A stretch of DNA of 64,000 nt from Bdellovibrionales bacterium (GTDB lineage Bacteria > Bdellovibrionota > Bdellovibrionia > Bdellovibrionales > UBA1609). The notes below the pieces were generated by a model. The model was not told where the DNA came from. It saw only the letters and a list, made by a program, of their open reading frames with translations, and did not search any database. The translations under genes were made by a program, and so were the position numbers. Location: positions 1,043,389 through 1,107,388 of the forward strand of contig CBDHDF010000010.1 of the NCBI GenBank assembly GCA_965261545.1, in the 5' to 3' direction. Below are positions 1 to 64,000 of this stretch, piece after piece (within the stretch, counting starts at the first letter, position 1; each line of letters begins with the position of its first letter).

Positions 1-104
1 TTCACTTTCATGGGGGTGATTCTATCGATGTAAGTGTTGCATATGCCTATTTGTAAGGTGAGGATGACATAATAAAGGAAGTGTGCCAAGGCAAAAAAAA
101 TAGG

Positions 105-1115
105 CTATAGCGTCTTTTTGATAAAGCGAGACACTCTAGTCGTATAGCCCTTGGGAATTCGAATTTTGTGTTGATTAACAAACTTTGGGACAAAGCCCTT
201 AGTCAATTCGGGATTCAAACTAAACAAGCGGTTTTGATGAATGCCGAGAAAACTAGCAAGGTTGACCAGATCTGTACCTCCTGGTACATGAAAAAAATCA
301 TAGCGATGGGGAGACATAGGTTGGACCTTCTTCAAGCCATAGAGCTTTGGAGCTTTTGCAATAACCATAGCCGCAATAATTTTTGGGATATACTCCCTTG
401 TTTCTCGGGGAAAGTCGCTTTTTTCAGCCAGTCTCCAAAAATTATCGGTTCCATGTTTTTTAATAAGCCTCTTGAGGCGGCCCTCTCCCATATTATAGGC
501 TGATGCTGTTAGGTGCCAAGAGCCAAACATTTTATACAAATCTCCAAGATAAGAAGCAGCTGCCGCTGTGCTTTTTGAAAAATCTCTTCTTTCATCCAGC
601 CACCAATTCACCTGGAGCCCATATCGGTGGGCTGTTGGTTTTATAAACTGCCAATACCCCACAGCTTGAGCATGACTTGTGGCCCTCGGTGAGAATCCGC
701 TTTCAATCATGGCAATATAGAATAAGTCTTGAGGGAGCCCTTTGTTTGTGAGTGCTTCTTGCATCAATTTTCTATACCTAAAGGACCTTGAAATATACTT
801 TGTCATATGGGCTTTTCCTTTTGTTTGAAAGTACTTCACCCACTTTTGCACTTTTTTGTTATAGGTAATGGGAATATCAAAATGAAGAGTTCTTCGAGGC
901 GCTCTCCATTTTTTAGAGTTGGCGTGAAGAGCCCCCTGGTGGGATTGAAAGTTATGGCGAATCTTTGCGATGTTGGGCGACTGCGGCTGTGTATCTGCCC
1001 ACGTATCCATAGAATTCATAGAAATGCCAAGCCACAAAATAAGAAAGCCAACACGAAAGCGAACACGAAAGCGAAATAAGAAATAGATCATTTGAAAAAA
1101 CATGTGATAGAACAT
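105..1115 (-). CDS. MltD-like lytic transglycosylase (SLT domain, degenerate LysM C-terminus); start codon uncertain
   Basis: SLT motifs IESGF, AVGYWQFI, AYNMGEG and ETREYIPKI; C-terminal LNPEL segment. Confidence 0.85.
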   Translation of the reverse strand: MFYHMFFQMIYFLFRFRVRFRVGFLILWLGISMNSMDTWADTQPQSPNIAKIRHNFQSHQGALHANSKKWRAPRRTLHFDIPITYNKKVQKWVKYFQTKGKAHMTKYISRSFRYRKLMQEALTNKGLPQDLFYIAMIESGFSPRATSHAQAVGYWQFIKPTAHRYGLQVNWWLDERRDFSKSTAAAASYLGDLYKMFGSWHLTASAYNMGEGRLKRLIKKHGTDNFWRLAEKSDFPRETREYIPKIIAAMVIAKAPKLYGLKKVQPMSPHRYDFFHVPGGTDLVNLASFLGIHQNRLFSLNPELTKGFVPKFVNQHKIRIPKGYTTRVSRFIKKTL

Positions 1116-1290
1116 GAGGTTATTATAGAACTGAGTGAGAAGATCTTCAAATAAATGAGTGAGTATTTTGTCATAAGATATAAGGCTTAAGACAGAATTT
1201 TCTATTCATTCTCGTCAAATTTATGACACGACTTGACCTTTACAATGGCTTTTTAAGGTCATACCATAGGTGAGGGAGGAGTTTGGTAGG

Positions 1291-2013
1291 ATGAACCTTT
1301 TGCAAAACATATTATCCCCCCTCGCCCCTTGGCAAACACAAAGCCAGCAACTTAGAAGAGTTTGTCTCATGAATTCCCAAACTATTTACAAAAAAGCTCT
1401 TCAAGAGGCAAACAACTCTCGCATCGAATTTGAAAATGCCATGTACCAAATCATCACAGAGCCTAGTCAACCCCATAGATTAAAGTCCAAGTCCTCAATA
1501 CTCAATTTAGACAAGCGAATTCAAATGGTTTCCCAAAGCCTAAAAAGTACAAAAGTGACAGGAGCCGCTCTTGATATTGAGGTGTGGGGATGCGGCTTCT
1601 TATCCTTACAAATGAATGGGCAAGTCGTCTACACAAGAGGGGGATCTTTTAAGCAAGGCTCCAATGGACGCATTGAAAACCTCCGGGGCCACATACTTCT
1701 ACCTGAAATTTTCATTCCCACACAAGCTTATGGTATCCACATTACATCCAGTGGTTTGGTCAGTTATCTTGACTCAAAAAACGGATGCCCCCAAGAAGCT
1801 GGCTGTATAAAATTAGCCCTTTTTGCCAACTCCGCAGGTCTAAAGAGTATAGGTTCTCATTTGTACGTCCCCACCACAAAAAGTGGTCCCCCAGAGTTGG
1901 GAATTCCCCAAATAGGGCTCTTTGGAAGCCTTCAGCAGGGACGGCTGAGAAACTATGCCTATCTTCATGACATGCTTGAGAACTTGAGCCTTATCAAATC
2001 TTGGTTATGGTAG
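1291..2013 (+). CDS. FlgG/FlgF-like flagellar rod-family protein, divergent at both termini
   Basis: TG..LDI...G.GF, YTRGGSF, I.LA.FANSAGLKSIG..LY..T..SG and G.LQQG motifs; GGAGGAG upstream of ATG 1291. Confidence 0.65.
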   Translation: MNLLQNILSPLAPWQTQSQQLRRVCLMNSQTIYKKALQEANNSRIEFENAMYQIITEPSQPHRLKSKSSILNLDKRIQMVSQSLKSTKVTGAALDIEVWGCGFLSLQMNGQVVYTRGGSFKQGSNGRIENLRGHILLPEIFIPTQAYGIHITSSGLVSYLDSKNGCPQEAGCIKLALFANSAGLKSIGSHLYVPTTKSGPPELGIPQIGLFGSLQQGRLRNYAYLHDMLENLSLIKSWLW

Positions 2014-2276
2014 ATATCTACAAGAAAAACACCGTAAATATCTAGCCTTTCGTTGCTAATATAAGGATTATAGATAAAAGTAGAAGAATTTATCTAAAAA
2101 AATCCTTTTAGTATGTTTAAGTTGTAGTTATATTCCAATATGATAATATAATTCTTAGGAAATAGATTTAGAAAGGGTCCAACGGGCATCTTTCATAGAA
2201 CAAACTATTTCAACAAAATAGTTTGTGGCAGCTCTTGTAAAAGGAAGCGGTACGTGATGTTACGAGGAGGAAAGAG

Positions 2277-2576
2277 ATGGGAGTTGATAGCTCAATGGCA
2301 ATCCTATTGCCAGAAATAGGCAAAGGGCAAAGCAAAAATAACAAACAATCCGTTTTATCAAAGACAAAGAATTCCAAAACTGCGGAGTCTCCGAGTGCCA
2401 GTTGGTCCACCCAGGCAAAAAGAATGCAGCAAATCAAAGCCATGGCCAAGGATCAAAGCATTGACGAAGTGCGCATTAAGCATCTTCAGAAACTCATTGA
2501 CCAAGGGCGATATGAAGTTGATGCCGCTGCCGTTGCAGAGCACCTCCTCGATTCATATTTATCACTCCCCGAGTAG
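2277..2576 (+). CDS. flgM: Anti-sigma28 factor FlgM
   Basis: C-terminal IDEVRIKHLQKLIDQGRYEVDAAAVAEHLL; GAGGAGG SD. Confidence 0.8.
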   Translation: MGVDSSMAILLPEIGKGQSKNNKQSVLSKTKNSKTAESPSASWSTQAKRMQQIKAMAKDQSIDEVRIKHLQKLIDQGRYEVDAAAVAEHLLDSYLSLPE

Positions 2577-3920
2577 GGGTGCACCCTCCTCTTCCTTTTA
2601 ATTGAAGCTCAATGCTTAAAGTTATACTCTCCGTAGTGATTGATTTTTTGTGAAACTAAATCCCGAGTTTGACAGCAGCATCTGCGTTAAAATGCGAAAT
2701 TTCCAGAAATTGGGGTTGTACTGAAATATAATGGTAGCTGCTGGAAAAATTAAAATTGACGCAAAAAAAGTGTAGAAAACAAAATAGGATTTTATCGTTT
2801 TAAATATTGATATATCATAGAAATATGTAGAAAATATCCTCATGTACATCCAAACGACTAAAAACTCAAAAGGTCAGTGCTACTACCACCTTGTGGAGTC
2901 CTACAGAGAAAAAGGCAAATCCAAAAAACGCATGCTCATGTCCTTAGGTAAGGCTGGAGAAGGAGGAGAGGATAAGATTAATAGTTTGGCGCAGGCCGTA
3001 TCCCGCCACCGAGAGCTTCTCACTGTGAGTCAATTGGCTAAGGAGCTTTACATCGAAGAGACTTTCATTTTGGGTCCCTTGCTGATTTTACAAAAGTTGT
3101 TTGATCAACTGGGTATCAATAAGACCCTCAAAGACATAAAAGATTCTCATGAGAAAGTTCAATTTGATTTATGTAAGGTGATTTTTACCTTAGTTGCCAG
3201 CCGATTTATTGCTCCTAGTTCCAAGTTAAAGGTTTTTGAGTATTGGCAAAAATCTTTTTACCCAGACATGATTAAGGGTGATTTGAGTCTCCAGCATATT
3301 TATCGGTCTATGGACTTACTTGCCTCCCATAAGGATGAAATAGAGAACTCGCTTTATTGGGTGGGGCGAGATTTATTTAATTTCCAAGTAGACATTGTGT
3401 TGTATGATTTAACAACCTTACGCTTCGAGAGTACAAGAACAGACTTAGGGAAACTTCGTCAATTTGGCTATAGTAAAGAGAGACGATCAGACTGCACCCA
3501 AGTTGTCTTTGGTTTGTTGGTGAATCGGGATGGCATCCCTTTAGGTTTTGAGGTTTTCCCTGGTAATACTTTTGAAGGCAAGACGCTTTCAGATATTGTT
3601 GATAAAATGAGAAAAAAGTTTAATGTACGCCGTCATAGGTGTTCGTGGTTTTTTTCTAATTTTAATTCCGAATTAATGGAAATACTTTTCAAGCCTCCTT
3701 TTTTACATAGAGGGAAGTGGGCGATTTATAAATATTTGTAACTGTTCAGGGGGTAGCAGAGTTCAAGAGGTAAATTGCTCCTTCTTACCAGAGAAAATAT
3801 AAATCTCTCTCTGTAAACTCATGCCCCCCTGAATAGATACAAATATTTATAGATGGTATTTTGAGAAATGGACGCAGATTGACATTTGATATCCACGACA
3901 AGCCATGTGTTTTAAGAGAC

Positions 3921-4385
3921 TTAATTGTGTAACGAAAGAACTGTGGACTTTTGGGAACAACAGAATTTAAATTTCTTTCCACTTCCGCATGGACAGGATT
4001 GATTTCTTCCAATTTTTTCGCTTTGGTCATTTTTCTGCTGTGATGCAGACATATCTTCAGTTACAATTTTTTTTTGCTTTTCATCTTCCAAATCCTCATC
4101 CAAATTATCAAAAAGAATATCTCCTAGATTCTGGTGAAAGTAACGATTTTTAAATTGAGATATGAGCATCATAAAAATACATGTAAGAACCAAAAGTGTG
4201 AGTGAAGCAAAAAACAAAGAAGATGCTTGCATCTGAGTTAATGGGAGGATGAGTGCCAGTAAATAACCAAATCCAAATACCAATAAGGAAATAAGAAGAG
4301 ATATAAAGGATCCCAAAGAAAGTAATATTAAAAGTCCAAAAATCATTGCTATTTTTTGCTCCTGTCGAATACAATGAATCCGCAT
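3921..4385 (-). CDS. Passenger membrane protein with C-terminal SEC-C metal-binding motif
   Basis: Two hydrophobic N-terminal segments, acidic linker, KIGRNQSCPCGSGKKFKFCC. Confidence 0.8.
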   Translation of the reverse strand: MRIHCIRQEQKIAMIFGLLILLSLGSFISLLISLLVFGFGYLLALILPLTQMQASSLFFASLTLLVLTCIFMMLISQFKNRYFHQNLGDILFDNLDEDLEDEKQKKIVTEDMSASQQKNDQSEKIGRNQSCPCGSGKKFKFCCSQKSTVLSLHN

Positions 4386-4490
4386 AGATACAAGTGAGTT
4401 ATCTACAGACTTAATGATTCTCGCGTTAGTATCTTAATAGGTCAAGATTAATTGGAGGAAATTTTTATTTTTTAAACGCAGGGGGCAAAT

Positions 4491-5735
4491 ATGAGCACGG
4501 AAGCTCAAACACTTAAAACGATCAAAAAATGTTTCAAGAAAGTTATTCCTGAAAAGGACTCTCGGGCAACCATTCCACCTCTTGAGTTTATTGTGGCTCT
4601 TGTCTTGTCATTCCAGGGAGACTCTAAGACATATTCAATAGAGGGAATTAGGAGGTTTATGATAAGTCATTTAGGATTAAGAATTGAAAGACACAGCTTC
4701 TGGGAAAGACTCTCTAGAAAAAGATTAAAAGAGCTTCTGAGTAAACTGGTTGAAATGCTCATGATAAAGCTATCTCATGGAGCTTTTCATGGGAGCAAAG
4801 CCATATTATTACAACTGGGAGTCTCAGACGTTCTTCTTGTTGACTCAAGCACAATAAGCCTTTGGGATGGAGCATCTGAGAATTTTCCAGGGACAAGAAC
4901 AAACGCAGGAATTAAATGGCACGCTTGTTTCAGTTTATTCAGTGGTATAATGACTTGGTTCGAATTAACTCCGTCTTCCACTAACGATAGGAAGTGCTTT
5001 CCTGATATAAAGGAACTCGTTGGAAAATTAGTCATCTTTGATTTGGGATATTGGGACTATGGCTTATTGTCATCTATTCATGAAGCTAAAGGATTTTTCT
5101 TGTCTAGAGTGAAGTCAAATGCCTCTATTCTTATTGATGCTGTTGTTGAAGGTTTGCCAGATTACTATGTTGGAAAAGAGTTCTCTGATATTAAACTCAA
5201 GAAAAAAAACGATGTTGTTGAATTTATAGGCAGTGTCTTGTCCAATGGTAAATGGGTAAGTTTGAGAATTGTAGGCTTCTGGAATTCCTCCGAAAAACGC
5301 TATCATTGGTATTGCACGAATTTAGATGTGGCAGCGGAGTCCATATATCCAATTTATCGTTTACGTTGGCAATGTGAACTTATTTTCAAATCTTGTAAGA
5401 ATTCTTTGAATGCAAATCAGATCACCTCAAACGATCAAAATATCATAGAGAGTCTTCTTCTTGCTTCATTAGCGGCTCACCTCACATCAAGTGTTGTTTT
5501 GAGGATAGGAAGAACTAAACTCAATAAGGAACAAAATGACTCCACATCGTTTCAAAGAGTTGCTAAGGTTACCGTCTTATTAGCCTCTGATTTTATCAAA
5601 TATCTCCTAAGCTCATCTCAAAAGTATTTAAATATTTTGATAGAGAAGATCAAGATATTCTCCCATGAAATTTATGACACAAACTACCGACGGCGAAAAA
5701 CATCAATGAATATGGCTAAAAAGGTCTTGCTATGA
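4491..5735 (+). CDS. IS4-family DDE transposase
   Basis: LLVDSS, IFDLGY, FFLSR and YREK-type motif YRLRWQCELIFK. Confidence 0.92.
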   Translation: MSTEAQTLKTIKKCFKKVIPEKDSRATIPPLEFIVALVLSFQGDSKTYSIEGIRRFMISHLGLRIERHSFWERLSRKRLKELLSKLVEMLMIKLSHGAFHGSKAILLQLGVSDVLLVDSSTISLWDGASENFPGTRTNAGIKWHACFSLFSGIMTWFELTPSSTNDRKCFPDIKELVGKLVIFDLGYWDYGLLSSIHEAKGFFLSRVKSNASILIDAVVEGLPDYYVGKEFSDIKLKKKNDVVEFIGSVLSNGKWVSLRIVGFWNSSEKRYHWYCTNLDVAAESIYPIYRLRWQCELIFKSCKNSLNANQITSNDQNIIESLLLASLAAHLTSSVVLRIGRTKLNKEQNDSTSFQRVAKVTVLLASDFIKYLLSSSQKYLNILIEKIKIFSHEIYDTNYRRRKTSMNMAKKVLL

Positions 5736-6379
5736 AAGAATAAAAAACCACGAACACCTATGTGTACGCCGTTTCATTTTTGTGGCTGATAGGGGGCTTT
5801 TATCAAAGGCTAATACTGACAAACTCAGTGAGGATCAAAGCGAGTTTATTGTTGGTATGAAGCTTGGATCTTTAAAAAAAGAAAAGAAACAAGAGGTCTA
5901 TGATTTAAATCGTTTTAGCTGGGTATATGAGAATGAGCTTGCTGTTTACGAAACAGACCATGGGGGGCATAGATGTATTGTGACTTGGTCTAGGAAAAGA
6001 GCAGAGAGAGATAAAAAATCTAGAGAATCCCTTCTTGAAAAGATCGAAGGAAAACTATCTTCTAAAGGTGTTCAGTCTAGTACTTTTGTTTCCAATAAAG
6101 GTTATAAGAAATATGTAAAGATGGCTGACGACAAAAATAAAAAACCTGAATTAAATGCAGAACAAATAGAATTAGATGAAAAAATTGATGGTTTTTTTGC
6201 CGTCCTTACAAATGTCAAAGACTTGACGGCAGATGAGATTATTATCAACTACAAAGAATTGTGGAAAATTGAAGATGCTTTTGGTGAGTTAAAAGGGACT
6301 TTGAAAACACGTCCTGTTTTCCATTGGACAGACCAGAGGATTATTGGACATTTAACTCTATGCTTTTTAACTTATCTTT

Positions 6380-8268
6380 GAGCCTGTAAACTATTTTGTG
6401 TAACTGCCGAATCATATTAGGATGAACTATCATCCTGAAAGGAGAAGGCAAAATGGATATCAAGACAATAGGCAAGGAACTAGCGAAGAACGTCAAGACC
6501 CAAAAGGATTTATCCGACATAACGGGTCAACTGATGAAGGTTGTTTTAGAGACAGCTCTTAATGCGGAAATGGACGATCACCTAGGTTATGAGAGGCATG
6601 AGAAGTCTGAGACCCGCAAATCCAACACTCGCAATGGTTACAGTAGAAAGACCATAAAGGGAGAGAAAGGCGAGGTGGAGCTTCAGGTCCCCCGTGACCG
6701 AAGTGCCTCCTTTGAGCCCCAAGTCATTCCCAAAGGCAAGACTCGTCTTGAGGGCTTTGAAGACAGTATTCTGACCCTCTATGCGAGGGGAATGACGACC
6801 AGGGATATTCAAGGAGCTATCAAAGACCTCTACCATGGTGCAGAGATATCCCACTCAGTGATAGCCAACGTGACGGATGCTGTTATTGATGAAGTTACGG
6901 CTTGGCAGAACCGCCCCTTGGATAGCACTTACCCTATCGTATTTTTGGACTGTATCGTGGTGAAGGTCCATCAAGACAAGAGAGTTATTAATAAGGCGAT
7001 TTACCTAGCTCTTGGTATTACAGAGGAGGGTCAGAAAGACTTGTTGGGCCTATGGATTTCTGAAAATGAGGGTTCAAAGTTTTGGTTGAGTGTTTTGACT
7101 GAGCTGCAAAATCGAGGGTTGAAAGACGTATTTATATTTTCTGTAGATGGTCTTACAGGTTTTCCTCAAGCCATTTCAGCGGCTTTTCCCAAGTCTAAAG
7201 TACAACTGTGCATTGTCCATATGGTCCGCAATTCCCTTCGCTATGTTCCTTCCAAGGATATGAAAGCTGTCGCCCAAGACCTCAAGTCCATTTATGGCTC
7301 TACGACTCTGACAGAAGCTGAAAAGGCCCTTGAGGAATTTTGTACCAAGTGGTCTTCAAAGTATCCGAATATTGAAAAGTCTTGGCGTAGGAATTGGGAC
7401 AATCTCATCACTATTTTCGATTATCCGGATGAAATCAGAAAGATTTTTTATACCACAAACGCCATAGAGTCGTTAAATAGCGTGATCCGCAAGGCGATCA
7501 GAAATCGTAAGATATTTCCCAGTGATCGGTCGGCTTTAAAAGTTGTATATTTAGCGATAAAAATGGCCTCTAAGCGATGGACACGACCATTACACAACTG
7601 GAAGCCAGCCATGAACAGGTTTGCCATTGAATACGGTGACCGTTTTGACAACTAAGTTTTTTAATAAGGTCCACCACCTGCCTTATAAGGGGGCTTAAAA
7701 GCCCCTCTAAGGCGTTGACAGAAGTACTGGAATACCGAGACTATGGTTAGGGTAATATAGTATGGGAACCTAAATACATGCCCTCTTGGTGCAGATTTGG
7801 GTTCCCATTTTTTTTCATATTTCATCCCAATTCTGGTATTTCTCGAATATCCTAAGTTAAAAAAAATAAAAAAAAGGGGGTAATATAGTATGGGAACCTA
7901 AACACATGAACCCTTTGATGAGATTGGAATTTCCATTTTTTTGAGAGAGCCATTGCTGATTTTTTTTCAACCAAGATGATAATTATTTATTTGAGTTCTT
8001 TCCAGTTCTGATATGATCCCATTACGGCTCCATAATACAATCAAAAGTCCAGAGTAACTAAAGAGGCCAATTATATAGACCAGCGAAGATGTCCACCTCC
8101 CCATTAACTTATAATGCATTGTGACTGACAAAATCGCTTGAAGGAAAAAATGTCAATTATACATTGACGAATAATATGGGACTGTGCTTTTTACCAGGAG
8201 TGGAGCCACATAAGTGGCTTTAAGATTTAAGAAAAAAATTGCAGTTACACAATTATTTTTACAGTCCC
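6380..8268 (+). mobile_element. IS256-family copy 1, 1889 bp, with roughly 610-bp 3' non-coding region
   Basis: Imperfect TIR GAGCCTGTAAACTATTTTGTGTAACTGC / GCAGTTACACAATTATTTTTACAGTCCC; 8-bp TSD TTATCTTT at 6372-6379 and 8269-8276. Confidence 0.93.
6453..7655 (+). CDS. IS256-family transposase
   Basis: RNGY, VPRDR, VFLDC, DGLTGF, QLCIVH and YTTNAIES motifs; GGAG SD. Confidence 0.95.
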   Translation: MDIKTIGKELAKNVKTQKDLSDITGQLMKVVLETALNAEMDDHLGYERHEKSETRKSNTRNGYSRKTIKGEKGEVELQVPRDRSASFEPQVIPKGKTRLEGFEDSILTLYARGMTTRDIQGAIKDLYHGAEISHSVIANVTDAVIDEVTAWQNRPLDSTYPIVFLDCIVVKVHQDKRVINKAIYLALGITEEGQKDLLGLWISENEGSKFWLSVLTELQNRGLKDVFIFSVDGLTGFPQAISAAFPKSKVQLCIVHMVRNSLRYVPSKDMKAVAQDLKSIYGSTTLTEAEKALEEFCTKWSSKYPNIEKSWRRNWDNLITIFDYPDEIRKIFYTTNAIESLNSVIRKAIRNRKIFPSDRSALKVVYLAIKMASKRWTRPLHNWKPAMNRFAIEYGDRFDN

Positions 8269-8636
8269 TTATCTTTGTGAGGCCCACCTTACAAAATGTT
8301 TAAGAGATAAGAAGATGAACCTAAAAAGCCCAGCCATAGGCATTGGTCATGTTAAAGAGCGACCTTTAACTGTTGTAGAGGCCATGAGGGAACTCAAGGA
8401 AGTTAGGGCTATCCCTGTTAAAATTCGTGATCAAGTCATTTGGACCCGCACAGATATCACTGGCAATGCCAACTCCTTATTTAAAGCCGCAGGCGTCCCC
8501 ATCCCTCCCAGAATCCTTAATGCCCACAAGTGTGGATAAACAAAATACAACTATATGCGTTAATCCTTTAATATCATTCGTTTGACGCAGATGCTGCTGT
8601 CAAACTCGGGATTCACTATGCTCTTATCACCAAGGG

Positions 8637-9527
8637 CTAGTTTTTGTGTGTTGGGAATTGTTTGCGAATACGGCCCGATTCAATACCAACGAGGACCGCA
8701 TAGGCGGATAAGGGGTCTTTTATAAGTACATCAAATTCCCAAATAAGCTCATGAGGAGGTTCATTCGCCCATACCTTGGGCTTGGCGTCTTTGACATTTA
8801 TGCTCGCCTCTTCGCCATATTCTTGTTTGACAATATCCATGGCCTCATTTTGGGTCATTGTAATTTCTAGGGATATATTTTTATCCACATCTTTGATGAA
8901 GTTTTCAATGATATAGACGTCTCCTTGCTTCTTGTTGGAGGTGGCCTGCATCCAGCCGTCATAGACAGAAAAGTTTTCAAAGGACTGATTGACATAATGG
9001 GTCTTAGAAAGATTGGTTTCTTTTTTGGTTTCCTCTGGGGAGTTATAGCTAAAAGACGGCCCTGTAATACCTGCAAACTCAGCGAGTTCTCTGGCTAAGT
9101 TTTCAATATTCTTGGGATTATTACCAATACTTTTAATAACTCCTCCTTCAATGCGAAAGATTTGTTCATTGTGAGTTTGAAATTGCCACTGGGAGGAATA
9201 TTTTTGTAAGAAGGCTTTTTTAAAAGAACTCATAGTTTCAGTCCTGTGGGCATGTTTTTTGTCACTTTTGGGATGCTTTTCTGTGGGTTTAGGGAGAGGA
9301 GGATCCTCTTGGGAAAGAGTCATAGAGATTTGGGTTGGCTTTTTTGAAGATGGGTGGCGGGATTCAAGGTCAAGGGAGGAGTTTGGTGTGCCAGGGTCTG
9401 TTAAAGATTCGTTGAAAGAATTTGTTGTTGGCTGAGTAGGTTGGTGAGGAGTGAGAAAGAAGAAGCAGAGTAAGCTTAAACAAATGGCAAGGGCTGTCAG
9501 TAAAATCCACTTCATATAAGTATCCAT
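8637..9527 (-). CDS. Secreted or anchored protein with FTP/PepSY-like propeptide domains
   Basis: N-terminal hydrophobic helix; HYVNQSFENFSVYDG and WEFDV...VLVGIESGRI resemble M4/M36 propeptide motifs; no HEXXH. Confidence 0.5.
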   Translation of the reverse strand: MDTYMKWILLTALAICLSLLCFFFLTPHQPTQPTTNSFNESLTDPGTPNSSLDLESRHPSSKKPTQISMTLSQEDPPLPKPTEKHPKSDKKHAHRTETMSSFKKAFLQKYSSQWQFQTHNEQIFRIEGGVIKSIGNNPKNIENLARELAEFAGITGPSFSYNSPEETKKETNLSKTHYVNQSFENFSVYDGWMQATSNKKQGDVYIIENFIKDVDKNISLEITMTQNEAMDIVKQEYGEEASINVKDAKPKVWANEPPHELIWEFDVLIKDPLSAYAVLVGIESGRIRKQFPTHKN

Positions 9528-9753
9528 TTCATATTCATATAAATTTCCTTTGCTTGAAAAAGGCTCTTATTTGGAAAAACTTTCATTTGAGAAAAAACCT
9601 CGCCTCAGATTATTATACATGGTGTTTAAGAATTACACATTGTATGCCGCAGAATGTAACTTTTTCTATCTTAGGATTTTCTTGTTTCGATGAATCAAAT
9701 TGAGAAATGAGTCATATTAAGGCATTAGGTGACTTTGATCATTATGAATATAT

Positions 9754-9769
9754 TGGCATGGCATTTGCT
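9754..9769 (+). promoter_or_regulatory. sigma54 -24/-12 promoter
   Basis: TGGCAT-N5-TTGCT about 65 bp upstream of the ORF at 9834. Confidence 0.65.
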
Positions 9770-9833
9770 CTATATGGAGTATGATGACACGCTGTTCATA
9801 TAAGAAATAAGAAAATAAATAAGGAGGCCTATC

Positions 9834-10952
9834 ATGAGAAAGATAGTCGCAAGGATAGATATAGGAATAGAAAAAAACAAACTTTTGGCCCTCATAGCCT
9901 TAGTGCTTAGCTTAAGTGGCTTTTATGCGTTGGGTCAGGAATCTGAGAGTCCAGATGACAACCTTTTGTTAAATACCAGTGAAGGTGTCAGTGAAGGTGA
10001 AGACCAGCCTAGGGATGTTTTTGATAAATTGGGGAGTAAAATGCGAGATAAGGCTGAAGAGCAGCGGCAGCGAGCGGAGCAGAGGATGCTCAATGATTTC
10101 GAGAATTTTCTCAATCAACGCATAGCTCCGAACCCCCAAGTGTTGCAGCCCGCACAGCCTCCCTCACAGATCGCTCCTCAGATTGTGATGCCACCCCAGC
10201 AACCAGTTCAACCTTCAGTGATTATTATTCCACAACAAGTGCAGCAGCAGGTGTCACCAGAACCCCAAAAAACAAAAGGTGAGGTGGAGCAAGATAGTAT
10301 GGAGAGTGAATTCTCTCGAAGTGAAGATATTGCACGCGAAGAGATTCTTCAACAATCCATGGGAGATTCCTTTTTCAGCTCTCAATCTCAATATTACATG
10401 CGAGGAACTGTGGGAATGGCTAACTATAGCAATGCCACCAATGTGCAGAGCAAGATGGGAGCTGGTTTTTCCATAGGAAGTGATATCAGTAACTTTTTGG
10501 CCTTTGAAATGATGTTTCTTTACTCTCGTCATCTCATTGACGAGAGTTATTGGAAGAATAAATTGGATATATATCAAGAAATGGATCAGTATAACTTTGG
10601 GGCTCTTGGTAAGTACACCTTCTTTTCAGGATTTATTCAACCCTATGTGAGTGGGATTGCAAATATCACTCGACGAAGTTACTCTGAGATTGGTGCAAAA
10701 GTTCGTGATGGTTCTGTAGATATTAAGGATTTGAATAAGAAGGCAAGCTCTATGGCCATGGATATTGGTGCTTCTCTTGGTTTTGAATTCTTATTAACTT
10801 CGAATTTTGCACTTGGTTTTGACTGGCGATATATGAGAAACCTTTACCAAGAAACTGAATTTGACTTTGGCCAATACGGTAGCAACAATGGGACTCCCAT
10901 TGAAAAGATGTCTTATCATATCTTTGGAATTTCGGGTAAAGCTAGGTTTTAG
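9834..10952 (+). CDS. Outer-membrane beta-barrel protein with Pro/Gln-rich N-terminal region
   Basis: Signal-like segment, amphipathic strands, terminal Phe; AAGGAGG SD. Confidence 0.7.
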   Translation: MRKIVARIDIGIEKNKLLALIALVLSLSGFYALGQESESPDDNLLLNTSEGVSEGEDQPRDVFDKLGSKMRDKAEEQRQRAEQRMLNDFENFLNQRIAPNPQVLQPAQPPSQIAPQIVMPPQQPVQPSVIIIPQQVQQQVSPEPQKTKGEVEQDSMESEFSRSEDIAREEILQQSMGDSFFSSQSQYYMRGTVGMANYSNATNVQSKMGAGFSIGSDISNFLAFEMMFLYSRHLIDESYWKNKLDIYQEMDQYNFGALGKYTFFSGFIQPYVSGIANITRRSYSEIGAKVRDGSVDIKDLNKKASSMAMDIGASLGFEFLLTSNFALGFDWRYMRNLYQETEFDFGQYGSNNGTPIEKMSYHIFGISGKARF

Positions 10953-11080
10953 ATTGCATACGAGACGAAGAGCCTCAAGTTTTCCATAACTCAAGCTGCA
11001 AGCTGCATTTCGTAGGCTGTCGTGAACTCCCACTCCCTTAGCAGCTTGTATTTTTACCTTCCTATGGTATCTTCTATAAT

Positions 11081-11746
11081 GTGCCTTGGACATATTTAAG
11101 AACCGTTTTCCCTATCTATATCATTATCTATGTGATACTTCAGTTAGATTCACTTGCATTGGCTTCAAAATCACAACTTATTTCACGCACGGTGGGTCAG
11201 GTTCTCAACCAAGTCATGACAAGCCGTGATGTACTTGCTTCTTACTATGTAGATGAATTTCTTTTTAAGAAAGACAATGTTTCTATCAAAGAGCTTAGCC
11301 TTAAAGATCCCCTTTTCGACAAACAACTTTCAGCTCTTCTTTTTGAATGGACCATTTATCTAGAATCCCAAGGCTTCGACCTCTCTGTGGTTCCAAGAGT
11401 TAAGGTCTTGGACGCCCTAAAGATGGTACAATTAAAGGGGCAAAAGCAGGCTTCTTGGAGGAAACTTCAGATGAGTCGCGGAGAAATTGAAGAGCTTCTT
11501 ATAAGAAAGCTTCAAGCAAAGAAATTCATTCATTTTCGATCCGAGTCTTTAAAACTACCTGTGGCAGAGAATGAAGCGAGAGATTATTTTGATAGCCATG
11601 TTGATAAATTTAGAAATATGGCCTATGAAGACATTAAAGAAAAAATTAAAGCATTCCTTCAAGAAAACAGTTCTCGTCGCACGGAAAAATTAAAAGAATG
11701 GTTTGAAATCCTCCGAATTAAATACAAAGTAAAGAAACATATGTAA
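11081..11746 (+). CDS. Exported protein, SurA N-terminal-like
   Basis: Signal-like N-terminus, RTVGQVLNQVMTSRDV, helical C-terminus. Confidence 0.5.
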   Translation: MPWTYLRTVFPIYIIIYVILQLDSLALASKSQLISRTVGQVLNQVMTSRDVLASYYVDEFLFKKDNVSIKELSLKDPLFDKQLSALLFEWTIYLESQGFDLSVVPRVKVLDALKMVQLKGQKQASWRKLQMSRGEIEELLIRKLQAKKFIHFRSESLKLPVAENEARDYFDSHVDKFRNMAYEDIKEKIKAFLQENSSRRTEKLKEWFEILRIKYKVKKHM

Positions 11747-11793
11747 ATAACCTGAATTCATGGTCAGAAGTATACATCAGGATGACTCTTTTT

Positions 11794-12036
11794 TTATTCA
11801 TCGGGATAGTCTTCTCCAATAAAGTCAATAATTTCCTTCCATTTCTTAATAAGGAAGCCTGGATTGTCAGAACTTCTTTTGACAATGGCACTTGTAATAG
11901 TTGTGGCTATAATGACTCCAACAACAAGGAGCAACACATACTCCACAACCACTTGGCCAAAAGAATTTTTCGACGAATTTTGGCTTTTTGTCTTTTCTTC
12001 TATAAGAACTTCCATTTGTGCTTGCCCTTCTACCAA
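11794..12036 (-). CDS. Flp/Tad pilin-like protein with class III signal peptide
   Basis: GQVVVEYVLLL followed by a hydrophobic helix. Confidence 0.7.
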   Translation of the reverse strand: MVEGQAQMEVLIEEKTKSQNSSKNSFGQVVVEYVLLLVVGVIIATTITSAIVKRSSDNPGFLIKKWKEIIDFIGEDYPDE

Positions 12037-12065
12037 TCAATAGGAACGATCAATAGAACCGTAGG

Positions 12066-12704
12066 ATGATAGGGTTGACGGGATTGTGGTTTAAGTTTAA
12101 ACCATTGTCTATGGCATTGGTACCTCATATCTTATTTTATCAGAGGCTTCTTTCGGGAGTTCTTATTACTGTTATCATAGCAGGGCTTTATTTTTATGCC
12201 AATTCTTACTCCACTCCATTTTTGGATGCTCGTTTGGATTCTCATTATTCGGATTTTCATCAGGGACTTATCCAGAAAGAGAAGCGCTCCCTCGCTCCTT
12301 TGTGGTTACACCAATCTTACATTTCTTCTCAATCATCTGTTGTTTACGTTAATTATTGGTCCTATAACTGTAGAGTTTGCTTGGCGGAGCTTCCAATTCT
12401 TGCTCAATTCCAAAGTGAAGGATTGGCAGGCCAGTACAAGGTGCTTCTTTTTAATGTGGACCAAGGTCTTGATTCTATTAAAGCAGTCAAGGATTATATG
12501 ATTGAGAAATTTCCAAAGGTTCAGAGCATTTACTCACATCCATCGGCCTTTATAGAGGTTGGAAAGGTGGGGGTCATTCCTTACCATCAAATCATAGATA
12601 AAAATGGATATATTGCCGTGGAGTTTATAGGTAAGATTGACTATCATAGGAAGGAGCAAATTAGAAATTGGATTCAGATATTATTGAAAGAGAGTGTGAT
12701 TTAA
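12066..12704 (+). CDS. TlpA-like membrane-anchored thioredoxin
   Basis: YWSYNCRVCLAELP CXXC motif, cis-Pro motif VIPY, N-terminal TM. Confidence 0.75.
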   Translation: MIGLTGLWFKFKPLSMALVPHILFYQRLLSGVLITVIIAGLYFYANSYSTPFLDARLDSHYSDFHQGLIQKEKRSLAPLWLHQSYISSQSSVVYVNYWSYNCRVCLAELPILAQFQSEGLAGQYKVLLFNVDQGLDSIKAVKDYMIEKFPKVQSIYSHPSAFIEVGKVGVIPYHQIIDKNGYIAVEFIGKIDYHRKEQIRNWIQILLKESVI

Positions 12705-12925
12705 AATGATATTTATTCAAAGCTGCTGTTGTTTGAGAGCAAATTTCGTCATAAATAGTTGGGTCATCACCAATAGGCCCTTGGATACCCACCACGAGGT
12801 GAGAATTTAACTCTTCAATTTCAACTCGAAGACTTTTAGGACTTGTCTTATCATTTGTTTCATCATTTTTGTCTAGATCGAAGCTCATAAGAAATGAGTG
12901 GTGATTTGGATAGATCATAATAAAT
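12604..12925 (+). repeat. 322-bp target duplication, left copy (right copy 14839-15160)
   Basis: Same sequence ATGGATATATTG...CATAATAAAT abuts both TIRs of IS1634 copy 2. Confidence 0.95.
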
Positions 12926-14838
12926 CCCGAGTTTGACAGCAGCATCTGCGTTAAAATGCGAAATTTCCAGAAATTGGGGTTGTACTGAAATATAATGGTA
13001 GCTGCTGGAAAAATTAAAATTGACGTAAAAAAAGTGTAGAAAACAAAATAGGATTTTATCGTTTTAAATATTGATATATCATAGAAATATGTAGAAAATA
13101 TCCTCATGTACATCCAAACGACTAAAAACTCAAAAGGTCAGTGCTACTACCACCTTGTGGAGTCCTACAGAGAAAAAGGCAAATCCAAAAAACGCATGCT
13201 CATGTCCTTAGGTAAGGCTGGAGAAGGAGGAGAGGATAAGATTAATAGTTTGGCGCAGGCCGTATCCCGCCACCGAGAGCTTCTCACTGTGAGTCAATTG
13301 GCTAAGGAGCTTTACATCGAAGAGACTTTCATTTTGGGTCCCTTGCTGATTTTACAAAAGTTGTTTGATCAACTGGGTATCAATAAGACCCTCAAAGACA
13401 TAAAAGATTCTCATGAGAAAGTTCAATTTGATTTATGTAAGGTGATTTTTACCTTAGTTGCCACCCGATTTATTGCTCCTAGTTCCAAGTTAAAGGTTTT
13501 TGAGTATTGGCAAAAATCTTTTTACCCAGACATGATTAAGGGTGATTTGAGTCTCCAGCATATTTATCGGTCTATGGACTTACTTGCCTCCCATAAGGAT
13601 GAAATAGAGAACTCGCTTTATTGGGTGGGGCGAGATTTATTTAATTTCCAAGTAGACATTGTGTTGTATGATTTAACAACCTTACGCTTCGAGAGTACAA
13701 GAACAGACTTAGGGAAACTTCGTCAATTTGGCTATAGTAAAGAGAGACGATCAGACTGCACCCAAGTTGTCTTTGGTTTGTTGGTGAATCGGGATGGCAT
13801 CCCTTTAGGTTTTGAGGTTTTCCCTGGTAATACTTTTGAAGGCAAGACGCTTTCAGATATTGTTGATAAAATGAGAAAAAAGTTTAATGTACGCCGTTTC
13901 ATTTTTGTGGCTGATAGGGGGCTTTTATCAAAGGCTAATACTGACAAACTCAGTGAGGATCAAAGCGAGTTTATTGTTGGTATGAAGCTTGGATCTTTAA
14001 AAAAAGAAAAGAAACAAGAGGTCTATGATTTAAATCGTTTTAGCTGGGTATATGAGAATGAGCTTGCTGTTTACGAAACAGACCATGGGGGGCATAGATG
14101 TATTGTGACTTGGTCTAGGAAAAGAGCAGAGAGAGATAAAAAATCTAGAGAATCCCTTCTTGAAAAGATCGAAGGAAAACTATCTTCTAAAGGTGTTCAG
14201 TCTAGTACTTTTGTTTCCAATAAAGGTTATAAGAAATATGTAAAGATGGCTGACGACAAAAATAAAAAACATGAATTAAATGCAGAACAAATAGAATTAG
14301 ATGAAAAAATTGATGGTTTTTTTGCCGTCCTTACAAATGTCAAAGACTTGACGGCAGATGAGATTATTATCAACTACAAAGAATTGTGGAAAATTGAAGA
14401 TGCTTTTGGTGAGTTAAAAGGGACTTTGAAAACACGTCCTGTTTTCCATTGGACAGACCAGAGGATTATTGGACATTTAACTCTATGCTTTTTAACTTAT
14501 CTTTGTGAGGCCCACCTTACAAAATGTTTAAGAGATAAGAAGATGAACCTAAAAAGCCCAGCCATAGGCATTGGTCATGTTAAAGAGCGACCTTTAACTG
14601 TTGTAGAGGCCATGAGGGAACTCAAGGAAGTTAGGGCTATCCCTGTTAAAATTCGTGATCAAGTCATTTGGACCCGCACAGATATCACTGGCAATGCCAA
14701 CTCCTTATTTAAAGCCGCAGGCGTCCCCATCCCTCCCAGAATCCTTAATGCCCACAAGTGTGGATAAACAAAATACAACTATATGCGTTAATCCTTTAAT
14801 ATCATTCGTTTGACGCAGATGCTGCTGTCAAACTCGGG
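12926..14838 (+). mobile_element. IS1634-family copy 2, intact, 1913 bp
   Basis: 26-bp perfect TIRs, single ORF, long flanking direct repeat. Confidence 0.97.
13106..14767 (+). CDS. IS1634-family transposase, 553 aa
   Basis: YDLTTLRFE, FGYSKERRSD..QV, PGNT.E, VADRG and YKELWKIEDAF...K..L..RPVFH. Confidence 0.93.
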   Translation: MYIQTTKNSKGQCYYHLVESYREKGKSKKRMLMSLGKAGEGGEDKINSLAQAVSRHRELLTVSQLAKELYIEETFILGPLLILQKLFDQLGINKTLKDIKDSHEKVQFDLCKVIFTLVATRFIAPSSKLKVFEYWQKSFYPDMIKGDLSLQHIYRSMDLLASHKDEIENSLYWVGRDLFNFQVDIVLYDLTTLRFESTRTDLGKLRQFGYSKERRSDCTQVVFGLLVNRDGIPLGFEVFPGNTFEGKTLSDIVDKMRKKFNVRRFIFVADRGLLSKANTDKLSEDQSEFIVGMKLGSLKKEKKQEVYDLNRFSWVYENELAVYETDHGGHRCIVTWSRKRAERDKKSRESLLEKIEGKLSSKGVQSSTFVSNKGYKKYVKMADDKNKKHELNAEQIELDEKIDGFFAVLTNVKDLTADEIIINYKELWKIEDAFGELKGTLKTRPVFHWTDQRIIGHLTLCFLTYLCEAHLTKCLRDKKMNLKSPAIGIGHVKERPLTVVEAMRELKEVRAIPVKIRDQVIWTRTDITGNANSLFKAAGVPIPPRILNAHKCG

Positions 14839-14895
14839 ATGGATATATTGCCGTGGAGTTTATAGGTAAGATTGACTATCATAGGAAGGAGCAAA

Positions 14896-15351
14896 TTAGA
14901 AATTGGATTCAGATATTATTGAAAGAGAGTGTGATTTAAAATGATATTTATTCAAAGCTGCTGTTGTTTGAGAGCAAATTTCGTCATAAATAGTTGGGTC
15001 ATCACCAATAGGCCCTTGGATACCCACCACGAGGTGAGAATTTAACTCTTCAATTTCAACTCGAAGACTTTTAGGACTTGTCTTATCATTTGTTTCATCA
15101 TTTTTGTCTAGATCGAAGCTCATAAGAAATGAGTGGTGATTTGGATAGATCATAATAAATATATAGTGGCTCCTTACGTCAAGGAGGTATTGTTTTTCTT
15201 CAAATTGCTTCTTAAGCCTGAAGTATACCTTGAGGGCATCGGGTTCTTGGTGTTGGACGAAGTGGATACGGATGGCCCCATCGTAAATGGCAGCATTGAA
15301 GTCGGGGAGGAAATAATGTGATTGAATTAGACTAGAGATGGTTTCTTCCAT
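14896..15351 (-). CDS. Hypothetical protein; 3' half lies in the duplicated segment
   Basis: 151-aa ORF with AAGGAGG SD. Confidence 0.7.
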   Translation of the reverse strand: MEETISSLIQSHYFLPDFNAAIYDGAIRIHFVQHQEPDALKVYFRLKKQFEEKQYLLDVRSHYIFIMIYPNHHSFLMSFDLDKNDETNDKTSPKSLRVEIEELNSHLVVGIQGPIGDDPTIYDEICSQTTAALNKYHFKSHSLSIISESNF

Positions 15352-15575
15352 AGATGGTCCTCCTTCAGTGTGAAATCAAACAGTAAGAGCAACAAGTTTA
15401 AGATTAGAAAACTTGATTCCATAAAGTCCAATGTTTTTTTGATTTTCTAGCGTAAAGACCTAAAAAAATCCATAAAAATCCATTGTGGCTCGTTGGGAGA
15501 AGTTTTGGATGGATAATGGAGGAGGGCGCGGAGCGATGAAGTGTCGATGATGCTCCTGCTGTCTTTTAGTCCGTA

Positions 15576-15713
15576 TTATTTCTGGCTATCTCCGAAAAGT
15601 TCGACGGCCGTCTTGGTCGTTCCGTTCTTACGAAGTTTAGCTTTGCGTGTTTTGCCCTTTTGAGCTTCTTTTCTTTTGCGAATCTTGCGTGTTTTCTTTG
15701 TGGGTGAGGCCAT
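15576..15713 (-). CDS. Small very basic protein, 45 aa, absent from the ORF track
   Basis: MASPTKKTRKIRKRKEAQKGKTRKAKLRKNGTTKTAVELFGDSQK with AAGGA upstream. Confidence 0.65.
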   Translation of the reverse strand: MASPTKKTRKIRKRKEAQKGKTRKAKLRKNGTTKTAVELFGDSQK

Positions 15714-15801
15714 GCTTCTTCCTTAGTTAGTGCTATTTTTATTATTTGCAACTGGCTAGCTCTTTGGTCACTAGTTTGCTGCTACTTATCCCTAGCATTT
15801 A

Positions 15802-16782
15802 TCAAAAGGAGGTTCCAAGGTCAATGCCATGCATGATTTTTCTACTCGCATCAGCTCTGGTGTCATGTTTTGTAAAAGAGTAGTTGAGGTGCCAGCGAGG
15901 AAAATTGAAGGTGGCTCCTGCGGTGTAACTATTGTTTTGTGTGATTTTGTCAATCTTTCCACCAGCCCGGAAGGTGATATACTTGGAAATGGTACTTTCC
16001 ACTCCCCCGTGGTAGGAAATTTGATCGTCGGGGTTGTTTTTCTTGGGGAGAGTAATGTCAAATTTTATTTTTAGAAATGGGGATGTAATGTAGACAGCCC
16101 CTACCCCCCAGTTGGGAATGAGTCTTAAGTGGGGGGGGATTTTTGTGCTTGGCTCATTGAGGTGGTGGTAGACGAGGCCTAAGCCTAAAGCACTGTGGGG
16201 ATTCCAATGAAGCCCAAGGATGCCATTCCATTGTCTGTAGGATTGTCGGGCTCCCTTTACTTCCTCTTGTTGCAATCTATAAACTGAAGCTCCAAGGGCC
16301 CATTGATTGTAAATAAAATGACCCAAGGAAACTTGCCAAACTTTTTCTTTGATCTCCGAAAAGCCATCAATGATTTTACGACTTTGGGCGTACCTCACAG
16401 CCCCTGGGGCAAGGACTCCGGGATGATTATCGGCCATGGAAAATCCAAGGGTTGTTTCTTCGGAGTTCATCTCTGAATGGCCTGTGAAGTAGTACAAGGA
16501 ACTACTAAGTATAGGGGCATGGGCAAGGCTTGCGGGGTTGAGAAAGGCTGATTCACTGACCTCTGTGCTGGCGAGTCCTGCGCCACCAACTCCCTGTGAA
16601 ATAGGTCCTAACGTTAAAGAATAACTATATGCAGTATTTCCCGCTAAGTAAATCATGGAGTGTATGAGAAGGAGGGCTATAGAGTGAAAATGCCGAGGGT
16701 TCTCATAAGGCCACAAGTTGTAAATACATTTGTACACATTAAGCGTGTTAAGCACATTAAGCATACTAAACACATTATACAA
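15802..16782 (-). CDS. FadL/PorV-like outer-membrane barrel protein; true start probably downstream
   Basis: GVGGAGLA...SAFLNPASLA motif, amphipathic strands, terminal Phe. Confidence 0.65.
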   Translation of the reverse strand: MYNVFSMLNVLNTLNVYKCIYNLWPYENPRHFHSIALLLIHSMIYLAGNTAYSYSLTLGPISQGVGGAGLASTEVSESAFLNPASLAHAPILSSSLYYFTGHSEMNSEETTLGFSMADNHPGVLAPGAVRYAQSRKIIDGFSEIKEKVWQVSLGHFIYNQWALGASVYRLQQEEVKGARQSYRQWNGILGLHWNPHSALGLGLVYHHLNEPSTKIPPHLRLIPNWGVGAVYITSPFLKIKFDITLPKKNNPDDQISYHGGVESTISKYITFRAGGKIDKITQNNSYTAGATFNFPRWHLNYSFTKHDTRADASRKIMHGIDLGTSF

Positions 16783-16959
16783 AGGGCATAGGTTTTGGCA
16801 AACTTTTAGTATTATTTATATTAATTATTGGTTATATTTATGAATAAGACAAGTATATGTTATGCAATAAGTACAAGTTATATAATAAGTACAAGTTATG
16901 CAAGAGGCAAGAATTATTGGGTTACAGCCATAGATTAAAGTTGTTTGCTAGGAGGGCAT

Positions 16960-19563
16960 CTTATGACTGAAGCGTCTCAAGCGCTAGAAAATACGTCTTC
17001 GATCCCTTTTGCTTCAATCCTAGGCTCTTCAGCCCTAACCCCTTCGGTTTTGGGCTCTTCACCCACTTTTGATTATGTTGTGGTGTCTTTTGAAAGTTTA
17101 GATAACTCTTTCCACAGCGGTTTTCTTGAAGAGATTTCTGCCTATGAAATGGCTTTATCTGCTCCTTCTATTCCCAAGAGCTTATCTGAGGGGCAAACGT
17201 TTAAAAATATACAATTTCAGGGAAGGATTTCAGAAAGGTTCCATGCAAAGCTTTTTTTAAGGAAAATTGTTCTTAGGTGTGAGAGTCACATTTTTGTTTT
17301 TCAAGTGTCAGGTGCATGTGAAGCATGGAATCAAGTTACAGCCATACTCTCTTCTCTTCATCACAGGGAAGCATTTTCTCCCATTTTTTACAGTAAAAGC
17401 CAGTTGGAGAAACAGTCTCACAAGGGGGATTTTCAGCAAAGAACACCTCCAGTTGAGGATTTTATGACAGGTGGTGAAGAAAGTGAAGCTCAATATGTCC
17501 GTGTTGACAATCCCTTTATGAATCCCCAGTGGTTTTATCCTTCATTATCTTCTTATTTTTTCAAGGCTTATATTGTGGTGGCCGATGAAGTCATTGGCGT
17601 TGAAAAGGTTCATCGGTGTTTGTTGGATTTGGGGATCGACAGAAGTTATTTTTCAAAAAAGGCCAATGGGGTGAGTGTTGATTTTTTTGATAGTCTCATG
17701 GATCATCTTGGGCAACATTGTGATATCGAGGAGCTTCATCAAAGAGCTGGAACTAGGGTTGTTAAGACACATTTTTTAAGGGAATATCAGAATTTCTTTT
17801 CTTTCGTATACAATCCGAATGTGGTTTTTAAGAGAATTCATCATTTCTTTGATCGATTGAGTCCATCGAGAACTTATTCCTATGAAAAGCTTAGTTATGT
17901 AAGTGGGCTTGTTTGCATGGGATGGAGGGAGGGGCACAAGCCTTCTCATCAAAAAAATCAAGATTGTGAATTCTGGAAATCTGTCTTTGAAACTCACCTT
18001 CATTTAATCACGGGGTTTCCTGGGCGGGTGAAGAAAGTGACATGTTGTCACGATGGTCATAGCTATTGTTCATACAAACTAGAATGGGAGCCAACGAAGT
18101 ATAAGAGGTTAATGACCTTCATGCTTCTTTTGACTTTTGGTTTATGTGCGTGGCTTTATATTCAAGGGGGTTTGCAATGGGTCGTATATATCTTATTGGG
18201 CTTGTGGATTTTAAGATTACTTTTTTCTTTGAGAGATGAAAGAGATAGAATAAAAGAAGAACTCAATATTCAAAATGAAGGTCTTATTCAAAAATATGGT
18301 GAACTTCAAGATGCTAAGAATACAGCCTATGAAGCATACCACGAGGCTCAAATTCTCTCCGAATTGACAAAGAGAATTCATAGTTTTGAAAAAATTGAAA
18401 ATATACTCAATCCCACACTTAAAGGCATTTGCGTTAGATTTGAGTATGATCGCGCTTTTGTTATGCTACCCGATAGTTTGCACAGTTATCTCGAAGTTAA
18501 ATCGGCTTATGGTCTGAGGGAAAAGAGCTTACATATTTGGAACTATAAGGTGTCTTTGGTTGGTCAAGCTGAGTTGGCCAGGTTTATGGCAACGTCTTTT
18601 AAGACAGGTCAACCTCTTATCTTAACAGATCTTCCACACTCTGAGGAATCTCAATTTAGCGAAGCTTCTCAGATTTTCATCAAAGCTTTTCATCCTGAAA
18701 ATATATGCCTTATGCCCATGAAAGTGAATGGTGAAGCTGTGGGCCTCTTGGTCGTGGAGAGAAAAAAAGAAGCCGGAGATATTTCACAAAGAGATATTAC
18801 TCTTTTGGAGAGATTGGGGCAGACCCTAGGGTTGGCCATAGAAAAGGAGAAACAATACGAGAGGGAATCTTTGCTGCGAAGTTCATTTCAAAGATTTGTT
18901 CCCATGAAATTGGTGGATAGTTTTTTAGACAAAACGATAGATGCATTGAAGAGTGAAAAGAAAAATATCACAGTGGTTTTTGTTGATATTAGGGACTTCA
19001 CTGAACTGACGAATCAAATGATCCCTGAAAAATTAGTTTATTTTCTCAATAGATTTTATTCAGTCACCAATATCGCAGCAAAAAATACAGGGGGAATGAT
19101 TGATAAATTCTTAGGAGATGGAGTGCTTGTTCTTTGGGGAGTCTATAATGAATCTTTGAATTATGGTGAATCCTTGAGCCAAGAGTCAAGGGCCTTGGAG
19201 TTCTTTAAGCAACTTCAAGGGGGGTTGAAAGCTATCAATGAGGAGGATGTTCAATGGAACCTTCCCGAGGTAAAAGTGGGTGTGGGTATGGGCTCTGGGG
19301 AAGCGATTGTTGGTACTTTGGGGGATAATATCAAAATGGAACACACGGCTGTGGGTCCGGTGGTCAATCTGGCCTCTCGTTTGGAGGGTTTATGCAAAAT
19401 CCATGGCACTGAGTGTGTTGTCTCCTCTGAATTCCTGAAAAAGTTAAACCCCTTTGAGCAGAGTCAATTTGAGGTCTTGAGAGAAGAATATATACATGGT
19501 GTGGGTCGATATATAGAGGTGGGAGTGATTCGGCCTTCAGAAAAACAATTTTTTTCTCAATAA
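16960..19563 (+). CDS. Class III adenylate/guanylate cyclase with V4R-like, TM and GAF domains
   Basis: VFVDIRDFT, DKFLGDG and VNLASRLE; CCHDGHSYCSY V4R-like motif; two TM helices; GAF-like segment. ORF track start is 16945; first ATG is at 16963. Confidence 0.85.
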   Translation, partial: LMTEASQALENTSSIPFASILGSSALTPSVLGSSPTFDYVVVSFESLDNSFHSGFLEEISAYEMALSAPSIPKSLSEGQTFKNIQFQGRISERFHAKLFLRKIVLRCESHIFVFQVSGACEAWNQVTAILSSLHHREAFSPIFYSKSQLEKQSHKGDFQQRTPPVEDFMTGGEESEAQYVRVDNPFMNPQWFYPSLSSYFFKAYIVVADEVIGVEKVHRCLLDLGIDRSYFSKKANGVSVDFFDSLMDHLGQHCDIEELHQRAGTRVVKTHFLREYQNFFSFVYNPNVVFKRIHHFFDRLSPSRTYSYEKLSYVSGLVCMGWREGHKPSHQKNQDCEFWKSVFETHLHLITGFPGRVKKVTCCHDGHSYCSYKLEWEPTKYKRLMTFMLLLTFGLCAWLYIQGGLQWVVYILLGLWILRLLFSLRDERDRIKEELNIQNEGLIQKYGELQDAKNTAYEAYHEAQILSELTKRIHSFEKIENILNPTLKGICVRFEYDRAFVMLPDSLHSYLEVKSAYGLREKSLHIWNYKVSLVGQAELARFMATSFKTGQPLILTDLPHSEESQFSEASQIFIKAFHPENICLMPMKVNGEAVGLLVVERKKEAGDISQRDITLLERLGQTLGLAIEKEKQYERESLLRSSFQRFVPMKLVDSFLDKTIDALKSEKKNITVVFVDIRDFTELTNQMIPEKLVYFLNRFYSVTNIAAKNTGGMIDKFLGDGVLVLWGVYNESLNYGESLSQESRALEFFKQLQGGLKAINEEDVQWNLPEVKVGVGMGSGEAIVGTLGDNIKMEHTAVGPVVNLASRLEGLCKIHGTECVVSSEFLKKLNPFEQSQFEVLREEYIHGVGRYIEVGVIRPSEKQFFSQ

Positions 19564-20448
19564 AAGTCAATAAAAGTCAATAAAAGAAATAGATATTCCG
19601 ATAAGTTCGATAAGTCTAAGATAATTCTAAGATAATTCTAATCTAAGTTTAATTAAATCTAATTAAGCTTGATGATAAATCCTGTCATGGTTCGAAGGGC
19701 TCGAGGAATATAAGGAGAATTATAAGATTGTGAAAGTGGCGAAGAAGAAAAGATTGGCATGGAGATGGGTGGGTTTCGAGCCTGTAAACTATTTTGTGTA
19801 ACTGCCGAATCATATTAGGATGAACTATCATCCTGAAAGGAGAAGGCAGAATGGATATCAAGACAATAGGCAAGGAACTAGCGAAGAGCGTCAAGACCCA
19901 AAAGGATTTATCCGACATAACGGGTCAACTGATGAAGGTTGTTTTAGAGACAGCTCTTAATGCGGAAATGGACGATCACCTAGGTTATGAGAGGCATGAG
20001 AAGTCTGAGACCCGCAAATCCAACACTCGCAATGGTTACAGTAGAAAGACCATAAAGGGAGAGAAAGGCGAGGTGGAGCTTCAGGTCCCCCGTGACCGAA
20101 GTGCCTCCTTTGAGCCCCAAGTCATTCCCAAAGGCAAGACTCGTCTTGAGGGCTTTGAAGACAGTATTCTGACCCTCTATGCGAGGGGAATGACGACCAG
20201 GGATATTCAAGGAGCTATCAAAGACCTTTACCATGGTGCAGAGATATCCCACTCAGTGATAGCCAACGTGACGGATGCTGTTATTGATGAAGTTACGGCT
20301 TGGCAGAACCGCCCCTTGGATAGCACTTACCCTATCGTATTTTTGGACTGTATCGTGGTGAATGCTGAATTTCACGAGTTTGACCCACTGAATTTCACGA
20401 AGTTTGACCCACCCCTCAGTCAGTCAATTTGAGGTCCAATTTTGAATT

Positions 20449-20856
20449 TCACGGTGGCTCAAACTTTGTCAATTTAAACCTTCTTTTTTCTGCTGACTCA
20501 GTAACTTTTACACCCTCAATGTCACGATGTCCCAACGGTGGGTTAAGGCTTATTTGCCAGAATGTTAGATGCCAACTAAAATTGGCCACTTTGTCATTGA
20601 GAATCTCGACCCTCCCCATTTCTGAGGTTTCAATGGAGGGTTTTTCAATGGGGATGTTGAATCCATTGCTCAAAATGGCAGAGAATAGCGAGCCAGTTAT
20701 CCACAAATTTATCCATGGTGACGCTGCGTCTGTGACCCCGATGTCTATCAACGCAGCGCTGCCGTGGGTAAATTTTGTGGATAACTGGCGGGTACATGAT
20801 TCAATAGTTCCGATGGAGTGTCTCCCGATGGTGTCTTCCAAGGTCTGCCTTTGCAT
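20449..20856 (-). CDS. Possible third ORF downstream of istB in IS21-A
   Basis: AAGGAG SD overlapping the istB stop; no recognisable domain; overlaps the conserved hairpin. Confidence 0.3.
   Translation of the reverse strand: MQRQTLEDTIGRHSIGTIESCTRQLSTKFTHGSAALIDIGVTDAASPWINLWITGSLFSAILSNGFNIPIEKPSIETSEMGRVEILNDKVANFSWHLTFWQISLNPPLGHRDIEGVKVTESAEKRRFKLTKFEPP
20692..20789 (+). ncRNA. Candidate structured RNA or ssDNA hairpin with DnaA-box motifs (IS21-A copy)
   Basis: 98-bp imperfect palindrome GCCAGTTATCCAC...GTGGATAACTGGC, 90/98 identical to 25908-26005. Confidence 0.55.
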
Positions 20857-20865
20857 GGATTCTCC

Positions 20866-21594
20866 TTAAATCGTCTTTCTCTGCCTAAATGAGCTTCCAG
20901 ACATGGCTATTTTGATAGCTTGAGAGGTTATGCGATCCATAATAGCTTCACAAACGATGGGATCCTCAATGACTTCACTCCAATTTTTTATTGGAAGTTG
21001 GGTTGTAAGAATGAGGCTCAGGTCAGGGCCTCGTTCATCAATCACATCGTAAAGGTCTTGATATTGGTTAGAGGTAAGGGGCTTGATACCAAAATCATCC
21101 AACACAAGTATCGAGACTGATTTTAGCCTTTTAAGGAAGTTTAGATATGTCCCCTGGGCTCTTTCTAAGTTGAATTTTTCAACAAGAGTATTCATTCTGA
21201 AGAACTGAGTGGAAAAACCTTGGCGACAGGCGTGATTACCTATGGCACAAGCCAAATATGACTTTCCAACACCCGTTGGGCCAGAGATAATTATATTTTG
21301 ACCTCTTTGAGCAAATCTCATAAGGGCTAGATCACTCAAAACTCTTCGATCGACTCCTCGGTTGGATTTGGTTTCAAAGGCCTCAAGGCTTGCTTTTTGC
21401 TGCAAAGCTGCTCTTTTGATAAGTCTTGAGACCTTCTGATTTTCACGATGGATTTTTTCGTCCTCAAAGATGACATTTAGAAAGTCCTCGTAACCAAGAT
21501 CCTGCTCCTCAGCTTCTTTGAGCCTCTGGCTCAAGGTTGCTAAAACTCCCCTCATTTTTAATATCTCTAATAAATTTTCTGTTTGTTTAATCAT
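20866..21594 (-). CDS. istB: IS21 helper AAA+ ATPase
   Basis: GPTGVGKS, LVLDDFG, AIMDR and GSSFR. Confidence 0.93.
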   Translation of the reverse strand: MIKQTENLLEILKMRGVLATLSQRLKEAEEQDLGYEDFLNVIFEDEKIHRENQKVSRLIKRAALQQKASLEAFETKSNRGVDRRVLSDLALMRFAQRGQNIIISGPTGVGKSYLACAIGNHACRQGFSTQFFRMNTLVEKFNLERAQGTYLNFLKRLKSVSILVLDDFGIKPLTSNQYQDLYDVIDERGPDLSLILTTQLPIKNWSEVIEDPIVCEAIMDRITSQAIKIAMSGSSFRQRKTI

Positions 21595-21675
21595 TTTCTT
21601 CTCCTATACGACCTCTCTTATGGAGGTCAAAATGACCCGTTAGGTGGTTGAGAACCACCCACCGGGGCTATGTGA

Positions 21676-23199
21676 TTAGTGGCGGCAAGCATTCTCCCAG
21701 TGCTCTGAACCTCTTAAATTTTCATTAGGTTGACGGCAGACTCTTGGCTCCTCTTTTCGATGACTTTTTGCTGAAATAACTTTCTCAACTCCACGAACCC
21801 TAATGTCACTTAAAGCTGCATCTACAAAAAATGAGCAAGCCTGCTCCAAAGAAGCTGTTGAATACCGTTTTCTTAGATTGAGTATCCCCTGAACACGACG
21901 AAGATACATAAGCGGATGGCGAGGCTCTTTGATAAGCCGCTCGGCAACTTTGTGAATGCTTTCTCCAAGGCTTGATGCCTCTTTAAGTACATTTTGTGGC
22001 GTTTGCTCTAAAATGGCCCGGTGGGACTCAGGGAGATGAGATTTTGTCGTAAAGTAGCGCCCTCGACTGCCCTGGGGGATGTGATGTATCGCCACCCGCT
22101 CTAATTCTGAATAAACCTCCAAGCATTGTTGGCTAATACGAATATCTAACTTCTTGCCGCGATGCTTATAAGGAACAGAGTAAAAATTGTAGTTATATTG
22201 AATGTGACAATCCGGATGAACCTTGGAATGCTTCCAGAATCCACTCTCATAGCGTCTTTCAGGAAGAGGATTCAATTTTGACTTCTCAAAAGATTCAAAC
22301 TTCTGTCGACGACTCAACCCATACTTTTTTTGAATACGATCATTGAAAATAGCTGCCAAATGCTTCAACTCAGCGTTGATGTCTGCTAGAGAATACATTT
22401 GCCGCTCTCTTATCTGGGGCCAAGACCAGCGCCAAAAGACTCCAAGGGTATTTTCGATAAGACTCTTGTCTTTGGGGCGAGATGGCCTCATCGCCAAAGG
22501 AGCCACATTGTAGTGATCACACAAGAGGTGAAACTCAGAGTTAATATCGGGGTCATAAGTATCAGCTCTTGTCACTTGAACCTTTGCGTTATCAAAAGCA
22601 ATGGTTCCGGTCACACCACCAAAAAACTCAAAACCAGAAGCTATGGAGGAAAAAACATCTTCCCGCTGCTCTGTTAATGTGGCGCATGGAAAGAAAAACT
22701 GACTCGATGGAAGTATCATTCCAAATAATCGACATGGGATGAACTCCCCAGTCTTGGCATCTGTATAGCCAAAACAAGAGTCTTTTCCCTTATAGTCAAA
22801 CTCACTCCGTTCACCAGGGGTGAATGTCTGGTGCATATCAAGCTTTATACTTGGGTGCCTCCGACGAAACTCTCTCCAAAAAGAAAGATAACTCACACCG
22901 TCAATCTCGGACTGAATATGTCGCTCCCAGTAATGAGCCAATTGAGTCCCTAGGCTTTGCTTGAGGCGAACATCTGTCCAATTCACCTTGGATGACCATG
23001 GGGCTTGGTAGGGCCCATGCGACCCCTTTGAGCGGCTGTTAGGGCCTCCGGGACTATCCTTCACATACTTCTTCACAGTGTTCCGACTAACACCCATAGC
23101 TCGAGCTATTTGTCTCGAACTGAGTCCAAGCTCTATGTATTTCTTAATATTGTTGATCATTCTTGCTCCTTTTTTCTTACCTTGTTTGCCCATAGACAC
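21676..23199 (-). CDS. istA: IS21 DDE transposase
   Basis: N-terminal HTH, PGERSEFDY, FDNAK, RPKDKSLIE and YSVP. Confidence 0.93.
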   Translation of the reverse strand: MSMGKQGKKKGARMINNIKKYIELGLSSRQIARAMGVSRNTVKKYVKDSPGGPNSRSKGSHGPYQAPWSSKVNWTDVRLKQSLGTQLAHYWERHIQSEIDGVSYLSFWREFRRRHPSIKLDMHQTFTPGERSEFDYKGKDSCFGYTDAKTGEFIPCRLFGMILPSSQFFFPCATLTEQREDVFSSIASGFEFFGGVTGTIAFDNAKVQVTRADTYDPDINSEFHLLCDHYNVAPLAMRPSRPKDKSLIENTLGVFWRWSWPQIRERQMYSLADINAELKHLAAIFNDRIQKKYGLSRRQKFESFEKSKLNPLPERRYESGFWKHSKVHPDCHIQYNYNFYSVPYKHRGKKLDIRISQQCLEVYSELERVAIHHIPQGSRGRYFTTKSHLPESHRAILEQTPQNVLKEASSLGESIHKVAERLIKEPRHPLMYLRRVQGILNLRKRYSTASLEQACSFFVDAALSDIRVRGVEKVISAKSHRKEEPRVCRQPNENLRGSEHWENACRH

Positions 23200-25907
23200 C
23201 TCCTCGTTAATGCGTAGCGCAGAAAGAATATCTATGAAGATCTAAGTGGGTCAATGTTTGGTGAAATTCAGTGGGTCAAACTTCGTGAAATTGGGTGGGT
23301 CAAACCAGGTGAAATTGGGTGGGTCAAACTAGGTGAAATTTTGCATGAAGGTCCATCAAGACAAGAGAGTTATTAATAAGGCGATTTACCTAGCTCTTGG
23401 TATTACAGAGGAGGGTCAGAAAGACTTGTTGGGCCTATGGATTTCTGAAAATGAGGGTTCAAAGTTTTGGTTGAGTGTTTTGACTGAGCTGCAAAATCGA
23501 GGGTTGAAAGACGTATTTATATTTTCTGTAGATGGTCTTACAGGTTTTCCTCAAGCCATTTCAGCGGCTTTTCCCAAGTCTAAAGTACAACTGTGCATTG
23601 TCCATATGGTCCGCAATTCCCTTCGCTATGTCCCTTCCAAGGATATGAAAGCTGTCGCCCAAGACCTCAAGTCCATTTATGGCTCTACGACTCTGACAGA
23701 AGCTGAAAAGGCCCTTGAGGAATTTTGTACCAAGTGGTCTTCAAAGTATCCGAATATTGAAAAGTCTTGGCGTAGGAATTGGGACAATCTCATCACTATT
23801 TTCGATTATCCGGATGAAATCAGAAAGATTTTTTATACCACAAACGCCATAGAGTCGTTAAATAGCGTGATCCGCAAGGCGATCAGAAATCGTAAGATAT
23901 TTCCCAGTGATCGGTCGGCTTTAAAAGTTGTATATTTAGCGATAAAAATGGCCTCTAAGCGATGGACACGACCATTACACAACTGGAAGCCAGCCATGAA
24001 CAGGTTTGCCATTGAATACGGTGACCGTTTTGACAACTAAGTTTTTTAATAAATAAGGTCCCCTTATAAGGGGGCTTAAAAGCCCTCTAAGGCGTTGAGA
24101 AATGCTGGAATACGAGACTATGGTTAGGGTAATATAGTATGGGAACCTAAATACATGCCCTCTTGGTGCAGACTTGGGTTTCCATTTTTTTTCATATTTC
24201 ATCCCAATGCTGGTATTTCTCGAATATCACAAGTTAAAAAAAATAAAAAAAAGGGGGTAATATAGTATGGGAACCTAAACACATGAACCCTTTGATGAGA
24301 TTGGAATTTCCATTTTTTTGAGAGAGCTATTGCTGATTTTTTTCCAACCAAGATGATAATTATTTATTTGAGTTCTTTCCAGTTCTGATATGATCCCATT
24401 ACGGCTCCATCTCCCCATTAAATTATAATGCATTGTGACTGACAAAATCGCTTGAAGGAAAAAATGTCAATTATACATTGACGAATAATATGGGGCTGTG
24501 CTTTTTACCAGGAGTGGAGCCACATAAGTGGCTTTAAGATTTAAGAAAAAAATTGCAGTTACACAATTATTTTTACAGTCCCTGGGTTTCACTTTTTTTA
24601 TTTTTCTTTCTTTCATTTTCTTTCAAAATTGTCTCACCACCCAAGACACGGGATCAATACCCGAGTTTGACAGCAGCATCTGCGTCAAACGAATGATATT
24701 AAAGGATTAACGCATATAGTTGTATTTTGTTTATCCACACTTGTGGGCATTAAGGATTCTGGGAGGGATGGGGACGCCTGCGGCTTTAAATAAGGAGTTG
24801 GCATTGCCAGTGATATCTGTGCGGGTCCAAATGACTTGATCACGAATTTTAACAGGGATAGCCCTAACTTCCTTGAGTTCCCTCATCCTCTACAACAGTT
24901 AAAGGTCGCTCTTTAACATGACCAATGCCTATGGCTGGGCTTTTTAGGTTCATCTTCTTATCTCTTAAACATTTTGTAAGGTGGGCCTCACAAAGATAAG
25001 TTAAAAAGCATAGAGTTAAATGTCCAATAATCCTCTGGTCTGTCCAATGGAAAACAGGACGTGTTTTCAAAGTCCCTTTTAACTCACCAAAAGCATCTTC
25101 AATTTTCCACAATTCTTTGTAGTTGATAATAATCTCATCTGCCGTCAAGTCTTTGACATTTGTAAGGACGGCAAAAAAACCATCAATTTTTTCATCTAAT
25201 TCTATTTGTTCTGCATTTAATTCAGGTTTTTTATTTTTGTCGTCAGCCATCTTTACATATTTCTTATAACCTTTATTGGAAACAAAAGTACTAGACTGAA
25301 CACCTTTAGAAGATAGTTTTCCTTCGATCTTTTCAAGAAGGGATTCTCTAGATTTTTTATCTCTCTCTGCTCTTTTCCTAGACCAAGTCACAATACATCT
25401 ATGCCCCCCATGGTCTGTTTCGTAAACAGCAAGCTCATTCTCATATACCCAGCTAAAACGATTTAAATCATAGACCTCTTGTTTCTTTTCTTTTTTTAAA
25501 GATCCAAGCTTCATACCAACAATAAACTCGCTTTGATCCTCACTGAGTTTGTCAGTATTAGCCTTTGATAAAAGCCCCCTATCAGCCACAAAAATGAAAC
25601 GGTGTTAGGCGCCAATTAAAATTGGCCATTTTTAGAAGCCGTCGCCAATGAAAAACGGCCAGTTGATGATGTACTGATTTAGTTATTCTTCGTTCAGAGT
25701 TTAGTCAAGTGTCTTTATTTTGCTCATCATTTAACTCGGACTATGCCACAAGATTCTGAGGAATGATTTTCTGCCCACCACTTTTGGCATGACCCCAAAT
25801 GCATCCTTCAGCCCTATGGCAGAGGTAAATGGAGTATTTTTCAGGATTCCTTGGCGCAGCTAATGTCTAAAGCTCCGCGAGAGTGACGAGCAAATAGTAC
25901 GGTAAAA

Positions 25908-26005
25908 GCCAGTTATCCATAAATTTATCCATGGCGACACTGCGGCTGTGACCCCGATGTCTAGCAACGCAGTGCTGCTGTGGATAAATTTTGTGGATAA
26001 CTGGC
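25908..26005 (+). ncRNA. Candidate structured RNA or ssDNA hairpin with DnaA-box motifs (IS21-B copy)
   Basis: Homologue of 20692-20789 with pairing-preserving substitutions. Confidence 0.55.
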
Positions 26006-26032
26006 GAGTTCCTTCCCCAAAAGTGGGGATCT

Positions 26033-26815
26033 CTAATGAACTTCTTTGGTTGAACTTTCCTCTTTGCTCTGTTTAGACTTGGCTTTTGCCGATTCGGTTC
26101 TCCAACTTTCTTTTCCTTCAATGTTGAGGGTTTCACAGTTGTGAATGATTCGATCAACAGCAGCAGCGGTGGTAATAGGGTTAAGAAACACCTTATCCCA
26201 TTCAGAGTATGTTAAGTTTGTAGTGATCATGAGACTTTTCCTTTCATATCGCTGAGATATGAATTGAAAGAAAAGATCTGCCCCCTCTGTGCAGGAAGCT
26301 GTATAGCCAAGTTCATCACAAGCAATAAGATCAAAACGGTCTAATTTCTTAAAAAGAGCATTCAATGAGAGTTCTTTCTTGCTTTCACGCATTGTTTCAA
26401 TAAGTTCATGAGTGGTGACCCATAAACATCGATAGCCTTGTTCACAGAGTGAACGAACTAGGGACATGGCCAAATGACTTTTCCCCATTCCAAAGCTTCC
26501 GTAAAACACAACATTACAGGCTTTTCTGACCCACTCTCCCTCTGCCATCCAATTAATTTGCTGAGCTGTCACTCCCGTTCTTTTCTGGAAGTTATAAGTT
26601 TGGAGTGATTTAAGTTGAGGAAGCTTGGCCCCCTTAAGCAATCTTTTCACTCTCTGGGAATGCTTGTCAGCAAGCTCATTTTGAACGAGTATACCTAAAT
26701 ACTGTTCATACGTCTTTTTTGTTTTTTCGGCAACTCTAGCCGTTGCAACATATTCATCCGCCATCGCTGGAAGTCGGAGTTTTTTAAGAGAACCTATAAG
26801 TTCTTCGTGATTCAT
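26033..26815 (-). CDS. istB: IS21 helper AAA+ ATPase
   Basis: GSFGMGKS, ACDELGY, AAVDR and ESWR. Confidence 0.93.
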   Translation of the reverse strand: MNHEELIGSLKKLRLPAMADEYVATARVAEKTKKTYEQYLGILVQNELADKHSQRVKRLLKGAKLPQLKSLQTYNFQKRTGVTAQQINWMAEGEWVRKACNVVFYGSFGMGKSHLAMSLVRSLCEQGYRCLWVTTHELIETMRESKKELSLNALFKKLDRFDLIACDELGYTASCTEGADLFFQFISQRYERKSLMITTNLTYSEWDKVFLNPITTAAAVDRIIHNCETLNIEGKESWRTESAKAKSKQSKEESSTKEVH

Positions 26816-28281
26816 TAAGAACCTCCTATGTTTGGAACAAGACTGTCATATTGAGACAATCTAGGTTGAAGTGGTTTTTGTTGGTCATTCAAATTAATTT
26901 TGGTGGGATTGCCTAAGAGCAAATCTTTTATGGATTTAAAGTCGAAAATCTCACGACTTTCTAATTGAAGCTCCATGGCTGTAGATAAGTCCTGCCAACT
27001 CACATGCTGAATCAAGTTGATAACTCTTAAATATTCATGCTCGGCACGGCTTGAATCTTGTTGCTTGAGGTATTGATAAAAATTTTCAAACACATTTGTT
27101 GGAAAAAGAATGGATCGGTGAGCCCATCTTACCATGGCTTGCGGCTTACGAACTAAAGAGGGAAGGATATGTTCAAGAAGAAGACTATGCTCCCCATCAG
27201 GTTTTCTTTGATGGCGAGCGACAATTTCTTGCTTCCCTCCTGCACGATAGATCGTGACATGATAGGGACCCTGTACGGTTTTACAGGGAGATTGGATCAC
27301 CTCATCAGGTATGGAATATGTGGTTTTACCTATTCTCAAAGTCCCATAACCATTACTTTGACAAATATTCACCTTACAGAGAATATCTTCATCTCGTGGA
27401 GGCAAAGGCTTAAGAACTTTGGCCTCCTCCTCAAAGCGAGATTTGGTGGAGTCACTCTGATGCTGATCCATATAAGACTCTAAAAACTGATTCAAATGAT
27501 CCCAGTCTTTAAAAACAATTCCTTTGTTTCTAACAATATTTTTTATCCGAGAACTGAAGGTTCGAATATCACGCTCCACATCTCCCTTGTCAGAGCCCTT
27601 CCCTGCGCGGCAGGGAAGAACCTTAAATCCATAGTATTGGATGGCTCGATCAAAAGATTGGGTGTAAATTCGCTGATTTCCTTTAAGAACTTTCTTCACA
27701 CAGGGAGATAAATTATCAATACGGATGTTCGCACTCATCCCACCTATCTTTTCAAAAAAAGCATGCACCCCATCGATGAAACACTCATAGACAAGAAAGG
27801 GGTAGGCACGAACCCAACAGGTGCCACTACAAGGCAATGTTCCAAAATGGAGATGAACGATCTGAACACCATCGGCAAATGGTAAAGCAACCTTCTCCTT
27901 AAAATCAAACTGAGCCTGTTCTCCAGGATCATATCTTTGGCTGAAAAAACGCTCCTTGGGGCGAGAACCAAGAATCTCACAAACTCTTCTCTGAACCGTT
28001 CTCTCACTCCCACGATAACCCTCCTCAACTAATAGCTCATATATTTCACGGGCGGTGTTACTTGGGTTCAACTTCAAAAAGTACTTCACCCGATCCATAT
28101 ATCCATTAAGGGGATCTGGGCGAGTTCTTTTGGACCTCGCCTTGTACTTCGGTGGGGTGTTGGACTTACAGTACTTGCGCACCGTCTTACGATTGATCCC
28201 TAATTCACGAGATATTTCTGTCTTATTTTTACCACTGTGACTCAGGTCACGAATGCGGCCGAAAGTGTATTGACTAATCAT
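26815..28281 (-). CDS. istA: IS21 DDE transposase
   Basis: HTH, PGEQAQFDF, IDNL, DKGDVER and YSIP; GAGGAGG before ATG 28281. Confidence 0.92.
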   Translation of the reverse strand: MISQYTFGRIRDLSHSGKNKTEISRELGINRKTVRKYCKSNTPPKYKARSKRTRPDPLNGYMDRVKYFLKLNPSNTAREIYELLVEEGYRGSERTVQRRVCEILGSRPKERFFSQRYDPGEQAQFDFKEKVALPFADGVQIVHLHFGTLPCSGTCWVRAYPFLVYECFIDGVHAFFEKIGGMSANIRIDNLSPCVKKVLKGNQRIYTQSFDRAIQYYGFKVLPCRAGKGSDKGDVERDIRTFSSRIKNIVRNKGIVFKDWDHLNQFLESYMDQHQSDSTKSRFEEEAKVLKPLPPRDEDILCKVNICQSNGYGTLRIGKTTYSIPDEVIQSPCKTVQGPYHVTIYRAGGKQEIVARHQRKPDGEHSLLLEHILPSLVRKPQAMVRWAHRSILFPTNVFENFYQYLKQQDSSRAEHEYLRVINLIQHVSWQDLSTAMELQLESREIFDFKSIKDLLLGNPTKINLNDQQKPLQPRLSQYDSLVPNIGGS

Positions 28282-28406
28282 AAGATCCTCCTCATTGCTA
28301 ACCTTTTGAGTTGCAAAAGGGAGGGACTCTGTGAGCTTAGTATCTATATCAGAAGAAGAGACTTCATTGTCTAGTATTTGAACACTCCCTGAAGATTGGT
28401 CACTTT

Positions 28407-28781
28407 TCATTGGCGACAACCTCCATATTGAAAGTGGGACATTTTAATTGGCGACGGCTTTAAGGGAAGCCTGTCTTCAAAAAGAAATTCCATGAAAATT
28501 GAGGCAAATGTTGGAATCTTGTGGAATTTAAATACTTTAGAAAATGGGCACAGCCTAAACAGGCTTTTCTTGACTATATATTTAACCTCATTGAAATCCA
28601 GAAACAGTCTACAAATGAGAAATATGGAACCTGAATAGGCTGTCATGGAAGGACTCTCCAACACGGAGCCCCTTTCCAGGTCGACAAGAACCCAAAAGGA
28701 GTTCTTATCAGCTCGGAGCCTTTTTATGAGTAATATCAATTGATTATATGCGTCTCGGTTGACAATGCCAAAAATCACCAT
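28407..28781 (-). CDS. Hypothetical passenger ORF upstream of istA in IS21-B
   Basis: GAGGAGG SD; lies between two clusters of IS end repeats. Confidence 0.45.
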   Translation of the reverse strand: MVIFGIVNRDAYNQLILLIKRLRADKNSFWVLVDLERGSVLESPSMTAYSGSIFLICRLFLDFNEVKYIVKKSLFRLCPFSKVFKFHKIPTFASIFMEFLFEDRLPLKPSPIKMSHFQYGGCRQ

Positions 28782-29960
28782 AGGTCCTCCTCTGAAAAGT
28801 GGCCACTTTTCATTGGCGACGGTGGGGCATTTTAATTGTCAGCTAACAAACGGCGTACATTAAACTTTTTTCTCATTTTATCAACAATATCTGAAAGCGT
28901 CTTGCCTTCAAAAGTATTACCAGGGAAAACCTCAAAACCTAAAGGGATGCCATCCCGATTCACCAACAAACCAAAGACAACTTGGGTGCAGTCTGATCGT
29001 CTCTCTTTACTATAGCCAAATTGACGAAGTTTCCCTAAGTCTGTTCTTGTACTCTCGAAGCGTAAGGTTGTTAAATCATACAACACAATGTCTACTTGGA
29101 AATTAAATAAATCTCGCCCCACCCAATAAAGCGAGTTCTCTATTTCATCCTTATGGGAGGCAAGTAAGTCCATAGACCGATAAATATGCTGGAGACTCAA
29201 ATCACCCTTAATCATGTCTGGGTAAAAAGATTTTTGCCAATACTCAAAAACCTTTAACTTGGAACTAGGAGCAATAAATCGGCTGGCAACTAAGGTAAAA
29301 ATCACCTTACATAAATCAAATTGAACTTTCTCATGAGAATCTTTTATGTCTTTGAGGGTCTTATTGATACCCAGTTGATCAAACAACTTTTGTAAAATCA
29401 GCAAGGGACCCAAAATGAAAGTCTCTTCGATGTAAAGCTCCTTAGCCAATTGACTCACAGTGAGAAGCTCTCGGTGGCGGGATACGGCCTGCGCCAAACT
29501 ATTAATCTTATCCTCTCCTCCTTCTCCAGCCTTACCTAAGGACATGAGCATGCGTTTTTTGGATTTGCCTTTTTCTCTGTAGGACTCCACAAGGTGGTAG
29601 TAGCACTGACCTTTTGAGTTTTTAGTCGTTTGGATGTACATGAGGATATTTTCTACATATTTCTATGATATATCAATATTTAAAACGATAAAATCCTATT
29701 TTGTTTTCTACACTTTTTTTACGTCAATTTTAATTTTTCCAGCAGCTACCATTATATTTCAGTACAACCCCAATTTCTGGAAATTTCGCATTTTAACGCA
29801 GATGCTGCTGTCAAACTCGGGAGATATTCCGATAAGTTCGATAAGTCTAAGATAATTCTAAGATAATTCTAATCTAAGTTTAATTAAATCTAATTAAGCT
29901 TGATGATAAATCCTGTCATGGTTCGAAGGGCTCGAGGAATATAAGGAGAATTATAAGATT

Positions 29961-31280
29961 GTGAAAGTGGCGAAGAAGAAAAGATTGGCATGGAGATGGG
30001 TGGGTTTCACTTTTTTTATTTTTCTTTCTTTCATTTTCTTTCAAAATTGTCTCACCACCCAAGACACGGGATCAATAGATGAGAAAAGTTCTCAGGAAAA
30101 AGGGGGGGACCCCATTGCCTTTGATACCGTGGTGGATACATTGAGCTATATGTCTTGTCAGGGAATGAGTGGGGGGTATCACAAGCGAGCTTACTTTACC
30201 TTGAAAATGGGAGCTTATCTTTCTGGCTCTGGAATCCGGTTTACCCATGATTTTTACGAAAAGGTCAAAACATACAGTCTTGAGAATAAATTAAATGAAC
30301 TCAGAGGCTCGGAGAACAATGTGGGCACTTATTTGCAAATGGGTATTCATCAGCAGGGCAACTACCTTATTCCTTTTACATTGACTTCTGGTTCTGGCTC
30401 TCATTCCATGGGGAGCATCTTCCCGAAAATGTTGGGTCCTGAGCCTCTTTCCAATGATATTTATGCAGGCCAAATGGCAGAGATTCCCCAAGAAAATGGG
30501 CGCATCAACTACTTTGGGGGGCTTTCTGATTCTGACCTAAGGATTATTGAAGGACAAATTTCTATGAATCATCTTAAGGCGAACGAGCAAGAAGTCCTAC
30601 GCAACTCCCTAGAGGGAGTTGGGTCTCGCCCGGGACTTATCACTCTTGGTTACACCCAAAGTCGCCTAGAGGGTGGGCAGATTTTGGGTTCCGATCAGTC
30701 GCCTGCTAGAACAAAGGCTTTTGGACGTGGTTATAAGGTGAGTTTTGGTCACGGGCACCTTTATGATGAGTATAGTTATCATGCTTCTGGCTCCAAGAAG
30801 AGTCCCAAAAGGCGCATTTTATCCACAGTGAGAGAAATCGCCCTCCAAGGGGACTCATCCAAAGCCACTTCTCCATGGGTTTGCCCTGAGAGTGTTCGCT
30901 TCATGGTTTTTCGTCCCTGGGATATTCGAAGTCCCAATAATATAAACTCTATACCCTGTGCTGTTGATAACAATGGCATTGAGAGACCTGTGGATAGGGC
31001 CACTCTTGAAGATCCCCAGCGCCAAGCCATTTACAAGGTTCTTCGCCATGCCGATTGGGCCATTGACTTTGATAGGGCTTGTGTGGTGCCTAAGCAAGGG
31101 GGTGGAGGATGCTATGGGTCTTCATATAATAAAACAAATTCCATTGTGAATTACTACGGAAGTTTTGAGCAGGGTCAGTGTGATACCACAATGACCTTTG
31201 ATCTCAATGGAGATGGACGACCGGAGAGGGTCCACCTTTTATGTCCTCATTATATCAGCGTTTGTTTTCGAAGTTTATAG
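29961..31280 (+). CDS. Cys-rich lipoprotein or exported protein
   Basis: Basic N-terminus, hydrophobic stretch, FFQNC lipobox-like motif; AAGGAG upstream. Confidence 0.75.
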   Translation: MKVAKKKRLAWRWVGFTFFIFLSFIFFQNCLTTQDTGSIDEKSSQEKGGDPIAFDTVVDTLSYMSCQGMSGGYHKRAYFTLKMGAYLSGSGIRFTHDFYEKVKTYSLENKLNELRGSENNVGTYLQMGIHQQGNYLIPFTLTSGSGSHSMGSIFPKMLGPEPLSNDIYAGQMAEIPQENGRINYFGGLSDSDLRIIEGQISMNHLKANEQEVLRNSLEGVGSRPGLITLGYTQSRLEGGQILGSDQSPARTKAFGRGYKVSFGHGHLYDEYSYHASGSKKSPKRRILSTVREIALQGDSSKATSPWVCPESVRFMVFRPWDIRSPNNINSIPCAVDNNGIERPVDRATLEDPQRQAIYKVLRHADWAIDFDRACVVPKQGGGGCYGSSYNKTNSIVNYYGSFEQGQCDTTMTFDLNGDGRPERVHLLCPHYISVCFRSL

Positions 31281-31378
31281 TACAACTTGTGATGGAAATT
31301 GCGTGGGAGGTGCTGGTCCCTTAGCTAGTGGTGAGCAGTTTCTTAGTGTCTATTCTATTTCGGTCCAATGAGGCAGCA

Positions 31379-31418
31379 AGGTTTTTTAGCTAGCCTCGTC
31401 GTTGTTGCTTAAGTATTT
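31379..31418 (+). repeat. 40-bp target duplication, left copy (right copy 33332-33371)
   Basis: AGGTTTTTTAGCTAGCCTCGTCGTTGTTGCTTAAGTATTT abuts both TIRs. Confidence 0.95.
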
Positions 31419-33331
31419 CCCGAGTTTGACAGCAGCATCTGCGTCAAACGAATGATATTAAAGGATTAACGCATATAGTTGTATTTTGTTTATCCACACT
31501 TGTGGGCATTAAGGATTCTGGGAGGGATGGGGACGCCTGCGGCTTTAAATAAGGAGTTGGCATTGCCAGTGATATCTGTGCGGGTCCAAATGACTTGATC
31601 ACGAATTTTAACAGGGATAGCCCTAACTTCCTTGAGTTCCCTCATGGCCTCTACAACAGTTAAAGGTCGCTCTTTAACATGACCAATGCCTATGGCTGGG
31701 CTTTTTAGGTTCATCTTCTTATCTCTTAAACATTTTGTAAGGTGGGCCTCACAAAGATAAGTTAAAAAGCATAGAGTTAAATGTCCAATAATCCTCTGGT
31801 CTGTCCAATGGAAAACAGGACGTGTTTTCAAAGTCCCTTTTAACTCACCAAAAGCATCTTCAATTTTCCACAATTCTTTGTAGTTGATAATAATCTCATC
31901 TGCCGTCAAGTCTTTGACATTTGTAAGGACGGCAAAAAAACCATCAATTTTTTCATCTAATTCTATTTGTTCTGCATTTAATTCAGGTTTTTTATTTTTG
32001 TCGTCAGCCATCTTTACATATTTCTTATAACCTTTATTGGAAACAAAAGTACTAGACTGAACACCTTTAGAAGATAGTTTTCCTTCGATCTTTTCAAGAA
32101 GGGATTCTCTAGATTTTTTATCCCTCTCTGCTCTTTTCCTAGACCAAGTCACAATACATCTATGCCCCCCATGGTCTGTTTCGTAAACAGCAAGCTCATT
32201 CTCATATACCCAGCTAAAACGATTTAAATCATAGACCTCTTGTTTCTTTTCTTTTTTTAAAGATCCAAGCTTCATACCAACAATAAACTCGCTTTGATCC
32301 TCACTGAGTTTGTCAGTATTAGCCTTTGATAAAAGCCCCCTATCAGCCACAAAAATGAAACGGCGTACATTAAACTTTTTTCTCATTTTATCAACAATAT
32401 CTGAAAGCGTCTTGCCTTCAAAAGTATTACCAGGGAAAACCTCAAAACCTAAAGGGATGCCATCCCGATTCACCAACAAACCAAAGACAACTTGGGTGCA
32501 GTCTGATCGTCTCTCTTTACTATAGCCAAATTGACGAAGTTTCCCTAAGTCTGTTCTTGTACTCTCGAAGCGTAAGGTTGTTAAATCATACAACACAATG
32601 TCTACTTGGAAATTAAATAAATCTCGCCCCACCCAATAAAGCGAGTTCTCTATTTCATCCTTATGGGAGGCAAGTAAGTCCATAGACCGATAAATATGCT
32701 GGAGACTCAAATCACCCTTAATCATGTCTGGGTAAAAAGATTTTTGCCAATACTCAAAAACCTTTAACTTGGAACTAGGAGCAATAAATCGGCTGGCAAC
32801 TAAGGTAAAAATCACCTTACATAAATCAAATTGAACTTTCTCATGAGAATCTTTTATGTCTTTGAGGGTCTTATTGATACCCAGTTGATCAAACAACTTT
32901 TGTAAAATCAGCAAGGGACCCAAAATGAAAGTCTCTTCGATGTAAAGCTCCTTAGCCAATTGACTCACAGTGAGAAGCTCTCGGTGGCGGGATACGGCCT
33001 GCGCCAAACTATTAATCTTATCCTCTCCTCCTTCTCCAGCCTTACCTAAGGACATGAGCATGCGTTTTTTGGATTTGCCTTTTTCTCTGTAGGACTCCAC
33101 AAGGTGGTAGTAGCACTGACCTTTTGAGTTTTTAGTCGTTTGGATGTACATGAGGATATTTTCTACATATTTCTATGATATATCAATATTTAAAACGATA
33201 AAATCCTATTTTGTTTTCTACACTTTTTTTGCGTCAATTTTAATTTTTCCAGCAGCTACCATTATATTTCAGTACAACCCCAATTTCTGGAAATTTCGCA
33301 TTTTAACGCAGATGCTGCTGTCAAACTCGGG
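31419..33331 (-). mobile_element. IS1634-family copy 4, intact, 1913 bp
   Basis: TIRs plus 40-bp direct repeat. Confidence 0.97.
31490..33151 (-). CDS. IS1634-family transposase, 553 aa
   Basis: Differs from 13106-14767 at only two residues. Confidence 0.93.
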   Translation of the reverse strand: MYIQTTKNSKGQCYYHLVESYREKGKSKKRMLMSLGKAGEGGEDKINSLAQAVSRHRELLTVSQLAKELYIEETFILGPLLILQKLFDQLGINKTLKDIKDSHEKVQFDLCKVIFTLVASRFIAPSSKLKVFEYWQKSFYPDMIKGDLSLQHIYRSMDLLASHKDEIENSLYWVGRDLFNFQVDIVLYDLTTLRFESTRTDLGKLRQFGYSKERRSDCTQVVFGLLVNRDGIPLGFEVFPGNTFEGKTLSDIVDKMRKKFNVRRFIFVADRGLLSKANTDKLSEDQSEFIVGMKLGSLKKEKKQEVYDLNRFSWVYENELAVYETDHGGHRCIVTWSRKRAERDKKSRESLLEKIEGKLSSKGVQSSTFVSNKGYKKYVKMADDKNKKPELNAEQIELDEKIDGFFAVLTNVKDLTADEIIINYKELWKIEDAFGELKGTLKTRPVFHWTDQRIIGHLTLCFLTYLCEAHLTKCLRDKKMNLKSPAIGIGHVKERPLTVVEAMRELKEVRAIPVKIRDQVIWTRTDITGNANSLFKAAGVPIPPRILNAHKCG

Positions 33332-33342
33332 AGGTTTTTTAG

Positions 33343-34119
33343 CTAGCCTCGTCGTTGTTGCTTAAGTATTTGTGTCAATTCTTTAAATTTGGCTTCCATA
33401 AAATGCCTTGCTCCGCGTTTCTTGAAGTTAAGAATGATTTTATGAGCTTCTCTGTAGTGTCCTGCTTTGTAAAGCATGTCCACATACTTTTGGGTGACTG
33501 TGACTTGCATGGTTTCGGGTCTCGATTGAATGACATAGTTGAAATACTCTTTAGATTCATCTGTGCGTTCAAGGTTGCCAAGAACCTTTGCATATTCATA
33601 GGCGGCTTTTAAGCCTGTTCCCCCGTGTTGGAAGTAATTGCTGTAAGCTTGGGCAGCAAGTTTGATTTTCTTGTTGTTGACCAAGATGGCCCCATATTTT
33701 TCAAGAACCTCTAGGTTGGCGGAGTCATTGCGAAGAAGGTCCCCATGGACTTGTTCCACACATTGGGGCTTGTGACGCTTTGTGCAAATTTCTGCAATGC
33801 GATGCAAGTCTTTCGTACTAGCTATGCCTGCGAAATGTTTCACTTTGAGGGGGATAATTTCAAAAGAATAAAAACTCCAATTCACTGTTTGAATAAAACC
33901 ACCAATCATCAGGATTGAAACAAGAGTCGCGACAAAGATAAATTGCTTCGTAGATTTGTGCTCCGTATCCTTGGCTGTTTGATTGTCTGACCAGCCGCAA
34001 GAATTACAGATAGTCACTTGTTGTTGAAGGCGGTCTTGAGAAATATCCGATTTGCATACCGGGCAGCTTCCAAAAATCATATCATTCTCCTTTTTTCCAT
34101 GGCTAGATTTCTTGGTCAA
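33343..34119 (-). CDS. Zn-ribbon, TM and TPR-like protein; likely start at MIFG
   Basis: CPVC...CNSC, a hydrophobic helix and TPR-like helices. Confidence 0.7.
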   Translation of the reverse strand: MTKKSSHGKKENDMIFGSCPVCKSDISQDRLQQQVTICNSCGWSDNQTAKDTEHKSTKQFIFVATLVSILMIGGFIQTVNWSFYSFEIIPLKVKHFAGIASTKDLHRIAEICTKRHKPQCVEQVHGDLLRNDSANLEVLEKYGAILVNNKKIKLAAQAYSNYFQHGGTGLKAAYEYAKVLGNLERTDESKEYFNYVIQSRPETMQVTVTQKYVDMLYKAGHYREAHKIILNFKKRGARHFMEAKFKELTQILKQQRRG

Positions 34120-34181
34120 ATTTTCATAGTCAAATCACTAGTCAAATCATAAACCACAAATCACAATTTACTTAATAGTAA

Positions 34182-34197
34182 AGCAAGTAGGATGCCT
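34182..34197 (-). promoter_or_regulatory. sigma54 -24/-12 promoter
   Basis: AGGCAT-N5-TTGCT on the minus strand upstream of the TPR gene. Confidence 0.5.
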
Positions 34198-34367
34198 AAA
34201 AGTGGGATACTAAGTGCCTGAAATAACTTATACGCTACGCATCAAAAGTGTACAAGCTTTGGCATACTGTCCAAAAGTATGACAGACATTGGTTGGTCCT
34301 GAATTTGGGCTAATGTGCGAGAGATATTGATTCAGGCTTGGAGCTGGGTGAATGAGTTGAGGTCGAG

Positions 34368-36929
34368 TTAATGGGTTATGAAATTTAGTATGCGTCCCAC
34401 TTTGTAAATGGTTTTCACAACAGTTTTATCACCGATGGCCATTTGAACGCTTTTAAGGGATTTGGCCATGGTGGTGGCTTCGTCTTGGGAAGTGATTTCT
34501 GAAACTTCAATGGTTCCCCTCATCTTTCCGTTGACCTGTACCCCCATGGTCATGATTTCATTTCTGGCTAGGTTTTCGTTGTATTGAGGCCAAGGGGCCA
34601 GAGACACCAAGCCATTTCCACCCAGCCGGCTCCAAAGTTCCTCACTGATATGAGGGGCAAATGGCATGAGAAGTTGAACCAATACTTGAAGGACTTTTCG
34701 AGGTCGAGTTTTTTGCTTGTAAAGCTCGTTAACCAAAATCATCATGGCACTGATGGCCGTGTTAAAATTCATATCTTCAATGTCTTCCCCCACTTTTTTC
34801 ACTGTTTTGTGAAGAAGTCTTTCTATGGGTTTTCCGAGTGAGGAATCATTGGAATTTTCAAGTTTGAAATTTTCAGGTGACGAATCATCGGTGATTCCCT
34901 TGCCTTCTTCGTCCACGCAAAGTCTCCAAACTCTTTCTAAGAAACGACGAATCCCCTCCATGCCCGATGTGTTCCAGGGTTTGTCTTTTTCAAATGGACC
35001 GAGAAAGCAAATATAGACCCTGGTGGTATCGGCCCCATATTTTTCTCGAATTTCATCGGGGTTGATAACATTGCCCCTTGATTTTGACATTCTTTGGCCA
35101 TCGGGTCCGAGGATAACGCCTTGATGGACAAGCCTTTGAAAGGGTTCATCACAGGTGGTAAGTCCTGCATCAAATAAGACTTTTTGCCAGAACCTTGCAT
35201 AGAGAAGGTGGCCCACGGTGTGCTCAGCTCCTCCGACGTAAAGATCCACAGGCATCCAGTATTTTTGCTTTTCGAGTTCACAGAAAGTCTTGTCATTATT
35301 GGGATCTAGGTAGCGCAAGAAATACCATGATGAACCGGCGGATCCAGGCATGGTATCTGTGTCCCGGATTCCCCGTCCCGAAGCCCCTTGGTAGTTCACA
35401 AAATCGGGGACTTTTGCAAGGGGAGGGGCTCCATCTTCTGTGGGTTCGTAGTCGGCGACCTGTGGAAGGGTGACAGGCAACTCCTCGTCGGAGAGGGTGT
35501 GAAGTGTACCTTTTTCGGAGGGGGCTTGGTGTGTACCTTCTTCGGAAAGGGTGCGAGGTGTACTTTCTTCACCCAATTCCTTCAAATAAACCATGGGAAA
35601 GGGTTCTCCCCAATAGCGTTGGCGACTGAAAAGCCAATCACGCAATTTGTACTGAATTTTTCTTTGCCCCAAACCTTTGGACTCTAAAAACTCTGTGACT
35701 TTGTCTATGGCCTCTGCTTTTTCAAGGTCGTTGAGAAAATCTGAGTGAACAAGCTTTCCATCCCCTTCAAAGGGAAGAGGCTCTTCGCTGAGGAGGACTC
35801 GACGAATGGGAAGGTCAAACTTGGTGGCAAATTCAAAGTCGCGGGTGTCGTGACCAGGCACGGCCATAATGGCTCCCGTGCCGTAGTCCATAAGGACATA
35901 GTCGGCAATCCAAATGGGAAGCTTTTCACCATTGACAGGGTTGATGACCCATCTCCCAGTAAAGACACCTGTTTTTTCGGTGTCCGCCTTTCGATTCACT
36001 TCACTTTTGCAAAGGGATTGTTGGACATATTTTTCCACAGCAGATTTTTGTTCTGTGGTGGTGATTTTGGCCACACAGGGATGTTCGGGGGCCACCACCA
36101 TAAAGGTGCAACCAAACAGGGTGTCGGGCCTTGTTGTGTAGACTTCAAGAGTTTCTTGAAGAGGCTTTTGGAGGATTTCTTGAAGCAATTTTTGTTCTTG
36201 ATGGCCATGGATGGCAAAGCGAACCACCATGCCCTCGCTGCGTCCAATCCAGTTGCGTTGACCTTCCTTTGTTTTTTCGGGCCAGTCGACTTTTTCTAAA
36301 TCCTTAAGGAGTCTTTCAGCGTAGGCTGTGATTTTAAGCATCCACTGCTTCATGGGTTTCCGGATGACGGGGTGTCCGCCGCGCTCACTTTTTCCGTCGA
36401 TCACTTCCTCGTTGGCGAGAACGGTTTTAAGGGCAGGGCACCAGTTGACCGGAACTTCCCTTTGGTAAGCGAGGTTTTTTTTGTAGAGTTTTTTAAATAT
36501 GAATTGGGTCCATTTGTAAAACTTTGGATCACAGGTGGAAATTTCGCGACTCCAGTCAAAGCTATAGCCAAAGGACTGAAGTTGCTTTCTAAAATTAACA
36601 ATGGCATTTTTAGTGGTTTTTTCTGGGTGGACCCCCGTTTGAATGGCGTATTGTTCGGCAGGGAGACCAAAGGCATCGTATCCAAAGGGGTGGAGTACAT
36701 TAAAGCCACGGGCTCTCTTATAACGAGCCACAATGTCTGTGGGAGTATAAGAAGCAAGGTGGCCCACATGAAGTCCAGCTCCAGAGGGATAGGGAAACAT
36801 GTCGAGGGCATAGTACTTTGGCTGGTTCAAGTTGTCTTTGGCACGAAAGCAGTTTTTCTCACTCCAAGTTCTTTGCCAGTGCTCTTCTACTTTTAAATGA
36901 TCGTATGTCTTTAAATGTTTGTAGGTCAT
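34368..36929 (-). CDS. leuS: Leucine--tRNA ligase
   Basis: MFPYPSGAGLHVGH, YTTRPDT editing domain, SRQRYWGEP and RMSKS. Confidence 0.97.
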   Translation of the reverse strand: MTYKHLKTYDHLKVEEHWQRTWSEKNCFRAKDNLNQPKYYALDMFPYPSGAGLHVGHLASYTPTDIVARYKRARGFNVLHPFGYDAFGLPAEQYAIQTGVHPEKTTKNAIVNFRKQLQSFGYSFDWSREISTCDPKFYKWTQFIFKKLYKKNLAYQREVPVNWCPALKTVLANEEVIDGKSERGGHPVIRKPMKQWMLKITAYAERLLKDLEKVDWPEKTKEGQRNWIGRSEGMVVRFAIHGHQEQKLLQEILQKPLQETLEVYTTRPDTLFGCTFMVVAPEHPCVAKITTTEQKSAVEKYVQQSLCKSEVNRKADTEKTGVFTGRWVINPVNGEKLPIWIADYVLMDYGTGAIMAVPGHDTRDFEFATKFDLPIRRVLLSEEPLPFEGDGKLVHSDFLNDLEKAEAIDKVTEFLESKGLGQRKIQYKLRDWLFSRQRYWGEPFPMVYLKELGEESTPRTLSEEGTHQAPSEKGTLHTLSDEELPVTLPQVADYEPTEDGAPPLAKVPDFVNYQGASGRGIRDTDTMPGSAGSSWYFLRYLDPNNDKTFCELEKQKYWMPVDLYVGGAEHTVGHLLYARFWQKVLFDAGLTTCDEPFQRLVHQGVILGPDGQRMSKSRGNVINPDEIREKYGADTTRVYICFLGPFEKDKPWNTSGMEGIRRFLERVWRLCVDEEGKGITDDSSPENFKLENSNDSSLGKPIERLLHKTVKKVGEDIEDMNFNTAISAMMILVNELYKQKTRPRKVLQVLVQLLMPFAPHISEELWSRLGGNGLVSLAPWPQYNENLARNEIMTMGVQVNGKMRGTIEVSEITSQDEATTMAKSLKSVQMAIGDKTVVKTIYKVGRILNFITH

Positions 36930-36985
36930 GTTTTATCTATATATTTGGAAGGTTGGTTTATTTACCTCGTCATGGTTTGTGACGA

Positions 36986-38521
36986 CTATGGTTCCAGGAT
37001 TCCAGAAGTTGTTTCTTTCACAAAGTCTTTTGCCTTTTTATACTCCATGGAGTTGTAAAGCCCCTTGTCTTTGAGGTCTTGGATTCCCGGTTTGGTTTCA
37101 ATGATTTTCATGGTTGAAAGATTGTAAATAGCATATTGATCCCCTGCTTTGGCTAAATAGAGAGCCCCGTCGAGTTTGTTCACCACCATGGAGGTATCAA
37201 GGTAGTAGAGGCCATCGGAGGAATTTAGCCATCCACCGGCATAAACGGGCTGTTGGATCAACGAGGTGACTTTATCAATCAGTGAAATCATTTGAATCAT
37301 AATATCCAGGGAAAGGTTTTTTTTGTCCACAATGGTTTGTGCGACCTTAAAGGGAGCCACAGCGTAGCCCTTTGATATAGGTTGAAATGTTTTAGAATCA
37401 AAGGTAAATCCATTGGGGTGGGTTTGAGCAATTTCGAGCAAAGCCATGGCTCGCAAAGGGATGGACTCTTGCTCGTGGTGGATGGGTTTTTGTTCGCTGA
37501 GAGTTGATTCTTGCTCGTGGTGGATGGATTTTTGTGTGTGGATTGTGGGTTGATTCTTTGTTGCTTCTTCTTTGTGGCTATTATTATGGAAAAGGTAAGG
37601 GTTTTCTTGAGAGTGGAGGTTCTCTTGTGGGTGTGTACAGCGGAGTTGGAAGACAGAAAGAAACACGAAAGCCAAGGTCATTAGAATATTGAGCCAAGAT
37701 TTTTGATCCTTGGAGATTTTGTCTGGGGGAGTGAATAGACTTGTACGAAGACCTTGATCCGCACACTCACAACCTTTATGGAGAGTTGGTTTGGCACTTA
37801 AAATGTCTTGGGCCAATTCAAAGGCTTTGGCATTATTGTTTCTCATAACTTCGATGACTCCTTGTAGGTTCACATGGGGGAGATTGTCATCCCAACAATC
37901 ATAGTCTGTGACAAAACAACAGGGTAAATAACTTAGTCCTGCCTCTCTGGCAAGGGCAAACTCTGGATAGTGGGTCATGCCAATGATATCTGCCCCCTGA
38001 GTTCGGTAGAGGTGGGATTCTGCTTGGGTTGAAAAATAGGGTCCTTCAATACAGATATAAGTTTTGTGAAAATGGGATTGCCAGCTTTTTTGAGGGGTTA
38101 TTTGAGAGAGCTGGTTCACCATGGAGGTGCAAATGGGGTGGGCGAGAGAAACATGGCCGACAACTCCCTGGCCACAAAAGCTATGGGGGCGGAGTCCCTT
38201 GGTGCGGTCTATGTATTGGGTGGGGACCACCATGTCTCCGGGTTTGTAGTTGCGTTGGAGACTTCCAACGGCGGAGAATGAAAGAATAGCTTTGGCTCCA
38301 TACTTTTTAAGAGCGTAAATGTTGGCTCTGTAGTTCACCTCACTGGGGAGTTTTTCGTGGTCACTTCCATGACGCGATAGAAATAAACAGGGCTGGGAGT
38401 TGACCTCCACCTGGCAGAGGCCACTGGATGTGGGTCCAAAAGGAGTCTCTACGTCTAAGTTGTCAATGACTTTAAAGCCATCAAATTTTTCAAATCCTGA
38501 ACCTCCTATAATGGCCCACAT
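36986..38521 (-). CDS. mtnP: 5'-methylthioadenosine phosphorylase with a roughly 230-aa C-terminal extension
   Basis: IIGGSG, SRHG, NYRANI, EGPYFSTQAES, IGMT and VTDYD in the first ~280 aa. Confidence 0.88.
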   Translation of the reverse strand: MWAIIGGSGFEKFDGFKVIDNLDVETPFGPTSSGLCQVEVNSQPCLFLSRHGSDHEKLPSEVNYRANIYALKKYGAKAILSFSAVGSLQRNYKPGDMVVPTQYIDRTKGLRPHSFCGQGVVGHVSLAHPICTSMVNQLSQITPQKSWQSHFHKTYICIEGPYFSTQAESHLYRTQGADIIGMTHYPEFALAREAGLSYLPCCFVTDYDCWDDNLPHVNLQGVIEVMRNNNAKAFELAQDILSAKPTLHKGCECADQGLRTSLFTPPDKISKDQKSWLNILMTLAFVFLSVFQLRCTHPQENLHSQENPYLFHNNSHKEEATKNQPTIHTQKSIHHEQESTLSEQKPIHHEQESIPLRAMALLEIAQTHPNGFTFDSKTFQPISKGYAVAPFKVAQTIVDKKNLSLDIMIQMISLIDKVTSLIQQPVYAGGWLNSSDGLYYLDTSMVVNKLDGALYLAKAGDQYAIYNLSTMKIIETKPGIQDLKDKGLYNSMEYKKAKDFVKETTSGILEP

Positions 38522-38560
38522 GCTTTATTTCCTCCTTGTTTTAATAGTATAAAGAATCTT

Positions 38561-39679
38561 TTAAATTCCTTTTGATATCGTTTTGTCTTCATTGAGAATA
38601 TTGTATTTTTTTTCGAGAATCTTAAATTCGATTTCCCAATTTTGAGGGGTGAGAACGCCTGTATTTAATATCCATCCCTGAACGAGATTTGAGGGTGTGA
38701 CATCGAAAGCTGGGTTGTGCACTTGTATATGACCATGACCATTATGACTTTTTTGACTCCCGTAGCTTATGGATGAAACTTCCTTGGGGTCTCGTTCTTC
38801 GATGGGAATGTCTTTTCCTGTGGAGCATTGAAAGTCAATGGTGGTGTGTGGAGCCGCCATGTAAAAGGGAATTCTGTGGTAGTGACAACAAAGGGCTATG
38901 TTGTAGGTTCCCACCTTATTGGCAAAGTCTCCATTTCTTGCAATGCGGTCGGCTCCCACCATGGTCAGGGAGATGCGGCCTTCTGCCATAAGGCTTGCTG
39001 ACATATTGTCACAAATCAGGGTGTAGGGAATGCCCTGTTTATCCAACTCCCATGTGGTCAAGCGTCCTCCCTGGAGAAGGGGGCGTGTCTCATTCACATA
39101 AACATGTATTTTCTTGCCTTGTTTGTGGGCCTGGGCAATAGCTCCTAGGGCTGTGCCCACACCTGTTGTGGCGAGCCCCCCTGTGTTGCAGTGGGTAAGA
39201 ATGGAACTACCATCGGGAATAAGGGCTGCGCCATTTTCAGCTATTTTTTGACAAAGTTCCATATCTTGGTGAAAGAGGCGAAGGGCTGTTTCTTCTATGG
39301 ATTTGTGTGTGAAGTCTTTTTGGGCCATGGAGAGGATTTGTTCAATGGCGACCATAAGGTTTATTGCTGTGGGGCGAGCCGCTCGTAGCTCAAGGGCTGC
39401 TTTATGAAAATCCTCTATGAAACTTGTACTTGCATGGTAACTTCTCTTTGTATGACCTATGGTTTGAGCGAGGGAGAAAGCTGCGGCGACTCCAATGAGG
39501 GGGGCGCCTCGAACTTTGAGGGTTCGAATCGCCCTTATCATATCTTTGTGGTTTTTAATTTCAATCCACTCTTCTCTTTTAGGGAGAATGGATTGGTCGA
39601 GGAGCAGAAGCTGTCCTTGGTGGTAGCGGAGAGACATGGATTCAATGGGGGTGGTGGATTTCATGGCAGAATTTGTCAT
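38561..39679 (-). CDS. mtnA: Methylthioribose-1-phosphate isomerase
   Basis: VRGAPLIG, RPTAINL, THCNTGGLAT, ETRPLLQG and NPAFDVT. Confidence 0.93.
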   Translation of the reverse strand: MTNSAMKSTTPIESMSLRYHQGQLLLLDQSILPKREEWIEIKNHKDMIRAIRTLKVRGAPLIGVAAAFSLAQTIGHTKRSYHASTSFIEDFHKAALELRAARPTAINLMVAIEQILSMAQKDFTHKSIEETALRLFHQDMELCQKIAENGAALIPDGSSILTHCNTGGLATTGVGTALGAIAQAHKQGKKIHVYVNETRPLLQGGRLTTWELDKQGIPYTLICDNMSASLMAEGRISLTMVGADRIARNGDFANKVGTYNIALCCHYHRIPFYMAAPHTTIDFQCSTGKDIPIEERDPKEVSSISYGSQKSHNGHGHIQVHNPAFDVTPSNLVQGWILNTGVLTPQNWEIEFKILEKKYNILNEDKTISKGI

Positions 39680-39705
39680 AGTGTTGTTCTTTGGCTATGG
39701 CATGG

Positions 39706-40389
39706 CTATAAGGTTCGATTTCCCATTTGTTGGCGCATGCGTTTTAGGTCTTGCAACTCTTCATCAGGGAGGTGAGTGAGGCCGCCTAGGGTTTGAGCGA
39801 GGTGAAGGATATGTGCGGCATGCTCCATGCGCTCCATTCCCATATGGGCTTCTTCCAAGCTCTCACCCCAACTGAGACCTCCGTGGCGAGCCAGTATCAT
39901 CACTCTAGACTGGGGGAGATAGGGGCGAAGGGCTTTTCCCATATCTTGGGTCGCGGGGCGAGCGTAGGGCACAATAGGGATGCCGCCCGTGGCTAAAATC
40001 ACTTCAGGCAAGGCTTCACAGGGAAGCTCCGTCCACTCGGGCCTTGCAATGGACCAGGCAATGCAATGGGGAGGGTGAGCGTGAATCACTGAGTGAGCTA
40101 AGGGGCATTCTTTGTAAATAGCAAGATGCATAAGTCTTTCACTGGAGGGTTCGCCTGAGATCACGTCATTGTTGAGAGTGATCATAGATATGTCGTTAGG
40201 GTCTATTAAAGCTTTGGGTTTGCTCGATGGAGTGATAAGAACTACTTCTTCACTCAAGCGATAACTAACATTACCATCTCCTGCCGCCAGCATATTTCGT
40301 TGGTGGAGATATCCACAGATTTCCACCATTTTCAATCTGATGAGGGTCTCAACACTTCCTGTCTCTTCAAAAGGTTCTATATTTCTCAT
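39706..40389 (-). CDS. Class II aldolase/adducin-family protein
   Basis: GNVS, ITPS, PSSE..MH, HAHP and HG metal ligands. Confidence 0.85.
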   Translation of the reverse strand: MRNIEPFEETGSVETLIRLKMVEICGYLHQRNMLAAGDGNVSYRLSEEVVLITPSSKPKALIDPNDISMITLNNDVISGEPSSERLMHLAIYKECPLAHSVIHAHPPHCIAWSIARPEWTELPCEALPEVILATGGIPIVPYARPATQDMGKALRPYLPQSRVMILARHGGLSWGESLEEAHMGMERMEHAAHILHLAQTLGGLTHLPDEELQDLKRMRQQMGNRTL

Positions 40390-40455
40390 ATTTTTCTATT
40401 TCTCATATTTTATCATGACGCTATCATGGCGTTTTTTTAAAATTGGACTTTCTTG

Positions 40456-40995
40456 TTAAAATTGACTTCCTTGGCTCCACATAAATTCGGAAAGGGATTT
40501 GTATTGGTTAAGTTTTAAAGGAGTTTCAAAGTCTTTGATATCTTCAAGCAGTTTTTGCTTTTTGGGGTTGCTGTTAGCTAGGGATATAGTTTGCATGAAT
40601 TCAAAGAACTTTTCCCGTATTTCTTTATCAATGAGGTGTTCCATGAGGCAAGCCCCCTCTTTGGCTTTTTCTTCTTGGACATTGAGGAAGTCTTTAAAAA
40701 ATGAGTAGAGGAGAACGCGACTTGTGAGTATGTGGTGAACTTCCTCGTGACCCCTTTCTGATAAAGTGAGAAACTTGCTGTTTTCTTCCTCTTGAACAAG
40801 CCCTTTGTCCTTGAGACTATTGACAGCTATGGAGACGGAGCCTTTGGTGACTTGAAGTTCTTTGGAAATATCTGTCACTCGTGCATAGCCTTTGCTCTCT
40901 TTGAGGTGGTGGATGACAAGTATATAGTGAGCCATGGAGTGGCTTAACCTATGCTTTTGCTCTTTGGTTGGGGGGCGGCTAAGTGGCAAAGACAA
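40456..40995 (-). CDS. DtxR/MntR-family metal-dependent regulator
   Basis: ARVTDISKELQVTKGSVS HTH and ACLMEH. Confidence 0.85.
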   Translation of the reverse strand: MSLPLSRPPTKEQKHRLSHSMAHYILVIHHLKESKGYARVTDISKELQVTKGSVSIAVNSLKDKGLVQEEENSKFLTLSERGHEEVHHILTSRVLLYSFFKDFLNVQEEKAKEGACLMEHLIDKEIREKFFEFMQTISLANSNPKKQKLLEDIKDFETPLKLNQYKSLSEFMWSQGSQF

Positions 40996-41341
40996 GAGGC
41001 TCCTGTTTCCTGCTTAAAGGCATCATAAGGCTATCATATTAATATTTAGAGACATCTAGAGACATCAGATGAGGGACACCCAAAGATAATTCAATTTAAT
41101 GAATGTCTCAATAAATGTAATGTCAATGAATGCAGGTGATGAAAAGTAATCACACCTTGCAGTACATTAAGACTTTTTTGAAGTCACTTACAAATAAAAA
41201 CGCGTCGCATTGTTTTTGTAGGAGGTGTAGAAAGTTAAGAATTTGACTTTGGTCTTAAGCCCGTCTAGTCTCATGGACCATGGAATCATTGCACTTAATA
41301 TTCTTGTGTGCTTCTTAATCTTGATTCTTGATTTAGGGTGT

Positions 41342-41418
<77 letters not shown>

Positions 41419-41602
41419 TTTCTTCAGTTGAACAATCAGTCGAGAAAAAAAACAGTCAAAAAGTAAAGATGCTCTGCAGAGATTTTCCTTAAAAGGCCTC
41501 CCCTTTGGTCTCAAAGCTTTCTTCTTCATTGCCTTGGAGCACAACACTAAGGATAATTTTGTCTATGAACTATGATCGAACCCTTTAAAAGGAGGAATTT
41601 GC

Positions 41603-42289
41603 GTGTTAACAGATTCGTTTTTCACTATCGCCCAGGTTGGTCATGACGCTACATTGTGGGTTCTTGTCACTCTTAGTGTTTTTAGCATTGCCTTTATTTT
41701 TGAACGCTTTATTGCCCTAGGAAGGGTCAAGAGGCAAAGGAAAAGGGCTATGACGCGGATGAGAGAGGTTCTTCAAAACAATAGCTTTAAAGGGCTTGAG
41801 GACTTGACACAAGACAAAGAAAGCTTGGAGGGGCGCGCCCTCGATTGTGGTTTGAAGCATTTAAAATCTCATGGTTCCCATGGCCTTGAAGAAATATTTT
41901 CTAGCGTGGCCCTTACTGAAAGACCTCGTTTGGAGAGGTCTTTAAACTTTCTTGCCACTGTGGGGTCCAATGCTCCCTTTATTGGTTTGTTGGGGACTGT
42001 TTTTGGTATTATGGATGCCTTTAGGGCTCTTGCAACCAGTGAAGGTGACCCCAACGTGGTGATGATTGGTATTTCTAAGGCCCTTGTGGCCACGGCAGTG
42101 GGGCTGCTTGTGGCCATACCTGCTGTGATTGCCTATAATTACTTTCAAAAGCAGGTGAGAAGTTCCCTGCAAAGCTTGCAGGGTATTCAGAGTCTTTGCA
42201 TTGCTTACAGCAGCAGTAGTAACAACCGCAGTGACGACAACTGCAGTGGTGACAACAGTGGCGGCAACAACAAGAATAAACAGGGGTAA
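41603..42289 (+). CDS. MotA/TolQ/ExbB proton channel protein
   Basis: NAPFIGLLGTV and ALVATAVGL.VAIPA; GGAGG SD. Confidence 0.92.
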   Translation: MLTDSFFTIAQVGHDATLWVLVTLSVFSIAFIFERFIALGRVKRQRKRAMTRMREVLQNNSFKGLEDLTQDKESLEGRALDCGLKHLKSHGSHGLEEIFSSVALTERPRLERSLNFLATVGSNAPFIGLLGTVFGIMDAFRALATSEGDPNVVMIGISKALVATAVGLLVAIPAVIAYNYFQKQVRSSLQSLQGIQSLCIAYSSSSNNRSDDNCSGDNSGGNNKNKQG

Positions 42290-42296
42290 GAAGACT

Positions 42297-42704
42297 ATGG
42301 CTACAAAAATAAGCGAGAACGATGATGGACCTATGGCGGAAATCAATATTGTTCCCTTTGTGGATATTATACTTGTTGTTCTTATTATTTTTATGGTAAC
42401 AACACCTTTCATCATGAAGCCAAGTATCAATATCAATCTACCCAAGGCGGCCAGTGGTTCCAAAACCACCCCCTCTCAACTCACCATTACCATTGGCTCT
42501 AGTGGGGAAACTCTGCTCAACGGGAAAGTTATGACAGATGCTGAAATTGGCCAAAAAACCCTTGAGGTTCTTTCAAAAAAACCAGATATTCAGGCGATTA
42601 TATCTGCAGATAAGGAGGTGCCCCATGGAAAGGTTGTCAGTATCATTGATCTTGTCAAGACAGTGGGGGTTAAGAAATTTGCCATCACCATTGAAAAGAA
42701 ATAG
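42297..42704 (+). CDS. ExbD/TolR family protein
   Basis: EINIVPFVDIILVVLIIFMV and ADKEV. Confidence 0.92.
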   Translation: MATKISENDDGPMAEINIVPFVDIILVVLIIFMVTTPFIMKPSININLPKAASGSKTTPSQLTITIGSSGETLLNGKVMTDAEIGQKTLEVLSKKPDIQAIISADKEVPHGKVVSIIDLVKTVGVKKFAITIEKK

Positions 42705-42710
42705 AGCCCT

Positions 42711-43199
42711 ATGATTACTTCCATTTTTGAGAGCATCAAGCATGTTGGCTACCTTTTCCCCATTTCTTTCTTAAGAATTTACTTAGGTTATATTTTTTTT
42801 GAAAGTGCTCTACGCAAGTTTCGTGAAGATTATTTTGACTACCCCCACTTGGCGGCATCCATTTCGGAATGGCTACCTACAAGCTCGGCTCCCAATTGGT
42901 ATCAAGAATTTTTGATTGTTTTTGTCATACCTGATCCCAACTGGAAGGTCTTTGCCTATCTTATTACCTACTGTGAACTGCTCATTGGAGTGAGTCTTCT
43001 CATGGGCTTTCTGGTGAGGCCCCTTTCTATTTTGGGAATTCTTTTGTCCGTTCATAGTATTTATGCACATGGTCAACCTGCTGTTGAAGTTCATCAAACT
43101 TTTCTTGTCCTTTTCATCGTCACTTTGTGGATGGGAGCTGGTCGGAGCTTGGGTTTGGATTATTTCTTTTATAAGCGTCAACGCGGTTGGCTGTGGTAA
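42711..43199 (+). CDS. DoxX-family membrane protein
   Basis: LRIYLG, ELLIG..L..G...R and GAGRSLGLD. Confidence 0.8.
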   Translation: MITSIFESIKHVGYLFPISFLRIYLGYIFFESALRKFREDYFDYPHLAASISEWLPTSSAPNWYQEFLIVFVIPDPNWKVFAYLITYCELLIGVSLLMGFLVRPLSILGILLSVHSIYAHGQPAVEVHQTFLVLFIVTLWMGAGRSLGLDYFFYKRQRGWLW

Positions 43200-43206
43200 A
43201 TCTCTT

Positions 43207-44256
43207 ATGTTCCGAATTTTGTTATGTGCATTGTGTATACTGATTGCTTTCTCTGCTGTGGCTTTTTATTTTTTGTCTTTTTATCCTTACAAAGACCTTC
43301 AACATCAAGACCTTCAACATCAAAATCCTCAATATCAGGGTCCCCTTCCACAATTGTCTATTATGGTCCATTCTTCTTTTGCCAGTGAATTTGGCCCCGG
43401 TCCCCCCTTAAAAAAAGAATTTGAAAAGAATTGTCAATGCATTCTCCGGTATAAAAACGCTGGTGATGCAGGATTTATCGTCAAAAAACTTCAATGGGGC
43501 TTCAAGGCTGATATTGTGATGGGCTTGGATCCATTTAGTATTATGCAAATGGGTGATTCCATTGGGTGGAAGAAAACAGGCATTACAAAAACATGGAATA
43601 AGCATGTAAAACCCATTCAAAACTTTCTCCCTTACGACTGGTCCCCTATGACATTTATTTATCGTCAAGGAGAGGTGACCCCTCCCTCATCATGGTCTCA
43701 GCTTTTGTCACAAAAAGAGTATAAAATCAGCCTTCAAGATCCTCGTTCTAGCACCCCAGGGCTTCAGTTTCTTTGGTGGCTTTACCATCTTGGTGGCTAT
43801 CAACCACTTTCAAAGACCTTGTCCACTGTTCATCCTACCAATTATAGAGTTTCTCCCTCTTGGTCTACCGCCTATGGCCTCTTTAAAGCTCAAAAAACCC
43901 ATATGGCTTTTTCTTACTTAAGTTCTCTTCTTTATCATTGGAATGAAGAGCAGGACTTTCGCTACCAAGCGGTTTCTTTGGACTCGGGGCATCCGCTTCA
44001 AGTTGAATACATGGGAATTTTGGCAAGTACTTCCAAGGAAGCCTTGGCCAAGAAATTTATTCATTGGCTCTTATCTCCTACGGGACAGTCTATATTGGTA
44101 AAATACAACTTTATGTTTCCGTCTGTGAAGGGGGCTGTGAAGAATCTTTCTTCAAAGCCTCTTCCCAAGCTGAAGATTCTTGTCCATCATGATCAATCGT
44201 GGCAAAATTTTGTTGCTTATTTGGATGAACACCTCGCAGCTTGGAAGAAACATTGA
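43207..44256 (+). CDS. thiB: Thiamine ABC transporter substrate-binding protein
   Basis: HSSF...GPG, DPRSSTPG, WSTAYGLF, QVE and NFMFP. Confidence 0.8.
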   Translation: MFRILLCALCILIAFSAVAFYFLSFYPYKDLQHQDLQHQNPQYQGPLPQLSIMVHSSFASEFGPGPPLKKEFEKNCQCILRYKNAGDAGFIVKKLQWGFKADIVMGLDPFSIMQMGDSIGWKKTGITKTWNKHVKPIQNFLPYDWSPMTFIYRQGEVTPPSSWSQLLSQKEYKISLQDPRSSTPGLQFLWWLYHLGGYQPLSKTLSTVHPTNYRVSPSWSTAYGLFKAQKTHMAFSYLSSLLYHWNEEQDFRYQAVSLDSGHPLQVEYMGILASTSKEALAKKFIHWLLSPTGQSILVKYNFMFPSVKGAVKNLSSKPLPKLKILVHHDQSWQNFVAYLDEHLAAWKKH

Positions 44257-44261
44257 AATTT

Positions 44262-45731
44262 ATGTCACCTGTGATTCGTTTTCTAATTATTTTCGTGCTT
44301 TCTTTTCCTACTTTTGCTCTTTTATTTCTGACCCAAAATGTGATCCAAGAATGGGAATGGCTTTCGTGGAGCGAATGGCTTTCTGTTTTGGGGTTTACGA
44401 TTCTTCAAGCTTTTCTGAGTGCTTTTTTTTCTCTCCTTTTTGGTTACTGGAGTGCGGGTTCTATTTTGAAAAGAAAGGGGGCTGTGAGAGTCTATTTAGA
44501 AATCTTCTACCTCATTCCTAGCATTATGCCGACTCTCTTTGTAATTATATCCACAATGAGTGTTTTTAATCTGATGGGAGAACTCCCCGAGGGTCTTGTG
44601 GGCATTGTTATTCTGCATGGCGTTATTCATATAGGGCTTGTCTCCATAGCTCTTGCAAATGCCATGGAATACAGATTGGGGAACTTAGCCGACCTCGCTC
44701 GTATTGATGGGGCCAATCATTTTCAGTTTCACCTTAAAGTCTTGCTTCCCCTTTTAAAGAGAGAAATACTTCTCATCGGTTTTCTTGTTTTTTCCACATG
44801 TTTTGCAAGCTTTTCCATTCCCCTTGTGGTGGGGGGGCTCCAGGGAACCACCATAGAAGTTCTTATTTACGAAAAAATGAGAGATATTCAGGGTGGGTCT
44901 GCCGCTATTTATCTATCCCTTTTACAAGTAGGTCTCCTTTTTGTTTTTTCCTTTTTCATTGGCCCATTAAAGTCCACCCCCCCAAAGATTCCGGTCAGGG
45001 GGTTGACCCATTGGTGTCTCCCTTTTGCCATGGTTCCTGGAGTGATTTGTGGTGCATGCGTTCTTTTGGGTCAATTTTGGCAAATTCCCGAGGGGCTTCG
45101 TCAATGGAAGCATTTAGAGCTTAATTTTTCATGGCTTTGGCCCTTAGTCTGGCAGAGCTTTGCTATTAGTGGGGGTGTGGGCTTGCTTCTCTTGATAATC
45201 TTGGGACTCATTCTCTATGGCCTCCCCTCAAAGTGGTTTCAAAAATACCTCATTGGTTATACTTCTCCCAGTGCCGCCCTCACTGGGCTTGTTTTTTCCA
45301 TTCTCGCCATGGGTGAGTGGATTCCTTGGAAGCTTGTTGCTGGTATAGCTATTATTAGCCTTCCTTTTTGTTATAGGTTTATTGTCGATTCAGCAATTCA
45401 TTCTCTTAAAGGGCAAATACAAGTGGCTCAAATCATGGGGGCAAGCCATGGATTCATATTTAGAAATGTTGTGTGGCCACAAATGAGTGTGACTTGTGGA
45501 ACAGCGGCGGGGCTAGGGGCCCTTTGGGCCTGTGGTGATTTCGCCTTTTCTTCCATGGTGGCAGAAAGCGAAATAACTTTGGCTCTTAAAATAAAGAACC
45601 TTTTAAATTCCTACCGGCTAGAGTTATCTGTTCTCCTTTCTTGGGTTATGTTAATCTGTGGTGGCATTTTATTTTTATGTCTTAGGAGTTTAGGTTATGT
45701 CACTCGTAGAGCACTTATATGTCGACTATGA
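44262..45731 (+). CDS. thiP: Thiamine-type ABC permease (two-repeat)
   Basis: FTILQAFLSA, two EAA-like loops and TTIEVLIY. Confidence 0.7.
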   Translation: MSPVIRFLIIFVLSFPTFALLFLTQNVIQEWEWLSWSEWLSVLGFTILQAFLSAFFSLLFGYWSAGSILKRKGAVRVYLEIFYLIPSIMPTLFVIISTMSVFNLMGELPEGLVGIVILHGVIHIGLVSIALANAMEYRLGNLADLARIDGANHFQFHLKVLLPLLKREILLIGFLVFSTCFASFSIPLVVGGLQGTTIEVLIYEKMRDIQGGSAAIYLSLLQVGLLFVFSFFIGPLKSTPPKIPVRGLTHWCLPFAMVPGVICGACVLLGQFWQIPEGLRQWKHLELNFSWLWPLVWQSFAISGGVGLLLLIILGLILYGLPSKWFQKYLIGYTSPSAALTGLVFSILAMGEWIPWKLVAGIAIISLPFCYRFIVDSAIHSLKGQIQVAQIMGASHGFIFRNVVWPQMSVTCGTAAGLGALWACGDFAFSSMVAESEITLALKIKNLLNSYRLELSVLLSWVMLICGGILFLCLRSLGYVTRRALICRL

Positions 45732-46335
45732 AAATTTTAGGCTTCATATTCCTTTCTGGGAATTTCCAGACCAAGGTGTAACTGCCTTATGGGGGCCTTC
45801 GGGCAGTGGTAAAACAACGATTTTTCGCATACTCATGGGCCTTGAAAAATGTCCCCGTCTCAAATGGGTTCACAAAGGAGAGGATCTCGCCAAGAAGCCT
45901 GTGGAAAAAAGAAGACTTGGAGTGGTTTTTCAAAATTATGAAATCTTTCCCCACATGACAGTTCAAGAGAATATTCTCTTTGCCGTTCGAGCAAGGAATG
46001 TTCAAAACTCTGATTGGAGGAGTCTTGTTGACCATCTTCAATTGTCCAAACATTTAAAGTCTAAGAGCGACCAACTTTCTGGGGGGGAAAGGCAACGGGT
46101 GGCTCTCGCACGAGCCCTTGTGGGCCAACCAAGGATTTTGTTGTTAGATGAGCCCTTTTCATCTTTGGATCAAGCCATAAGGGAGGAGGCGAGACAGCTT
46201 GTTAAAAATGTGATTAAAGATTTAAATATTCCCACACTTCTTATCACCCATGATTTTGAAGATATATCAGTCCTTGCGAATCACAAAGTAAAGATCAAAG
46301 ATATCTCACAAAGCGATTCTTCAATTTCATCATAG
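45697..46335 (+). CDS. ABC ATP-binding protein, ThiQ-like by context
   Basis: GPSGSGKT, LSGGE and LLLDEP. Confidence 0.88.
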   Translation: MSLVEHLYVDYENFRLHIPFWEFPDQGVTALWGPSGSGKTTIFRILMGLEKCPRLKWVHKGEDLAKKPVEKRRLGVVFQNYEIFPHMTVQENILFAVRARNVQNSDWRSLVDHLQLSKHLKSKSDQLSGGERQRVALARALVGQPRILLLDEPFSSLDQAIREEARQLVKNVIKDLNIPTLLITHDFEDISVLANHKVKIKDISQSDSSISS

Positions 46336-46833
46336 GGGCGAAAGGGGTGCCATTTGGCGGAGCCCTTCTCCAAGGGCCATAGAAACAGTGTTGGCGAGGT
46401 TGAAACTTCGGATGGGGCCTAGAAAGGGAATTTTTACCAATTGATTTTTATAAGTGGCTATTATTTCGGGGGGAAGGCCCCTTGTTTCAGAGCCAAAAAC
46501 GAGGAAATCTCCTCTACGAAGCTTTATATCATAAAAGTTTTTTTTTGCTTTTGTGGAAAAAAAGAAGATCCTTTCAGGTTGATTCACTTGATTCCACCAT
46601 TGGCTCCAGTTGTTGTATTGGGACCAGTGGAGGTGAGGCCAGTAGTCTAGTCCCGCTCGCTTAACTTGTTTATCGGAGAGTTCAAAGCCCAGTGGTCCCA
46701 CAAGATGCAGATGAGAGCAAGTGCCCACACAGGTACGTCCAATATTCCCTGTATTTTGGGGAATTTCTGGTTTCACAAGGACCACATGAAAGAGAGGCTT
46801 TGTATTAGAATGAAAAGAAGATTTAGATTTCAT
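46330..46833 (-). CDS. trmL: tRNA (cytidine/uridine34-2'-O)-methyltransferase
   Basis: PEIPQNTGNIGRTC, RAGLDYW, FGSETRGLP and RSFNLAN. Confidence 0.9.
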   Translation of the reverse strand: MKSKSSFHSNTKPLFHVVLVKPEIPQNTGNIGRTCVGTCSHLHLVGPLGFELSDKQVKRAGLDYWPHLHWSQYNNWSQWWNQVNQPERIFFFSTKAKKNFYDIKLRRGDFLVFGSETRGLPPEIIATYKNQLVKIPFLGPIRSFNLANTVSMALGEGLRQMAPLSPL

Positions 46834-47066
46834 TTTAGGGATTATATATAATATGTATAAAGGACTTGTCACTTGTTCATAGGAGGGAGGGGGAACAAAG
46901 GGCCACAAGAGGAGAATTGAAGGGATTTGGCACATTGTTTATAGCTCATTTCTTGACTTTGTAGACTTGCGAGGGCATTGAAATAAGAAGAACCTTGAGG
47001 ATTTTGACTTTGTAAATTATTGTAAATCAATTGAGTTTGTGAATCCATAGGCAAGTTGGGAACTAA

Positions 47067-48446
47067 ATGTCTGTATATGTCAATCGCACTTTGAATATGA
47101 AAAGCATTCAATATGTTGGTTTGGATATGGATCACACATTGGTGAGGTACCATAGTGAGCCCTTTGAACACTTGGCTTACAAAAATATACTCAAGCGCCT
47201 TGTCAGTGATCTTGATTATCCGAAGTCCATTTTAAATCTTCAGTTTGACTATAAGCGTGCCATTCGAGGACTTATCATTGATAAGCAGGGGGGGAACTTA
47301 TTAAAGGTGAGTTGTTTTGGTGCTATTCGTGTGAGTTATCATGGGTCGAGGTTACTGGATTTTAAAACACAAAGATATCTCTTTAAAAATAAGTATATTG
47401 ATTTGAGAGATCCTCAATTTGACCCTGTAGATACAACTTTTTCTATTTCTTTTGCAACTTTATTTGCTCAACTGGTGGATTTAAAAGATGGAACTGAAGC
47501 TCACAATTTACCTGAATATAGCCAGATTGCAGATGATATCACGGAAACGCTAGACAAGATTCATAATGATGGAACATTGAAGAGTATTGTGACTGCGAAT
47601 ATAAGTAATTATATTGTTAAAGATGAACGTATTGTTGAGGGACTTGAGAGATATATTCAGCATGGGAAAAAATTTTTTATTATTACAAATTCTGATTTTA
47701 ATTACACAAAGACATTGCTTGATTATGCTATTGACCCTTTCTTGAAGAGCCATAGTAGTTGGATGGATCTATTTGAATATGTTATTGTTTCTTCACAAAA
47801 ACCTAGGTTTTTTTATGACAACTCTCAATTTTTAAAAATAGATCCTAAGACAGGATTGATGAGTAATATCAGTGGCTCTCTTCAACCAGGTATTTATCAA
47901 TCTGGATGCGCCCCTTTTTTTACAAGTAACCTAAAATTAAATCCCAGTGAAATATTATACATTGGTGATCATATTTATGCAGATGTTCTTCGATTAAAGA
48001 AAGATTGTGCGTGGAGAACAGGTCTTATTGTGGAGGAAATTGAAGATGAAGTGAATATGAATCGAGCGGCTTCAGATATTTACAAGGAAATTTCAGCCCT
48101 TATGGATAAGAAATTTTATATGGAATTGGAGCTAGATGATATGATTTCATATCAGATTGAGAATAGGTACTTAGATTATTCTAATGATGTTTATAGTAAT
48201 ATTGATAAGTACATTGGTGATATCAAAAACATCGGTCAAGAAGTCTCTGGACTCACTCAAAAGAGACAAGAATTTTTTAATCCATATTGGGGTGAGGTTA
48301 TGAGGGCAGGAACAGAAGAAAGTTATTTTGCTTATCAAGTGGAAAGATTTGCATGTGTTTATATGTCTAAGTTATATGATTTTCTGTCAAAGTCTCCGAG
48401 ATTTTACTTTAGGTCTTTTCAACGTCAACTTCCTCATGATGAATAG
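47067..48446 (+). CDS. HAD-IG 5'-nucleotidase (cN-II-like)
   Basis: GLDMDHTLVRY, ITNS, KPRFF and GDHIYAD. Confidence 0.9.
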   Translation: MSVYVNRTLNMKSIQYVGLDMDHTLVRYHSEPFEHLAYKNILKRLVSDLDYPKSILNLQFDYKRAIRGLIIDKQGGNLLKVSCFGAIRVSYHGSRLLDFKTQRYLFKNKYIDLRDPQFDPVDTTFSISFATLFAQLVDLKDGTEAHNLPEYSQIADDITETLDKIHNDGTLKSIVTANISNYIVKDERIVEGLERYIQHGKKFFIITNSDFNYTKTLLDYAIDPFLKSHSSWMDLFEYVIVSSQKPRFFYDNSQFLKIDPKTGLMSNISGSLQPGIYQSGCAPFFTSNLKLNPSEILYIGDHIYADVLRLKKDCAWRTGLIVEEIEDEVNMNRAASDIYKEISALMDKKFYMELELDDMISYQIENRYLDYSNDVYSNIDKYIGDIKNIGQEVSGLTQKRQEFFNPYWGEVMRAGTEESYFAYQVERFACVYMSKLYDFLSKSPRFYFRSFQRQLPHDE

Positions 48447-49305
48447 AACCAATAGCCTGCATGTCCGAGAAAGGGTGCAAGGGATTGCTTGGGTGCACAG
48501 ACAGCCTTGCACAGGAGACGGTCTGGGTGTGAGGTGGGTGTTTGGGATTTTATCTTTTTCCATTGTCTTAAGCCTCATCTCTGTGTTTAAGTACGGTCTC
48601 AACCCTAGGTCTCTTCCCATTATCAAGCCAACCTACTTTGATAATAAGCAACAGATTGGAGCCGTTATTTTCCGTAGGCTTTTCCAAGAAGTGAGACAGG
48701 TTCGAGGGGTCTTTGTTAGGACATCTCCAAATATTAAAAATGGTGAAGATATTTGGCGTGGTTTTTTCAAAGTGGCCTTTCACCATGGTAAAAAATTCCA
48801 CCTTATTGTTCAACACCATGATGCTGAGAAGGGAATAAGTGGAGCGACGGGAATGATGGAGGATTTGCCAGATGGAGTTTCATATCTCTATATGGACTTT
48901 AAGTCTAAAGAAGAGTCAGAGAGGTTGTTGAAAGAGGCCCTTCGATCGGGGCAGAATATTTTTGTCCATGGTTCCACAGACCTTTCGGAAGATATGAATC
49001 AGTGGGAATTGGACCAATGGAATGGGGATATAAAAAATTATAGAGATATCAAAGGTCCAGGTTTTTTGACCATAACACAGCAGATTTTTGTGACACAACC
49101 TTTGGATGAGAAAATGATTCTTGAGACTTGTCCCGACCCTAGAGATGTTATCACTTATAAAGGTTGCCAGGCTCTGCATTTATCGAGGAGATATTATAAG
49201 AAAAAGTTGAGGTCAGATAGGATCTCTGCGGCCTTGGAAAGATATAAGAGAGATGAACTAACCCTTTTTGTTCATGAGCCTTTGGAGTATAAACCTTTGG
49301 AATAA
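48436..49305 (+). CDS. Hypothetical membrane-anchored protein
   Basis: Long ORF overlapping the upstream stop, one TM segment. Confidence 0.6.
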   Translation: MMNRTNSLHVRERVQGIAWVHRQPCTGDGLGVRWVFGILSFSIVLSLISVFKYGLNPRSLPIIKPTYFDNKQQIGAVIFRRLFQEVRQVRGVFVRTSPNIKNGEDIWRGFFKVAFHHGKKFHLIVQHHDAEKGISGATGMMEDLPDGVSYLYMDFKSKEESERLLKEALRSGQNIFVHGSTDLSEDMNQWELDQWNGDIKNYRDIKGPGFLTITQQIFVTQPLDEKMILETCPDPRDVITYKGCQALHLSRRYYKKKLRSDRISAALERYKRDELTLFVHEPLEYKPLE

Positions 49306-49384
49306 AGTACTTTTAAGGTATTGAGAAAACTTATACTTTTATCTCTTTCATGACCCTTTTCAAGACTGTCTATTTCACACCTCC

Positions 49385-50110
49385 TTATTCAGTTTCTTGA
49401 TCGATCCTGGTTTCTTGCTCAGTTTCTTCCTCGGCCTCTTGCTTGGTTTCTTGATCGGCTTCTTCTCTTCTCCATGTGTCTGTGGCTCTCAACTGTTTGG
49501 AAAATGCCTTTGTTCTCTCAAAAAGAGCCTTCATATTTTCTTTGATTTGTCTTTGTGAGACCGTATTGTATATGGCCGATTTGCTAAACCTCGATTTCCC
49601 AATGGTGATACCAGCTCGAAGGTGAATCTGCTTGTTCTTCTGGCTCTCTGTTTGAATAGTCAGATGGATATCATAAATCTTTCCCTTTGTAGCTTTAGGT
49701 ATACTACCAATTTGGGCACCTTCAACAATTTGAACCTCCTTGGGGATGTGCCATTTAAAGTCTATAGCCGGTGCGTTTTGTCGAAGGTGAATATATCCTA
49801 CGAGCTTGAATGGTTGCCCTGGTACAAAATCCTCACCTTTGACTTTCTGAATTTTAACGTTAATGGGAGATGACAGCTTCTCCGTGTGGCGAAGGGTGTT
49901 GCCGTAGGAGAGGTCGTGAGCAGCCACAAAGCGTTTTTGCTTGCTTGAAGGACCTTGCTTGCTCAAGTGTTCCTGTTGACTCGAAGGATTTAAGACGGAT
50001 GCTTTCCAAAGAAATTTTTGAGAGAAGAAGCAGGCTAAGATCAAGAAGCCTGCTCCAAGGGGAGCCAATAATAAAGAAATTACTTTTACAGAAGGATTGT
50101 ATTTTTTCAT
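49385..50110 (-). CDS. Hypothetical membrane-anchored protein
   Basis: N-terminal TM; starts 1 bp after the upstream stop. Confidence 0.65.
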   Translation of the reverse strand: MKKYNPSVKVISLLLAPLGAGFLILACFFSQKFLWKASVLNPSSQQEHLSKQGPSSKQKRFVAAHDLSYGNTLRHTEKLSSPINVKIQKVKGEDFVPGQPFKLVGYIHLRQNAPAIDFKWHIPKEVQIVEGAQIGSIPKATKGKIYDIHLTIQTESQKNKQIHLRAGITIGKSRFSKSAIYNTVSQRQIKENMKALFERTKAFSKQLRATDTWRREEADQETKQEAEEETEQETRIDQETE

Positions 50111-50111
50111 T

Positions 50112-52082
50112 TCATAGCTCCTGGGGACACAATGTTACATTTAATGGCGTCCCGTCTTGCTTTGTCCCTGTCTTTGTGGAAAGAGAAAAAGACGTGGCTC
50201 CTGGCGGATCAGTGGGGTTTTCTAGAAATACGTTCACATTAATGAGGTAAGTGCCTGGAGGGAGGTCTTCTATGGTGATCGTTTCTGTTTCACTGACAGA
50301 TAGGTCCTCTGGCTTATCGGGGGATGTGTCGCTTTTGTCCACCAAATCTTCAATATAGCCCCACCGTCCGCTTGTGTTATACAGATAAAGGTCCAAGTCG
50401 GCTTTGCTGGCTCCAGAAGAGGTTTCAGTTGTATAGGTCATTGTGAGGTTAAAGTCTTTTTCTTCTGTGTGATTGATCTGAAAGAAATCGTTGTTGGCAA
50501 GTAAATCTCCAGATGATACAGGTTCTTCTGCTATTATGTCATCCTCATAATTTCCCTTAGGATTCATTTGAAAGAAGCCATTTGTATCGTCGGTTTTTGT
50601 ACAATCCCCTGACTTTGAAAGATAAAGAGCATATTCGCGGCGATCGCCTCTATGTTGATGTTGCCTTGACTCTCGCAATCTTGTCCAATCGCTAATGGGA
50701 GAATTGTCGGCAGAGACTAATTTCGACTGAATATTGTGGAAAAATCCAATGGATCTGAAGTCCACATTAGAGTTTTTATAGCCATCTTCTGATGCCAGAG
50801 AGGACCATATTTCCACAAATCTATCAGAAACATCTTCTACATCATTTGGACTTTCATCGACAACAGTATCCACAGTGTCCCAAAGAAATCGAGTGATAGA
50901 AAATTCTCTAAAGTTGCCCTCGTTTTCTCGTTCAGGGATATCACATCCAGGTGTGCCTGGAAAAGCTGAACAAATGGAGTCTGGTTTTTCAAGGTTAATG
51001 CTAAAGATGAGATCCGTAGAGCCATCGATATTTCCAGATGTGTCGATATACCGAGGTTCTGTTTCGGAAATCTCATATAAAACAGCTGCTTGAAAAAAAT
51101 TGCCCCAACCTTCTCCAAGAGCTAAGCGCGGGTCAATAATACTGTTGCCACTATGGGGGCCACCAGGAGAGTTTGTGATAGAAAAAGTATCTTCTAAAAA
51201 ATGTCCGTATTCATGGAGGATAATGGCGGCATCAAAATGGTCTGTATCTTGATAATCAGTATCTCCATCAATACCACCGAGAATAAAAAGCCTTTTCTTT
51301 GATGGAAGGTAAAAGCTCACCCCACTGGACTGATTAAAATAGGAATTGGGATTAAACCCCTTTTCCCAGTAAACAGATAACTTGGGGGCCACCGTAAAAT
51401 TCGTACAGTCTTTCACTTTTGTAGAACAATTTCCCAGTTGATCTCTTAAGTATTCATTGGCTTTTAAGATCAAATCGTAAATATTGAAGGCGGCTCCAAG
51501 AAGGTTTTCTCCATTGGCTTCAGCAGTTAAGGTTCCCACAGAAATATTAGGATCTGCGGTGACCACAGAGGTGGATAAGGAGTAGAGTTGATTTTTCTCA
51601 GGGGCGTCGAATATACTGACTCTTACGTGGGAGTTATGGGCTCTTGAGTAAATGACTATTGTGTAAGTATTGGTGTCAAGGGGGAGGTTGAGGTTAAAGT
51701 TTCCAGTCTCATCGGTTTCACCACATTGAACTATCTCTCCTTCAGAGTTGGTGACCATGATTTCCGCATAGCGAATGGGTTCTGGAGCACCAGGACCTCC
51801 CAATCCCTCTTCTATCATTTCTCTTTTCTTAAATTGAGCAATACCCGTGATCACAGAAGTGTTGGAATAGATTTTTACATCTGTGCAATAGTCGAGTTCG
51901 GCAGGACCATCGTATTCGGGGCTCTGTCGACCTGCATACATCTGCTCTGCCTTCTCCTCATCTTTGGAGCATCCTATGAGGGAGCAGAAAAGTAGAACTA
52001 TTATTGTGGACTTTATTATGGTTTTTATAAAGCAAACCTTAAATGATTGGAGATTGGTAGATATTGGTTCCGTATGATTCAT
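50112..52082 (-). CDS. Lipoprotein with zincin motif and C-terminal PPC-like domain
   Basis: LIGC lipobox, HEYGH...EGWG, DLDLYLY and PGTYLINV. Confidence 0.7.
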   Translation of the reverse strand: MNHTEPISTNLQSFKVCFIKTIIKSTIIVLLFCSLIGCSKDEEKAEQMYAGRQSPEYDGPAELDYCTDVKIYSNTSVITGIAQFKKREMIEEGLGGPGAPEPIRYAEIMVTNSEGEIVQCGETDETGNFNLNLPLDTNTYTIVIYSRAHNSHVRVSIFDAPEKNQLYSLSTSVVTADPNISVGTLTAEANGENLLGAAFNIYDLILKANEYLRDQLGNCSTKVKDCTNFTVAPKLSVYWEKGFNPNSYFNQSSGVSFYLPSKKRLFILGGIDGDTDYQDTDHFDAAIILHEYGHFLEDTFSITNSPGGPHSGNSIIDPRLALGEGWGNFFQAAVLYEISETEPRYIDTSGNIDGSTDLIFSINLEKPDSICSAFPGTPGCDIPERENEGNFREFSITRFLWDTVDTVVDESPNDVEDVSDRFVEIWSSLASEDGYKNSNVDFRSIGFFHNIQSKLVSADNSPISDWTRLRESRQHQHRGDRREYALYLSKSGDCTKTDDTNGFFQMNPKGNYEDDIIAEEPVSSGDLLANNDFFQINHTEEKDFNLTMTYTTETSSGASKADLDLYLYNTSGRWGYIEDLVDKSDTSPDKPEDLSVSETETITIEDLPPGTYLINVNVFLENPTDPPGATSFSLSTKTGTKQDGTPLNVTLCPQEL

Positions 52083-52089
52083 ACCCAAC

Positions 52090-52116
52090 TTATCGGTAGT
52101 TAGCTGGACTTTTTTA
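52090..52116 (-). promoter_or_regulatory. sigma28 (FliA)-type promoter
   Basis: TAAA-N15-ACCGATAA ending 7 bp before ATG 52082. Confidence 0.55.
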
Positions 52117-52265
52117 TAAATATTTATAAACTATTTAATTTAAAGAAATAATGCGATACATTATGTTGCTACTTAAATATAGGCTGATGAATGTTTTTCA
52201 GATATTTTGAACATTTATATGATAGCTCATATTCATCCATGTGAAATCAAGGGAGTGCTGGCACC

Positions 52266-52529
52266 ATGTCTCAAATTGAAAAGGGATTTAACACCAACTT
52301 AGCTCTTTCAGGGATTTCTTATCATGTCCAGACAGAAGACTGGGGGGCAGAGAATCCTTACTTTGTATCTCGTATTTTTAGCAATGGAGCCGTCGTTAAG
52401 AGTATCAAGACTTCGTACACAGATGTCCTACCCCAAGGAGTCCGGTCTCGAAGGAAATTGGTTCGCCTTGCCATGGAGACTCAGCACCAGAAAATTCTAG
52501 ACCTGCTGAAAAGGGGACAAATGTTGTAG
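52266..52529 (+). CDS. Small hypothetical protein
   Basis: GFNT...YHVQTEDWG motif; GGAG SD; leads the ftsEX run. Confidence 0.7.
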   Translation: MSQIEKGFNTNLALSGISYHVQTEDWGAENPYFVSRIFSNGAVVKSIKTSYTDVLPQGVRSRRKLVRLAMETQHQKILDLLKRGQML

Positions 52530-52539
52530 ACTTAATCCT

Positions 52540-53229
52540 ATGATTGTATTTACCCATGTCTACAAAACCTATCTAGGATCTACCCATGCCCTTAAAAATG
52601 TGAGCCTCACGGTTGAGAGGGGTGACTTTTTCTTTCTCACAGGCCCCAGTGGTGCTGGAAAATCCACGTTTTTTCGACTTCTCTCGGCTTTTGATCGACC
52701 AACGTCAGGTCAGGTCAAAGTCATGGGATTTAACCTGAGTTCTATTAAAGACAATGAGGTTCCCTACTTTAGGCGTCGAATTGGGGTTGTGTATCAAGAT
52801 TTTAAGCTTTTGCATGATAGAACAGTATTTGAAAATGTGGCCCTTCCCCTAGAAGTGCGAGGAGATCAAAAAAACTATGTTGACGAAAGAGTCTGTGAGC
52901 TACTTGACCAAGTGGGTCTTATAAACAAGAGAGGTACTTACTCCAACCAACTTTCGGGGGGAGAGCAGCAACGAGTGGCCATCGCAAGGGCTCTTGTACA
53001 TCATCCAGGTATTTTGGTTGCCGATGAGCCCACAGGAAACTTGGATCCTGAGTTCAGTGAAAGCATCATGGACCTTCTCGATAAAGCCAATGCCCAAGGA
53101 ACCACTGTTTTTGTGGCTACCCACGACTATGAAATGGTGAAAAGGCGGTCAGAACAGCAGGGGTTTAAGCAACAAAACAAGAAACATGTGGAACTTCAGG
53201 GGGGTCGTTTGGTGAGGGTCTCTTTATGA
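52540..53229 (+). CDS. ftsE: Cell division ATP-binding protein FtsE
   Basis: GPSGAGKS, RRRIGVVYQDFKLL and ADEPTGNLD; context. Confidence 0.92.
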   Translation: MIVFTHVYKTYLGSTHALKNVSLTVERGDFFFLTGPSGAGKSTFFRLLSAFDRPTSGQVKVMGFNLSSIKDNEVPYFRRRIGVVYQDFKLLHDRTVFENVALPLEVRGDQKNYVDERVCELLDQVGLINKRGTYSNQLSGGEQQRVAIARALVHHPGILVADEPTGNLDPEFSESIMDLLDKANAQGTTVFVATHDYEMVKRRSEQQGFKQQNKKHVELQGGRLVRVSL

Positions 53230-54155
53230 AAAAGTACTTTCACCATATTTTAAGGAGTTGGAGATTTCACGGTATTGTTCAGTGGTCGACTTGTGTGGTA
53301 TTGATTGGTGTTTTTTCTGTGGTGAGCTTTTCATTTTTAATTCACCAAAATTTAGAATCTGTTTTTCACAAGTGGGGTGATGTTGCCCAAGTGAGTGTTT
53401 ATCTAGAAGATGGAGTGAAAGGGGAATTCCTCGAAAATATCAAGGGTTTTGTTGAGGGCTCGTCGTATTTTAAGGATATTGAGTATATTTCTAAGAAGGT
53501 GGCTCTTCAGAATTTTCAAGGTCAGATATCTCAAGATATTATAAATCTTATCACTCGCAAAGAGCTTGAGAACCCTTTGCCTGCAAGCCTTGAAATGAAG
53601 ATGGCCGGAGATTTAAGTTCTTCATCTTGGTTGAGTGAGATGAAAAGCTTTCTCAATGACATCAAAGATATGGAGGGTGTGGAGGAGGTTGTCTTTGGCA
53701 ATACATGGGTTGATAATTATGCATCTTTTTTAAAAACATTTTCCTATATCAGCCTTCTCATCGTCATCATACTATTTACAGGAGGTCTTTTTGTCATTAG
53801 TAATTCCATTCGGGGCTCCATATCCCATAGGAAAAAAGAAATTGAAATCCTAGAACTGGTTGGCGCAACTCCCTCTGCCATCCGTAGGCCCTATATCATA
53901 GATGGTTTATTGACGGGCTTATTTGCTGCGGCTTTTTCTCTTTTGATTTGCTATTTACTTTTCCTTTGGCAATCCCAAATTTTTCAAGAAAATTTAGGTT
54001 TTTGGCAGGCGGGGTGGCATTTCTCCTTTTTGAGTCCTTTGAGAATGATTATTATCCTTGTCATGGGTGTATTCCTCGGCACTCTGGGTTCTTGGCTCTG
54101 TATTTCTGAAATGAATAGTGGCTGGATTGCCACACAAGAGAGGTCTTATCTATGA
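53226..54155 (+). CDS. ftsX: Cell division permease FtsX
   Basis: ENPLPAS and EIEILELVGAT; four TMs. Confidence 0.9.
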   Translation: MKKYFHHILRSWRFHGIVQWSTCVVLIGVFSVVSFSFLIHQNLESVFHKWGDVAQVSVYLEDGVKGEFLENIKGFVEGSSYFKDIEYISKKVALQNFQGQISQDIINLITRKELENPLPASLEMKMAGDLSSSSWLSEMKSFLNDIKDMEGVEEVVFGNTWVDNYASFLKTFSYISLLIVIILFTGGLFVISNSIRGSISHRKKEIEILELVGATPSAIRRPYIIDGLLTGLFAAAFSLLICYLLFLWQSQIFQENLGFWQAGWHFSFLSPLRMIIILVMGVFLGTLGSWLCISEMNSGWIATQERSYL

Positions 54156-55282
54156 TAATGTGGAAAGGTCGCTCGTTTTATTTTTCTATACTTTTAATAA
54201 CTATTCCCTCTCTTTACGCCTCTGAGGAAAAATCGATGGATCAGAGCAAAACTTCTTATCAGAAGCTTAAGGGAGAAATTGTGCAAGATAATCTCAAGGC
54301 ACGAAAATTACAAACGTCCCTTTATATCATTCATCAAAGAGTTAAAGAAATTCGCTCTGAGATTTCAAAAAATACGGATAAGGCTCTCATCATTCAAAAT
54401 AAGGCTGAAGAGGCTGCTAAGGTCACAGTTCAATATGAGGAAAAGCTGAATTCTGTTAAAGATGCTGTCTCCCAAAGAATACGTACGATGTACAAACTCA
54501 AAGAACCATTTCTTTTAAGAATTCTGTTTTCGTCTACAGGCATCCATGGGCTTCATCAAAATATATATTTTCTCAAAAAATTAACAGGCAGAGATGTTAA
54601 ACTTATCAGAAAAATGAAGAGCTACTTTCAGTTGCTAAAATCTTCAAAGGAGCATCTCAAAGATAAAATTAAGAATATGATGATTTTAAGAAACAAACTT
54701 CAAATAAAGGAAGAAAATCTCGATCGGGATCAAAAACGCAAGATAGCTATTTTATCACAATTAAGGTTGGCGAGAGCGGCCAAGGTTTCAGAGATCAGAG
54801 GCCTTCGTCACAGGCTTAAAAGGGAAGGCGTAAAGTCCAATCAAGAGATGGAAGCATCCTTCTTTGAAAAAAAAGGACAAATCATGCACCCTGTGTCTGG
54901 AGTGGTTTCTGAACCCTATGGAGTTCTTAGGGATGCCCACTACGGATATTACCTCGCCCATAAGGGATATTTCTATGAGGCTCCTCAAGGAAGCCTTGTT
55001 TATGGAGTTCATCCAGGCAAGGTGGCTTATTTGGGATTTGTTGATGGTTACGGGCAGACCGTTATTCTCGATCATGGTGACAGTTACTATACGGTTTATT
55101 CAGGGTACGCATCAGTGAAGGTTGTTGAAGGACAGAAAGTGGTAAAAGGAGAGATTTTAGGCCAAGTGGGTTTTTCGATAAAACATAGAAAGATGGGGAC
55201 CTACTTTGAAATTAGACATTTTTCTGATGCTGTCAACCCTCAGTCTTGGTTGGTCAGAGAAGATAAGAAGGAGAAAATATGA
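54152..55282 (+). CDS. EnvC-like coiled-coil/M23 murein hydrolase activator
   Basis: Coiled coil, GYGQTVILDHG and YFEIR. Confidence 0.85.
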   Translation: MIMWKGRSFYFSILLITIPSLYASEEKSMDQSKTSYQKLKGEIVQDNLKARKLQTSLYIIHQRVKEIRSEISKNTDKALIIQNKAEEAAKVTVQYEEKLNSVKDAVSQRIRTMYKLKEPFLLRILFSSTGIHGLHQNIYFLKKLTGRDVKLIRKMKSYFQLLKSSKEHLKDKIKNMMILRNKLQIKEENLDRDQKRKIAILSQLRLARAAKVSEIRGLRHRLKREGVKSNQEMEASFFEKKGQIMHPVSGVVSEPYGVLRDAHYGYYLAHKGYFYEAPQGSLVYGVHPGKVAYLGFVDGYGQTVILDHGDSYYTVYSGYASVKVVEGQKVVKGEILGQVGFSIKHRKMGTYFEIRHFSDAVNPQSWLVREDKKEKI

Positions 55283-56730
55283 AAGGTCATAGTAAGTTTC
55301 AACGTGAACCATGTTGTAAAAAGCACCATGGTTTTAGGTATGTGATTGTGGGATTCTGTGTGATTTTTTTTATAGGAATTATTGGTTTAAATTTAAACGC
55401 ACAGTCAAAAGAGAGGTATTTAACTCTCCAATTATTTGCAAAAGTTTTAAATCTTGTTCAAGAGCACTACGTTGAGGATGTGGATATCAAAAAATTGATA
55501 CATGGAGGCATCAAGGGGATGCTCAATGAACTAGATCCTCATACCCATATCCTTGGACCTGAGTTGTTCAAGGAGTTTCAAACGGAGACATCAGGCCAGT
55601 TTGGAGGTCTTGGTGTTGAGGTAACTCTCATAAAAGATGTGCTTACAATTATTTCTCCCATTGAAGATACTCCTGCGTGGCGAGCGGGCTTAAAGCCAGG
55701 AGATAAAATTGTTTCTATCAATGGTGAGTCCACAAAAGGTTTAAGTCTTGCTGAGGCCGCTCAACGTATGCGTGATCCCAAGGGAAAAATCATCCACTTA
55801 GGTATTTTCAGAGAGGGTCTTATAAAACCAAAAATGTACTCTATTGAGCGAGGTATTGTAAAAATACATTCTTCTAAATACACGAATCTAAAAGAAGGTT
55901 ATGCCTATGTCAAAATCACAAGCTTTATAGAAAGCACATCGAAGGATTTTAAAAATATTTTAAAAAAACATATAAAAGATAACAAGAAAATCAAAGGTCT
56001 TATTATTGACATACGGAGAAACCCTGGAGGTTTATTGGATCAAGCCATCGCTGTTAGTGACTTATTTCTCTCAAAAGGAGTCATTGTGAGCACTCGTGGA
56101 AAAAAGAAAAACCAAGAACACACTTGGTATGCCAGCAAACATGGAACTTATAAGGGCTTCCCCATTATTATTCTCATTGATGAATACTCGGCCAGTGCCA
56201 GCGAGATTCTCGCCGGTGCACTTCAAGATAATAAGAGAGCTTTGATTATGGGACAAAAAAGTTTTGGGAAAGGATCTGTTCAATCTATGGTGAGGCTCAA
56301 CGATGGATCAGCTCTTAAAATCACGGTGGCAAGGTACTACACTCCCAAGGGCTCTTCCATTCAAGCAGAGGGAATCATTCCAGATATAAAGGTAGCTCAT
56401 ATAGATGCTGCAATTTTACAGCAAGCAACCAGTCAAGTTTTATTTACTAAAAGGGAAAGAGATATAGTCGGACACCTTCAGAATGAAAAAAGTTCTAATA
56501 AGAATAAAGAAGGTTCTGACAAGGGGGGCAAGGTCACCGGCAAAAGCTTTTGGTGGAATCAAAGTCACGACAAGAAAGACCTTTCCCCTAAAGGTCAATT
56601 GCTCCGTGATGATTTTCAGGTTCTTCAAGCATACAACTACTTAAAGGCATGGAAAGTCATGAGTGGCTTTGGCTATAATGAAAAGCGCAATGAGCAGCAC
56701 AACGAGAAGGGGAAGGATCAAAAGCTTTGA
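55279..56730 (+). CDS. S41 C-terminal processing protease (CtpA/Prc family)
   Basis: LDPH, PDZ, DIRRNPGG, SASASE and GKGSVQ. Confidence 0.92.
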   Translation: MKGHSKFQREPCCKKHHGFRYVIVGFCVIFFIGIIGLNLNAQSKERYLTLQLFAKVLNLVQEHYVEDVDIKKLIHGGIKGMLNELDPHTHILGPELFKEFQTETSGQFGGLGVEVTLIKDVLTIISPIEDTPAWRAGLKPGDKIVSINGESTKGLSLAEAAQRMRDPKGKIIHLGIFREGLIKPKMYSIERGIVKIHSSKYTNLKEGYAYVKITSFIESTSKDFKNILKKHIKDNKKIKGLIIDIRRNPGGLLDQAIAVSDLFLSKGVIVSTRGKKKNQEHTWYASKHGTYKGFPIIILIDEYSASASEILAGALQDNKRALIMGQKSFGKGSVQSMVRLNDGSALKITVARYYTPKGSSIQAEGIIPDIKVAHIDAAILQQATSQVLFTKRERDIVGHLQNEKSSNKNKEGSDKGGKVTGKSFWWNQSHDKKDLSPKGQLLRDDFQVLQAYNYLKAWKVMSGFGYNEKRNEQHNEKGKDQKL

Positions 56731-57291
56731 GAATAGTGGGGAGGGAGCCTTGCTTATTGGCTCCCCTGGAACTGGAAAAAGCCACATTGCAAAAGCTATA
56801 GCCACCAAGGTCTGTTCCATATCAAATTACAAGGTTTTGTATCAGGAAGCTCACAAGCTCTTTGAAAATCTCTTTGAGGCCAGGCAGCTGGGGCGCAGAA
56901 AGAGGTTCTACACCCAACTCATCCATGTGGACCTATTGATCATTGATGATCTTTTTCTTAGAAAGCGCATTCCGCCAGAGGCTTGCGATGACTTCCAGGA
57001 AATCATTCTGGATCGATACTCAGCGAGAAAAAGCACTCTTATTACCTCCAATCGCATTATTGAGGACTGGGGAAAGTGTTTGGGCGATAATACCGTGGCC
57101 TCTGCCATCCTGGATCGCCTTCTCCACTGCAGCCAACTATTAAAATTTGAGGGAAAAAGCTACCGATTGAAGGAAGCTTCAAACCGACTTGTCAAGATAA
57201 AAAATTAAAGGTAGGGTGAGCCCATCTTGTCAGATCACCCTAAATGGCCTGGTTTGCCCGCCCACAAATGGCCTGGTTTAACCCGCCCATC
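56731..57291 (+). mobile_element. IS21 remnant: 5'-truncated istB (to 57208) plus right-end repeats
   Basis: GSPGTGKS, IIDD, AILDRL and GKSYR; tandem AAATGGCCTGGTTT..CCCGCCCA repeats; no istA. Confidence 0.85.
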
Positions 57292-57302
57292 GGGGCTAAA
57301 GT

Positions 57303-58733
57303 TCAGCAGAAAATATTCGGGTGCTTTCGTTCGACGGACACTGGGATTCTGAGATAAAATTGACTGCCCTCTGCCGAAGTCCAATCAATGCCAGCTTCAC
57401 CACCATGGGCATACATAATATGGCGGACAATGGACAAACCAAGACCTGTGCCTCCCTTGTCACGGCTTCGCCCCTTATCAACACGGTAAAAGCGTTCAAA
57501 AAGTCGAGACTGTTGAGTTTCCTTTATTCCTGGTCCACAATCCCTTACAAGAAGGTCTATAAAATTATCAACTCGACGGGATGAAATCGTCACTGTCGTG
57601 TTTTTAGGACCATATTTAATGGCATTATCCACCAAATTCACCAAAGCTTGTATCAACAAGGTGAGGTTTCCCTGAAATTCTGTAATTTCTAAGTGCTGGG
57701 CCTCAATGGAAATGCCTCTGTCCTGCGCCTTTTGTGAACAAACTTCTATGCTTCCCTTGACAACATCTTCAAGGTAAGTCCACTGCACATTAGAAATACG
57801 ATCTCCCTTTTCTAGCTCCGACAATACCAATAGATTATCAATCAAAGAATCCAAATGATCCGCATGTTTTTGAATAACTTTTGAAAATTGTCGAAAATGC
57901 TCTTGAGATTGAAGAGCCGGATTTTGCATGGTTTCAGCATAGCCCTTAATAGACGTGAGTGGTGTTTTCAGTTCATGGGAGGCATTGGAAACAAACTCTT
58001 GCCTATGACGCTCCAATTTCCTCAGCTCAGAAACATCCACAAGTACAAATATGGAACCACGAAACTTAGCTTTGAGGGAAAAAATAGGACTGGAGCGAAC
58101 AATAAAGACTCTTTCTGAAACCTTGTTCTCATCAAGAATGATCTCTCTTTTCTGTTTTTCCTGACAAGCAGCTGCATGTTCAATAAATTCCCTTAAACTA
58201 GATAATCCAACAATATCTTGCACATAAAAATCCTCTTTCATCTCCATGTGAATACCTAAGATTTCTTTGGACGAAGAGTTCATGTGGTTAATGCGACCCT
58301 CTTCATTAACAGAAATCACCCCCTCATCCATATTCTCCAGAATAACCTCTTGTTGTATTTGCCCCTTAATAACAGCCTTTTGACTGCTTCTAAAATCTCT
58401 CACAAGTTTGGAAAGAGTTGATGCTATGGATAAGATTTCTTGGGGAGTTCTTTTCTTCTTTTGAAAGGAAGCTTTCAAGTTCCCCTCAGTGACATTTTCG
58501 ATATAGGTTTTAAGATCTTGCATGGGACTAAGAGCTCTTTGTAGGATCCACCAAAGAAAAATACCAGAAATCAAGAAAACACAAATAACAAGAAAAAACT
58601 GTAAAGGCTGCCAAGACAATAAGCCCAAAGTTGCAACCATGGCAAAGACAACAACACATAAACAGGGAGGGAAAACACGCCATATATATGTTTTAATGGG
58701 AAGCACCATCATCAAAGCGATAACCCACTCCAT
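57303..58733 (-). CDS. PhoR-like sensor histidine kinase (HAMP-PAS-HisKA-HATPase); start uncertain
   Basis: SHELKTPLT, NLVDNAIKY, FERFYRVDK and GTGLGL. Confidence 0.9.
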   Translation of the reverse strand: MEWVIALMMVLPIKTYIWRVFPPCLCVVVFAMVATLGLLSWQPLQFFLVICVFLISGIFLWWILQRALSPMQDLKTYIENVTEGNLKASFQKKKRTPQEILSIASTLSKLVRDFRSSQKAVIKGQIQQEVILENMDEGVISVNEEGRINHMNSSSKEILGIHMEMKEDFYVQDIVGLSSLREFIEHAAACQEKQKREIILDENKVSERVFIVRSSPIFSLKAKFRGSIFVLVDVSELRKLERHRQEFVSNASHELKTPLTSIKGYAETMQNPALQSQEHFRQFSKVIQKHADHLDSLIDNLLVLSELEKGDRISNVQWTYLEDVVKGSIEVCSQKAQDRGISIEAQHLEITEFQGNLTLLIQALVNLVDNAIKYGPKNTTVTISSRRVDNFIDLLVRDCGPGIKETQQSRLFERFYRVDKGRSRDKGGTGLGLSIVRHIMYAHGGEAGIDWTSAEGSQFYLRIPVSVERKHPNIFC

Positions 58734-59397
58734 GCACTGTTTTTATATGTTGGCCCGCTTGTCCAAGCTTTTTGCGAAGGCCCACCATCTGAAAGTCAAT
58801 GGACCGATCCGTCACAGCGTAATTATCCCCATGAATCTTATCTACCAGTTGATTGCGTGTAAAAACCCAACCCGGCCGGCTCATAAGAGAATGAAGAATT
58901 CTAAACTCCACCTTCCGCAACTGAATTTTCTTCCCATGAACATGAACCTCATGCCTCCCAAAGCATATATCAATACCATGAAGGCTTATGGTGTCCATCT
59001 TTTCCACCTGCCTTTCCCCACGCTTGAGAACAGTTTTCACCTTAGCCACAAGCACTTTGGGGCTAAATGGTTTTGTCATATAATCATCAGCCCCCATTTC
59101 CAAACCCTGTAGAATATTTTCTTCAGAAACTTTCGCTGTGACCATGATAATGGGAAGAAGTTTAAACTGAGAATACTGACGAATCCAACGACAAAGATCC
59201 AGACCACTGAGGCCAGGCAACATAAGATCGAGAAGAATAAGGTTCGGGCAACTGTCAATGAGAGCATCAGGAACAGATTCACCTCGACTAAAATGCTGAG
59301 TGCTCGCTCCCTCCAACTCTAAGTTAATACAAATAAACTGTGCAATATCTCTTTCATCTTCAACGACAAAGATCTTTTTTCCCGACAATTCACCCAC
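58693..59397 (-). CDS. OmpR/PhoB-family response regulator
   Basis: LDLMLP, GADDYMTKPF and TVHGVGY. Confidence 0.92.
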   Translation of the reverse strand: MGELSGKKIFVVEDERDIAQFICINLELEGASTQHFSRGESVPDALIDSCPNLILLDLMLPGLSGLDLCRWIRQYSQFKLLPIIMVTAKVSEENILQGLEMGADDYMTKPFSPKVLVAKVKTVLKRGERQVEKMDTISLHGIDICFGRHEVHVHGKKIQLRKVEFRILHSLMSRPGWVFTRNQLVDKIHGDNYAVTDRSIDFQMVGLRKKLGQAGQHIKTVHGVGYRFDDGASH

Positions 59398-59414
59398 AAA
59401 AACTCCTTAAATAC

Positions 59415-60320
59415 TTACAAATTGGGTTTAAGAGCCGACAAAACATGTTCCACAGCTAAACTACGACTCCGATTTTTAAGGTAGGCTAAACTCAGATGAT
59501 TCTTGAGAGGGCGTCCTGATCCCTTAAAAACATGAAGATCACAACCCTCATCCAAAAGTTTCTGCAACAGGTGGTTAGGGATCACCCCTGCCCCAACATG
59601 ATTCATTATAAACCGCGATACTCCTTGCACGTCCATAACATGGGCTCTCACATTGAGCTTTAAATTCTTACGACGTATGTGGTGGGTAAACCAAGCTCTC
59701 AAAAGAGGTTCACTGGACTCATAGGCCACATAATCCAAACTTTCAAAAAAGGCTTTTGAGTTTTTTGAAACCCCCACACCCTTGAGGTAGTTCTTGCTTG
59801 CACAAAGATCAAGAGTTTCTTCAGCGATCTTTTCCACATGAATTTTCCTATTCATGGCATAGGTGTCTACAAAGGCAAAATCCAAAGTTCCTTTAAGAAG
59901 CATTTCATTCATCTCTGAGGCAAAACCCATGCGAAGGGAAAAATTCAAGCCGAGGTACTCTTGACTAAGCTTGGCGAGTCGGGGAATAACAATATTATTC
60001 CCAAACTCAATAGGCATTCCCACATTGATGCGGCCCTTAACTTCAACTTCCTTACGAGAAATATCCATCAAAGCTTCATCGAGGTCTATAAAGACGGATC
60101 GAGCTGTTTTATAAAGTCGATCCCCCGCACTTGTCGGCATAATTTTTTTATTCACTCTATCAAAGAGAAGAGTTCCTAGGGACTCCTCCAAAGATTTGAT
60201 ATGCTGACTTACGCCGCTTTGCGTTAAATGCCTTTCCTTAGAGGCCAAAGTCATACAACGACTTCGATAAACAGACTCAAAAACTCTTAGGTTATTAAGG
60301 TTAACATTATCAAGAGACAT
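59415..60320 (-). CDS. LysR-family transcriptional regulator
   Basis: LTQSGVSQHIKSLEESLG..LFDR. Confidence 0.92.
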   Translation of the reverse strand: MSLDNVNLNNLRVFESVYRSRCMTLASKERHLTQSGVSQHIKSLEESLGTLLFDRVNKKIMPTSAGDRLYKTARSVFIDLDEALMDISRKEVEVKGRINVGMPIEFGNNIVIPRLAKLSQEYLGLNFSLRMGFASEMNEMLLKGTLDFAFVDTYAMNRKIHVEKIAEETLDLCASKNYLKGVGVSKNSKAFFESLDYVAYESSEPLLRAWFTHHIRRKNLKLNVRAHVMDVQGVSRFIMNHVGAGVIPNHLLQKLLDEGCDLHVFKGSGRPLKNHLSLAYLKNRSRSLAVEHVLSALKPNL

Positions 60321-60464
60321 ACCTAGAACAGGACTATATCCTTAACCAAAAGCTGTCAAGGAAGCCAAAACCTTTTCAGCAATTCCCGCCCCATCGGGGC
60401 CGCCGAACTTGAAAAAACATTGGAATTCCTCCAAATCTCAGTGTGAGAATTGCACTGCATCGAA

Positions 60465-60663
60465 CAGGGTAACCTCACCTTGTTGATACAAGCTTTGGTG
60501 AATTTGGTGGATAATGCCATTAAATATGGTCCTAAAAACACGACAGTGACAATTTCATCCCGTCGAGTTGATAATTTTATAGACCTTCTTGTAAGGGATT
60601 GTGGACCAGGAATAAAGGAAACTCAACAGTCTCGACTTTTTGAACGCTTTTACCCTGTTGATA
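60465..60663 (+). pseudogene. Inverted 199-bp duplicate of a kinase-gene segment (57476-57674)
   Basis: Reverse-complement match with 3 mismatches. Confidence 0.9.
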
Positions 60664-60975
60664 CCCGAGTTTGACAGAAGCATTTGCGTCAAACATGTAG
60701 TATCAAGTACTTAACGCACACAGTTGTTTTTTGTGCCACCACAAATCGGAGGATCAGACTGAATGCGTTATTTTGAGCCTGCTTTTTTCTACCTACATGG
60801 TTGAATCTCCCCACACTTGAGTAATTTGGGAGGAATAGCCCGCCCTGTGGCTCGAAATAAGGCCGCTGCATTACCGGCAATATCTGTGCGTACCCACACG
60901 GTACGATGACCTATTTTAACAGGTATAGCTTTGACCTCCCGTAATTCCTTCATAGCTTCCACTATGGTCAAGGCC
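60664..60975 (-). mobile_element. 3' end of a second, diverged IS1634-family element
   Basis: TIR CCCGAGTTTGACAGAAGCATTTGCGTCAAAC; ORF fragment TIVEAMKELREVKAIPVK homologous to the IS1634 C-terminus. Confidence 0.88.
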
Positions 60976-61289
60976 CAATGCCGTTTCCTTAAGCCACCAC
61001 ACCCCTCTGCCTCTGCGTTAAGCTATTTCTTTTAAAAGAACTCCCAGCCCTTTTGATAGACCTTTCATAGCTTCTTTTGAAGTGCCTCCTCTTCTCCATT
61101 GAAATCTTCATCAGCAACTTTATCTGCTTCCTAAATTTCTGATAGAGCCCCGCAACAAAAAGGGGGATGCTATCCATTATGAAATCAAGAATCAGTTTAA
61201 AGTTAGGTTTTTTGTAGTCATTTTTTACCAACTGATTCACACTGTCTTCATCCTCATTTATGCTCATTTGAATCTTTGTATAATTGAAG
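60976..61289 (-). mobile_element. 3' fragment of the IS4-family element found at 61647-63063
   Basis: Reverse complement of about 62750-63063, including TIR CAATGCCGTTTCCTTAAG. Confidence 0.9.
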
Positions 61290-61299
61290 TGTACAATTG

Positions 61300-61646
61300 G
61301 TTACGGTAGGAATGCGTGTTGCCACGCACCCCCCGCACAGATCCGGACGTGCTCGTTAAAGCATCCGGCTCCTACTTCAGGTGGTACCGCATAGCGAACC
61401 TATCTGTTGGCCACGGGTGGCGTATGGATATACGAGGCCAGAATAGACGAATCATTCTATCCAACCTCTTCCACGAGAATCTCCGTCCACGCTGTGAGCG
61501 TCGTCGGATGGCTTTCATCCAAGCACTCCTGATTGCGCAAATAAATTTTCGTAGGTACACCGTACTTCCTGGAACCGCAAAATAATTGAGCCAGCCTTTG
61601 ATGACCAAACCCAACCACTTTGCACATTCCGCTAGGTCCCTCGTGT
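61300..61646 (-). mobile_element. Group II intron 3' fragment (maturase domain X, domains V and VI)
   Basis: GWLNYF..RRRSQR..HPWP ORF; domain V GAGCCGGATGC...GCACGTCCGGATC; domain VI ending CCGTAAC. Confidence 0.88.
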
Positions 61647-63063
61647 CAATGCCGTTTCCTTAAGAAAAATCTCTTGAAATTATTAGATAAATCGACAAGA
61701 ATAAGACTTGTTTTATTTTACACCCAACCCTCAACCAAGGAGTAAGTCACATGCAATCCAATATTGATCTCGAAAGCCCCCAAATGACGAGTTCGCGTCA
61801 CAGATGACCATTTTATTCTACCAAAACTTGATTCTTCCTTCAAGCCAGAGCACCTTGTCGATCCAGAAAAACAAAAAAGGAATCGAAAATTTAATCCTCA
61901 AATTTTCTTTTTTACTATTATCTATCTTATTTCCGGAACAAATTACGAAGGCTACCAAATCGCTCTTAAGACGGTATGGACTCATTTTGGTGACCTGCTT
62001 CTCATGCCAGTCAAAAGCAGTCTCAGCAAGATACGTCAAAGTATTTCTTACCTATTTTTTAAAAATATCTTTGAATCTCTGATTACAGACTACGAACCAT
62101 TGAGAAAAACGTTTCATGGCTTTTATATCTATGCCATAGATGGCGACCAATTAGCACTTCCTCGCTCTAAAGATCTTTTAAAGGAGGGTTATTGTGGGTA
62201 CCCTTGCCCAAATGAGATGGAAACTCATTTCTTACGTATGTATCTATCTCATGCTTATGACGTTTTATCGGGTGTGACAAAGAATCTTTGCTTTTCTCCC
62301 GCTCTCAACGAAATCGCCAATGCTATTCAAATGATAGGTAGTTTTGAGAGTAATAGCATAACTCTCTACGATAGGCTTTATTTATCTACAGAGATTATTA
62401 AGGCCCATGCTCAAGCCAGTAACTTCTTTATTGCGCGTTGTAAGCGAGGCTCTACTTTTATCCCCATCGTAAATTTATTTAATGGCCCAGGTTGGTATTC
62501 ACAAATGGTTATTGAGGGGGTGGTCATTCATCTCTATAAGTATAAAAACCCAAAGACTGGGGAGTTCTCTGTTTTGGCCACTAATCTTCCGCATGGCTCC
62601 TTGGACAAGAAGGATATGGTTGCTCTTTACTCTCGTCGTTGGGAAATAGAAACGACATTTCGTGATTTTACATCGACAATGAAAATGGAGCAGTGGCACT
62701 CAACAAGCCTTAATGGAATATTGCAAGAGCTGTATTCTTATTTTTGGCTCTTCAATTATACAAAGATTCAAATGAGCATAAATGAGGATGAAGACAGTGT
62801 GAATCAGTTGGTAAAAAATGACTACAAAAAACCTAACTTTAAACTGATTCTTGATTTCATAATGGATAGCATCCCCCTTTTTGTTGCGGGGCTCTATCAG
62901 AAATTTAGGAAGCAGATAAAGTTGCTGATGAAGATTTCAATGGAGAAGAGGAGGCACTTCAAAAGAAGCTATGAAAGGTCTATCAAAAGGGCTGGGAGTT
63001 CTTTTAAAAGAAATAGCTTAACGCAGAGGCAGAGGGGTGTGGTGGCTTAAGGAAACGGCATTG
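61647..63063 (+). mobile_element. IS4-family (IS4-like ends) element, 1417 bp; transposase start unclear or disrupted
   Basis: 18-bp TIR CAATGCCGTTTCCTTAAG; ORF to 63050 with AIDGD, LYDRLY and YSRRWEIETTFR; no TSD. Confidence 0.88.
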
Positions 63064-63684
63064 CCACATGGACAGAGTGTCGGGCTATGTTTACCAAGAA
63101 AGGGACGGAGGTGAGAAGGCAAATCAACAACATTAACCAAGCTATACCTTTTAAACTACTGGCCATGAACTCAGACTCAGGAAGTGAGTTCTTAAACAAG
63201 CCTGTCCTTCAATTCACCCAATTATCTAACATCAAGTTCACTCGTTCTCGCCCCTACAAAAAGAATGACAACTGCTACATTGAGCAAAAAAACTTCACCC
63301 ACGTCAGAGAATTGTTTGGCTATGAGAGGTTTGAAGATCCAAGGCTAGTTCCTTTAATGAATGACATTTATAAAAACCACTGGAGTCCCCTCCAGAACTT
63401 CTTTCTCCCCACATTTAAACTTCAGGAAAAGGTACGAGTGGGAGCCAGAATCAAGAAAAAGTATGGCACCCCTAAGACTCCCTATCAGAGAGTTATTGAA
63501 AGTGGGGTATTAAACCATGAGGAGGCGTAAAGCTGAACTCAACCCCTTTGAGCTAAAGAGGGGACTTGAACTAAAACTTAAAGAGTTTTTCAAATTAGTA
63601 CGACAGGAAAATATCAAGGAGGTGGCATAAGATGAGCAAAATGACAAACCGCTCCTTGGTGTCGTTTACTTATGACCCAATACG
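63064..63684 (+). mobile_element. 3' fragment of an rve/integrase-core transposase element
   Basis: SDSGSEF and FTRSRPYKKNDNCYIEQKN; premature stop at 63530. Confidence 0.75.
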
Positions 63685-64000
63685 GAGCACCTTGTCGATC
63701 CAGAAAAACAAAAAAGGAATCGAAAATTTAATCCTCAAATTTTCTTTTTTACCATTATCTATCTTATTTCAGGAACAAATTACGAAGGCTACCAAATCGC
63801 TCTTAAGACGGTATGGACTTATTTTGGTGACCTGCTTCTCATGCCAGTCAAAAGCAGTCTCAGCAAGATACGTCAAAGTATTTCTTACCTATTTTTCAAA
63901 GATATCTTTGAATCTCTGATTACAGACTACGAACCATTGAGAAAAACGTTTCATGGTTTTTATATCTATGCCATAGATGGCGACCAATTAGCACTTCCTC
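63685..64000 (+). mobile_element. Third partial copy of the IS4-family element, running off the window
   Basis: Near-identical to the sequence from about 61848 onward. Confidence 0.88.

Follow-up and report, generated by a model that had tools for sequence, protein, structure and literature searches.

IS21 elements and the hairpins beside istB

The window analysed here is a stretch of 64,000 nt from a Bdellovibrionales bacterium (GCA_965261545.1, contig CBDHDF010000010.1, positions 1,043,389-1,107,388, forward strand). It contains two elements, IS21-A and IS21-B, each with the istA-istB gene pair, the TG...CA ends and the target duplication of the IS21 family, together with a hairpin downstream of each istB and the istB remnant of a third IS21 family (Table 1). 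A preliminary description had called the two elements dissimilar; this holds for their proteins, which are 25% (IstB) and 23% (IstA) identical, but IS21-A also carries a terminal repeat of the IS21-B type.

Table 1. Positions of the elements, genes, hairpins and DnaA boxes within the window.
Feature	Position	Strand	Remarks
IS21-A	20363..23345	-	TG...CA ends with repeated end motifs; 4-bp target duplication; sits inside IS256 transposase gene
IS21-B-type terminal repeat within IS21-A	20563..20587	+	18 copies; hairpin 105 bp further on
Hairpin copy A (family I)	20692..20789	+	G·T pairs on + strand; 76 bp past istB-A stop
Copy A 5′ arm	20697..20717	+	perfect DnaA box 20697-20705; 2-mismatch box 20709-20717; 12-bp period
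Copy A 3′ arm	20763..20784	-	2-mismatch box 20763-20771; perfect box 20776-20784; 13-bp period
istB of IS21-A (242 aa)	20866..21594	-	PF01695, E 1.7e-60
istA of IS21-A (507 aa)	21676..23199	-	NF033546, above cut-off
IS21-B, 3246 bp	25603..28848	-	5-bp target duplication; sits inside IS1634 copy
Hairpin copy B (family I)	25908..26005	+	27 bp past istB-B stop
Copy B 5′ arm	25913..25933	+	1-mismatch box 25913-25921; 2-mismatch box 25925-25933
Copy B 3′ arm	25979..26000	-	two perfect boxes, 25979-25987 and 25992-26000
Small second hairpin	26015..26028		immediately 3′ of copy B; read from sequence
istB of IS21-B (260 aa)	26033..26815	-	PF01695, E 3.1e-57
istA of IS21-B (534 aa)	26815..28419	-	NF033546, above cut-off
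istB remnant, third IS21 family	56663..57208	+	comparison case lacking hairpin

The earlier account of the two 98-bp palindromes is exact in their coordinates, their 8 differences and their two perfect DnaA boxes per copy. The differences fall at hairpin positions 13, 28, 32, 38, 57, 66, 72 and 77. In particular, positions 32/66 form the one compensatory pair (GC vs AT), the pairs 13/86, 21/77, 26/72 and 28/70 swap between Watson-Crick and G·T, and positions 38 and 57 lie in the loop region. Each copy has 37 opposed positions, comprising 32 Watson-Crick, 4 G·T and 1 A·C pairs on the + strand, and contains four box-like 9-mers, with 0, 2, 2 and 0 mismatches in copy A and 1, 2, 0 and 0 in copy B. 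The folding z-scores of the hairpin copies range from -6.8 to -10.9, and none of 200 shuffles folds equally well. The RNA folding energies of the + and - strands are -64.5 vs -56.5 and -64.6 vs -55.1 kcal/mol; the DNA folding energies, -34.8 vs -31.2 and -33.6 vs -32.9, show a weaker preference for the + strand. Further, a motif resembling the small second hairpin follows the ISL3 and IS110 variants described below, and none follows copy A. After the third istB remnant, no DnaA box with one mismatch or fewer occurs in 57101-57480.

Several candidate functions were rejected at this locus. A 135-codon frame over copy A (20449-20856) has no Pfam match and no counterpart of at least 100 codons at copy B, which argues against a conserved peptide. 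An intrinsic terminator, a stem followed by a U-tract, is not indicated: no terminator-like site on either strand fits the long stem, and the lone 6-pair match, in the copy B 3′ arm, is incompatible with that stem. The R boxes of an integron attC site follow the order RYYYAAC ... GTTRRRY; copies A and B have GTT first, AAC last and no RRRY. Nor does an Rfam annotation explain the hairpin, as had been considered earlier; only tRNA is found at the gathering threshold, and the best other match is 35.7 bits to a miRNA model (threshold 79).

Distribution and strand polarity of the hairpin in the genome

All 109 matches to this hairpin, here family I, lie in IS21-A, IS21-B, ISL3 or IS110, with an IS flank in 109/109, and none is free-standing. 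The hairpin is thus not a host repeat unlinked to insertion sequences, though its carriers extend beyond IS21, and its presence in four unrelated elements of three IS families (IS21, ISL3, IS110) bears out the proposal that it is portable. Hairpin-bearing IS21-A copies number 18, IS21-B flanks account for 64 matches (some being halves of intron-split copies) and ISL3 for 24 of the 109. The hairpin is also optional, as proposed: the third istB remnant has none, and among the circle-forming elements of this genome it is missing from IS256, IS3, another IS110 and two IS21 families other than A and B. Of the IstB-B relatives elsewhere, 0/7 have it (downstream DNA is missing for 1). REP/REPIN, PATE and MITE are palindromic repeat classes, which the hairpin resembles in its about 100 imperfect-palindrome copies and in serving as a group II intron entry site; a REP/MITE-type repeat was rejected because there are no free-standing copies and the hairpin has no ends or target duplication of its own. 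The group II intron follows hairpin position 73 in 5 other genome copies, and the same site is empty at 25980. These insertions were discarded as evidence of strand, as the sequence upstream of them is common to IS1634 ends too (5/7 vs 2/7 sites). Nested and chimeric elements are common in this genome.

The hairpins hold 202 of the genome's 298 perfect DnaA boxes, and every family I variant has two. These boxes lie 140-690 bp from the IS end. A lone perfect box with no long hairpin is present in 38 copies of an IS1634 end and in 4 copies of the IS110 left end.

The terminal repeat at 20563-20587 is likely left over from the capture of DNA at the right end of an IS21-B-like element, and IS21-A probably took the hairpin from such an end. 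Moreover, one genome copy with IS21-B flanks bears A-type alleles, so the likeness of copies A and B probably reflects recent capture and not deep conservation.

Across 8 family I variants, the alignment has 33 pairs and is 98.1% paired. Four compensatory pairs are present, three in the 4-nt linker region between boxes and one in the inner stem, and all one-sided changes (5/5) leave G·T on the + strand; the claim of a structured element with a preferred strand is therefore upheld. The invariant non-Watson-Crick pairs are two G·T on the + strand and one A·C, and the + strand is the better DNA fold in 8/8 variants, by 0.7-4.0 kcal/mol. Four of the five one-sided changes are C/T on the + strand, a pattern that biased deamination might also yield. 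The favoured (G·T) strand is antisense to the transposase in IS21, IS110 and the IS3 carriers described below, and sense in ISL3 and at two loci upstream of IS256 genes. The reversed polarity of ISL3 means that pairing best on the strand antisense to istAB, as originally described, is no general rule. Except in ISL3, the folded strand of every mapped carrier runs from the closest IS end towards the interior.

The same build in other insertion sequences and microviruses

A second family with the same build, new here, combines a DnaA box, a bulge, a second half-box and T·G pairs confined to one strand. Family II sites lie after IS3 transposases and also in IS256, ISNCY and IS481. A tally made by eye of 57 metagenome loci gave 36 full hairpins, 15 cut by a contig end and 6 others; 34 adjacent frames were scanned and belong to IS3 (29), ISNCY (3), IS256 (1) and dnaA (1). 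The alignment of 28 family II sequences has 6 compensatory pairs and is 97.0% paired. Opposite box position 4, at a site outside the search pattern, 19/28 sequences have G, forming T·G, which argues that the family II 3′ arm is kept for pairing more than as a perfect duplex box. The T·G strand gives the better DNA fold in 32/35 hairpins. Both arm orders occur (loci L096 and G640), preserving the pairing and reversing the box direction. Arm matches were found in 4/301 genomes of another phylum, with 10/10 lying in IS481 or IS3-type ends.

Microviruses account for 13/237 viral loci, on 7 contigs from about 6 lineages. In 7/7 microvirus contigs that hold it, the hairpin is intergenic, and the coding strand is the one with the unbroken arm and the T·G pairs; DNA energies prefer the coding strand in 4/6 only, and 0/8 unselected microviruses carry the hairpin. 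The hairpin of microvirus L386 matches the IS110 variant at 19/21 and 17/20 arm positions. Families I and II are at most putative homologues, given that model R1 assigns 14-34 bits to the hairpins of family II and of phages and 31 bits to the box palindrome of a true origin, L120, and that tandem boxes at 12-bp spacing are frequent in origins. L120, a dnaA-dnaN origin, also contains a family II arm letter for letter.

A wider search for homologues thus recovered the build in other insertion sequences and microviruses, and no close family I homologue outside the host genome. Family I gave no hit in a pattern scan of metagenomes and no match in plasmids and phages; a DNA search of 60 relatives returned a single 24-nt match, within a coding gene, and model R1 found 0/108 family genomes and 0/150 class genomes. 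Pattern scans of genome contigs gave 3 origin-like box arrays in one and 0 in another. Inverted perfect boxes 50-80 bp apart occur in 49/400 phylum genomes; among the matches listed, with folding applied to L079 and L071, these look like clusters of boxes or have no long stem, G434 being the exception. No IstB-A relatives were confirmed, ISL3 transposase relatives gave one weak match, and the arm pattern was found in 0/5 locus genomes. Searches by blastn with the L277, L323 and L096 hairpins gave nothing beyond brief chance matches to a tail gene, and with families I and II in plasmids gave no record of an ABC primosome A site. In literature searches, with subscription papers mostly outside their coverage, nothing was found on DnaA-box hairpins with IS21/istB, insertion sequences or transposon ends, on TTATCCACA linked with insertion sequences and a stem-loop, or on microvirus DnaA-box hairpins or the ABC primosome in transposition.

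A proposed DnaA hairpin on single-stranded DNA and its alternatives

In its described features the A site of the ABC primosome resembles the hairpin: the paired stem includes a DnaA box, one strand is apparently preferred and related hairpins occur on ssDNA phages. Where the A site carries one box, the hairpin carries two in tandem, and its location is in IS ends. The phiX174 complementary-strand site is PriA-type, and the B. subtilis oriC is laid out as box 6/7 plus a GC cluster. In the host's own origin, located between the dnaA and dnaN genes, boxes of the same type stand at 13- and 12-bp spacing, as in the hairpin. An oriC unwinding module was rejected, since the DnaA-trio run and AT-rich tract of the host origin are absent at copies A and B. 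Origins of the phiX174 type, as far as the available text of PMC9865509 describes them, share with our hairpins an intergenic coding-strand position and compensatory changes in microviruses; unlike them, the present hairpins have DnaA boxes, are rare in microviruses (0/8 controls) and are shared with insertion sequences. Oris of the B. subtilis type, in the accessible portion of PMC13220808, similarly have a short GC cluster after their tandem boxes, with the exact arm in L120 as a further likeness, and differ in that the hairpin has two facing arms that pair. According to an excerpt of PMC3347997, the Tn5/IS50 outside end likewise places a host initiator site near the end of a transposable element, as one box which lies inside the 19-bp end and competes with transposase; the hairpin's boxes instead lie well inside the end, in a covarying stem of 33-37 bp that has moved between families.

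IS3, IS21, IS256, IS110 and ISL3 form circular intermediates, presumably by copy-out/paste-in, where a 3′-OH of the flank primes synthesis of the circular copy (10.1101/2023.06.07.543989 and PMC7780238, partial texts). A DnaA-box hairpin on ssDNA, the A site, suffices for DnaB loading and priming in vitro, according to part of PMC6127211. By analogy, the reading we lean towards, with slightly better than even confidence, is that the hairpin is an ssDNA DnaA hairpin akin to the A site, which would load helicase and primase onto the strand that copy-out transposition displaces. As a portable cis module of several insertion sequences, its + strand would fold once single-stranded, re-forming the DnaA boxes as a duplex stem; host DnaA would bind this folded form and load the replicative helicase and primase, and the displaced strand, presumably the folded one, could thereby be converted to a double-stranded circle. 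Given the inward direction of the folded strand outside ISL3, helicase loading would take place close to the displaced strand's 5′ end, and the helicase would then run into the element. Against this reading stand the reversed polarity of ISL3, the lack of the hairpin in most circle-forming elements here and in the 8 unselected microviruses, the coding-strand energy preference in only 4/6 microviruses, and the unbiased orientation of the hairpins on leading and lagging strands. The host also has PriA, and hence a second route to priming; given its DciA, the DnaA-DnaB-DnaC reaction of E. coli need not carry over. Of the DnaA-dependent link to replication suggested previously, what stands is the analogy, with the share of perfect boxes in hairpins and the same build in ssDNA phages.

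More tentatively, and with confidence just short of even, the hairpins may form a widespread, undescribed class, exchanged among circle-forming elements (IS21, ISL3, IS110, IS3, IS256, IS481, ISNCY) and microviruses and acting as a DnaA-dependent single-strand origin that loads helicase on the displaced strand and primes the phage complementary strand. If true, ABC-type hairpins would turn out to serve two unrelated classes of mobile DNA in nature, and a cis signal tying IS copy-number gain to DnaA would have been found, with a predicted recipient IS end; no tandem end-to-end junctions showing that end were found.

An unlikely though serious alternative is that the four head-to-head boxes bind DnaA as duplex, gating transposition to the replication state, silencing read-through or titrating the initiator, with the palindrome as a by-product. 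It would account for the two perfect boxes of every family I variant, the genome's box distribution, the lone boxes at IS1634 and IS110 ends and the arm within L120, and the Tn5 outside-end box is a precedent (PMC3347997, in part). However, the compensatory changes sit outside the boxes, the family II 3′-arm box is mostly broken to a T·G-compatible form, the arms occur in either order with box direction flipped, and they lack the trio run and AT-rich tract of the host origin. We consider it improbable that the element acts as RNA, read-through or antisense transcripts forming a long hairpin at which polymerase pauses or RNase III cuts, so that transposase expression is tuned. The strand gap is larger with RNA energies (8-9.5 kcal/mol), G·U pairs fit RNA, and a promoter-like site (10/12) lies on the + strand 110 nt ahead of copy A; yet promoter-like sites are at chance level (1 vs 1.0), no terminator-like site fits the long stem, no Rfam family matches, and retention of DnaA boxes would be pointless for RNA. 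The favoured strand, antisense in some carriers and sense in ISL3 and two IS256 loci, also argues against this mechanism, and together with the promoter count it leaves the antisense regulation of istAB proposed earlier unsupported.

Marginally less probable again is a near-neutral passenger, origin-like DNA or an old miniature element acquired once, spread by nesting and recombination, its palindrome upheld by template switching. Template switching would erase the conserved G·T pairs, and each transfer keeps, besides the hairpin itself, no more than 20-55 bases of its flanks. Confinement of family I to the host genome in all searches fits this alternative, as do the common nesting and chimeras, the IS21-B-type end in IS21-A and the A alleles in a B-flanked copy; recurrence of the build in other IS families and compact phage genomes does not. 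Among about 18 IS21-A copies, moreover, the hairpin has 0 variable sites in 98 bp vs 64 in the other 2426 bp (about 2.6 expected; on its own not significant). Finally, reading of the boxes by IstB, a DnaA-related AAA+ ATPase, or by the IS21 transpososome is very improbable. The hairpin does directly follow istB in both elements, but the DnaA box is read by the DnaA C-terminal domain, and IstB-A and IstB-B match ATPase models only and not the model of that domain. The supposed IS21/IstB specificity is further unsupported by the carriers in ISL3, IS110, IS3, IS256, ISNCY, IS481 and microviruses, where no istB was found adjoining the hairpin.

About 200 added perfect DnaA boxes in this one chromosome may also affect initiation control. 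The hairpins are oriented without bias on the leading and lagging strands (33 vs 36, with a noisy skew).

A portable hairpin in the host genome

Both 98-bp hairpin copies occur where the preliminary description placed them, and they differ at 8 positions, two of which lie in the loop region. Pair 32/66 is compensatory, and four pairs switch between Watson-Crick and G·T. Of the four 9-mers in each copy that resemble a DnaA box, two match it perfectly. On the + strand, the pair table of each copy contains 32 Watson-Crick pairs, 4 G·T pairs and one A·C opposition. None of 200 shuffled sequences folds as well, and the + strand is favored over the - strand by 8-9.5 kcal/mol with RNA energies and by 0.7-3.6 kcal/mol with DNA energies. 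The proteins of the two elements are as dissimilar as first described (25% identity between IstB-A and IstB-B, 23% between IstA-A and IstA-B), and the third istB remnant in the window has no hairpin, as expected of an optional module. Across the window, Rfam at its gathering score returned tRNA alone and no hairpin family; at the E-value level, it returned just miRNA-type hairpin models with scores far under threshold.

Across the host genome (G000), nhmmer finds 109 non-overlapping matches, every one with an insertion sequence flank: IS21-B for 64 (both sides in 55, one side in 9, several being halves of intron-split copies), ISL3 for 24, IS21-A for 18 and IS110 for 3. The hairpin is a real and portable module, with this set of variants (family I) found at IS21-A, IS21-B, ISL3 and IS110 ends; specificity for IS21 or IstB is not supported, as ISL3, IS110 and other carriers showed no istB next to the hairpin. 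The favored strand, which carries the G·T pairs, is antisense to the transposase in IS21-A and IS21-B, as first described, and in IS110, but is the sense strand in ISL3. The variants in ISL3 and IS110 show about 75-79% identity to copy A; the sequence they share with each other extends 21 bases ahead of the hairpin and about 55 bases beyond it. In a survey of 65 multi-copy protein groups, the hairpin was not found in two further IS21 families, IS256, IS3 or a second IS110, these family labels being assigned by reading of sequences. Because a terminal repeat of the IS21-B type stands 105 bp ahead of the hairpin in 18 copies of IS21-A, and one IS21-B-flanked hairpin carries A-type alleles, IS21-A probably captured its module from a B-like right end. 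No search beyond the host genome found a family I hairpin; it is absent from all 7 loci of IstB-B relatives (51-71% identity), one of which has no downstream DNA.

Over 8 variants of family I, the 33 named pairs are paired in 98.1% of cases, compared to 27-51% for slid controls. Four pairs are altered on both sides, and one-sided changes at 5 pairs all retain G·T on the + strand; two G·T pairs and one A·C opposition are invariant. As the variants are few and related, and C/T accounts for 4 of the 5 one-sided changes, family I alone provides moderate evidence for strand polarity. About 18 IS21-A copies have no variable site in the hairpin versus 64 in 2426 bp elsewhere, and ISL3 copies have 4 in 100 bp of hairpin, compared to flank values of 12 in 64 bp and 13 in 135 bp. 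Five hairpin copies are interrupted by a group II intron after position 73, and a similar 14-15 nt sequence precedes the intron in two IS1634-type ends.

Locations of the features discussed (window coordinates unless a genome or locus is named)
Feature	Location	Strand	Remarks
Hairpin copy A	20692-20789		in IS21-A
Hairpin copy B	25908-26005		in IS21-B
istB remnant	56663-57208		another IS21 family
135-codon frame	20449-20856	-	begins directly after istB-A, crosses hairpin; strong ribosome-binding-like sequence; no Pfam match
124-codon frame	28407-28781	-	upstream of istA-B, between two end-repeat sets; no Pfam match
Densely nested IS4-like, IS256, IS1634 and IS21 elements	1-34000		IS256 gene split by IS21-A; IS1634 copy split by IS21-B
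IS1634 ends	24657-24750, 31416-31510		single isolated perfect DnaA box, about 50 bp inside the terminal repeat; 38 copies in the genome
Group II intron after hairpin position 73	G000 C2:463439, C2:47981, C10:508725, C11:1056665, C11:695069		5 copies
ISL3 copy entered by second intron 5′ end	G000 C10:111670		
dnaA-dnaN gap	G000 C4:31645-31870		
Group II intron and RT gene	G434 L079:1160-2446		within IS3 orfB preceding family II hairpin
Swapped-order family II arms	L096:1790-1870, L395, L399, L402, L404		after ISNCY and IS481 transposases; better fold on antisense strand

Hairpins of the same build in other elements and viruses

A looser search of 400 genomes of the phylum led to a second, distinct hairpin of similar outline, which follows an IS3 orfB stop in G434. 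This family II is more conserved than the flanking non-coding DNA in IS3 elements (two Legionella plasmids), and its 20-base 5′ arm matches 57 metagenome loci. Counted by eye, the full hairpin is present in 36, a contig end cuts it in 15, and 3 have none; the others are swapped arms (L096), a true origin (L120) and a single arm after IS3 (L143). Neighboring frames (n = 34) are 29 IS3, 3 ISNCY, 1 IS256 and 1 DnaA, and in two more loci, with ends unmapped, the hairpin precedes an IS256 gene and lies on its sense strand. In an alignment of 28 full hairpins, chosen from 35 distinct ones by leaving out near-duplicates, 97.0% of cells are paired and 6 pairs are compensatory. The search fixes the 5′ arm and leaves the partner of box position 4 free to vary; this partner is G in 19 hairpins and A in 5, and in 4 the position has no pair. 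The strand that carries the fixed arm and the T·G pairs is the better DNA fold in 32 of 35. Among 301 genomes of another phylum, 10 matches in 4 genomes all lie at IS481 (swapped order) or IS3-type ends, and 3 adjacent frames were confirmed with NCBIfam.

Five scans yielded at least 237 viral loci, including at least 13 in microviruses (at least 7 contigs, about 6 lineages). These were assigned by tblastn, PHROGs served to identify their genes, and the search covered both strands. In all 7 microvirus contigs among the matches listed, the hairpin lies between genes (VP3-Rep or following VP5), and the coding strand, which is the one packaged in microviruses, bears its unbroken arm and the T·G pairs. 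By DNA energies, the coding strand is the better fold in 4 of the 6 lineages; in the remaining two, the opposite strand leads by 0.3 and 1.1 kcal/mol. The arms of one phage hairpin (L386) match the IS110 variant at 19/21 and 17/20 positions, showing a shared build. Common descent is not claimed, because tandem boxes of this kind are frequent in origins and the search model R1 gives an origin palindrome as high a score as family II and phage hairpins. None of 8 unselected GenBank microviruses has such a hairpin; ahead of the Rep gene, most of them (L387-L394) carry a strong hairpin whose 9-nt loop is shared and which is probably the nick site. Complementary-strand synthesis in microviruses probably requires a hairpin (PMC9865509). 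Many larger viral contigs (L150-L269, L278-L385) have dense, bacterial-origin-like DnaA-box arrays.

Proposed role and alternatives

The hairpin resembles in its anatomy the A site of the ABC primosome, where DnaA on a box in a single-stranded DNA hairpin recruits DnaBC, leading to priming and synthesis (PMC6127211); priming is a prediction here, and membership in that class is not claimed. IS3, IS21, IS256, IS110 and ISL3 form circular intermediates, presumably by copy-out/paste-in, in which a second 3′-OH primes the circular copy (bioRxiv 10.1101/2023.06.07.543989), and the figure-eight becomes a duplex circle through replication by the host (PMC7780238). By analogy, we consider it somewhat probable that the hairpin is a single-stranded DnaA-loading signal that aids copying of the displaced transposon strand. 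Synthesis from the flank would displace the circularized strand from its 5′ end, the hairpin on it would fold and then bind DnaA, and a helicase loaded there would enter the element in the 5′ to 3′ direction, supporting priming. Such movement predicts an inward-reading favored strand from the nearest end, as found in IS21-A, IS21-B, IS110, IS3, ISNCY, IS481 and IS256; ISL3 is the exception. With PriA and DciA both present in the host, the module would act as an optional aid, its loader differing from that of E. coli.

Duplex binding of DnaA, as at the Tn5 outside end (PMC3347997), would account for the boxes, but it is unlikely because it does not explain why covariation lies outside the boxes, why T·G pairs break the 3′ box of family II or why the arms occur in swapped order. 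An RNA element, which G·U pairs would suit, is quite unlikely: no terminator tail was found, promoter evidence is at chance level, and the relation of hairpin to transcript is not fixed. The patchy spread suits a neutral passenger, a very unlikely reading given the tight hairpin boundaries and recurrence in phages, and recognition by IstB is hardly credible with carriers that lack istB.

An oriC unwinding module, a terminator, a REP/MITE, an attC site and an Rfam family were each ruled out by the features tested. In the literature searched, which includes few subscription papers and not ISfinder, there was no description of such a hairpin, and nothing on one was found in PMC10122671 or PMC9345347.

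DnaA boxes and the host origin

The host has a single dnaA. The dnaA-dnaN gap contains consensus-type boxes at 13- and 12-bp spacing, followed by a box, a GC cluster, CTA trios and an AT-rich tract, a sequence arrangement that appears origin-like (DnaA trios, datA and DARS: PMC13220808). The 12- and 13-bp periods are also found in the hairpin arms, but the arms have no trio run. Overall, the genome has 298 perfect DnaA boxes, compared to about 48 expected from base composition, and hairpins hold 202 of them. The IS110 left end, like the IS1634 end, has one lone perfect DnaA box (4 copies).
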